NCBI GenBank assembly: GCA_964057225.1
Contig: OZ059899.1
Coordinates: 12,896,001 to 12,960,000, forward strand
Length of the DNA: 64,000 nucleotides
DNA from: Auanema rhodensis
Taxonomy: Eukaryota > Animalia > Nematoda
Direction of reading: 5' to 3'
In this document: in pieces, positions 1 through 64,000 of the stretch
Layout of the letters: every line of letters starts with the position of its first letter
Position numbering within the stretch: position 1 is the stretch's first letter
Translations under genes and position numbers: made by a program
Notes under the pieces: model-generated
What the model was told of the DNA's origin: nothing
Seen by the model: the letters and a program-made list of their open reading frames with translations, nothing else
The model's database searches: none

Positions 1-3000
1 GCAAGCAGAAAAAAACTGTGCAATCTGTTAGCTTTTGGAGGAAGCAGCACTTCTGATTGCCAGGGAGAGAAGGGGAGGGAATATGCAAGAGCGAGAGAGA
101 GGGAGAGAAAGGGAGAGAAGGAAAGCGGGCTGGAAAGAAGAAGAATGGAAAAAGATAGGAAGGAAAGGCCAGACAATAGAGAAGTAAACAAATGAAGGAT
201 TATTAATATTATTAGAGATGATGAAAGTACGAAATTATTCGATGTGAACGGTAGTGAATTTGAGTTCAAGGGAATAGAAGTCTTCGAAAGTACGTCAACA
301 GTGCAAAGAGCTTGTATTCGGTACGATGTCTGAAGAGGAAACGCCTGCAGATTGAACAAATAGATGTGAATGGTGAGAAGCAGAAAAAATGGAAATCTCA
401 GCTGAATAGGTGGTCTATTGATTTTCAAAGTCATTTTATATCAATATTTTTTGCAATTTAACCAAATACTGTATAAAAATCATAAAACAGTGATAGCTAA
501 AGAAACAAAACGTAAATTAGGAAATATTGATGAACTACTTTCACTACTATTATTTCTATCATTTAGTAGACAGCTTGCAAACTTGCTGAAGGAAAAGCAG
601 ATGGTGAGTTTTGGAAGATATCATATGGGACTAATTAACAGCAAAGAAGGCAATATGATTATATAAGAAAAGATTCGATCAAACAGAGATAAAACATCGC
701 AAATATGAATAATAAAAAAGGTGGGGGGGTGCGAGAAATATTAGCACAAATTCATTTGAACAATAAAACCGTTGCTTAGAAAAATGTTTGACAAGAATAA
801 AAAAAAAGGTTGTAAAGATAGATAATCAGTATCGTAGCAGCGCTAAATTTCATAGAAAAACTTGCACTGCTAATATCAAGGAATAATCAATATTGTTGGG
901 CATTTGGTCAACTTTTCTCAGATCCATAATAGAAACCAAGAACAATAAGCAATATACAAAAAAACAATAACAAAACGTAGACATGCTTCTTTAATAGAAA
1001 AAAAAGAAATTCAACTAGAAAACAGTTCTAGATTTTCGGAAATATAATGGAAACTTTTTGTGTCGTCATCGTCATCAGTAATTGGCATTCATCATCACAA
1101 AGTGATTAATCAATGATTATGGGAACAAATAATTGATACGAATAATAGGATAAGAACCAAATCAAAGAGAAGTTGCATATGCAACAACTGGACGTCTGGA
1201 GGATGATAATTTATATTTCGATTTTTCTTCCGTAGGCTCTCACCCTTAAGACTTGCTCCATTGGGAATAATGTCTATCTGGCAAATGCCCTTTTCCTTTT
1301 TACGATTTCAATAACGCATACATGCAAGCTAGATCAACTATGTAGCAATTTGTAAGATGTTCAAATAGGCATATAAAACAAAGATTGCGGAGGTACGTAA
1401 ATCATTTAAAAACCTCAAGTGTATAGTGAATACTTATCAAATATCATGAACTTGAGTTTGTGAAGAAAAACACTAGCCAAACTGAATAATACGGAAAGTA
1501 CCCTTAATTAATCCAGAAAAGATACTCCGCCTTTCCCCAGAGAACCAGAAAAAAACGAAGGCGATTAAAATAATACGAAAACAAAGTTAAATGGAAACGG
1601 GAAAAAGCATACCTCAATTTAAATTGGAAAATAACAAATACATTCAAAAATAGACGCCGAAAAGTAAAATGCAACCACACGTTCAACTGCGACTGAAGAA
1701 AATGGCAAACAAAGCGTATGGCAGCTGACGTAAACTACGTGAACTTCGAAATTATTCTAATGCATTAGCAACGTGACGTGAAGTAAAACATGTTAGCTCA
1801 TAGGATATCCCTATGCTAATCATTTGTTTGCAATGATGACGACGAGGACGACAACGGAGAAAGATGAGATGCTGATGATGATGAGGGTGATGATGGCGAA
1901 AAAGAAAAAGAATACGGAGAAGAAGAAAGATCTGCTACAGCAGGAGCTAGACAGTTAGTCAGGCTATTGACTTGCTTCTGCATATGCCGGAGGGTAGAAT
2001 TGAGATGATGAGACGATGAAGCATAAGATGAAAAGAAAAAAGAGGAAAAGAAAGAGAATGCTTAGAATAGCGGCAGGGTGATAGACTGATGTTCTACGAT
2101 CAGACAAAGAGTGAAGTGCAGTCGAATTCTATCCAGAATACAGATGAATGAAGAGATGAGGAATGCGGAAAGTCGAACGTACACAGAATGATTCCGCCCG
2201 CGCGTGGTGAGGCAATACTGTTCTGATGATGGAGGAATAGAGCAGAAGATGATTAGGAGCAAAGTTAGCCAAGCAACCAAAGCCGAAAGCTTTAAGATGG
2301 TGGACGAACAAGAGGTGAAATAGAAATAGACAGAAGAATGTTAGTCGCAGAACAGACGCAGAAGCACAGAGAGAATGAACAAAGTGTCAAGAGAATATGA
2401 GTAAACAGTTGAAGATCCTGACTGGCAAGAGATGCATATAGAGCATTAGTTGGGTCACACAAGTGCCAACTATCACATCCAATCTCATCCTTCGCTGCCG
2501 TCGTCGGCACGCAGACAGAGTACGAACGAGCAAGAGAAAAAGGCAAAAATACAGAGGGAGAACACAAGGATAGAATAGATTGAGAGAGAAAGAGTAGAAA
2601 GAGAAGTCATTCCATATTCTTTTTTTTTCTCACTCCTCCTCTTGCACACATGCATTCTAGCACACAAACACTCACACGCTCATACATCCAGTTCACAACT
2701 CAATGAAATTCTGTCTAGCTATTCTGATGGAGGTCATAGTATTTATATAAAAATGATATTTTTGCCAAATTTAAGATTTTGCATACAACTTGTTATAGAA
2801 TTTCGAGTTAAGCTTTGAAATTTGACATAAGTTTTTGAGTTGAATTGAACAAATGCAACAAGGAACTCAAGATAGAGGAAGAAAATGCCAAAGACATCAT
2901 ACAACTTTTTAAGGTTTGGAATGAAACATTGTCTACATGTTAGAGGAAATAATGTTTTTTCTATTCTAAAAACAGATACATGCTGTGAACAGTGAAGATA

Positions 3001-3671
3001 GACATAGAGATCTAAAAATAGTGGTGGGTCCACGAACTGTGTGACAGAGGAAAAAAGATATTTCTTGCAGTTATGGTGTGTTGTTGACGTCAACCTAGTT
3101 GTAAACTATTGTTTTCCAAATAACTTTAATGAGAAAAAGTAACAAAGACCAAGGAAACATAGATGATATTGATTGTGTTGAGGACGTTCATGGCAGATAG
3201 CCCCTGGAAACTTGGGAAGCAAAAGGGAGACTAACAGTGGAATAAAGGACGAAAAAGAGTGACTGAAAAGAAGATACATATGAAGGCACGGACGACAACG
3301 TTGACGACTTTGACGACAACTTGGGCTATGTAGACGGCGTCGAAGGCAAAAAGAGGAAGGGAAGGCGAAGAGAAAGGACCAGAAATAAGAGTTTGATGAT
3401 GGCGGTGACAAGCAGTTTTGCCGAAATAAATGTTTTGCTCCTATTCGACAAAACATCAAATATGTGATTGGAGCTGCTAAAGTTGAAAACTGCTTGAGAT
3501 TCAGTCGCAAAAATAGATATAACTAATGGGTATTGTGATAAGCAGAGAGATTTTCAGATGATAAAGGCTTAAGGAGTTGGAAATCTGCAAAGCTTGAAGA
3601 TTCATTTGTAAATGAGTTTTATTATGTATTTGATTTGCTCTCAACACGCACATTCGATTTCCGAATCTCAT

Positions 3672-3700
3672 GTGTGTTTGTGTGTGTGTGTGTGTGTGTG
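3672..3700. repeat. (TG)n microsatellite
   Basis: Direct inspection. Confidence 0.9.
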
Positions 3701-4693
3701 TTCTTTCAAAATTATCATTCTTTTTCATTTGAAGAATTGAAAGCCACATTCAAACGTATTTATTGGCTTCAAGTTCGGACGAAAAAAATGGAGATATCAT
3801 ACATCTTGTCTCAATTCAAAATCAAAATTCGTCTCCTGCAAGCCGGCTTGTATAACTGTGTTCAGTAGTTGGAACATTTGAGCGGAAGAAGAAAGGGGAA
3901 GGGGGTTAGTAGAATTGGAAGATAGTTTCGATTTTGGACAAAACTTGACCCCACCAAGCTTGGTCATAACGATGCATAAGAGAAAGAAATTTTTCATTGA
4001 ATCAATGAAGACAAGCTTTATTTCAAAACTGCCGAGCATGAGCAGACAAAGAATAAAAATGTGAATAAAGAAGAAGAAAAAAATCAAATACAAGTATATC
4101 ATTTTACTTGAACTTCATGTATAATCAGCAGAGTCATTATCATCATATATACAGAATAAAATAGGAGCAAAATTTGAAAATTAGGAAGCAATAGGTATAC
4201 AGACAGGTAGAGAGACTGTATTGTGGGCTAGTTAGTTAGATATGCATATATATATTATATTATATACATATACATGCATGTATATGTATATGTATAGTAG
4301 ACAGATAGATAGAGGGTTAAGAGAGGACGAAGAGAAACAAAGAGAGAAGAGAGAGACAGAGAAAAGCGTTTCGTTCACATGGTTTCGAATCATAATTCAG
4401 GCCTAATCATTCACTAACCGAACACCGTCATCATCTGATTTGACAACTTTTACTGATATCATCATCATACCTTTCGATCGAACAGATCATTTTGTATATA
4501 AATAAGAGAATAAAACCAAAAGACTGTAGATTATATAAATATAGTTAAGACTATTATTAGAAGTTTAGAACTGTTAGTGTTTTAACAATAAAAGAAAGAG
4601 AAAAAGAGAGAGAGAGAGAAACAAAGAAATATGTATAAAAGGAGTGAAATGATTTCTGTGTGAAAAAAAGAAAGAATGGGAGAGAAAATGATT

Positions 4694-4698
<5 letters not shown>

Positions 4699-4730
<32 letters not shown>
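4699..4730. repeat. (AG)n microsatellite
   Basis: Direct inspection. Confidence 0.95.
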
Positions 4731-4740
<10 letters not shown>

Positions 4741-4981
4741 AACGAGAGGAAGATGATACAATACTTCGAGATATATAAGAGATTATGAGGGTGTACGAAT
4801 TTTGTTGAGAGAGCTGAACACGGAAAGAACACTAAATTCGAACAATTTTTTTCGGAATTAAATATAAATGAAAAGAAGAATATAATAAAGTGACGAAGAT
4901 ATGAGCTAGATAATCACTATCTAACTATCGTCTTCCTGTCTATGCCAAGAGAATTTAACGGAAAAAGGGGAAAATAATCGG

Positions 4982-7900
4982 TTATAATCCAGCGCAGTTA
5001 ATATGACTAGGATAATTGAAGACTTCAAAATCCAAATTCAATCGTTCTCGACGTTCTGTTCGTAAATATCCGACTGATATGCTGGTGTTGTAAGCACGTA
5101 CGGCTTCGGCTCCGCATTTATTCAGCAGCCTCCGAATGGTACACAATCGCATCTGAAATATACATGAATTAGCTCATTTTCTTGAAACTCAACTTCAATT
5201 TCAATGGAAGAGGCGTATGATTTGAAATATGGCGAGAGTGAGAAAAGAGGCGTTTTTTTTGAATATTGATCCGTATATACATTATATAAGGAAAATGGAT
5301 GAAAATATGAAAGAAAAAGTCTATTTGATGAGCCTTTTACCGCCTTTCTTAAGTGAACTCTGGAGCTAGCTGGCATACAAAAAACGATTGTGAGATTACA
5401 TTTCAAAAATGGAGAATGAGCGGAAAAAAGAAAATGTTGAAATGATTGAATACATGAAGCTGCAGGATTTTCTTGTGATTTTCTAAAATTAGATTTGGTT
5501 GTAGTGAATAATTAGCACATAGGCGGAAGGGATATCAATGAAAACGCGTTATGGACTCCAGTAAAACAAAGTAGAATAGGAAAATCATTTGTCAAGCAGT
5601 GTCGATCTATTTCTTCTTCTTTTCTCTATCTGCTCTTCTACTGCTGGCTGATGTGGCTGACCACATCGGGCCATCCAACAATCCAACACATCAAGTATTC
5701 TTTTGAAGCAGTGCTCTATTGCCGTTGCAAAGGATTGTTTTTGTCCTAAGGGAATGGTAAAAGGAATAACACATATGAGAAATGGGTGAAATAAGCATAG
5801 AACAAGTTAAAGGAAGAAAGAGGAAGAAGAAATATATAAAATGCTCTCATGGCTTTTTCCCAAACATCACTTGCACGAAAAGTTTAGTTGTTAGTACTGC
5901 TCAGAGAGAAAGAGTAACAGAACGAGAGACAGAGGGAAGAAGGTATGGAATAAGTTCAAAGTTCTGCAGGAAAATAGGCAAAAAAAGGAAGCAATTCCCA
6001 TTCCAATTTCTAAATTTTCTTCATTTTAATTAACGAATTTCTTTGTTGAATCTTCTCCTTTTGAATCTATTTGTCTGACTCTCTTCCATGTTTCATTGGT
6101 TCAAATACATACATCCTGCATGAAACAGCATGTCCAGCTCCTTTTCTCTTTTACTTTCGGTCTGTCTAGACCGATTTAATTTTACAAACAGAATGGAATT
6201 TTCAAAAAATCAATATCCCTAGCTAGAGCTAATGGTCGAGCTAAAAGGCTCGTTTTTAATTAGCATAGGTAATTCGGTCAACTAACCCCAACAGGAAAAC
6301 GGTCGCTTTCTATTTTTCAGGCCATGGAGGGAAAAGTAAGCAAAAAAAAATTTAAAAAGCACATGACATGTGCCTTTGAGAGATTCTGTGAGAACGGAAA
6401 ATGGAGATTGAGTGCAAGAGAGCAAGAGGGGGATAGAGAGAAAGAGAAGGAAAGAGAATGAGCAAAAAACGGGAAAGAGGAAGAAATACATAGAGGAGCA
6501 GATTCCATAAATCATGAAACATGCATCAGCTTCTTCGACTTCTTCTATGTGGTGGCAATAGCCATTTTTCCTTAATAGGAAGTATCTTTGGGCCCATCTT
6601 CAAGCATCCAAAGATCTGCATTTGTATGGAACCATTGACAAACGATAAATTTATTTTTGGCCCTCAATGCTGCATATAGAGCAACAAAATTTTTTATTTT
6701 TGGCATAAACAGAATAATTTGAAGAAGAGGTCAATGAAATAGTGAATTAAAAATCAGTTTAAATAAAAATTGTAGACTAACCGTTTTGAATTTTCCACAT
6801 TTCACGCCTTCCAATTGGGTAATTTGTTTCATTGTTCGATGGAATAGAGGCCTTCCGGAGCTTTTTTCATCTCTTCAAAATCAATACAATAAAAATAGTT
6901 GTTAAACAAAGAAAACATGCTGATAAGATAATTCTGAAACTTACTCTGGTAATCGCTTAATTGTTTGAACAGCATTATCATAGATTGTTTCAATTTGCTC
7001 GTTTATACGCTCTCGAGTAGTGAAATATGAATTTACGAGCTGAAAATATTTTGAATTATCTTGAACTTTCAACTCATCTAATGAAAAGCATGTTTTAATT
7101 AAAAAATATTTTAATTGTCTTAATATAGAAAATTAAATATTATATTTTTAAATCCAAAATAAACATATTCAAATTGGACAAGAAAATCATTTTGTTTATT
7201 TTTGATTATACACTAATGCGATGCGGTTGTATTCATGCTCGATATGTTTGCGTCATAATCTTATTATTATTATTAGTATTAATATTAATATTATTATTAT
7301 TATTATTATTACTTAAATTATTAAATATACACATAGTATATATATACATGTTTTTTAACTTATCAAATTCTTATCATATGTCAACATTAAGTTTTTTTCT
7401 ATTTCATAGTTTCTAATCTAATATTAGACTCACGTCTGCACAAGGTGCCATCCATCTGGCTACGTCAGTTCCAATACATGGGTAAACTGTCGTTACATAT
7501 GATGGAGAGCTGCATTCTTTTTCAAACATCAAACTAAAAAAAAATCGTAATGATTAATGATAATGCTCTGCTTATGATCAATGACGTACCGATGATTACC
7601 AATCGTTTTTAGGTCCTCTATCCGTTTTACAGTCATTTCATGACCTTCGAATTCTGATCCACATTCTAGTTGCTTTTCATGTTTTAAACAAGCCTGAAAA
7701 AAAAGTTTTATTTCAAATATTTATTATTATTATTTGCAATTGTAGTCACGTATTTGGAGACACTTTTAAAGAAATACTGGTACTGTCTAGCAGGAATTTA
7801 TAAAAAAAAAACAAATGACGAGGACGATGATGATGATGATCAGTAACAAAGCACCTTATGAGTGATTCGAAAGAATTCACAATTAAAAAAAATTTTTTTT

Positions 7901-8216
7901 AATGATCTTATATATGTACCTGTTGAGAGACTTGTTGCATATGGCTATTAGGCAATGTCATGAAGATGGCTATAAATTGCTTCATTCCAGCTTTTTGCAG
8001 CCACAAAGCGCTTTCTGGATTAGCATTTCTGAAAGAAAATTAAGATAATATAGATTTATAACATTATAATTCTTTCATATGAATAGAATAATTATAATAT
8101 TTTTCTAAAAATAAGTGAGAAAAAAACAAAACCTCACGACAGTTGATTCGATTGCAGTTGTCCAATTCTGATCGATATTGTTACATTTTTCTAGACCATC
8201 CAAATAATAATTACTT
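4982..8216 (-). CDS. Uncharacterised nematode Cys-containing protein (multi-exon; 5' end unresolved, probable extra exon 10354-10487)
   Basis: Seven phase-consistent GT-AG exons: 8216-8133, 8028-7920, 7693-7590, 7533-7434, 7039-6945, 6872-6782, 5152-4982. They read ...ACLKHEKQLECGSEF...KECSSPSYVTTVYPCIGTDVARWMAPCAD...KCGKFKTMRLCTIRRLLNKCGAEAVRAY...HINCAGL*. Confidence 0.7.
7261..7311. repeat. Imperfect (TTA)n repeat in intron
   Basis: Direct inspection. Confidence 0.8.
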
Positions 8217-9742
8217 CTGGAAAAACAAAAAAAAAGAATATTTCATATACTATAATCATATTTTATTCATTTTTCGTATTTTTTTTCGTTTGTAATATAG
8301 AATGATTGGCTTATTAGCTGTGCTTTTGATGTTGTTTCATTTGTTGCCATCGTTTCATTATTCATGAAAAATCTTCATAATTGTTCGCATGATTTCATGC
8401 AAACGACGATGTTGAAGAATACAACATTTCTTTTTAAACTAATGATTCACACAAAAAAAAAGGAAAAGAAAATTGTTTCGGCGTGTTAGGCTTTTGTACC
8501 TGATCACGAGAAATTTTCTCCTTTTCGATTTTTTTGTAAAAATTACAAGGTATCATCCTGTAATTTTTAAAATTAGTGAACCATCATCGTTCGTATTCGT
8601 CACAGTTTTTCGTTTCTAACTACGTCTCATCCAATTCTCCCCTAATTTACTTATTCTGAGTTCTTTCCTTCTAACCGGGCATGCAGCATGCACATATGAC
8701 AGAAGTTAGATCGAAAACTTTTTGCTGTAGCAAATGTTGATGCTAACGAACTCTGCGAGCCATTCGACCATATTAATCAACCGGTTATTCTTCCATCGTT
8801 TAAAATTCCGATAATATGATATGGTTTTGTACTTCTACTAACATCTTTCGATGATTCTTTGATTTATTTTGGTATTTGATTCCATTTTTTCTAAAATTAA
8901 AGAAAAGAAACACATTTAAGCCATGCTTTGGCCAGAACTTGGTAAAGAGAGAATGAGAGAAAAAAAATTATTAAAGCATGAATGTTTCAAACGAAATAGT
9001 TAGAGAGAGTAGAGAAAACAGAGAGGATCAACCTGTAACCATTTTCGTTATTATTACATTTTTTGACAATATAAAAGATCATATGAATGACGTAGTGATT
9101 TCATGATGAACGACACCCTCACCTTCATCACCACCATCATCATCATCATCATCAACGTGGTGGTGAAAGAGTAGTGGTGGCAGTGAAGACGATGTCAACG
9201 ATTTTTAACTATCAAAGTCGCTGCAAACAAACGCAGTAGAAAGAAACGAAACGAAGAAGGAGAAGAGACATCAGCTGGTGGTCGAACGAAGACGAATTAA
9301 CAATGAAGAATTGAAGACATATTACACACCATAAGACAACTCTATCGACTGTTTTTACTAGCGTTTCATTTTTCCATAAATGGAAGATACCTGGCTACTT
9401 TTCGATTCAACACCACAACTAACCCCTTCAATCTCTAACCGCATTACGAACTTTTACTTCATCATATTCATCATCAGCGCATGAAATATACAGTGAAATG
9501 AACAGTTTATATGAGAAATTAGTCTGTTTTTAGCATATAAATACCATTTAAATAGATTTTGATTTTTAAAACTATTCATGAAGAACAGTTTATTAATAAG
9601 TTTTCTCAAAATAGATCAGAGAATACGTCTTATCTCAGAAAAAAAACATTGTCGACATATCTGTTGATCATTCAGATAAAAACATTGTGTATCTGATGTT
9701 TCCGATCTGTTCACCATTGCTTTTTTTATGAAGAAAGGTTGG

Positions 9743-9745
<3 letters not shown>

Positions 9746-9832
<87 letters not shown>
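9746..9832. repeat. Long perfect (AG)n microsatellite
   Basis: About 43 uninterrupted units. Confidence 0.97.
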
Positions 9833-9835
<3 letters not shown>

Positions 9836-11527
9836 GGGGGGCTTCGAAAATAAGACTACGCAAAATTCAAGAGACCAATATATGAACAAAGCTATCCGTG
9901 ATCACTGCTCGGAAAATCATTAAAACTTGAGTAGTCAATTCGAATCTTCGTAAATCAGATTTCTCTCAATAACCACGTGCATAACATCATGATTGTCACG
10001 ATTCTATTATAAATGTTTCTCTTATTCTATTAAGATTTGATAAATTTCTTAATAAGATAATTACATATGACATAATTATTTTCAACAAAGTAACTTCTGT
10101 CTTATTAAAAAGAGAAAAAAAATTAAATCAAATGATACAGAGGGAGAGAAAGAAGAAAAGAGAGAGAAAGAGAGAGAGAGAGAGAATTTAACAAAATCTT
10201 AAGAAAATGGTTAGTTTCATCGAAAAGGAACATTTTTTGGACATCAATTTCAACTAACTAATTGAACATGAGAGGCAAATTAAAAAATTGAAAAATGAAG
10301 CGAAATGACCGTATATTGAACAAGAAATAGAAAATGAAGAATGAAAATATTACCTGAGCTTTTCATCTTCGACTCCAGCAATCTTACTCATGTATTCATT
10401 TCTAGCTGAAATTAATCGAATTTCTGTTGATTTTTCCATGACTTTCATAAACTTTTTAGCAAATTTTTCACTTTCTACTGAGAAGAAGGAAATATTTGAG
10501 AGAAAAAGAGAATGAGCAGGGTATGAAGAACTAATTTTTGATTCTATATTTAGGTCATTAAAACATATCCACATAGTATTAATAGATAGATATATATATA
10601 TGTATAAGAACAGTTATTATACATTATATTTATTAAAATACAGAAAAATTAATAGAAGATTTAGTTGTTTATGAAGACAAAATATGAGGTCTTCATCTTC
10701 ATTTTCTATAAGTATTGTTGTTAGAATGTTGGATAATCCGTTGAATATCATAAGAAAATGATAGATTATGCATGTATTGAAAAAAGAAAAAGAAGAAGAA
10801 GAAGAGAAAAGAAGAAAAAAACGATTTTTTATGTTTTCAATTGATAATTCAAACATTGAAATCCAAAAATGAAATTAGATTTTGCACAGTTTCTGAACAT
10901 TTTTGTATATTATGTGAATGGTATAGATGAAATAGATATGAATATTCTATAGAAATAAAGTAAAGAATAACTTAGAAAGAATACGAATGATGCTGTAGTT
11001 TGAATCTTCCTAAGCTGTTTCTCTTAACACTTCGATAGATATCCAATAGCATTCACAGAAGATACATAGAACATCATGTACATCTTCTAGTTCTCATCTC
11101 GTTGTTGGACATTTATAGAAACAGTCTTTATAAAGTATGATGATTTCCTTTATATTATTATAGAAAATGATTATAGAAGAATAATAGAGATACTTATTAC
11201 AGATAATAGGTAATAGAGATTAGTGCTTGTGTTTTAGACACTATAGATTTGGTTCAATCTAATGATTCACAGATATCTATTGAGAGAGTAATTATAAGAT
11301 AGAGAGAGAGAGAAAGCAGGATTAACATATAAGTATGAAAGAGGAGGGGAATTAAGATAGCTGATTGAATTTTGCTTGAAATCTGATGATGTGATATGAC
11401 ACAGGAGGCATAAGGTCTCTTTCTCGGTGTCTATTCATACCACTTCAACCATCTCTCACATTTAACCCTGCATTGCTACACTTTTAGATTATATTAATAT
11501 GGAAATATATATATTTTATCCTTCTTG

Positions 11528-11628
<101 letters not shown>

Positions 11629-11903
11629 TTGATTCCTCAATACACCTTCCTCTATATTCCTGCTTTCCCTCACTCTAGACATAACATCACTCTCATCCTC
11701 AAGTTTTCTTCTTCCGTTTATGAAAATCTATCGTGCTCTATCAGCTCCGCCCACCTTGTTGGCCGATGTGACGAGCTTCTATCAGCTGGCTTTCATCAAT
11801 AGCCTTATAGATCCAAGCGGAGCTGGCCGGTGTCGTGCTCAGAATCAGATAGCCCACCACGGCGATCATCATCGTTGGACATCTGTTCTTAATCATTGTC
11901 ATT

Positions 11904-12908
11904 ATGGCTCCGCTCACAGCACCACAGATTCCGATATTATTATCAGCTAATACGTCTCCACTATCGTCAGCAGCTAGCTCTAGATATTCTAAAATGACGA
12001 CAACGACATCAAGTAACGATGGTAGTAGATACTCACAACGTCAAGCAGCGACAACTACTTCGTTGAAGATGGGCACACGAAGAAGTACAGCTACTACAAC
12101 GACGACAACATCAACGACGACCGACTCGATCGCTTCAGATGATCCGCCCACCAAGGTCGTACAACAGATGCACCGCCCCTACAGGACGATTTCCGGTACA
12201 GTCAACCTTTTTTGGAACGCCTCCTTTTTTACCCTATCATACACACACTCTCTCTCTATCTCTTTCCATATGATTATTCATTTATAGTATTCCATCCCCC
12301 CCCCCCACAATACTTTCTTTCCATAATTCTCTGTCTCTCTCTCTTCATAAATGTGGAATCTTTGGACGACGTGTTGTGAATCACACATCACGAACTAAGC
12401 TAAGAACAGACACGAGGGTCAACTGTCTCTCATGTTCAAAAATAATAAAATCGTTCAAAGTTAACTGTTGCTTTCCAGTCATCGTTGGTATATCATATTA
12501 CTCTTTCATTAATAACAATTTCGATTATTTGTCATCATACACTGAAACTGTTCCTGCATTTTCTACAAAATGTCTGTCTTTCCCGAGACTTCTCGATCTA
12601 ACATTTTCCTTTTCCAACACCAAATCTTTTCGTCATCGTTTTCAACCGTTTTTGGTTGAAAATGATTGGAAGGAAAGAGAAAGAATGGATCAAGATTATA
12701 CTCTCTCGTTATATCAAACTGAATATATAGCTGAGAAATAGAAAGACAATGGACTACAGATTCGGAAAGCGAGACAGACGCTGAAATCGAGGGGTTGGGG
12801 GGGGGGGGGGGGAAGGTTGAGAAAAGGGGAATTGATAAAACTGTGAAAACAGGAAAAGGGAAATATGGGTTGTGATTGTTTGTAGTCTAAGAGGGAGAGA
12901 AAATGGTC

Positions 12909-12953
<45 letters not shown>

Positions 12954-15900
12954 GGAGAGAGAGAGAAACCGAAAAAAATACAAGAGAAAGGTAGAGAGAG
13001 AAGTAGAGGGAAAAGCAAAACAGAACGACAGCATAATGTATAAGTTCAAATCAGAATATATTCATTGAAATGAATAAGAAAAGTTCAAAAATGAATTCTA
13101 AAATGTTTTTATCTAATTCTCATATTTATTATAAAATTTATGTTGCATATGTTGATGAATGTTTCATTTTGAGTTGGAAAAATAAGTCAGATCTTCAAGT
13201 AAAACGGTGTGTATTCGCAGAATTTTTTTCGCTATGATGACACGGAGTTTGGCTGATTGATTAATATCTTCTTGATGAATATTTCATTTGTTTCCTGCTC
13301 TGCGGGTTGATCCAACTCATGATGATCATCTCTGATCATGGAAGAGGAGATAGTGGTATATGTCATTTTGTCTCATTTCCACCTCCCACCCTCTCTTCCT
13401 CTTATATCCTCTACGACCACACTTTGACATTATTTAGTATGCTTTCTCTTACCTCTACTCAACCCGAACATGTTAAGCTCACCTCTACTCTGAATGTCTG
13501 TTCTATTCCAGGTTCAGTCTGGCGTGTGTGTCGACTTCCTCACCTAGTGGTTGCTCCGGACGAGGGTCCCCTAATTCTTCAACCATCTAGTATGCCGTCA
13601 GTTTCATTAGCAACTGTACTGGATAAGCCGATGATACTCTCGCCAACTAGTACAGCTAATGTTCCTGTTTGCAATATTGCTGTGGATCCACGTCTCTACA
13701 AAGGAAGCATCTTCGCAGCTCGCCGTCAAGCAGCGGAAACGGCTCGCAAATTTGAGCAAGAGCAACAGGCTGAATCCAGGTATAGGTTAGTGCCATGCCT
13801 TATTTGTTTACATTTTTTTCTTAAATATAAATACGTTGCTTTTAAAAGTATTTTAAGACATTCTAATTGAAGAAAACATTTTTTTTTGGTAGAATCAGAT
13901 ATAATTTTAGAATTAAAAACCTGAAATTTCTCGTAATTAATCAAATGATTCATTAGTTTTCATTCAAAAATGACTCTAATGTGCACTTTTCCAGAGTTGA
14001 TGTAATTCGAAGTCGATTGGAACAATCACTTCCCCAACTCAATTTAGCTCACCAGCATCAAGCTCCTCATCAAGTTCCTTCGCCTGCACGTTGCTCGCGA
14101 TATCCGAAATGCTACACAACAAACACAACTTCTTCCATAAATATAGGAGTTAATTCAAAAGCTCCGATATGTGCTCGGCGATCATTTTTGCCACCAGCTG
14201 TATCCATAGATAAAGGAATCCGTGTTCGTCATCTTCCACAACTTAAACGAATAGGTTGGTGCTTTACAATGCTCGGCAACTAAGCTGCTGGTTTCATCAA
14301 AACATTATCTTGTTATTCTCTTGTTATTTTCTTTTGTTATGTAGATGTATGCATATCACTTGTTGACAAATGATATCATGCTTCAGCTCTTTGATTAAGC
14401 TTCTTTTCATTATGATATTCCAAACTTTCCATTTTCTTGCTCCATTTTTAGAAAGTTTGTATACAAATCCTTGAAACCATAAAATTGGTTTTTTTTTTTG
14501 AAAAAAAAAATGAAAAGAAAACTCTGAAATCCCAAGAAAACTTTTATTTTGTTTCAAAACAACTTGTATAAAAGGTCTTCTTCTACCAAATTATGGAGAC
14601 GGCCCGAAAAGCAGGTCGGTTAACTAGTATCCTAAAGCTTATTAAATATTTCCGACTCAAAGCTTTCCGGCTTATTTCCGTTTCACCTAATGTTCATATA
14701 CGGCTTCTATTATGAGATCTCTCTTTCTCTCTTTCACTCACTCTCTCTCTATATATATTTCCCTCTCTATAGGTAGCAAAGACAGGATAAAATTTAAGGA
14801 AGATGAAGAAGAATATTTGAAAATATTCATGTTTAGTAATCACGCAATGCCCTCCCTTCAGCAAAGTTTTCTACCTGCCCATATTCAACTTTCAAGTTTT
14901 TTGCTGATAAAAACTGAGAGCACGTGGAGAATACGCAATAAAGTATAAAAAATATATTATTTCTATTTTGCATGAATACTTTAGTAAAATTCTAAAAATT
15001 GTTAGGAAAAAGAAAAAAAAAAGAATCGGAATATATTTTCAAAGAAAAAAATTAGAAACAAAAACATTTATTAAGAAAAAATGATAAGATCATTCCAAGT
15101 GTAATAGCCATATGTACGTCAATTGGACGAGAAAATTAGTTGTTTCTATGGTTTCAGATCAGAATTAACTATAATTATTTTTTTCTTTCAGAAAGTAATC
15201 GTTCGAAGCATGTTCGAATTCGTGATTCACCTCCATCAGTCTTACCAACTCCTCCTCCGTCAGCTCGGATACAGTACCTGATTGTTGACACATCAGTTCA
15301 AACCGATGATGTGAGTTCAATTTGTTTATGATAATGTGGTTATACCTCAGCATGCTGATAGCTGAGAATGATGTAGCAAAACAGAATCTAAATTTCTCTT
15401 TAAATGAAAGAAAGACCATCACTAATATAGCTTTTCGTAGGTTCACAGCTCATATATCTTTGAGTTCTTCTTCACTTTATCATATTTCTATCATTTTTAC
15501 GGATATTAGAAGCTCTTTATCAATATCCGGATCTGTTTCGCTGATAGATTTTCTTTTTAGTTTCTCAGTAGTCCTTGCAATAAGGAAATCAAGCATATTC
15601 CCTATTAGCAGAGGGCCACATCCAATATGAGCATGTGAAGCACCACTTTATTAGATAAACGTTTTTTATTTAACGACCAAAAACTTGCTCTTTTTATCAT
15701 TTCTGTCATATTTAAGCTGAAACTTCCTTAAACATCAGCTGATTCTTCATATTTTTCAATTCTATAAACAACTTTTTCACAATGCACTACTTTTAAAATG
15801 TCAGAAATCAACTAATTTAGTTCGATATATGTTGAAGTCTGACGTAAAACTGATAAAGCATGGAGTCTAAAATTGCTATTCATAATATGATGTCAAATAT

Positions 15901-16782
15901 ATTTTTAGACCTTCGAAGTCGAAGCTTGTTTGCTTGCCCGAAAATTGGCGTCATCTGCTATTCTCCAGGCTATCGAGAACTTACATTACGAGAATAGGGT
16001 TTTAGGTTTGTTGATATCTTCTGTTTTTAAATTTTCCAGTTTAGTAAATGAAAAATATGCTTTGAACGTAAGATATTTTAAAAATTTGCTTGTTCAGAAT
16101 TAAAAATTAAAGCTGAAGACGCTATGATTCTGCTGGAAAATGAAAGGCTAAACAAATCAGAAAATGAAAGGAAATTGGAAGAGAAACTCATAGCAAAGGT
16201 TTCACTTCTTCATAACAGAACAACGTTTTTATCTACATTTTCTAGGAGCAAGAATTGGAAGCTTGTGCCAAGCGGAGTGAACAAGTTATTCTTAGTAAGG
16301 AATTGGCTGTTAAAACATGTAAAGAGGTAATGACCTCATGATTGCTTTGGTTTCAATCTATTCCAAGTTCAGGTTACAAATTCGTCGCTATCGAAGGTAG
16401 AAAAGCTAGAGAAAATGAATCCCAAGACGAAATCAGTCGGCATCGAAACTCGTCAAATGAATAGAACTCAACGAAAAATTGATTTAATGACTATAGGTAA
16501 TATTTGTGGTATCCCTATCAATCATATTCAACAACTTGTAGAGCTTGAAAAAGATTTCTTCCCTTGGCTATTTGCTCAAGCAGATGAAATATGTAGACAA
16601 CAATTAGCCATTACTGGATTAGAAAACGGTACGATTTTCTTTATATAATAGAAAGTATTAAATACTTCGTACCAACTTTAAATCCTTTTTTTGATATAAT
16701 TAATCTTTTTTTTTCAGCCGCATCCAAGAAAGAGTATACGAGACGGAAGCGTAAATCCTATTCAAATGTAAAATCATACTAA
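11904..16782 (+). CDS. Divergent radial spoke protein 3 (RSPH3)-like / putative AKAP, about 510 aa
   Basis: Nine phase-consistent exons: 11904-12195, 13512-13779, 13995-14254, 15192-15310, 15909-16005, 16098-16198, 16246-16326, 16373-16628, 16718-16782. Colinear RSP3-like motifs: CNIAVDPRLYKGSIFA, PTPPP..SVQTD, FEVEACLLARKLASSAILQAIE, a coiled coil, ELEKDFFPWLFAQAD. The gene structure is solid; the family call is by eye. Confidence 0.65.
12797..12812 (+). repeat. G16 homopolymer (G-quadruplex-capable)
   Basis: Direct inspection, preceded by GGGGTT. Confidence 0.9.
12914..12966. repeat. (AG)n microsatellite
   Basis: Direct inspection. Confidence 0.9.
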
Positions 16783-17154
16783 ACTATAGTGATTTTGTTG
16801 TGATTTCACATTGGTTACGGGTACCCACAATGTTCGAACAAATAATAAAATATTATTATTATTATTATTATTTTACAATAATATGTAAACATGACAGCAG
16901 CAGCACTGCTTTACATACTTAAAATATTCTAATCTCACGTGTGACGTATGACGTGTTGTATATGTATATAATGCCTTCATTTACAATTTTCATTAAACAG
17001 AGAGGTTTTGCATTTGAGCACATTTCATTTAAGAAATTATTATTATTTTAAATAGCTTTCACAAGATAAATGTATTTTTATTTTCAAATAATTATTACAG
17101 ATAGTCTTCATAAAAAAAAGGTTAAATGAAGAATTACATTGGTGAACTCATGTA

Positions 17155-20100
17155 TCAAGATGTTTCATCGACGTTGTACGAATTGAGAGGTGATTGATTA
17201 GTTTGATCGGCAACAATATTTTCTCTTGTTTTTGAAATAACAGGCGTTGCAGGGGTCTCCATTTCAATCTTTATATACATAACATCATCCTGAAAAGGAA
17301 AATAAGAAACATTAATAATTTAATGTACACCCGAATGTAATGATCAAGTTGTTCCAAACTTATAAAAGCTTGAGCTCCAAATGCAGCGTTTCGCTCACTA
17401 ATAGGGCGATCCAGAAAATGTCCCTTCGAGTTCATTATGCAACGAGGATCAAAAGAATAGGTGAAGTCCGTTCTATTCTCATAATCGTCACTCTATCAAG
17501 TGAAATCATATGGGTTTGCTGATACAATTACAAAAAAACCTGATCCAAAAGAGTAACCTTGATAATCATATTGAATGGCCATACCAAAATTCCATCGAAT
17601 TCTCCTCTTAACAGGCAAACATAAACTGACATGAACTTAGCACGACCCAAATCATTTCACTTATAATTGATAATTTAATTTAAAAATACTTGGTCCATCT
17701 CCGTACAAACAAGCACTTGCTATCATTTTATATCCATATCTGCCAGAGACGAAAGGATTTGAGTAAATTATTGGCCGGGCACCACTCTAGAAAATTAGCT
17801 TTAGTTGATCCTTATGAGCAGATCAACATACTTTTGCTTCATTCATCAGATTATTAACTTCATCTATTCTCCATATCATTTGTGGTCCATACAATGCTTC
17901 ACATAAGTAGCTCTAGGTGTACAAAGTCACTGTTTGGCAGGAAAAATCAATTAACTTACCCGATTTTCCAATTCTTTAGCTTGATCAAGAACGGTTACCA
18001 AATTATCGAGTAAGTATGCATATCCTTCCTGGAATATTTCTTGGTATTTTCAGTTAATATGCCAAAACAAAACCTTTACTAAAGCGGTCTCATCGCACAA
18101 AATCATCAGATGTCTGATTGGCTCATCTACCAGATGGTTTTGAACTGCCAACTTATCTCCATTGAAAGTACATCCAAAATCAGCAAATGGACAAACATCG
18201 TTGGCATTTGGACAAGATTTTCGATGAAGATCAATCTTCAATATATATTTTTAATTGAAAAATTGAATCAAATAAAACCTCTTCCCGTGTTTGATTCTGA
18301 ATTCCACAATTGAACGGACAACTTAGCAAAACTTTTTTGCATATCTAAATCAATTCTAAACTTATCAAAACGTTTCTTATAAGATTATAACTACCTTCAA
18401 GTGCCGATTCATATCTGTAGCACGTAGACGAGAACCACAAAATTCACATTTTTCAATTATCGATGAGCAAGACTTAATATGATCTTGAATGAGAATCATC
18501 GGGAATTTGCGACAACAGTTCGTGCATGTTTCCACTCGGTAATTACAGCTTTTGATATGAGTCTGGAGTTGAAAATATTAGAAAACCGAAGAAGAAGCGA
18601 ACAGACTTCCAATTGATTAAGAGTTCCTTTCCATTCACACCCATGATCACTAAAACTGCAAATAACTCCAAGTTGTTGAATCTGAATGCCGAGAAGATCG
18701 ATATATTACTTGTCAACATGTTATTTTCCAAAGTATTTTGAACTTTATATTTGATTATAAATGAAAAAATGAGAAAAATAGAGTAATTAACATTCGCTTT
18801 CTTCTCGTATATATGTAAAAGTACCTCTAAATTTCAAAAAAAAAACGACCGGTTATCTCTGTCACATTTTTTTGAATGAATTTTATTTCTTTCCTAATTT
18901 TACGTCTACTCGGTCGGTTGTAGTCATACGAACTCATTAATTTTCTGATGTCAAAACGACAAGTTGGAGCATTTCTTGATAGGTTATTAGGAGGTGACTG
19001 GTAACTTTGTTGCATTTATTAGAAAAAAAAATTGTAGTTAACGATGTTCGTAGACGAAGTCTCACTTACACAATAAGGGAAGAGGAAATTGTTAATATAA
19101 TTAAGAAATGCACAGCAGTTGTTATGAATCAGCCAGTAATGTTAGAGATAGATCCTCCACTTAAGGTAAATTTTTAAATTTGGAACTGCTTAAAAGATTT
19201 CTGAATTCAAGATATGTGGTGATATTCATGGTCAATTTGCTGATTTGCTACGAATCTTTAACAGATGTGGCTTTCCTCCCGATACTAACTACTTATTCCT
19301 AGGAGATTATGTAGACAGAGGTCGACAACAGTTGGAAGTAAGTATATTCAAGAAGGTTTCTGAGAAATAAACTTATTTCAAGGTTATTTGCCTTTTAATG
19401 GCTTATAAAGTACTTTACCCAGAAACGTTTTTTATTTTGCGGGGTAATCATGAATGCAGCTCTATTAATCGAACTTACGGATTTTATGAAGAATGCAAAC
19501 GGAGGTATTCCGTGAAGTTGTATAACGCTTTTCAAGTTGATATTTTTCGTTTTATTCAATAACAGCAAGCTTTTCAGAATTTATTTAATTGCCTACCATT
19601 ATGCGCGATTGTTGGACAGAAAATTTTTGCCATGCATGGAGGTCTATCACCCGCATTACGTGGATGGACTCAACTAACTGATTCTATAATCAAACGTCCT
19701 CTAGATCCCCCTAGAAGAAGTTTGGTAACTGTAAGATACTTTGATTTGACATATCTACATGCATTTCTCTAGGATTTGCTATGGTCCGATCCCGATCCAG
19801 CTGTTCGTGGATGGGAGAGAAGCAGTCGGGGTATATCGTATGTTTTCGGTGCAGATGTGGTCAAAAAATTTTGCTTAGAGATGGGTATTGACCTAATAGT
19901 ACGGTAAGTAAGTAATAGGTTTCAAAATATTTTCTCATTTTCAGTGCCCATCAAGTTGTTCAAGATGGATATGAATTTTTCGCAAATCGACGTCTGGTAA
20001 CCATATTCTCAGCACCTAAGTAACATCGTGTATAAACAATGACATCAAAAAATGATTCTTTTAGATACTGTGGAGAGTTCGATAACAATGCTGCAGTAAT

Positions 20101-20661
20101 GAATGTTGATGAGCATTTGGTGTGAAGTTTTCTTTGTGTTTAAATATGTCATTCAATGTTTTAGGTCTGCTCATTTGAGACATTGAAACCGCGTGATAAA
20201 GATCCTAAAGTTGTTGCAAAGCAAAGATCAGAGCCCCCCCACAATGATCAAAATGCATCACTCTCTTCAAATTCAGAATCTAGCCAACTATGACCGTTTA
20301 CTAATCAATCATAATAACTAATTACCTGACGATGTTTTTCTCTATCGACCACAAGTTTTGAGTCGCTAATGTCGACAGAGCAAACAGTACAAATTGTGTA
20401 GCTGAAAGAAGGGACCATAGTTTGGTCATGAATTAATATTTTTCATACCCTTCTAAACAATTTTTACAATAATAATGGCCGCAAGTTGCTTTCACCGGTG
20501 AACGTAAAGCCTTAACAAAAACTTCAAGATATGTCAAACCCACATCCTACCTGTTGGCATACGAGGCATGTGTGTTCAAATGGTAGACCATCTAGGAATA
20601 TAATGGAAACTGGTTTATCAGAAAGTTTTGGTGTAACAGTTGAGGAATCCTCGGAACTCAT
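17155..20661 (-). CDS. TNF receptor-associated factor (RING, TRAF zinc fingers, MATH); trf-1/trf-2-like
   Basis: [32 protein letters not shown] fingers [12 protein letters not shown] and [21 protein letters not shown]...[15 protein letters not shown]...[14 protein letters not shown]...[11 protein letters not shown]. Confidence 0.92.
18948..20293 (+). CDS. PP1-family Ser/Thr phosphatase catalytic subunit (divergent, like the nematode-expanded class), nested in a TRAF intron
   Basis: Motifs [58 protein letters not shown] across short canonical introns. [15 protein letters not shown] start, TGA at 20291-20293. Confidence 0.93.
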
Positions 20662-20939
20662 TTGTCGTTCGCTTCCTTGTGCTCAGAGCAGAGTGGATGC
20701 AAGAATTTATACATAGTTATTCGTTCATTAAAGGTTACCAAGTAACGATATATAAAAACTGGAACGAGATTCTCGGGTAACTAGGTAATAACAGTTGAAA
20801 TTTAAAAAAAAAGAAAAATAGAACAACTATACCAAAAAATTCTGTAAATATTCTCGATGAATTAGAAGATCGGATCAAAATAAAAAAAATATTTAATAAA
20901 AAACAATAACAAGTAACAGTAGCAATAAAACAACAAATT

Positions 20940-23833
20940 CTATATTTTCTGCAAAACTTCTTTAGCTTCAGAAATTGCTTGCTTAACTTCTTCTATCGCA
21001 TCATCACCATGTTGCTTCTCAGCTGCAGTTATCAAAGGTTTCAAGGCAAGTCGTATTCTTCCCTTGGCTTGTCGTTCAGCTTCTTCTGTACCTTTCCTAC
21101 TGGCATATACCAATCTTTCTTTAGCGAGAAGGGTTGCAGCATTCAAGGTATCGACACAAGTTATTGTAGTTTTGAACCAATCCTGAAGAAATGAACTTCT
21201 TCTATTATGCTAACAAAGAAACGAACTGGTTTGTTGCTGCCACTCAGAACAGCTCGTTCCAAAAGTTGGATATATTTTTCAAACTCAGTGTCGTTGTCAT
21301 CAGTTGGTTTCTTCAATCGAGCGTACAAACTCCAGACGTTACTCGACAGAGTCTGAGTACTGGTTATTCTGGCAAACAGTTTAATCAAATCATCCTTAAT
21401 AGACTTGATACTATTCTTCTCTTCTTCGGGTATATCAGGCTAAATATATAATTTATAGTTAACGTTTTGAAAGTTATAATACTTGAGCATCTCTACGTAT
21501 GACTTCATTAGCCAAAATTTCCAAAACCTCATTGTCGTCTTGACGCTTATTGAGATCTAATAAACGATGGAATGATTGAATCGCCTAGAACAAGAGCATA
21601 ACTTTCACAACTGATGTACTTCAGCGTACTAACCGCGTTGAATTCACCAGTATCAACACAAAGTAACATGTAATTCTCCCATACATTAGGATGTTCATAA
21701 TTAAATTTCAAAGCTTCTTGCAAAATTCGTCTAGCTCTCTCCTTCTGTCCCTGTCTGATATAGGCAGCGCTCAAATTACTCCAAGCCTCAAAATGTTCAG
21801 GCTCGAGACTGACACAACGATGGTAGCACGTGGCAGCTTCGATATACTTTTCAATTTTCCAAGCACAGTAACCAGCATTAAACCAAACACCCAGCTTCAA
21901 ATACGAGAACATTATAATATTAAATAAAAAAATACTTACTTGAATAGGTTGAAGTTCCAAAGATCTACGCAAATGTTCATAAGCGGACTCATATTGTTTT
22001 CGAATAAGGTGAAGCATTCCCAGAGACTTACGAGCCTTGGCATTCCGATCAGAAGAAATCTTAATAACGCCCTAGTAAAAAGAAAAACTTTTTTTAAAAA
22101 TATAAAACCTCGATAGCTTTTTCATAATATGAAACTTCTTCTGTAATATCACCAAGATAAACATAAAGCATTGAATCAAGAGGTCTTTCTTCCAATAATC
22201 GTCTAATCAGTGATTCGGCTTTTTCCAATTGCCCCAAACTCTTAAAACACTCAATAACACCATCCCACATCTCCAAGGATTCCAAAATCAGAAGAGCTTC
22301 CTGTAAGCATATAGTGAAGAAGAGCATTACTGCAATACCATACAGAAGTACATCCAAGTGATCGTAAAATCTCAGTTTGAACCACTTGAGCGTGCCAGAC
22401 AGGGTTAAGCCCAGCAGCTAAAACCATATCATTACGATTCCTTCTGAGAGACATTTCAGTCTAAGAAGAGAAGTAACAGATGATTAATTATAAACAAGTG
22501 CAACCTGATCATCAATTCCCCTCATAAGCTTGGAGAGAATTTCTGCTTGACTACAAGCTCTTTCTACTTTTCTTTTATTTTTCTTTTCAAGATTGGAACG
22601 GAGTAATAAAGCGGAGACTTGTACAGCCCAACATCTTTGAGCAGAAGTGATCTATACAACCAAAATATTTTCATGTTTTCATAACTCATACTCACCGTTT
22701 CCAGGAAAGCTCCTGCTTTCTCTCTGAGAACATCATCATGGAACTGAGTCTTCATTTCATACTGGCACATAATCAACAACAAGGACAGGTGAAGTGGATT
22801 TAAATATTCAACTTCCTCTTTCACTTCGAAAGCAACCTTAAGCAGAACTTGATAAACACATGAATCATCTATTTACCTTTTCCAGTAATGTGTCATCGTT
22901 CATAGCACAGTTAACAGGAACATCGGTATCAGGTACAGGAGTGGTTGAGCCAGTTCCCTTCTAGAAAAGAAACAGAATTAGCATATCTTCCTTATTGAAC
23001 TTACAGCATGGACCATAAGCTGCGAAACAGCTTTCTGTTGATATCTGGTGCGTTTTCCTAGTTTTCCAACCAAATCAACAGTCAGACCACAAACTTCAAG
23101 AGCATCACTAAACAATAAAACTTTAATATTTCTCTAAAATATTTTATTTTAATACTCTATAGATTTCTGACAACTCTCATAATTGAAGTATTGCAGGTAC
23201 AAATTAGCACATTCCACATAGAATTTTGTTTTCTCATCCGAATTATATTCAGTTAAATCAATTTGGGAAATCTAAATTTCATGAAAATCAAGATAGGGGA
23301 GGTATTACTTACAATATCTTCAAGCAATTTTTTTACTTCAGAACTTGGTTCAACCAGTACTCTTTGCCATATATTCAAGATTCTTAAAACAATTAACTTT
23401 GAATTTAATAGATATTGTATTACCTGAAAGCTAATGATTGAAATGATTTTTCACAAACAGATAAACGATCAATAACAGCAACTTTGCAAATATATAATAA
23501 AGGTGTAGCTCTAAAATAAAATGAAACATTTTAATTTAATATAGTTTAATTTATTTAAAACGGACCTAGTTTTAACAAAAGGAGTATTCAGGCCAAAAGA
23601 TAGTTCATTATTAGCAAATTCAGGGGTTACAAAGGCTGGAAGTTGAATTGGAAGACCTAAGATACAAGATTATCTCTCTCTCTAAAGCTTGCGAACACAC
23701 CTTCAAAACCTGTGAAATTGGCACCAATAAAACTATCTAAACAATCAGTAACAAAAGATTTAACAACTGAAGATGAACTGGATTCAATCTTCTGAATAAG
23801 GTCTGCAGGAGAGGCACAACTTGATATGTCCAT
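20940..23833 (-). CDS. trd-1: Tetratricopeptide repeat protein 27 homolog (TTC27)
   Basis: TPR exons (WFNAGYCAWK...EAWSNLSAAYIRQGQKERARRILQEALKFNYEHPNVWENY), FIGANFTG, GKLGKRTRYQ; adjacent to tbp-1 as in C. elegans. Confidence 0.88.
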
Positions 23834-24428
23834 GTCTACTAAATTTGCTACGTCTTCATATTGCAGAAAAGACTTAATCAATAAAATCGAAAAAAACGAC
23901 TATTTCTACAAAATAAAATTAATTATAAATTAACAAATTTTATTTATGTGAATCGCAGCATATAATATTAGTTTTAGAAACTTCAAAATATTACTGGAAG
24001 GCATGATGTACTTGGATATAAAATAAACAGCGATCCCTACACAGTAAAAACTAACTTCTGGAACGTCTATATATATATACTTATATATCAAGGGCAAGCT
24101 TTTATTTATAGAGAAAAATGAAAATGTATATGCATTTTTGTAACAAAGATATATATTTATATATAGATAGAAAGAAATATAGATATTTATATATATATAT
24201 AGATAGATAAATAGAGAGAGGACGTAAAAACTAAGAAGTTGGATCTGTCTATTCTTGCCTGGAACTCAAATTAACCCGTTAACAATTGCAAATTAGTGGA
24301 AATGACAATGTAGAAACAATATGATTTTCTTCACACCTCCAGGAGAGGGAAAAGGTTAAAACAAGAAATGATTTTAAAAATAAACTTAATAAATACACAA
24401 CAAAACAACGTATTCTTCTAGTACCTTA

Positions 24429-25960
24429 TTATTTTTTGAAACCTTTGAGAATAGGGTAAATTTGATTAAAAGCTTCATCAATATCCTGTTTATATTTCGC
24501 TCCTGTAATTACGACCTGAAACAACAGTTAAGCTTACGAAGAAAGAGAAAGTATATTAAGCCTACTTTTCCTGACACGAATATTAACAGAACGACTCTAG
24601 GTTTTACCATACGATAAATGAGACCAGGGAATAACTCAGGTTCATAGGTACTGCAACAAAATTTTTTAAAAAAAATCATTTTAAGCTAAACAAAAACCTG
24701 AACTGAGCGTGGTGAATACATAAGCCTTCTAATTGAATAGGGAAATGTACATCACATGATCCTACCATATTTTGAACCTAAAACGAAGATAAAGAGAAAA
24801 TAATTGAGTATATATGTTACTTTGAACTCAGTAAACTTTGCTGGGAAATCCAATTTTTGTACAATGCGTGCGTATTTTCGCGCAGCCAGCCTTGAAGAAA
24901 AGAGATTCCGGGTTTTCTAAGCTAATCTTCTTACCTGCTGGCTTCTTCTGACTTAGCTCCGGTACATACCATTTTACCACTTGAAAAGATAAGTGCAGTT
25001 GTTCTCGGTTCTCTAAGACATGATAAATTCTTTGAGTTTGTCGAATTTCAAAACTAACCGAATACGCATAATGACTGCAGCAAAACGCTTCGGATTGTAT
25101 TCAGCATTACGAGCATGTAGAGCTATTTTCTTCAAATCTAATGTAACTCCTATAGGAAAAAATAAATTTAATTATTATTTAAAAAGGTGATCCAAACCTA
25201 AATTAACAGTAGACACAATATTTTGTAGTGTTGGCATGGGTACATCCAGCGTACTCATTGGTGTTTGAGGCATTACTGCAGGTATATTTGAAACTTGAGA
25301 CATTTGTCTATGTTGATCATCTCGGTACTACAAACATTTTAATAGTGATTAAGAATTGAAAAGATCATACTTGATCCACGTTGTTCAAAGGGGTCATGGG
25401 TACGGCAAGATTGGGACCAACAGATCCTGGGCCCAGCTCCTGAAACGTTAAAAAAGGATCTAGTCTTTCAAGTTGCTGATACCTGAAACACTGATCCAGG
25501 AGCTCCTAAATTTCCAACTGATGGTGGATTAATATTCAAGTTCATGTTAATGTTGCTAGGAGGTCCTCCACGATCATGTTGAGAAAAGCCTCCCATAATT
25601 GACCCAGATTGCCCGTACATGCCTGGAACAAAAAAGCGTAATTTTGGAAAATAATCACAAGCATACTTTGAGGCTGTTGCGAGTTTTGCCCAATTTGAGA
25701 TTGAGGTCCTAAAATACTATGAGGACCAACTAAACTTCCAGGACCAATGATAGATCCTGGACCAAGAACCGACCCAGGCCCACCATGATGATTCATAATA
25801 GAGTTAGGACCACCATGACTTCCTGCAACAAATTTAGCAATTGATACATTTTCAAACAGACTGGATACTAGCCTAAAACAGAAGATGGACCACCAATTGT
25901 TGGTGTTTCACCTCCCATTCCCCCTAGGATTGAGCCAGGATGCGGACTGTTTACATTCAT
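24429..25960 (-). CDS. tbp-1: TATA-box binding protein
   Basis: Core [68 protein letters not shown]; N-terminal GPxSx(L/I) repeats. Confidence 0.98.
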
Positions 25961-26133
25961 CTTAAATTAAGATATAGAAAAAATAAAACAACGAAATGAA
26001 ATATTCAAGGTATATAGAGCTAATATACTCAGAAACAAAGAAAAAAAACGAAATACACATTAAACAATTTCATAACAAAACTCAACAAAGGAAAACAATA
26101 ACAAGAATAAAAATGAAAAAGTAAGAAAATCAC

Positions 26134-28569
26134 TTATAACTTCCAGAATTTTTCATAATCATAATTAACGGAATTTGAAGGGAAAAAGCTACTATTTGGT
26201 GCAGTAAAGTTGGTAGGAATAACATATTGATTTTGTTCAACCTGAATGAAATTTATTGTAAATATAAAATCGCGAACGTTTCACCTCTCTCTTAGCTGCA
26301 AATTTTCCCTTTTTATCTTTCTTTGAACGCTTCACTCGGGGCTCATCGGGAACATCATTCTCCTCTTCTTCATCATCTGATCCATCCTGAAACGTGACAT
26401 TTGGGTAAGCGAAATTAAATGAAAAGTAACCTGTGATTTGGAATACTTCAAATCATCGGAATTAGTATCTTTTCCAAATTTACAAGTCATCATATTATAA
26501 AAATATTCATCTTGACAACGGAACCTTACGAAGGACTCCATCTAAAAATAATTCAAAATTTTGAAATAAAAACAAGAAAACTAAGTATCATCCAACCTTT
26601 TGAACAGGTTTGGTAATAAAGCATGAACGCTTGCTGATTTCTCTTAGCCAGTGTTGTTGCAATGTCTGTAATCATAATATCACATGGAGATTTGAAAACT
26701 CCAAATACCTTTATTTCCCATAATGAACTTTCTGTTGCATTGCATTTGCTTAAAGATGGCTCGTCTACATCATATGGATCCTTATCGAGCGTAGCTAAAC
26801 ATTCAATGTTACAAAAACAATTTTAAAATAGTGAAATGACCAGGAAGTTCACGATGCATCAAAGGAGATAATGTTGGATGTCTTGTGATTAAATTTCTGA
26901 TTAATCCTAATATGGGTTCCTGAGCATCTATTGGTGCATAAAGAAGACAACGAGAAAGCCTTTTAGTAAAACCAGAAACGACATAACTAGGGATATGTCT
27001 GAATATGAAACGCGATATATGTTTGTATATTCCAAACGTACGTGGAAGAGAGGAAAACATTGAGTAGTTCCACGAATTTCTGTTTATGCGACATATAGAG
27101 AACAAAAGGTTTTGTTAGTGAATAGACTTGATCATAGAAATTTGGATATTCACTAAAGAAAATATGAATTTCAAAAATAAATGAGAAAATAACTCACAAA
27201 TTGTGATCAACAATCAATTTGAAAATGGCACTAAGAGCAAGAATTGAGAAAACATCTCCCTTCTCGAAAATCTGGAAAATATAGAAGTGCAAACAAAACA
27301 TTTAATAAACTACTTTGAAGAAGAAATCCGATGTTTTGTGAGGCTCTTTCAATCCTCCTAGCACATTATCAGTAATATGTGGAATCATATTGCATAAAAC
27401 TGTATTAGGAACCTACAGAATATGAATGAAAATTATAAGTTAGGCTGATAAAAGTTACATTGCATTTCATAATTTGAATCCATGCCGCCTGCCACGCATT
27501 AATAAGCTTAACCTTCCTCCTCGAACGTAAAATATGGTCTGAAATTTTAGATAATAAACAATAACCATAAAATACAACAACTGTATCTCATAAAATAATC
27601 AAAGATCGAATAATTACAATCGTTATACTTTTAGGAACCACAACTGGTTAAGAAGAAAAGCACAGAAGCAATGGGAACGTGTTATCATTTTGATTGTGTC
27701 TAGTATTGAAATCGGTTGTTTTCGCTGTTAAACGCAGGTAAGAAACTTTTCATAAATGGCTTTCTATCTCTCACATGGAAAGGAAAAAACATAAAAAGTG
27801 TAAATGATTTGAATTTAATTAGAAAGATCGGGAGAAAAACATACGTTTTTGATTAAATAGTAGAGGTTTCACTGATTCCGCTGGGTTAGGCGTGAACTTC
27901 AAGAAGCTGAATATATTACTCCATACAAACTTTGATTTAAAATCACCATTCTTTAAAAAAGGATTAGCCATCATTAATTGTTTAATCACTTACAGACATC
28001 ATTTTTGTAATTTGTAGTGTTAAGCAGTAAAGAAGATCACAACATGAGAAAATCTCTTTACAGAGAGATTTCATAATTTTTGGCTTAATTTTAGAGCCCT
28101 TGTTGAAAAATAAGCAAATTCCCTGAATTTTAATATTTAAAAATAGCTTTGTTATTTATTTTACCATAACAAGTTCATTCAAGGACTTTGTACAAACAAT
28201 TCTCCCAGTTTTCGAGCTTCTCTCATAAGGTTTGATAGCCATAATCTTCTCTAATAACTCCTAAATGGTTCATGCTCATGATATTATTATGTCAGTAATA
28301 TAAATACTTCGCTGAACTGAGCTTTAGCAAAGATATTTTTCCATTCCTTCGCGGATATAATTGGGCCTTCGTCTTTTGTAAGCTGATATTGATCATCACC
28401 TATTTCTTCTTCATCAACCTCACATTCTTCATCACTAACTTCCTTTAATACAAGTGTATATATGTCATATGATTAAAGTTACCTGTGAAAACTCCTCCTC
28501 CACTTTTTCCGTCATTTTTGAAGCGATTTCTGTTTCTGTAGTATCATTACTTTTCTGAGCGATAGTCAT
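26134..28569 (-). CDS. Nucleolar complex protein 4 homolog (NOC4L, CBF/Mak21 domain)
   Basis: FSILALSAIFKLIVDHN, HIPSYVVSGFTKRLSRCLL, LIRNLITRHP, DPYDVDE...NATESSLWEI...HW. Confidence 0.85.
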
Positions 28570-28861
28570 CTAAATTCAAATAATTATATTCTCCATAATT
28601 ATCACGCAAAGTTGTAAGCTTAAAGTTTTTAACTAAATTATAACGGCTTTCTAGTATACAAAAGAATACTGGGGCGCCAAGCAGTCTCATACGTAATTAC
28701 GGTTCAATTTTCGCTTTAACGACCAAATTCAAAAATGTTAAATTACTTTCGAATTCCGCGTTCTTTTCATTTTGCTGTTTACTGCAAAATTGTAAGCTTT
28801 TTCCAATTTAAATAATTAGTTTTATAGATTATCAATTGCACTCTAGTAAAATTACTAAATC
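28570..28861. promoter_or_regulatory. Bidirectional promoter region NOC4L/LUC7L3
   Basis: Divergent ATGs 292 nt apart; GGCGCCAA and TTCCGCG E2F-like words. Confidence 0.6.
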
Positions 28862-30246
28862 ATGACGGATTATATGGCTCAAATGCTGAATGAGCTTATG
28901 GGGCCCCAGAGAAATGCTTTACCTGGAGAAGTAAATATATAATAAGAAAACAGAAGATATAAATGAAATTATGATATTTAGCAAGCTGCTATTGACTTTA
29001 CTCATTCCGATGTGTGTCGTGATTTTTTGGTGGCATTTTGTCTTAATGAATCGTTCAGAAATACTAAAAATGACATAGGTTTTTGTCCATATGTAAGGTT
29101 TTCTTTTCACTTCCGTTGTTTCATTTTGAATTTCAGAATATTCATGATGAAGGATTACGAAAGAGATATAGAGAGAGTAAGAAGTTCGGTAAACTTGGAT
29201 ATGAGGAAAAGTTTTTGGAGCGATGTCGTCGAATGCATAGTGATGTTCTTAGAAAAATTGAGAAAAATCAAGCTCGTCTTAATGTTACTCAAGGTATAGT
29301 TACAAAACAAGTTACTATTTAATTTTGTGTTTATTCAGGTGATCAACATGCATCTGCTAATCCTATTGAAAAAAAACGTCAAGAGATTGTTGAACAGCGA
29401 GATCTCCTTGGTCGCAAGATCGAAAAGTTAATGGAAGAAGCTCAAGTTTGTGATCTCTTACTATATATATATTGATTCTACATTTTTTAGATCGAAGGAG
29501 AGAGAGGAAATGTTGCTGCTGCTCAAACTGCTGTTCAGAAAGCTGATGATTTAACTGTATTGTTTTTAATAAGTTATTTGTTATTCTGATGTTTTCAGCT
29601 GGAACGTGTGTCGCTTGATCAGGAAGAAGAGAAATTGACCGAAGAAGCTAAGCGTATGTTCGCTTTTGAAGATCAAGTAACTGCCGGTAATAAGCAAATG
29701 CAAGTGTGTGCTGTAAGTCAAAAAGTTCCTCAAATGTTTCTGAACTTATAAATTTAGGTTTGTGGCTGTTTCATGCTGACGAATGATGCACAATCGCGAA
29801 TTGATGATCATCTCAGCGGCAAGCTTCATATTGCTTATCTGAGAATTCGTGAGTATTTGGAAGAGCATGATAAGGTGCGTATATTTATGAAGCTTTTCAA
29901 TCGTATTGATATGTTCTAGCCTAAGCCTAAATCGGAAGAGAATAAACCTCATGAACGTGAACGCAATAACGATCGCCATGAGAGGAGTGATAGATGGGGT
30001 CCAAACAAGGATAGAAAGAGGTATTTTTATGCTCTATTTCGGTATTCTTATTTTGATTCTTCCAGATCTCGTAGTCGTGATCGTAAAGACAGAAGAGATG
30101 ATCGACGTGATCACCGTGATGATAGATATCGTCGTGATTATAGAAAGGACAATTATAATAGAAGAGATAGAAGCCGTTCAAAAGATAGAAGTGTTAGTAA
30201 TGAAATTCGATTTCTTGTTTTCAACATTTTGTTCCAGCGTCGTTAA
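28862..30246 (+). CDS. LUC7-like 3 (CROP) U1 snRNP-associated splicing factor
   Basis: MAQMLNELMG; ZnF1 CRDFLVAFC...NTKNDIGFCPYNIH; ZnF2 MQVCAVCGCFMLTNDAQSRIDDHLSGKLH; RS/RD-rich tail; last coding exon 30238-30246. Confidence 0.92.
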
Positions 30247-33007
30247 TGTTTTTTTCTGCTCTAATTGCTCGGTATTTTTGTTCAAATCTCTTCTGAGGTT
30301 AGTTCAGTCAGGTTAGTGGTTTCTTTACACCGTAGTTTGCATTGTCGAGAAGGGCTTATTAGTTTGGTTTTTCTCTGTTTTATCTGAGTGTATTGGTCGA
30401 GTCATTGGACTGCTTCTTCCTCTTATACTCCTGGAATCCATATATATCCGAGTTAGTTTCTGAGACATGAACTTGAGCTGCCTTTTGAAAATATTCTTCG
30501 TGTGATTAGTCGATTATTGTGGAAACCTATTTTTCTTTATTTCAGATCCATCTGTCAGCCATCGTTAGTTGGTATAGAACAACGCGGTATTATTTTGATC
30601 TTAACTCTTTTGTCACTATATAATACAGGTTCTAATAAATTTTTATTTAAGTAATCTGTTTTTTGAAAATACTTAGTCATTATTTCATCAGCACTTATGA
30701 CTCATCGATGTTTTCTTTTTGCCCGAAGACTGCGGGCGGAGACTAGTAAGGCGAGATAGATAGGCCCGGCCCACATGTTGTATATATATATGTGTATTTT
30801 CGAGATGAATGTGGACAACCCAGCGTGAACTAAAATTTTATATTAATTGTTGTGGCGAAATAAAGATTATTTCTCAAAGACCGCTCTGTATATAATATAT
30901 ATTTTTCATAGCTTTAACCCGTATATTTTCTTTATTTATTTTTTTTTATTTGGACAAATGTGTTCAATTTATTATAAGAACAAGGGCAATGCTATGCACT
31001 AGCAAGGTCTGTCTTTCTTATAACCTTACTTTTTCACGAGTGTTTGGAAAAGAAAATGTGAGTGGTTGTCGAGACGAGGCAAACGATAAAGTAAACTTGC
31101 TGATATTCACTCTATTGACTGGTTTGGCAAACAAACAGCCTTGGCAGCGATCGAATTGCTACAACGCCTCCCATTGCGAGTATTTTTCCTTTTCTAGAAA
31201 TGACATTATCTCACTTTTTTTTTGCAAATCCCAAGTTTTTATCTTGCTCATCTACTAGTCCTTGTTAAATTCGCAGGCTTGCCAATATTTGGCAGACTTC
31301 CAGCCTTTCGTATTGACATGCCAGCCAGCGCGAGACAACAATTGCCATACGGCTTGCTGCCATCAGGGTTTCAGCCTAACACGGATGTCATGCTTCTATT
31401 GGAAGCAAAAAAATATATGTATTATATATTTCGCTTTATAATCGTTAGAAAATATGCCAAAAGACAATAATTTCTCTTCATGCATACGTCAAATTGCCAA
31501 AACTCATTTTCAATGTTTAATATTTACAAACGACCTCTCTTTTCAACTTTTTATGTTTTGCTTGTCGTCGAATTGAAGCAAAGTTGAGGTGGCTGAAATG
31601 ACAGCTGCTACGTTTTTTTATTGGGCTTTCGGCTCGGAATATCGATGACATGTCTTTATGGTTCTTGTTTCATATTTATCCATAAAATAGGAAATTTATT
31701 GGAAGGATGATTTGATGCTTGACAACCAATAACGGTTTACAGCTCAAGCGGGCAAGCTCGACTTCATGTTATTTCCTTTTAGTCTTTTTTTTTGTAAATT
31801 ATTTTCAGGCTCGATGTTTTTTTGAACACATACATCCATGAGTTCACATATAGAGCCTTGTTTTGTTTCCCTATTTTTCCTCTTCTTAGCCGATATAATC
31901 GAAGAAACTTCTTCTGTTTATGTTCTATTTTGCATGTGTGTGACATCCCATCAGTGACACAGCCCTTCTTTTCTTGTGGTTGTTGCCATCATCATCAACC
32001 AAGGTCGAAACAAATACTTTCTTTCTACGCTGTCATTCTGATAACCTTCATAAAGTTTCAAAAATTATTTCTTCTAATATGAAAACTTCTCTCATTCGTA
32101 TATAGTGTTGTTTAGAACAAATTACGGAGTGTTTCTCTAATTGTATTCGTTAAGATAAGAAAGCATCAGTTTTATTGAATTCTAGCTATTATTTTCAAAA
32201 TTTAATAACATCCGTCTCTGTATTGATCATAACAACTAATTTCTGATAGATTACATTCGCCACAAATTCAGCAATGTTGTCTCTGATTCAATTTTCTTTT
32301 TCCAATTATATTTCTTAAGCCATCTCAAATATATTGTATACATCTTCTTCAGCGTCATCAATATTCTTTTTTGTTCTCCTCTACGTCCTTGTATACGAGG
32401 GTGTTCAAAAGAAGAATATCTACCTAGCTCCTCCTACTTGGATAGTTTTGTTCGTTCATTTGCTCGCAGTCTTTTTGTTTTTGCACAATGCATCGCATAA
32501 CTTTTTCATTAAATACAACTCAAAATACTATTTCTAGCTGCACATGATTTGTCAATCCGAAGAAAGAATCTGTTACTCTTTTATTTTATTCATTCTTAAA
32601 ATAAAACAAACAAATTTTCTATTTTTAACGATCATATTTAACCTCCTTCACACAAACTATAAGCTTCTTTGCGAAATCAAAAACTGAAACATCAGCACAA
32701 GTCATCATTGATAAAAATTTTAATGAAAAAAAACTGAGGAAATCGCTTTTTTTTTAGAAATGTATATGACAGAGCATCATTTCCATGGGCATTTAATGAT
32801 TCATACTCTCGAGCTGAATCAGAATGAAAGTATAATTCATTCCACACAAACTAGAGCTAAAAGACACACTTTAACTTCATATTTTTCAAACATTTTCTGT
32901 TTTCTATGTTATTTCACTTGAATATGTATCCAAATATTTTTCTTTCGTTTGAGATTATAAAGACAAAAACTATTTTTCTCATAATACAATAATTTTAGTT
33001 CGTAGAG

Positions 33008-34478
33008 ATGATCTCCCCCTACGCTACCATCGTTGACAACCGCGACTTTCATGCAGCCATGACTGCTGAAAAAATCGACCGGGGTATGTGCCTACATATA
33101 TTGCAATGAATATGCTAATTGCGACGTCTATTTAATGAATTTGAATAATCGATTTCGAATCACGTCATCAATTTTTCATTTTTCACTCATTACAAGTCGC
33201 TAATCGGTTGTATTCATGAACATTACTTTCAGCTCTTCGTGCCGGGGAAAAGGATGCCGTTGTTAAGATCATTACTTCCTTGAGCAATGGACAACGCCAA
33301 CTAGTAATTCATTTGTTTTTGTAGTATAGAAAATTGTAATAATATAACTTTACAGCTTCGTGAGCCATATAAGATCAAATATGGTAAGGATATCATGACA
33401 GCTTTGGATAAGAAGTTCAGTGGAGATCTTGAGAATGCTGTTCTGTCTCTTATGGATTCTCCTCTGGATTACGATCTTAAGCAACTAAAGCAAGCTATGA
33501 AGGTATAGGAAATTGTAATCATTTTGCCTTCAAATAATGTTCTAGGGCCTCGGAACCGATGAAGCTGTTCTTATTGAGATTCTAGGATCTCGTACACCAG
33601 ATCAACTTCGTGCTATTCGTGCTGGATATGAGCGTGAATATGGAAAACAATTAGAGAAAGAGGTTAAAACTCTAATACAAACGCCATATGATTGTCAATA
33701 TTAGGTTGCCTCTGAGACTAGTGGGGAGTTTAAGGAACTCTTAATTTCATTGGTTACCGGAAGTAAGGACGCATCTCATGATACTAACGATGCAGAGGCT
33801 AAAGATGTAAGTAGAAACATTATTTTCAATTATTTATCGGAAAAATGCTTAGGACGCTGTAAGACTATTTGCTGACGGCAAAGGTAAATTTGCAAACAAG
33901 GAAGGTCCATCACACTTCATGAAAATCCTTGCTACTCAAAATCAATATCAACTCAGAAAGGTAAACATTACTAAATTGATCATTTTAAAAAATAATTGTA
34001 ATTTAAGGTCTTTGCTTATTTCGAAGAAATCTCTGGATCTACTATTGAAAAGGCTATCGAGAAGGAATTCAGCGGAGATCTTCGCCAAACCTATCTTACT
34101 ATCGCTCGTGCTGCTCTAGATAAGCAAAAATTCTTCGCCCAGCAGTTGCATAGTTCTATGAAGGTAAGCAACATAGACAGTTGAAATAAAAATTTTCACG
34201 AGTTAGTCAAATACTATTTTGTAAATAAACATTTTGAAGGGACTCGGTACGCGCGACAATGACTTAATCAGAGTTCTTGTCTCACGCTCTGAAGTAGATT
34301 TGGAGCTTATCAAGACTGAATATAAAGAACTTTATGGAAAAACTCTCGAGGAAGATATCAAGGTACACTAAAGCAAAGCAGAAAGATAATATTTATGATT
34401 ATTTTTAAGGGTGATACCTCGGGTCTCTACAGAGATGCTCTTTTGGCTATCTGCAACGGAAACCGCTACATCTCATAA
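33008..34478 (+). CDS. nex-1: Annexin
   Basis: [10 protein letters not shown]...[65 protein letters not shown]. Confidence 0.95.
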
Positions 34479-34865
34479 AACCTTTTGCAATCTCGAAGGC
34501 ATATAATAGCTTTGAACATTCCTCTGGAAATCGCACTTTTTCAAACTTCTTTACCAAATTGAAAACAATTTTCGCTTATAGTATGTAGTTTGTATTAATA
34601 AAATGTTTCATTTTTGTTTTGTTTAAAATTTATATTGTGGAGATCAGAGATAAGAGAAATATATAGAAAAGAAATATCAAGATTTTAAAAAAATGTATAT
34701 AAAGAAACAAGGAGAAATAAAAATATTAGGGTTCCAATGATAAATTTAATCATGTAAAGATCAAAATCAAACTCCTGACTATCTTTGATCATTAGCAAAT
34801 GATAATACAATAGTTATAGTAGCAAAATACAAATTCTGGGCGGTTGCCAAATAGTAGACTCTTGG

Positions 34866-34875
34866 TTTTCGCGCC
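34866..34875 (+). promoter_or_regulatory. E2F/DP (EFL-1/DPL-1)-type site TTTTCGCGCC upstream of atp-2
   Basis: Consensus match flanked by two GGGCGGT words, about 260 nt before the ATG. Confidence 0.4.
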
Positions 34876-35130
34876 AGGACCTGCAGCCCATCACAGTTCT
34901 CGGGCGGTCTAAATGGAATGTAGCTATATTCTTGAGCCCTTCCCATCTTTCTCTTTGAAACCTGTGTTACTTTTGAGTTTTTATCACTGATTTTTCTATA
35001 ATAGGTCTCGTAATATTTTAATTTTATATATAATTGCATAAATTCAACATATTCTGACTTATGTTATGTGTTTGAGCTTCTTTAAATAACTTTAATTATA
35101 ATTTATTCTGTTACAGGGGTACAAACTAGG

Positions 35131-37027
<1,897 letters not shown>

Positions 37028-37373
37028 ATGTAGTTTTTGTTATCGGATTGTGTAGAGATAAATTTAATGTATAGCCGTTGTTTTTTCTACCGTCCACTGT
37101 CTAATTCAGTCGTGTATGCGTTTATCTGGTTCGATTCCGACAAGAGGGTGGGCGATACTTCTATCTATGGTTGCCCACATTTGTTTTCTTTTATTTTTAT
37201 AACTTTGTCATAGTTGTGTAGGAAGAGATAATGAAAGTTTCTGATATAAAAGTTAGCCTAAAGGGGATTGGTTGTATGGGTTGTAAAGAGAAGCACTCCC
37301 AGTTAAAGTAATGCAAACAAAATGCACACATTACAGGTCTTTTGACGCTTAGGGGTTTTTGGCTTGAAACAAC

Positions 37374-40300
37374 ATGAGTGCTGAAAAGGTAGTAAATATG
37401 TTATAAAGGCAATAAATAAAGGATATAATCTTTGTAGCATGAGCACGAAGATAGCTCATCGCAAAATGGTGGCAACAAGGTTTGAATGAATTTAAAGCTA
37501 ATGGAAAACTTCTTCATGTTAGAGGGAAGATGTATCAACTTCTGAAGTAATGCAGCAGAGTGCACAATCTTCTGCATCGACTGATGCTATTGATGAACGA
37601 AGAATAAATGTTGGATGGGTTACTGGGAGAAGCGAAGTCATTGAAAATCTTGATAAGTACGACAACACTCGTTTTCGATTATATATTCTTTTAGAAAAAT
37701 TACCGATTATTGTCATAAAATCGGCCTTCAACAATACAATTTCATCAGTTATCCTATCGGTGGAGTTACAAGATCATTCTGGGCAACTGATAGGTTCTCG
37801 AGCAATCTGCAACTGGTTTTCATCCATTTTTTGATTAAGTGTTGTTCCACCTCCAATTGATCTGCCCGACCTTCAACTTCGAAATCATTTATGGGAAACA
37901 TATGTAAATGGATCAGTTTCGGAGTGGATTGATTGTGATTCTAAAGATGAAACTATTGCACAGCTTTCTGAACAAGAGCTTTTGAAGGTTCTTAATTAAT
38001 CATGACTTTTATATTATATTTATATCAGGAATTGAATTATGCAGTTTATATGGGATTAAGAAGTGTTGTGATAACACTTCGTCATGCAGATTCTCCTCGT
38101 CTAGCTGCAATTTTAAATAAATGGTTCTGGACCAAGAATGTTAATATGGCGTAAGTGTTGTGAAAGTTTATTTTTATTTTCTGAATTAGTGTTTGGGTTT
38201 TTGTGCCAACTTCAATCTCGGAGCTTAAATGTGAGGAAGGAGATACTCGTGATTGTTGGGAAGTATGGTCAGATTTCAGAACTCTGTGTGCAAATTATAG
38301 TTGCTCCAAGCTAATTGGTTAGTTCAAGGCATAATATTTTTAAAAGTGTACTCTTACAGTTGGTTTGATAATTGGACCTGATCTCGATGATGAATTTGTT
38401 GATTCACGTTTACTCTCAAGATGGTGGGCGGAACCTGTAAGCCTGAGCATTTTTGATTTATTCTATTCTTTATTCTTATACAGATTGGAGCTTTCTTAAC
38501 AGAGTCCGGAGTTTTCCAAACCGATCCAGCTACTAACAGGGCTTCATTACCACAGTATATTATTTTATTATGTATGAAACTAAAACAAATGATTTTCAGA
38601 TGTCATCGCAAACTTCTTCAGTCTTTGTGGATGTCTGATTTGTCACGTTTGCTAGTTCGTGAATCTGAAGGCAGTAATGTTACTCCTGCTTTGAGACAAC
38701 AATACGCTATGGTATGGGTCCTTTTCAAGTATAGGATATTCAATAGCTTTTAGCAACTTAGAGAAGTTCTTCATAACGTGCATAACCGCAAAGGTATTGC
38801 TGATGATGGTTTCTTGTCTGGTGGCAATATCAACTACATGGATGTATTACAGGTAGATTTTGCTTCTTTATTTTTGACACTGTTGATTCATTTCAGGCTC
38901 CTCTGCAGCCTTTAGCTGATAATTTGGATTCTAACGTATATAACACCTTTGAACAAGATCCAATAAAATACAGAAGATATAAAGAGGCAGTTGAAGCATG
39001 TTTGACTGATCTAGGAAACGCTTCCTCTCACCCTGAATCAATTGTACTTTATGTGCTCGGAGCTGGTCGAGGACCATTGGTTAGTCAACTCAGCACATAA
39101 GTAAAACCTTAAATGATTTTTTAGGTAACGATGTCTTTGGAAGCTGAAAGAGATTATAATGAAAGACATCGCACCAAGAAGGATCGCTTGAAGTTAAAAG
39201 TTGTTGTTGTCGAGAAAAATCCAAATGCTATTGTCACTATTCGCTATATGAATGAAAAAGCGTATGTTTCATCTTCATTTCATTCTATATTCTGTTATTA
39301 CCATTGATTTAGTTGGAAACAACGTTGCACTATCATAGAATCTGATATGCGCTCTCTACATTCCATAGTAGAACAGCGAGGATTGCCTAAACCTGACATT
39401 ATTGTCTCAGAACTCCTAGGCTCATTTGGTGATAATGAGTTGAGTCCAGAATGCCTTGATGGCGTAACTCCTTTGCTAAAGCCTACTACTATCAGTATTC
39501 CAAGCAGTTACACTAGCTATGTTGGTTAGTATTCAGATTAAAACTTTTTTACTTAGCATTCATTTAGCACCCATAATGTCCAGTTTAATGTATCAAACTA
39601 TTCTTTCTGCTCAAGCCGGATATTGGAGCACCGGAATTCCTGGACACGGCCGAGAAGGAAGTAAACAATTAGAAGATGGATCATACCGACAGCATTATCC
39701 GTAAGTTAAATTAAGTTTTCTTCATGTCATGCTCACATCAACTGTTCTGTAGCGCCATGACGACAAAAATGAAAAATTGAATCTCTGATTAAAATATTTT
39801 TCTTTTGAACGAAATACTTGAAAATCAAATATTTAAGTGCAAGTTGAAAATATACTTTTATTTGTTGAAATTTTGATTATAGACAAGGCCTGCAAATTGC
39901 AAACCTGGACCAAGTATATGTTGTTTTCCTAAGACAATATTGCCATTTGGCAAAATCAGAAAAAGTTTTTACTTTTGATCATCCAAATTTCTCTAACAGC
40001 TCTAATGAGAGAGAAATGGAAATAGAGTTCGACATGGATTTCGCGGCTGATGTGAGTTTTTGAAAAAATTCGGCTCAGTGCAAGTTACTTCTCTTTTAGA
40101 TTATGGGATTTGCCGGTTATTTCCATATGACTCTTTATAAGGATGTAACTCTCTCTATAGAGCCATCAACATATTCAAAAGGAATGATTAGTTGGTTCCC
40201 CGCTTTGATACCGTTACGTAAATTGCATCGTGTACATCGCGGTGATAAGGTATATTTATTTTCAAAAAGTCGTTGATTTTCAATTTTATGTGATTTAGGT

Positions 40301-40445
40301 TAAATTCATAATAAAACGAAAAACAGATGAACAAGGTGTATGGTATGAATGGTGTCTTAACTATAATGATAAAGATGGAAATATGAGGAATACGCCTATT
40401 CAAAATGAAAATGGTGAAAGTTACTATATGAGACTTTACAGTTAA
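37374..40445 (+). CDS. prmt-5: Protein arginine methyltransferase 5
   Basis: [65 protein letters not shown]. Confidence 0.97.
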
Positions 40446-40632
40446 TTTTGTTGTTATTACTTTGTATTTATTTACTGTTGAAAATAATGTTGTTGTTGTT
40501 ATGTTTTATATGATTCTTTTTTTTCTTAATGAATATCAATTCTTAATTTATTATTAATATATCCTGGTTTTCTTCCTTATATTTTCTATTACATTATTTT
40601 TTGACTAGTTTTAAAGACTTTATTTGCCAGAA

Positions 40633-41584
40633 ATGCTAGGCAGTGCTGGTCGCCTACTAACTTCAGAAGCATCATGCGTTTCTCAAGTACGTATGCTGGG
40701 TAGACGACAACCGAAGCAAGGAAAACCTCCAGTTTTACCTCCATCAAAGAAAGTACGTGAACTTTTGATTAATTTTCATAATTTAGGATTGTTTAGGTTT
40801 TATACCATGTTGTACATGTTCCCTGGCAAAAGCCTCAAGATGTTGAAGATCTTCTTTGGAGAAGATTAGTCTATAATAACGCTGTCACTTCTCTTCGAGA
40901 AGTTTGTTTGATATCTGGATATGTTTGGTCATAAAATATTTTAGGTTTTCCGAGCAGAAATTCAACAGAAAGCCAATGCCGGTTTGGGTCTGGATGCCAT
41001 GAGAGAGGCTGAAGAAAATGAGTTTAATGAACTCATCAGACAAAATGAAGAAAGTAATAAAAAGAGGGTATGCAAAAAAACATTTCAAATTATTTTCTTG
41101 ATTTCTCTGATTCAGGCTGAGGTTAGAGCTTTGAGAGAGCAAAAGGAATGGAAACAAACTCAATCCCTTATCTTGGAGGAGATTGACCAAACTCTTCAGA
41201 AACAGAAGGAACAAAGAAAGGAAGCTGCTGCTGAGGTTTGGCAATCAATAGAAACTTGTTCTAATTCTATATATTAAGGTTCGAGCTGCCATCAATAAAA
41301 GCCGAGATTTTATTACTCGGGATAATCTTGTAGAAAATATAGTTAACGCATTAGATAGTCCAGTAGTTTATGAATTTGCTATTAACAGAAAGGGAGAGAA
41401 GGTAGCAAATAAAACGTTTGAAACAGCTCTTCAATGCAATTTTCAGTTCTATGATCCTACTCCAATGAAATATCAGGATGGAACTCCAACCCGTCAAAAG
41501 GGTAGATTATATGATAAAACTCTAGGTGGACCTAAGATCCTTACACCTGTAGGCGAAGAGGTAGAGAAGCAGGAAACTCAGTAA
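40633..41584 (+). CDS. mrps-26: Mitochondrial small ribosomal subunit protein mS26
   Basis: Presequence, KPPVLPPSKKVLYHV, coiled coil, FITRDNL...ALDSPVVYEFAINRKG. Confidence 0.82.
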
Positions 41585-41885
41585 CATTTGCGCTCTGCTA
41601 TGATTTTCGCTTTACCATTTTGATAGTGTTCTTCTTGTTACCTTGTTATCAATAGAAGTTTTGTTCACCCCTTTCACACACACACACATACGTAGTCTGT
41701 TTGGATTGTAGATACATTGTAGTCTTTGATTGTTCTTTCTTATCTTAACATATGTCGCGTTGTGTGATTTGTTACCTTGTTTTAAAGTTTATTCATTTTG
41801 CTAATTATAAAATTATTTTATTTCTCTGGGAAATCCCTTACTACCTTTGTTATCTCTTAGCAGATCACTTACTTTTTTGCAGCAT

Positions 41886-43316
41886 ATGCAATCATATGTG
41901 GCAGAAATAGGTGAAATCGTTAGAGCTCATAGAAGAGATCAGGACGAACTTGATTTAATCCAAGAAAGATTATCTAATGTTTGTTTATTTCAATTTTCAT
42001 AAAATCAATGCTCTTGCGGTTGTAGATTATCAAAGAGCTTGGAGGTCAAAGACTTTGGCTAAGGTTATTTCCATTTCTGCCGTCAATTTCGAAAGTTTTA
42101 TATTACTCTTGTACAACATTAGCAGGTAAAATTGTTGAAATTTCGTGTCTTCTTAAATTCTTATAAAATAGGCGTTCAAACATTGGGAGAAGAGTATATT
42201 CATTTATTTCAAACTGTTCCTGATAAACGCATAAGCCCATCGTTTTATTCAAGATTTTTATTTGTACTTTTTCATATAGCCTTTCCTGTTCTTTCACAAC
42301 TTTTTGTACAGGTTTGTTATGATTAAGTCAACAATATTGACATACAATGATATTCAGAAAGCTCAATATAAGTTACATCATCCAGGTACTGAAACATTCT
42401 TAGGTATACCTATCGCCAATAATCGAAAAGCAAGGAAATCATTACAAGCTTTGACCGAGTGGATTAGGTAAGAACTATATCTCACTAATTGATGTGAAAG
42501 AGGGTGATGAAATCCATATTCTCATCTATTTAGATCTACTGGAATACCAGAACTAAGAAGACTTCATCTAGCGATTTTTTACATAACTGGCGTATATTAC
42601 AATATTTCCAAGAGAACAGCTGGTATTCGATATCTTTCTCTCAGTCCTCAAACTAACATTGGAGTAGGTTGAGCTACCACATTCCGCATAGTAGAGTTTC
42701 ATTAAGGCTTTGAAAGTTTATCGAATTTTGGGATATCTAACTATAGCACAGACAGCCTTATCTCTAGTATTTTTCGTTGGAAGTTCTTTAGAATCCGAAA
42801 AAAAGGCTGCGAAAGAAGCACAGAACACTACTACTTCAGTAGAAAGAGAAACGAATTTCAAGGTTTAGAAAAAATATTATAATTAGTTCTTAAAAGACAA
42901 CTTTCTTTAGAAACATAAGTGGTTCCGTTGTTCAGTTTGCCTTGAATATCGTGAACCTTCCACCACTCCCTGTGGTCACCTTTTCTGTTGGTATTGCATT
43001 CAGGTAAACTTCAATCTAAGACAACTCAAAACTAAAAATAAAGAAAAAGTAATATTTATCTAGTGGAAATTATTTTTCTGATTTTACAATACGCTATGCA
43101 ATGTAAAACGAATACTGACGTAAAAGCTGCGCACGCTTGAATTTTTTATTTAAAAATCTTTAGCAATTTACTTAATTGCTTGAATAAGTTGTGTTTTTTC
43201 TAACTATTAAACGAAACTTTCAGGAGCATTGCTTGACTTCGGAAGGCGATACTAAGTGTCCTCAGTGCCGATCAGTCTTTGAACCGTCTGAAATTGTTCC
43301 TCTGTTAAATCTTTAA
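41886..43316 (+). CDS. prx-10: Peroxin 10 (RING peroxin)
   Basis: [76 protein letters not shown]...KCPQCR. Confidence 0.95.
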
Positions 43317-43365
43317 TCAAGTAGAGTAGTCGAAACGAATTTTAAAATAGATAGAAAATAGAAAG

Positions 43366-44870
43366 ATGCTTCGAAGAACTTTCTCATCTGCTTCACAGTC
43401 TTACACATCTTTGTATTTTTCGGGCATTCAGCCTACTGGAATTCCCCATTTAGGAAATTATTACGGGTTTATTGAGCCATGGCTCAATTTACAAAAGGTA
43501 TTGCTATTGTTGGAAAAAAGTTTTTTTCAAATTCTTAATCTAGAGTTTGCCCTCAGACACAAATATGATGCTTTCCGTAGTTGATCAACATGCTATATCA
43601 GTTGGTCCTAAACCAGCTGCAGTGGTACAAAACAATTTAAAAGTTTGCCTATGTAAAATTGACTTTCAGCTTCGTGAAGATACCAGACGAATGACTGCTG
43701 GTCTTCTTGCTTGTGGCATTTGCCCAACACGAACTTTGCTCTTTAGACAAAGTGATGTTCCTCAAATTTCTCAGCTTACATGGATCTTAGGCGCTTTACA
43801 AACTGTGCCCAAGCTTCAGAGATTACCCCAGTATAAGGATAAAGCTAAAAAGTTTGTTGAACCCAGATTTTAACATTTCAAGATTCAAGGGCATTTAAGC
43901 TCTAGAACAATTTTTTAAGAAAACATGTAACAACTTTAACTAAACATTATGTTTATGTAGTATACCATTAAGGAATATATGACGCAGTTTCTATTTAGAT
44001 ATTCAAAAGGTGAAGTTCCAGTTGGTCTCCTCATTTATCCCCTTTTACAAGCAGCTGATGTCTTGATGTTCAAAGTGAGTTTAAATAAATATATAATTAT
44101 TTATGATATTTCTGCTTTCTAGGCTACTCATGTTCCTGTTGGAGCCGATCAAAGCCAGCATCTAAATTTGTTAACTGATCTTGCTATCAATTTCAATGCA
44201 AAATATGAAATTGATCTTTTCCCCATTCCAAAGCAGGTGATGAATTTAAAATTTAATATGTAAAGTCATTCAAAACGTATATAGCTAACTCGTGAAGTCA
44301 CAGCTCGTGTTAAAAGCTTACGTGAACCAGCCAAGAAAATGAGTAAATCAGATTTGAGTTCGAGATCACGTATTGATGTAAGCATATGAACTAGCAATTT
44401 CCATAAAATGTTCGTATTTAGATAACTGATTCGAGAAGTATTATTATGGAAAAGTGCAAAAAAGCTGTGAGCGATTCTGAACCATTAATTTCTTATGAAC
44501 CCGAGCAAAGAGTAGCTGTTAGCAATTTGGTATGCATCGATTTGTTTATGCAATCTTTGAACAATCTCTCGGCTTTTAGATAGATTTGTATATGGCTGTT
44601 TCTGAACAACCTCTGACAGAAATACTCTCTAAAGGGTGGAATACGATGGAGTTAAAAATTAATCTCGCTGAGCATATTAACGAAAAGTTTGGACCAGTAA
44701 GAGAAAAATTCGATAAATTGGAAAAATCCACAGATGTAAATTTGTCATTTCTATTTTCATAACAGTTTTATGCTTAGGTAGAGGATATTCTTCATGAAAA
44801 TGGCAAAAAAGCTTTTGCTATTGCCGCTCAGAATTTGGAAGAAATTCGTCATGCTATCGGATTTCTATAA
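43366..44870 (+). CDS. wars-2: Mitochondrial tryptophanyl-tRNA synthetase
   Basis: [15 protein letters not shown] (HIGH), [21 protein letters not shown]; N-terminal MLRRTFSS. Confidence 0.96.
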
Positions 44871-45107
44871 GAAAAATGATCACGGATAATTTTAAGCCAT
44901 ATCAATTGTTTTTCATGTTTTTATAGGTTTAATAAAAAAATTATAGAAATAAATACTTATTTTGCTGCATTGCATGAAATACTACTACGGTAGTGATGCC
45001 GTACGTAGGCTGCGTATATTCTGTTTCCCTTAAATGGATTTTTCGCGTTATAATGATTTTTCCTTCTTAGAGATTAATTATGCACAACTATAATATAATT
45101 TTAAGGA

Positions 45108-47752
<2,645 letters not shown>

Positions 47753-48330
47753 TCAATGTGTTCTCAAGTTTTATTCCAAATTCATATTAATTGATCATAA
47801 TCCTACTTCTTATAAGTATTTTGTATCTCAAAGTTTGTAATTTTCCTGTGATAACTTTTTCTCTTTAGAAAATGATAATCTGTTTTCTAGCTTTAGACTA
47901 AAACCACATGTAATCCTATCTGCTCGTTCTCCGGTTCATACTAATATCTCCTATATGACAACTCAGGAATAGTTTTATTACCTGGGTGATTATTTTAATT
48001 GTATATAATGCTTGTATTAATATTGCCTTAAAAAGAGATTCTAAAAATATTTTTCATCTTACTAATGGTTTACAACCAATTTTTTATTTTTTTTGTTTGT
48101 TTTTATGTTTTTAGCTCGTTGACATTCGTTCCTTAATTTGGCTAATCTGCTCTCGCATGCTAGCACTTCCCCTTGCCTGCAATTGACAATCTTAATCTCA
48201 TCATTTCAATTCTCATGGAAACGCTTCCGCTTAACATGATCCTTTGGTATGAATTGATATAAATGGGTTCGAGAAGGAGCCCGAGGGCTTTAGTCAAGAG
48301 CTGCAGTACTGCTTATTGGCTGTCTGACTC

Positions 48331-48345
48331 GTTGTCCATGGTAAC
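48331..48345. promoter_or_regulatory. X-box (RFX/DAF-19)-like motif GTTGTCCATGGTAAC
   Basis: Near-palindromic RFX-type motif about 250 nt upstream of the unc-119 ATG. Confidence 0.5.
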
Positions 48346-48593
48346 GGAGCTGTCATTCTGCCCGAATCACGAGAGAGCTAGCGTATTCTATCTATCTGAT
48401 TCTGACTTCGCATTTCTAATTTTGACATATTGCTAACTGTCTTATTTTGAATAGTTTTCCTACTTGTATGGCTTTTCTATTAGTCTTGTGAAAGCCTCAG
48501 TTTTCCCATTTAGTATTCCTGGATTCGTTTTCAAGAACACCCCTGCTTCCATTACATATCGATTGGTCAGCTTCCGCTTTTTTATAGTCCAAG

Positions 48594-49495
48594 ATGACAG
48601 CGACTGTTAATGGGTAGGTTTCCATATCACCTAACAGTTTTATAACGTTCTGTCTAATCTTTATCCTGTTTCTTCGATTTTTTTAAAATTTTGGTGAATA
48701 TTGTAAGCCTATTTCTGTTTCTCAATTGCAGGATGAAAAACGATCAACGGATACTCACGCCTGTTACAGAGGAAGAGTTGTTGGCGAAAGATAGCATTTC
48801 TCCTGATGATGTTCTACGTCTTCAAGGACCAACTGAAGGTTAACATTACATTTCATTTTGTTTTCTTAAAAATTGTTTATAGATTTTCTCTGCCCTTTAT
48901 CTGCCAATGTATTTGATATTGAGTTCACCTACTTTAAAATTCGAGATTTGGATACGGAGCAAGTCCTGTTTGAAATAAGAAAACCTCCTGGTTAGAGTTT
49001 GATGCACTTACCTTATCTTAGCTCTTCATTTAGAAGAAATAGGTGAAAAACCATCACCTGATCGATTTGTTCGTTATCGATTCTCTCCCGAATTCTTACG
49101 TTTGAAACATGTTGGAGCTACTGTTGAATTTACTGTTGGTGCGAAGCCTGTCTCAAAATTCCGGATGATCGAGAGACACTTTTTTAAGGTAAATCTATAA
49201 AAAATATAGAAAATGTATATATTATAATATTGATAGGATCGACTATTGAAAAGCTTTGATTTTGAGTTCGGTTTCTGTATTCCCAACTCCCGTAATTCCT
49301 GCGAACATATTTATGAATTCCCACAACTTAATGGTCAACTAGGTGAGAGGATGAATACATGTTGTATACGATCAATCTTATTTAGTGCAAGAAATGATTG
49401 ATAATCCATGTTGCACCCGCTCTGACAGTTTCTACTTCGTGGACGATAAACTTATTATGCATAATAAGGCTGATTATTCATATGACCTCCCCTAA
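48594..49495 (+). CDS. unc-119: UNC-119 lipid-binding chaperone
   Basis: [90 protein letters not shown]; short first exon 48594-48613. Confidence 0.97.
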
Positions 49496-49777
49496 CTGGA
49501 CATCTTTCCATCGAATTTCTTTTTCATAGCGCATAACTAACCCTAGTCCTGTTGATGTCTGTATGATCTGGTCATGTATATTTCTGATCTCAGAAAAGTG
49601 GCTTTCAAGTCACAATGCTTATAAAGTATTTATGAAAATATAAGTAAAATACAAATGAAAGACGGGGAAGTAAAACGCTTTGGTACCCATAAGAAGATAT
49701 ATAAGTTATTCTTATTTACAATTATGAGATTTCTATTAATTATAGAAGTAAGTAGAATGCAACTGATTTGTGCGCGG

Positions 49778-52700
49778 CTATTCATTTAAAGCGCTCATTA
49801 TGCGGGATTTTGCTTTTTTTGATACATGTGAAGCCACTCCAAGTAATGATATAACTTGCTTAGATGTGTATTCCTGAAATGGTTAACAAAATATTAGGAA
49901 GGAGAGAATAAGAAAACCTTATGTTGAGAAATCCACTGTTCTAGTCCACTTTCTGGTAAGTAGAAAGCTTTAATATATGCATCAACATAATCTATATAAG
50001 GGATTGGTTTGAAGCCAGAAATAGGTTCAAGCTAAAATAATTCGGTCAACTTGAAGCACTATAATCATAATAACCTTTATAAGTAGATGTTGAAAGTCTA
50101 GTTGCATCAAAGCTCTGCCCTCAGTACTACATTTCCCAGAATCACAGAAGCTAGATAATATCATATTTCGGTGACTTTTTTGCGGTAAACATACCCCTGA
50201 ACAATTGCTTTGAAACTGTAGTAAATTGCTCTGCTCCAAAGAAGATTTCGAATTTCTTTAGCGAGAAATATTTCTTTAGTCATGTTATTCACCTTGCGAG
50301 AATAGCATTCGAATTCCTGCAGCAATGCACTTTATGAAATATGATATATAATAAGAAACCTCCAGTAAAAAGTCAACGTATGCACTATGCTGACTTCTAA
50401 GATCGTTTATATCCCATTTTTGAGAAGAAATTTGCTTTGTGAGGCTAGCAAGATTCAATGAACGACTTGTAAAGGCGTCAATGACTAGATTACGAGTGAG
50501 TGGAGCAATTGCTATTCCCTACATCAAAAGTAAATGAGAAAATTGTTTTTGAAGGAAAATACCTTTGCATAAAACTTCTCCAGAGTGCTGGAAAGTTCGC
50601 CGTGTACTTCCGAAACCAAGCCTTCGATAACTGGACGAACAAGATCTAATTGACGAGCGACAAATTCTCTGAAATTATAAGATTGAATATTGCCAGGGAG
50701 TGAAAATCACATACACAGAATCCACAGCAACAATTCTTTGAGCTGCTGCAAAAAATTGATCACTAGAAGATAATTCAATCATAGGGCATAGGTCAGGAGC
50801 AATCAATCTCATCTAAAAAAAATACAGGTTATATTATATTCTGAATTTAAATACTTGTACATACCTCATCATCTTTAGGAGGTCCTATTAGCCGACTATT
50901 GATGTCAGATAACAAATTGCATATTTGTGGTGGCTTTTCACACATTTCAGTCCCATCACGACCAAAGAAATGTGAAATCTAAAATTGATTAATAGAGTTT
51001 TATGCAACTATTAATATACCGAATATAGGTAGAATTCGAATAGCTGTGTAACTGCTGGTAATGAATATTGAGAAATTGACGGTAATAAAGAAGTCATACG
51101 AATGTAACGTCCTGAAAAGAATATGGCTCAAGCGTATGTAAACCTAAACTTACCAAAAAACCGAAGGAGATTCAGAGCAGTATTACATAAATTTATGCTC
51201 GCATTATCTTCAGGCTCATCAATACTAAGTCAAATGGTGAATTATGGTCAAAATATAAAAAAAACTTACAGTTCAACTTTAGAGTAGTCTTCCATATCGA
51301 CTGAAGGAGCAGATACAACAGAAGCTGTACGCGACTAAATTTATTTTTTAAAAATTATATATGAGATCTTAGATCTTACTTTCACTTCTTCTTTGCCAAA
51401 TGGATTCACAAAGTCAAACGGAATTAGTTTGAGTTCAGGTGTATTGTGACTTAGTTCGGATATAGACGAGCACGAAGCATCGCGACCCTCTTTTAAAAAT
51501 TGAAAATCCTGAAAACAGATAGGTAATAATGCTTTTATTTCATCCAAAACCTGTAAGTCAAATATAGTGAATTGATGAGGAATGGGGCACAGTGTGAAGC
51601 ATTCATTTTCTAGAAACATGCGTAACTCTTCCATCCGTTCACAGTGATATCTTGAAAATAAACTATGACAATGCTGGATTCCGGGAAATACCTTTTAAAA
51701 TAGTTGATAGTTTGATTTTCCAAAGTAACACCTAAATTCTCTGATGCGTCTAGGAAATATAACATTCCAAAATTTCGGAATCTGAACATTAATTTCAGTC
51801 AAATAGATTCTAATGAATGATTTACCTGTTAGCTAAGTCAACAACATAAAGTATGCTATCAAATTTAAAAGCAGAAAAATCCAAAGAAGTTAATAAAGTA
51901 TCTAAAGATGTAAGCGCAGAGCAAAATACAGATCTTAGTGACTCGGTCAAAATTTTTGAAGCTAATCCCACTGCTATAAAAAAATGTTTTGGTCCCATAT
52001 CTTATTGTTTCTTACTCTCAACACCGGCTTCAAACTCTTCTTCAGAATGATAGTGTAATATGAAGTGATAAGTGGTTAGAATTTTGCAAAGTACAAAGCA
52101 TAGTTCTCTAATGGTCACTTCAACACTTGCTACAGGAATCATCTTTAAAACAAGAAAAAGAGAAAAATAATTCGGTTTTCATATGAAATACCTCGCATAG
52201 CTCTTGAAATGTGTATTCATTAAAATCCCCCGGAGCATTAAGCTTATCTGTTATTATGCTCCTGCTAGTTTTTTCAATAGTAGTCACAAAGTACTTGACA
52301 ACACAACGACATGCGATCTGAATATTTTCTCATTAACCATATGAATAAATTTTGAATACACCTCCTTCTTGTCTAGCATTGAATAAGCCGCATAAACATT
52401 AGCATATTTATCCATATCGAAAACAACCGTTAAGCTGGATAAAGCGCTATCCAGTTCTTTCTCAATGAGTATAGTAGTTTCTGCTAGTTTACTCATGAGA
52501 TCGCTTAAAACAATTTTATTAAACCTGAAATGATACTACCAAACCTTATACAGTTGAAATATTTATATGTAGTTGCAGCTTCTTTGGCTTCAATGCATAT
52601 ACGTATCGCTAATGGAAAATGCCCATCCTGTAAATTTTTAAGAGCTAATGCATAACGAATTTTGTAACTGGGAACCTCAATAGCTTCTTTTATCTGATAT

Positions 52701-53537
52701 TCTGTTTCATGCAACGTTTTGATTGTCTGCATAGTAGTAAGTAGCTTCCTTAGAAGCCTTTTCTTTTTCTCATTAGCTAGTATTGCAAGGCAAGTTTTGC
52801 TTCTTTGCTTCTCTAGCGCTAATTCACTAAATTACAAGTTTATAACATTGTAATACTATTGATAAAACCTTCTTATAACGGAAACATCCCCTATTAAATC
52901 GGACAAATCATTTCGTATGCTATCAATATCACTTAATTGTCTGTTATACGATGGTGACTAAAAGTAGAAATTAAAGCATTGCAGCGGTGTTTAATTAAAA
53001 CCTTCTCCATAATTAAAATAGAAATGCGTTTAGAAACTACTTGAAGTTGATGCTTCAACCGTAAACGTTCGCGGTCTAAATCATCCAAACATAATTCCGA
53101 ATCTAATTGCTTCTGAAGTTATCAACTGATATAAGTTTTTTTTACGAAAATGAACCTTTAATTCATAATCAATTGCGTCAAAATCATCCTCAATGAAATA
53201 AGCAGCGTCTATACTATCCATTACTTCCTGATCACTAGCGACATCTGAGCGTGCATTGACTGTTTTCTGGAAAAAAATTGTGGGGCAATACATGTTTTTG
53301 CTATTGTGAGTTGATTAATTAAATTACTTTTATATGTATAATATGAGGAACAGTCCCATCGCTTGAATTAGAACCGACATATGGGCTTAGAACATAATCA
53401 GACATATCGTCCATCTTTAAAATAAGTTTACTAAAAGAAATAAAAACTGAACGAACCCTAACATCCTCATCATTTGCATTTAAAGATTCACCCAAATCTT
53501 GGATAGTTTTTGATATGCTCTTTTTTAATTTTTCCAT
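49778..53537 (-). CDS. vps-50: EARP complex subunit VPS50/syndetin
   Basis: SIDAAYF...FDAIDYEL, RMEELRMFLENECFTLCP, KCSTEGRALMQLDFQ, YVDAYIKAFYL. Confidence 0.93.
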
Positions 53538-54172
53538 TTTAATATATTTAAGATTATTATAACTATTGCATTCTTTAAAATAACTAATATAATAGATAAG
53601 AGAATTAAGCGGACGCAAGAAGACTAGCAGTGGAGCAGCTTTTCGCCATATATAGCGTTAGCTCCGCCTACTCAAGCTGTCATCCTCTCCCGGACACGCA
53701 TTTAGGTCACGATGTGACCTCACAGATAGAAATCACGGTGGTAAAGAAGTCAAACCTATACTACTGATTATTTGATGAACACAAAAATTTTTTAAATTAT
53801 GCATTGAATTCAAATGAAGTAGTATCTGAAAAATATTTTTGCTTTGGCTAATGTCGTGTGAGAAAAAGAATAAAATGCTAATGATTCTGCCTCCCGTGTT
53901 AAACACACCACTTTCCGCCAAACCACTTTTGAAATTGAAATTTGACACTATACTGGCATAATTCCAAAAATTAAATTAAGAAACATTGCCTGATGCGCAG
54001 GTAGTTTTGATCTACCATTACTGTATGGAAACCGGCGTCGATTCCATGATGTCCTTTCATTACAGATTAAAGTTGCTGCCGATTTAGGTGAGGTTTTCGG
54101 ACCAGGTGCCAGTTAATAACTATTTTCAATTATTTCAGTTATCTCAGCTTTTCTGGTGTTTTATCCGCCATT
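53538..54172. promoter_or_regulatory. Divergent promoter region vps-50/cey
   Basis: Head-to-head genes; TTTCGCC words and an AGGTCA-N5-TGACCT palindrome at 53704-53720. Confidence 0.55.
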
Positions 54173-55192
54173 ATGTCGACCGATGCGATCGAAGTTGGAG
54201 AGGAAGCTCTCGATGTTAAGCTTAACGCATTAAAGATCGTCGATGAGAACACCGCGGTTGCCACCGATGCTAAGCCAATCAAGAAGGGCCGCTATGTATA
54301 TGACTTTTCCGTTTCGTTATTTTGAAAAAGTTTTTCTAGGTTCGTCTTACCGATGAAGAACTCCGAAAGCAATGGGAAGAGATTCAAGCCACCAAGAAGG
54401 TTATCGAGACTGGAGTTAAGGGAACTGTCAAGTGGTACTCTATTCTTGGACATTATGGATTTATCGCTCGTTCTGATAAGGAAGGAGATATCTTTGTTCA
54501 CCAGGTTGCTTTTCTGTAAAACTTTTTGCTTTATGATCTGTTTAAGAGTGCCATCACCATTTCTCGTATTGAAAAGCTTTTCCTCCGCACTTTAATGGAC
54601 GGTGAAGAAGTTGAATTCGATATTGTTGAAGGCAAGAACGGCCTTGAGGCTGCTAATGTCTCTGGACCCGAAAGAACTCCAGTTAAGGGAGCCAAGTAAT
54701 CATCTGGGTTTTTTTTTCAATATGAGTTATTCGTATAGAGCCTTCCGCATTCTTCTTGGAAACAGATTCAATCACAAGAACAGTGCTAACAAGGAAGAAG
54801 GAGACGGATCTAAGGCCGTCAAAAATGGTAAATATAAAGTGATTATCTGTTAGAAATATGGTATTTTAGGTCGCCGTCAACGCAAGCCACTTGCTGACAA
54901 AAATGGACAAAGTGAACAAGAATCTGCAGCTGGTGATGACTCTCGTCCAAATTCTCACCGTCGTGCTCGTAGACCTCGTCAGTTCATAAAGAAAGTTAAG
55001 AAAATCGATGATGAGGTAGTATTGCTCATAAAAATCTGTCTTTACATATTTTCTTACCAGGAGGAAATCGAGGAAGCCAGCTCCAGACGTAACTCTGACG
55101 AAAATGTTCCCCTTACCTCTTCTCGCTGCGATGCTGATCTTGGAAACGAGAGTGCTAGTTTAGGAGCTACTGCTGTTGATGCTCAGATTTAA
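54173..55192 (+). CDS. Y-box/cold-shock domain protein, cey-2/cey-3-like
   Basis: [16 protein letters not shown]...DIFVHQSAI...[30 protein letters not shown]; ends [10 protein letters not shown]. Confidence 0.9.
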
Positions 55193-55931
55193 AAAATTTT
55201 TTTTTATCTATCTAATGGGATTTCTTTACTTTTCTGACGTGTTTTTACACATATAGGAAATGAGTTTTTATGTCTGTTTAATACTTGTTAACTAGAGTTT
55301 GTATAGAGACGTTTATACCATATGTTGTAATGATAATGTACAGTAAATGTTCACAACCGTGAGACTTTTCTTACTGGTATTTTTCCTATGTTGCTATCTC
55401 GTGCTCCAATGCTAATATATGGCCCAGTGGCAATTGTAAAATGGAATATGTAGGAAAGAACAGTGTTTTGGATAAAATAACTTTTTTTTTTACAACAATT
55501 GGACTATTTCTCATAGTATGATTGCCTTAGAAGGGTTAAAAGTTTTAATATCTGTCTTGAACGTATTCCAATTTCACTCGTGAAGAAATCGGATGCTTTT
55601 GCGGTATACGTCATCATATTAATTGTGATAACGTTAGTGGTTGTTTCGTTACCGTTGAAATGAGTATTCGTTAATCACTTTTCATATTCTGCTTAAAAGT
55701 ATTTTTTTTTGTTTTTGTCGTTTTGAATTTATTTGGTCAATTCGTAATATTGTCTTCTGGCTTAATCAATTGGCCAATTTTAATCATAAGTTTTTGCTGA
55801 ATTTGTTTTGCACCCCGTATACCTTTTCATAGCGTTGTCTCACACTCTGTTTCCCTTGATTCCTTATTGAGTTTGTAGCTGATTTTATTTATTTTTATTC
55901 CAGGTCTTTTGTTTCGTAGTAGTTAGTCAAG

Positions 55932-58900
55932 ATGTCGATTCTACAAAAAATCGCGGATATTGAGAATGAGGTTAATAAGCTATTCTAATAATGATAAAAA
56001 AGTTGCTCATTACAGATGGCTCGTACTCAAAAAAATAAAGCAACAAATGCTCATTTGGGTATTTTAAAAGCTAAGTTAGCTAAATTGAGAAGGGAATTAA
56101 TCACCCCCAAAGGTGGAGGAGCTGCCGCCGGAGAAGGTTTCGATGTTGCCAAAACTGGAGATGCCCGAATTGGATTTGTAGGTGAGATAGTTATACACTT
56201 TATTCTGGTGTCTTCTAATTGGAACTTTCAACGGCTGATTCCTGATTCAGTTATTGATAGATAGAGCGTGTGATTTAATTACTAAGTTTTGTCTTCATGT
56301 TTCCCTAATTATACGGACTACATCACTTCCTTATGTATCCCATATTATTGCTCGAATGCACAATATGAAAAGCCGAACTGATAATTATCTTGCCTTTTTG
56401 GTTCTGATGTTTTCTCATCAGAAATTGTGCACCTGATTGGTTGTCTAGATTGATGCCAGCAGTTATTATTTTTTAAATTGGTGCCCCCCTCTTTTTGTTA
56501 GACCAGATAGGTATATTGGAAATATCGGGATTGGCAATTCTAATATTTTTTTCTGCGTTGCTGTCATCAGGCTGTCTGAGAATAGAGTTGACGAACAATT
56601 TTCCCATAGATGCATTGAATAGAACGGAAGTATTTGTGTGAACAACATGGAGTCGTTAGTAGAAGACACTAAGCTAATAGAACATGGCATTTATAATCAC
56701 ATCTATTTTATATTTGCAATTTTACAAAGCTCTTTTCTACAATTTTAGGCACATTGGGAAGCTAATTAAGTATCACATTTGTAGGCTGTATGGGGAAATA
56801 AGAATTAACTTTTTGAGATAGCACATATCTGTTTGGCTAGGGGCGGTACAATATTGATAATAAAAATATATTTAATTTAGAATATAATATCAAACTAGTC
56901 TTTAATACTCAATTATACCCATGAACTTGAAAATAGATGATTGAGCGGTGTGTGGTTGGTGGTTAACTGGAAACATCCCTGTTTTATAGGCTAAAGGTTG
57001 CCTAGTTTTCTTGTGCTTTCTCCTGAAAGGACTAGTACGTGGGTATCTGTTGGTCCTTGTCCTTACAGTCGTGGGCGGGTGGCACTGGTGAAGCTTCTTC
57101 TCGTAATCTCTCATAGACAAAATTATCACCCTCTTCATGCTCTGGGTGGACATCCTTATCGTTTTCTTCATCAGAATCATCTGCAATATAATGCGTTTCT
57201 TAAGTTTCGCTTTTGAAATCTTACGATTTGAGTTAGTTGTCCACTTATCGCCTTGAATCTCTTCTTCATCACTCATCTTATAATACAACTCAGCTTCCCC
57301 CTCACTGCTGGACCAATGCTCAGGCGATACTGGGAGTTCTTCAGCCTAAATAAGAGATTAAGTATCGTGTTTTACAATTATTTACCCACCTGTATATTAT
57401 CTGGAATTACAAGATCAGTGAATATAGGAGCATCAGAAATTCCAATTTCTGTAAGATCTATTTCCTCTTCATCTACTCTGCTTCCTCGACGAGATTGCGG
57501 TCGTTCTAAAGGAGGACTCTCACTGTGCAATAGTAATCTATCAGCATCCGAGGTTATATGAGAATCTATGCTTGGCTCTCGTATATAACCGTCATGCATT
57601 GAAACTGATGGAACTACAACCACTGCCGGAACGGTGTCTCTCGGCTCTTCAGTGATTGATTCCTGTTGCAACGAAGAGATTGGTGCTGCTGCTCGAGAAT
57701 TAATGGCTTGTGTCGGCTGCTGGTGTTTGGGCTTGCTGTTAATAACTTTAGCGTTTTCAGTGTTTTCTAGATCATCTTGACAATTAAATGTTGGCTCTCT
57801 GGGTAGTTGTGATGGATCGCACATGAACATGAATTTCATTTCGCGATCCGAAAGAATGCGGGGCTCTGTACTGTTCTGATAAGAAGCCGTTTCATCGATT
57901 AGATGATAGCGCGTATAAACCTCTTCCTGCTGACGTTCTGGTGGAGGTAAAATTACTGATCCATTTCTCTCTGCCTTTCCTCCATCTTTTGTGAGAGTTC
58001 CATAGTTTGGAAGTGTTGTTGCAGTCGCGAGCCCTTCTTCATCTTTCCGGTTTTGTCGACGATTCTTACAGTCCCTGTAACAAAAACAGATAAATTGAGT
58101 GACAGCCGACTGAAAACAGTTATAGCACATCACACCTTCACATTCCATTAATACTACAGACTTCACATCTACATGTTCTCTAGTCCACCGTTCTGAATGC
58201 ATGCGACAACATCTCAAACACAACACAACAATTAGAAATTGATAAAAAGGAAGGAAATATATTCATAGACGATATAGGTTAGATATATTGTGGAATACGT
58301 TTCTAGTTCATGCAAGAATTAGTAATATTCACCTATATATCCTGTATGCTCCAATGATATAGCAGATTCCGAAAAAGATTCCAAAGATTAATAATATAAT
58401 CTTAAGTCTCTTGTTATCTGTATCCTCTGGTCGAAGAGTTCGTTTCATTTTTGTTACTCTGACACTCTCCAACTTGATACCTCCAAGAATTCGGGAAAGA
58501 GGTACTGCTTGGCTGCCCAAGATTACTTTAACCTGAAATCGATCAGTTATCCAAGCAAATATTGATTTTCAAACCTTTCCTGGGTCAATTATTTGACTAT
58601 CTGCCAGCGATTCCACTAAGTCTGATCGCGTAATAACGAATTGAATCCGCGTGATGTTTCCAGGCTCCTTTTCCACTTTGAGAATAACCACGTTTTCCTG
58701 TGTTAAAGGTGGTTCATTCTCATCAGCAGCATATAAAACTGTTTTGTCATCTTCAACTCGCGAATCTCCTCCCTGTAAAGGGGAATCCCTGTGTGAATTT
58801 GGAGTGAAATATTCAACACACGCAGTAACTTGACAACAAAGGTATGATTGTTTTTTGAACAAAAAAGGGAATAGGCGTGTTTTTGTTATCGACGTGTTAT

Positions 58901-61900
58901 TAGGATTTCTTCAAAAGTGAGGAAGTACCATATTTCACTACATACACACAAACGTAGGTCCGAAAAGCCATGCGAATATTTTAAATTTTGAAATATGAGG
59001 GAAGACGAACCAGGAAGAGCGACGTTTAAACAGGTGAAGTGGAGCAAAAACTTACCCTGGGCACATATATGGAGACTCCTGGACATTCGTTTACTTCTCG
59101 TTCGCAGTAAGCCGATACTATTTGAGCAATTCTTCGTTTAAAGTAACTTTCGTAGTTTTCATTTGTATGTAGATGCGCCTCAAGATTCAAATCCCTAGCC
59201 CTCATATCAATAACAGGCAGTTCTTTTGACTGAAAAAAAGAGATTTATTTGTTTATGCAAACTCAAAATTTAGGCTCATTTGAAGTTTAGTACTTTCGGT
59301 ATTGAATATTATTTGAAGCTAACAGATGTCCATGAAACTAGTAGTTGATATCTACTAATGACCTTTGTTTTATCAGATCTTTGAATCGATGTTTAAACTG
59401 TTTCTCTCTCATATCTCTGTTTGTGAGTAAGGCAACGTAAGCCAGTTGCATTAGATTGAGTAGACAAAGTGTAGTACAACTGTTAGTCGGGAGTAGTATA
59501 CTCAAAAGGCTAGATTAATTAATCAGGTGGTTAATGTTGTGACCCACAACGATAATGTGGTAGTTAGAGCTCCCTAGGATGAAGCCTTTTTCTCAAAGCT
59601 CGCGGAAAACGCCAGTTTGCTCGACAATCAATACTTACTCGTTAAACATGTTCTTCTTTATTTTTTCTATGTTTTCTGCCCAAATTTGTTATATGTTAGA
59701 TGTTAGTGGGTGGCATAGAGTGGGAAACGGAAAATCGTTTAAATTGATAGTTTTTTTCATTTTTTACATAAATAAAACTGTGACAAGTCTTTCAAGCCGC
59801 TTGGCAGGTTGCCATGAATCGGCTAAGCAACATTGAGACGCAGTGGAAATCATTCTTTTCAAAATAATAATGCATGAGCGAGATTTGCAGAATATATAAG
59901 AGGAAAGAAGCTGTATTGGATCTGTTTTTTTTGTAAGCTAATTGCAATTGTTTTTGTGTATGTACATGAAAGCGAAGCGAGCATTCCAGACTATTGCCTT
60001 GTCTTAAAGATCAATGCCTCTTCTTTTTTTTAGGGGGCAACAGGCTAGTTGGTCGACTTTATACTAAATATATGCTTGCTAACCAACGATGTTTGAGAAT
60101 AATCAGGTGCTAATAGGGGAAATGAAATAGAAATTCTATATTGGAGTAGATTACTAGGTTCTTTCCGTTCTCATTTTTATCTTTCCTCTCAACATATTTC
60201 AAGTGACGAAAGCAAAAAGTAGTTAAACTTACTTGGATAAAATATTCACATAGCATAGGTTCATCAGAAACAGGGGGTTCAGGACCACATACGCATTGAA
60301 AGTTAGTGTCATTATTACATACCATTGGTCTTACATTAGATATTTCTGGGGCGGTAGGAGTAGCCTGGGTGCCCGAAGTTACTAATAATATGAGTACGGG
60401 GAGAATCATTAGACTTTTAGTCCTCAAATCCAGAATATTCTGTAAGGATTTCATACTGCTCGACGATATAAGGGAAAAAAAAGAGGTCATGTCTATGTGG
60501 GCATGGCGCAGATAGAAAAGAAAGAGGAGGAGGAGAAAACGGGCGGAGAGGCTTGGCTGGCGTGGCCGTGGCGTAGCTGGCTCCACCCCTTCTGGTCGGA
60601 GCCGCGCTCGCTTGCTTATTACTCGCTTCTGCTGGGGTCTACTACTAGACTAGCTGGCAAGAACTGCTGCTACTGCTGCTTTGTGGCACAGCCACGGAAA
60701 GAAAGAGAGAAAAGAAAAGATTGCGGCCTATGAAGAGAGAGAAAGTGGGAAGGGAATGAGGGGAAGAGTTAGAGGAAGGAGAAACTTGACGCGATAACAA
60801 TATGAAAAATCGCTGTCCCTTCCCCCGTTTGCATGTCTACACTCCTGCGGTTTTCTAAAGTCTTCAGGAGCACCAGATGTTTTTAAATTACGAAGCCTTT
60901 TTTTCACTGAGGGTATTTACATATATCGGTGTACACGTTGTTTTGTTGTTGTTGTTGTTCACCCGGTGGAAATATCTAAACTATTGAGTATTGAAACGTT
61001 TTCCGTCTCCAGGAGTCGTAGGCATTGTTGAAGAATTACAGCAATATTTTAAAGCATTAACACCATGAAAATGGAAAATAGATGATGTGACTTGAACACA
61101 TGAGCAACAAACGACCAACTTTCTTTCATTCTTTTCACTCATAATTGCTAGTGGTGACAAATTTCTTTTTGTTTGTAAAGGTAATAATCTTTGGAGTAGA
61201 GGGAAATGCTTATTATTATGTGAGTCTTCTCGTGAAGCATGAAAGGTAGAACAACTTTCACATCATTATTACGTATGCGCTTGTTGGATATTAATCTCGG
61301 TTCTTATGTTTTAATCCGGGGGCTTAATGTGAATGAGACGATTTTCAAAACTTCCTTAAATGTTATACCTTCTTTCAGGATTTCCGTCAGTAGGAAAATC
61401 TACGTTGCTTTCAAATTTGGCTGGAGTATATTCCGAAGTCGCCGCTTACGAATTCACAACTTTAACGACAGTGCCTGGTGTCATTCGATATAAGGTTTGC
61501 ATGTGTTTCTTCCTGGAGTTTCCATATATAGATAGCCCTGCCATGTTTTGGCATCTCATTTCAATGCATACAAGTGAGCCTCTGTGTTTTAGGGAGCTAA
61601 AATCCAGCTTCTCGATCTGCCTGGTATTATTGAAGGAGCTAAAGATGGTAAAGGTCGTGGTAAACAGGTTATTGCTGGTAAGTTTCTGGCTTTTATTATG
61701 AGAATAACATGAATAACATTGTTGAACCTGATGTATGCTAAGGCTTGCCGGCGAATCTTTTCAGGGGTTTCAAAATCGCATATAATGACGTTGTAATGCT
61801 TAAGTTCCTAAATTGAAAAAGAAGATTCATTCGCTTCCACGTTTTGCAAATTTAATGAGAACCTATTTAGGAAGATGAATAGAAATCACAAAAAGCCATC

Positions 61901-63360
61901 CAAGAGGATGAGCTTGAAGGGCATGTGAGATGTTGTTTGCACTTTTATGATTCACATGTGGTCTGACGGAAGATGCTGTGAAATCGACCCGTTTTCTTTG
62001 TTGTTTGTTAGGGTGAAAGTAAGGAATAAGAGATGTAGGAAAGCGGAATATACCAATTTTTTTGTTTTTTTTCTGTTCCCAGTGCCACTAGCTACAGCTA
62101 CAACCCGTCTTTTTAAAAAACTTCAGAGCTGTTGCATTCGGTTCTATTTTGAATTTCAAAAACTTAATTAGCGCCATATGCTGGTTTGGCAGATCTCACG
62201 TTTTTTTCTTAAGCATTTTTATTCATTTTCTTATTAAAAATATCAACCTGTATCACTAGGGACATGTGTTTGCTATACAACACGAAGAAAATGCATGGGA
62301 AGTATTCAGATGTTTCGAAAGCTTTAGAATCATAAAGAATGATTGAGGATTGAGTGAGCGAAAAAATGGCTAGAGAGCAGGGAAAATGAGCAGTGAAGGA
62401 ATGCTAGGGGTTGAAGAAAATAAGAAGAAATGTAAGGACAGACGCAAAGAAAGCGTAGAAAGAGAGGAAATATCAAATCACATCACCTTCACTTTACATA
62501 TTAATCAGGAGCCACACATGCAGACTCTATCATATTATCATGTGTTAAGATAAACTTATGACTATGCTTTAATCCGTCTTCGTATTTCTGAAGGACAGCC
62601 TTCATTATGACATCTGACATGTGGTATCAAGAGATGTGATTTGCGGAGTTGTATGTGTATTCCTTTTCACACGAGATTTCTGTTCAAGGGTATCACTTTC
62701 ATACATGATTCTTGGAATCCGGTTCTTATATCATAGGACAGTTCGAGTTCAAGTATTTTTTGAGGAAATTTGCGGCTAATTCCACCACATTTTTTGATTT
62801 GTGGATTTAACGCATGAGTTGGAGCTGTTTGTATTTTTGTATATCATTCATTCTTGTATCTTATCAACCAGTTTGAGAAGATTCTTTTAAAGAAATGAAT
62901 TGTGGATAAGCTTCGTTGCTGTTTTTGTTTTATTCTGTTTTTGTTGTCATGGTGATGCCAAAGGGTAACACGAAATAAAAGCAGAAATTCACAAAATCTT
63001 TGGCCTGATTTTCTGAGGCTGATTACTTCAATTCATTACGAGATGAGATTGTATAGCTTGTCGTGCTGCAAATGTTTAATTTGGGAATCCTGAGAGAGAA
63101 AGGCTAAACACGGAATGAATGATGATGATAATGAATAAAAAACGAAAACTACGAAAACCCTTGGACCAAACATAATTTCTCCATTTTCAGTCGCGCGTAC
63201 ATGCTCTCTCATTCTGATGGTGTTAGATGTAATGAAGCCGCTCCAACATAAGAAACTATTGGAATATGAATTGGAAGGCTTCGGAATCCGTCTCAACAAA
63301 CAACCACCAAATATTGGTTTTCGAAAGAAGGAGAAGGGTGGCATTAATCTCACTACCCTG
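55932..63360 (+). CDS. drg-1: Developmentally regulated GTP-binding protein 1 (partial, continues past the window)
   Basis: Exons 55932-55970, 56016-56181, 61379-61494, 61593-61677, 63191-63360: [49 protein letters not shown]. Confidence 0.97.
57032..60490 (-). CDS. Uncharacterised type I single-pass membrane protein nested in drg-1 intron 2
   Basis: Phase-consistent exons encode a signal peptide ([16 protein letters not shown]), a Cys-containing ectodomain ([12 protein letters not shown]; [13 protein letters not shown]), a TM segment [19 protein letters not shown] and a long acidic cytoplasmic tail ending QIPTY*. The start codon is uncertain. Confidence 0.82.
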
Positions 63361-64000
63361 GTAAGTTTTCGTTCCTCAGCCTTTTTTATTTTTGTCGTCT
63401 ATCTCTCGGCATGCTTTTCTGATTTTTTCGTGCAACGCTCATTACTCTTGTCGTCATGCACTTTTTATTCGTTCAGCTCCGCAAAATGGCGAAAAAGTAA
63501 GAAATAATAGCTGGAGGACTAGGAAAAAGTAGCGAAGCTCATGTAATTCGCTTAAAAGAGATCGATAGTCTTTTTGACATCCAAAAATGCGCTTTGTGTT
63601 TTCTAGTTTGTTGAATTTGAAGAGCCACTGTTGAATTTTCCACCTGATTACGTTCTATAAGGGATTTGGGATGGAAGCTTTGGAAGGATTACCCATTACA
63701 TCTCATTGATCGGTAGTCTATCTGCACCAATACTTTAACAAATGCAGTTTCCGGTTTAGGGTGCTGAATATTACGCTTTTGCACCAACTAGCTAGCGAAA
63801 AATTGGGAGTTGATAAAGTTGTCTATTTTGAACAAAACTATGTTAGTAGTTAAGGTTTGAAAGCCTAGTACGAAAATGCAGCTGTCGAGGGGCTGGTGAG
63901 AAAGGACAGTAGAGAGCAAAAGCAACTCATTAATACAAAACTAAAATTGACAGGAAAGCGTAAGAAAGAGAGACGAGGGAAGTTGTTTGTTTATGAGAAT

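Follow-up and report, generated by a model that had tools for sequence, protein, structure and literature searches.

In the present study a window of 64,000 nucleotides from Auanema rhodensis (OZ059899.1) was analysed, and all coordinates given here are positions within it. The window carries a plus-strand gene which is probably (with a probability of roughly 0.6) a strongly diverged member of the RSP3/RSPH3 lineage, one that has outlived the radial spoke and would serve as a scaffold outside any spoke. Radial-spoke genes are textbook losses alongside the loss of ciliary motility, and nematodes, in which these genes are reported lost and which have neither motile cilia nor flagellate sperm, are the reference case (PMC5850483). 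The nematode source named in the original prediction was borne out by the SL1 leader, the 22-mer of which has 3,451 copies in the genome against 0 for a reversed-pattern control. In the predicted protein the order of RSP3 elements appears to be kept, namely a NI..D.R.Y.G..(Y/F)A motif, a disordered Ser-Pro/Thr-Pro stretch, VQT, an amphipathic helix, a helix of about 100 residues and FFPWL.

Gene structure and expression

The gene is transcribed, correctly spliced and single-copy (genome search), and is a real nematode gene. The corrected model has 10 exons encoding 499 aa on the plus strand, as listed below.

Exon 1 (proposed), 11904..12195, plus strand: Ser/Thr-rich N-terminus from MAPLTAP... 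to ...RTIS; donor G|GTACAG, phase 1.
Exon 2, 13512..13785, plus strand: conserved SVWRVCRLPHLVVAPDEGPL block; RSP3-type N-terminal motif CNIAVDPRLYKGSIFAARRQAAE at 13670-13738.
Exon 3, 13995..14254, plus strand: helix end and predicted disordered region; conserved block RRSFLPPAVSIDKG.
Exon 4, 15192..15310, plus strand: Ser-Pro/Thr-Pro sites (DSPPSVLPTPPPS) and SVQTD at 15293-15307; RNA joints on both sides.
Exon 5, 15909..16005, plus strand: predicted AKAP-type amphipathic helix TFEVEACLLARKLASSAILQAIENL (15909-15983), with which the long helix begins; RNA joints.
Exon 6, 16098..16198, plus strand: E/K-rich long helix; joints in three to four RNA runs.
Exon 7, 16246..16326, plus strand: continuation of the long helix; RNA joints; conserved in the Auanema sp. 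JU1783 locus.
Exon 8, 16373..16496, plus strand: end of the long helix and linker, last residues ...KIDLMTI; joint 16496->16542 in three runs.
Exon 9, 16542..16628, plus strand: C-terminal RSP3-type block (E)LEKDFFPWLFAQADEICRQQLA; RNA joints.
Exon 10, 16718..16782, plus strand: basic tail and TAA stop (16780-16782); joint 16628->16718 in four runs.

The nine exons originally described as a clean reading frame do form a single open frame of 512 aa through GT..AG introns, and six of their eight introns (14255-15191, 15311-15908, 16006-16097, 16199-16245, 16327-16372 and 16629-16717) match the RNA exactly; the model was otherwise amended at one donor and by a tenth exon. One RNA contig places the exon-2 donor at 13785|13786, 6 nt downstream of the first model (13779), which adds two residues in agreement with ...KYRVDV... 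of the ortholog. Further, a 45-nt in-frame intron (16497-16541), which the first model had translated as coding sequence, was found to be spliced out in three RNA runs and is missing from the ortholog P0001; the 15 residues GNICGIPINHIQQLV are therefore absent from the protein. In the contigs of the four RNA runs (X1-X4) GT..AG introns are missing, which shows that the contigs originate from spliced RNA. They contain eight GT..AG joints of the gene, including 13785->13995 (one run) and 14254->15192 (four runs) on either side of exon 3, and extend past the stop into a 3' UTR reaching 16817-16824. RNA depth was 3-6 for the gene against 20-40 for its antisense neighbour, depth being a poor measure here.

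The joining of exons in RNA thus spans exons 2-10, but the junction 12195->13512 was not found in the contigs of the four runs, and in two runs the exon-2 contigs have their first base right at the acceptor (13511 and 13512). The 78 nt of exon 2 before its first Met show 11 differences from the ortholog, 8 of them at wobble positions and only 2 changing a residue, and seven of the nine differing codons among the first 26 are synonymous. This synonymous bias indicates that the stretch is coding, and the start codon must therefore sit in an upstream exon. The proposed exon 1 offers candidate start codons at 11904, 12168 or another in-frame ATG, and its ORF, ATG context, donor and first intron bases are kept in Auanema sp. 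JU1783 (L005:9749-10010), where 51 of 85 aligned residues are identical. Wobble analysis of exon 1 gave a weak bias (17/18/29 mismatches by codon position), which alone cannot assign the coding strand because the wobble position of the plus frame coincides with that of one minus frame. A more abundant minus-strand transcript covers 11800-12135, and with it the greater part of exon 1 (11904-12135), and has its own intron at 11989-12036, and a Pfam search with the conserved exons of this neighbour found no family. The annotation of P0001 starts (MISVG...) at an ATG placed 10 nt upstream of the donor of exon 1 and omits the conserved upstream ORF MAPLTAP...; the same JU1783 annotation lets the coding sequence of the minus-strand neighbour begin inside the omitted stretch (locus position 9963). 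A scan for X-boxes gave matches at chance level and none near the gene start, in agreement with the earlier remark that no clean X-box is present there.

Ortholog and selection

The sole detectable ortholog is P0001 of Auanema sp. JU1783 (GCA_943334845.2), which shares 65% identity with the window protein over 357 residues. At its locus the introns that were checked sit at matching positions, and the same minus-strand gene lies head to head with it. It is entered as an unnamed protein product with no Pfam domain, so the expectation that no nematode ortholog was already labelled RSPH3-like held for this only database copy. In the genome search, exon 2 was 67% identical to residues 5-97 of P0001 and exon 4 was 72% identical to residues 171-216 (82% in a MAFFT exon alignment, which misplaced short exons); exon 3 was found conserved in the JU1783 locus by tblastn. 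Mismatches in exon 2 fall 16/12/41 by codon position, against 27/31/24 in an intron control, and the gene is under purifying selection. A word-seeded search with P0001 (E of 10 or below) returned P0001 alone. Exhaustive phmmer with exon 2 gave, beyond P0001, two matches to repeat proteins that were judged spurious. As a homolog is detectable in one other species only, descent from RSP3 would require many losses, or failed detection, elsewhere.

Relationship to RSP3

Kinship with RSP3 is supported by converging evidence from sequence comparison, at scores below curated thresholds. When P0001 was searched with phmmer against 177,635 PDB sequences, the top two matches were the RSP3 chains 9y6s_8u and 9e5c_2i (E 0.02 and 0.31), both titled 'Radial spoke protein 3, putative'. 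The N- and C-terminal motifs follow one another there as they do in P0001; coiled-coil composition inflates these local scores, with a bias of 13-15 bits. The N-terminal piece of P0001 alone again placed RSP3 first (E 1.3), part of this score being due to residues that differ in the window protein. With the C-terminal piece alone, the two RSP3 chains took the top two ranks (E 0.21 and 0.8). Through P0001, the exon-2 motif CNIAVDPRLYKGSIFAARRQAAE aligns to NIMYDRRVYRGNTYA of chain 9y6s_8u, and the P0001 counterpart of exon 9 is matched by EVELDFFPWLMTEVD and EVEFDFFPWLMDQV in two RSP3 chains of the PDB.

The same C-terminal piece had Radial_spoke_3 (PF06098) as its best Pfam family, the counterpart of exon 9 matching profile positions 174-218 of 229 (E 0.01, 15.7 bits). 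Comparison with this Pfam model, which the original prediction had put forward as a check, stayed below the cut-off: full-length P0001 had no Pfam match at E of 10 or below, the segment P0001:180-388 scored 9.4 bits against PF06098, and the best score of 15.7 bits lies below the gathering score of 26.4 bits, so that membership of the family is not reached. In the ESM Atlas feature comparison, the three best clusters for P0001 consist to 95-100% of PF06098 members (score 0.93-0.94, 203-204 of 256 features), and the ten best matches that have a family all belong to one family or clan; with PF06098 skipped, no named family was left. The structure neighbours of P0001 in the same resource are generic coiled coils.

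The window's own exons were less informative. Searched singly against Pfam they gave no match besides a chance Mucin match on exon 1, and exon 2 alone had no usable match in the ESM Atlas. By phmmer against the PDB (E of 10 or below), exon 2, the unspliced exon 8, a 48-aa piece with the N-terminal motif and the 28-aa FFPWL exon did not return RSP3; these short pieces match other proteins instead. Since pieces of the window protein never recover RSP3, the case for kinship rests on the ortholog P0001. A profile built from P0001 and four window exons placed RSP3 third in the PDB (E 0.96), with coiled-coil noise on top. A six-frame search of the whole genome with PF06098 found no match and is uninformative, as its control matched nowhere either. 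Foldseek with the AF2 model of P0001 found no match in the PDB, a null that carries no information because the model is half-disordered and single-helix. The middle piece P0001:180-262 had no match in the PDB or in Pfam. The proposed RSP3-like motif order is thus upheld by alignment of the ortholog for its N- and C-terminal motifs, while the middle motifs have no scored match. Likewise, the description of an RSP3-like gene in a nematode finds agreement in the PDB, Pfam and language-model matches of P0001, but all of these stay below curated thresholds and the window pieces miss RSP3.

Predicted architecture and docking motifs

The AF2 model of P0001 shows a disordered N-terminal half, with low confidence over residues 113-211, followed by a long helix of about 108 residues (212-319, pLDDT > 90) which begins at the amphipathic helix; this layout is shared with RSP3 (PMC3494852, PMC3392930). 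Each of the two proteins contains one conserved [TIVSC]Q[TIVSC] motif, SVQT(D/E), located 8 residues upstream of the amphipathic helix. Lying in the segment of low AF2 confidence before the helix, it is a candidate LC8 motif placed as an LC8-type site would be. In RSP3 itself, LC8 motifs of the TQT-like kind lie in the disordered N-terminal region, the last of them next to the amphipathic helix, and TP sites are found close by (PMC3392930); its N-terminal region of about 80 residues docks the Chlamydomonas protein to the axoneme (PMC3494852).

The amphipathic helix was compared with AKAP-IS, the sequence of which is printed in PMC4526808 and PMC11408856. The P0001 helix gave a local score of 43, a value reached by 0 of 2000 shuffles (20.9 +/- 3.1), whereas the window protein scored 29, which was reached by 43 of 2000 shuffles. 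Against the AKAP-IS core LAKQIVDNAIQQA, the P0001 helix LAKQLVSTAILQA is identical at 9 of 13 positions and the window helix LARKLASSAILQA at 6 of 13. Both share the hydrophobic spacing of canonical AKAP helices, as predicted from sequence only, and the helices of both species fit an AKAP signature pattern. The nematode PKA regulatory subunit (KIN-2) is of the RI type, and AKAP-IS prefers RII. In the radial spoke, the amphipathic helix binds RIIa proteins other than PKA and can bind Dpy-30 (PMC3494852).

Taken element by element, the window protein appears to share with RSP3 (Chlamydomonas RSP3, human RSPH3), in this order, the N-terminal motif NI..D.R..(R/K)G..(Y/F)A, a disordered region with TP sites, a TQT-like LC8 motif adjoining a predicted AKAP-type helix, the long helix itself and, where the Pfam domain ends, an E.E.DF(F/L)PWL block. 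On the other hand, RSP3 has three to five LC8-type motifs and the window protein has one; the window protein ends shortly after the FFPWL block, unlike RSP3; and for its Ser/Thr-rich N-terminal exon no RSP3 counterpart could be compared. The host of this gene has no motile cilia, and no spoke-head gene was found in the exon-by-exon search of its genome.

The genome search for partners proposed in the original prediction returned docking-domain genes, namely one clear RIIa-domain gene, kin-2, and three Dpy-30-domain loci, but no spoke-head PF04712 gene; neither PF04712 nor DRC4/GAS was found in an exon-by-exon search of the genome that had no eukaryotic positive control. In this genome introns interrupt both the RIIa domain of KIN-2 and the Dpy-30 domains. 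Five LC8-family loci are also present. A second RIIa match (L004) was weak and looks spurious, and a Dpy-30 locus considered as NME5/RSP23-like was set aside, the NDK matches lying elsewhere in the genome.

Since the docking motifs of RSP3 are kept, the protein has probably persisted as an anchoring scaffold in its own right. Recruitment of an LC8 light chain (DLC-1 family) would fall to the VQT motif, and the amphipathic helix may dock the dimerisation/docking domain of KIN-2 or of a Dpy-30-domain protein. The scaffold may itself dimerise, and its cellular site of action would be outside an axonemal spoke. Somewhat short of even odds is the more specific and tentative proposal that in a rhabditid nematode lineage a relic RSP3 has come through the complete loss of motile cilia with only its portable docking modules, an LC8 motif and an AKAP helix carried on its long helix, and now anchors PKA or another docking-domain enzyme, either non-axonemally or in sensory cilia.

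Alternative explanations

An unlikely explanation is that the gene encodes a disordered, coiled-coil protein particular to this lineage, perhaps itself an independent AKAP, whose few short motifs and E/K-rich helix resemble RSP3 by chance or convergence. Every E-value is borderline (0.01 to 1.3), full-length P0001 lacks a Pfam match, the two-species profile weakens the RSP3 match, the window pieces match other proteins, the coiled-coil bias reaches 13-15 bits and the family is known in two species only. However, phmmer against the PDB, the Pfam HMMs and the language-model features all name one and the same family. Moreover, none of the matching motifs falls within the E/K-rich helix; their order is the same and their spacing similar, and they coincide with known functional elements of RSP3, the LC8 motif adjoining the amphipathic helix and the final part of the Pfam domain.

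It is far less probable that the locus is a decaying relic, transcribed but without a selected protein function. The low RNA depth (3-6 vs 20-40, a poor measure here), the fast divergence (65% identity, against mostly 67-91% for conserved exons of the neighbouring gene matched one by one) and the narrow taxonomic range would fit decay, but the frame is intact over 10 exons in two species, canonical splice sites are used at eight joints in RNA, substitutions favour wobble and synonymous changes, and the functional motifs are conserved between the species. Least probable of all is that the protein still works in a radial spoke or axoneme, within some unrecognised motile or 9+2-like structure. 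The N-terminal motif region, where axoneme docking takes place in Chlamydomonas (PMC3494852), is kept; against this, no spoke-head or DRC4/GAS gene, nor any RIIa gene besides kin-2, was found in the exon-by-exon genome searches, nematodes have no motile cilia or flagellate sperm (PMC5850483), and no X-box lies near the gene start.

Implications

If a diverged RSP3 has indeed outlived the spoke in Auanema, RSP3's scaffold module of LC8 motif and AKAP helix would have a spoke-independent function, and the gene would provide a natural minimal RSP3 in which this function can be studied. The label 'lost in nematodes' would then, for at least one spoke gene, partly reflect undetected fast-evolving orthologs. 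More generally, absences in phylogenetic profiles would be able to conceal orthologs that evolve fast and lack a Pfam annotation.

Probable relationship to radial spoke protein 3

A gene resembling RSP3, the scaffold of radial spokes in motile axonemes, was originally predicted in this nematode at window 11904-16782 (+), the window being contig C7:12,896,001-12,960,000. Three methods converge on RSP3 with no competing family, although all of the matches lie below the curated threshold. In the phmmer search of P0001, the ortholog from Auanema sp. JU1783 (GCA_943334845.2), against 177,635 distinct PDB sequences, the top two matches were chains named 'Radial spoke protein 3, putative' (9y6s_8u, E 0.02; 9e5c_2i, E 0.31), where CNISVDPRLYKGSIFA is aligned with GNIMYDRRVYRGNTYA and IELEKDFFPWLFAQAE with EVELDFFPWLMTEVD. 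These motifs sit outside the E/K-rich helix, and the non-overlapping end pieces searched alone gave RSP3 as the top match each time (E 1.3; E 0.21 and 0.8). The predicted motif order is thus retained at both termini through P0001, but the middle region of P0001 found no match in PDB or Pfam. For the C-terminal piece, Radial_spoke_3 (PF06098) was the best of 24,736 Pfam families (E 0.01, profile positions 174-218 of 229), but its 15.7 bits are below the 26.4-bit cut-off for formal membership, and full-length P0001 has no Pfam match. In the protein-language-model comparison, the best three clusters shown were 95-100% PF06098 (score 0.93-0.94, 203-204 of 256 features common) and the ten best family-bearing matches all belonged to one family or clan; on excluding PF06098, no named family was left.

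The exons of the window gene (against Pfam) and short pieces of its protein (against PDB) gave no RSP3 or PF06098 match; a six-frame genome search with PF06098 gave none either, but is uninformative since its control also had no match. The two-species profile of P0001 and the window exons matched RSP3 more weakly than P0001 alone, and Foldseek with the AF2 model of P0001 was uninformative because the model is half-disordered and helical. On the sequence comparisons as a whole, homology of the window gene and P0001 to RSP3 is considered probable (about 0.85).

An exhaustive phmmer search with exon 2 over 1.84 billion cluster representatives recovered one true relative, P0001 (388 aa; 65% identity to the window protein over 357 residues), and word-seeded HMMER with P0001 over 5.8 billion proteins (E<=10) found nothing beyond it. 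The only database copy is an 'unnamed protein product' without domain annotation, and the literature search found no published report of a nematode RSP3. The gene is single copy in its genome, which is that of a nematode since the 181-Mb assembly (G000) holds 3,451 copies of the canonical SL1 leader in tandem arrays, against 0 for the reversed-pattern control. The total of more than 3,400 is high for a nematode; very large arrays with periods of 252 bp and 341 bp occur at G000:C3:6741531-6766485 and from C3:14134320 onward.

Transcript structure and 5' end

The RNA evidence comprises Logan contigs from four runs of one 2019 study, which come from spliced RNA because introns with GT..AG ends are skipped. 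The predicted clean nine-exon ORF does join through GT..AG introns in a 512-aa frame, and six of the eight introns were matched exactly (the exon 1 junction excepted), but the model needs two corrections. The exon-2 donor lies at 13785/13786, adding two residues, and the corrected end reads ...RYRVDV... where P0001 has KYRVDV. An in-frame 45-nt intron (16497-16541), which the ortholog does not have, is removed in three runs, deleting 15 residues kept in the prediction. The corrected gene has 10 exons and 499 aa (375 aa from the first Met within exon 2), and the contigs extend its 3' UTR to 16817-16824. Long (CT)n/(GA)n microsatellites at 11520-11615, 12905-12965 and 9740-9860 flank and interrupt the locus, and drew unrelated high-depth contigs in the read layout. 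Elsewhere, two long exons at 35634-36887 (+) presumably code for the beta subunit of mitochondrial ATP synthase, as recognised by eye from the ORF translations (Walker A GGAGVGKT).

The junction 12195->13512 was absent from the contigs of all four runs, and the first base of the exon-2 contigs coincides with the acceptor (13511 and 13512). Window 11800-12135 lies under contigs of about 1.4 kb and higher depth, which remove a CT..AC interval (11989-12036); as this reads GTGAGT...TTTTAG on the minus strand, the transcript across it is a minus-strand one. It belongs to a neighbouring gene that faces the RSP3-like gene in a head-to-head arrangement, is better represented in the RNA contigs and has these coding blocks:

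Conserved coding blocks of the minus-strand neighbour (approximate positions)
~6758-8218 (-), coding block conserved in Auanema
10353-10409 (-), coding block conserved in Auanema
11744-11902 (-), coding block conserved in Auanema

The neighbour is conserved and syntenic in Auanema, where its product has 361 aa, and it matched no Pfam family. A single base (CAT T ATG) separates its ATG (11902-11900) from the divergently oriented ATG proposed for the plus strand at 11904, and the conserved coding exons of the neighbour extend leftwards to about 6.8 kb, so that most of the proposed exon 1 coincides with the spliced 5' UTR of the neighbour.

Conservation with the Auanema locus extends even to intron-proximal DNA, which, with P0001 as the sole ortholog recovered, places the species near Auanema among the rhabditids. 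That locus also conserves the plus-strand ORF (MAPLTAP... to ...ISG), with 51 of 85 aligned residues identical, together with the ATG context and the donor ATTTCCG/GTACAGTCAAC of this ORF, whereas the competing minus frame is interrupted by stop codons in each of the two species. Mismatches by codon position are 17/18/29 in exon 1 (a weak wobble bias), 16/12/41 in exon 2 and 27/31/24 in the intron. In the 78 nt of exon 2 that precede its first Met, eight of the 11 differing positions are at wobble; seven codons carry synonymous differences, and no more than two residues are altered. This stretch is therefore coding, and a start codon must sit in an upstream exon. We accept the exon-1 donor and the existence of an upstream coding exon, whereas the long Ser/Thr-rich part of exon 1 and the choice of ATG are only probable. 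The Auanema annotation begins the ortholog 10 nt before the donor (MISVG...); at L005:9749-10010 (L005, the genomic locus of P0001) it omits the conserved upstream ORF (MAPLTAPP...) and sets the minus-strand CDS start of the neighbour (locus 9963) within it, probably mis-annotating one of two overlapping genes.

Protein architecture

The AF2 model of P0001 has low confidence at residues 1-63 and 113-211, and helices are predicted at 64-112, 212-319, 326-351 and 353-385. The first part of the long helix is amphipathic and conserved (LLARKLASSAILQA in the window, EITILAKQLVSTAILQA in P0001), and it resembles the AKAP-IS peptide (sequence as printed in PMC4526808): P0001 scores 43 (shuffles 20.9 +/- 3.1, 0/2000 reaching 43), and the window helix 29, a score reached by 43/2000 shuffles. 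Each of the two proteins has a single TQT-like motif, SVQT(D/E), eight residues upstream of the amphipathic helix, and conserved Ser-Pro and Thr-Pro sites come before it. Such a layout has been published for RSP3, where TQT-like LC8-binding motifs occupy the disordered N-terminal region, the last adjoining the RIIa-binding helix (161-178), and Thr-Pro sites for ERK are close by. Beyond them come a dimeric coiled coil and, towards the end of the conserved domain, a second helix, which binds Dpy-30 (PMC3392930, PMC3494852).

Candidate partners and proposed role

As candidate partners, the genome has five LC8-family loci, three Dpy-30-domain loci and one clear RIIa-domain gene, whose product starts MSGGNEEAQLAQCQAYVQRHNIQQLVKEAI and which we take to be KIN-2. 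On C4, about 3 kb separates a paralog of the LC8 family (Dynein_light) from an exon with a Dpy-30 domain (G000:C4:18273936-18274082 and C4:18277029-18277115), and a further Dpy-30-domain gene is at G000:C3:14067246-14067401; either locus may supply a partner of the RSP3-like protein. The search for RSP partners found these RIIa- and Dpy-30-domain loci, but neither spoke-head PF04712 nor DRC4/GAS was detected in an exon-by-exon search of the genome run with no eukaryotic positive control. [quoted passage not shown] As originally noted, the X-box scan found none near the gene start.

The gene is probably a novel and highly divergent form of the known RSP3 family in an unexpected host, with sub-threshold statistics and a two-species range. 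Under the favoured interpretation, a relic RSP3 would serve as an LC8-associated, AKAP-like scaffold outside the spoke; its dimerisation, partner binding and location are presumed. Such a protein is of interest for cilium evolution and for a spoke-independent role of the docking modules of RSP3.
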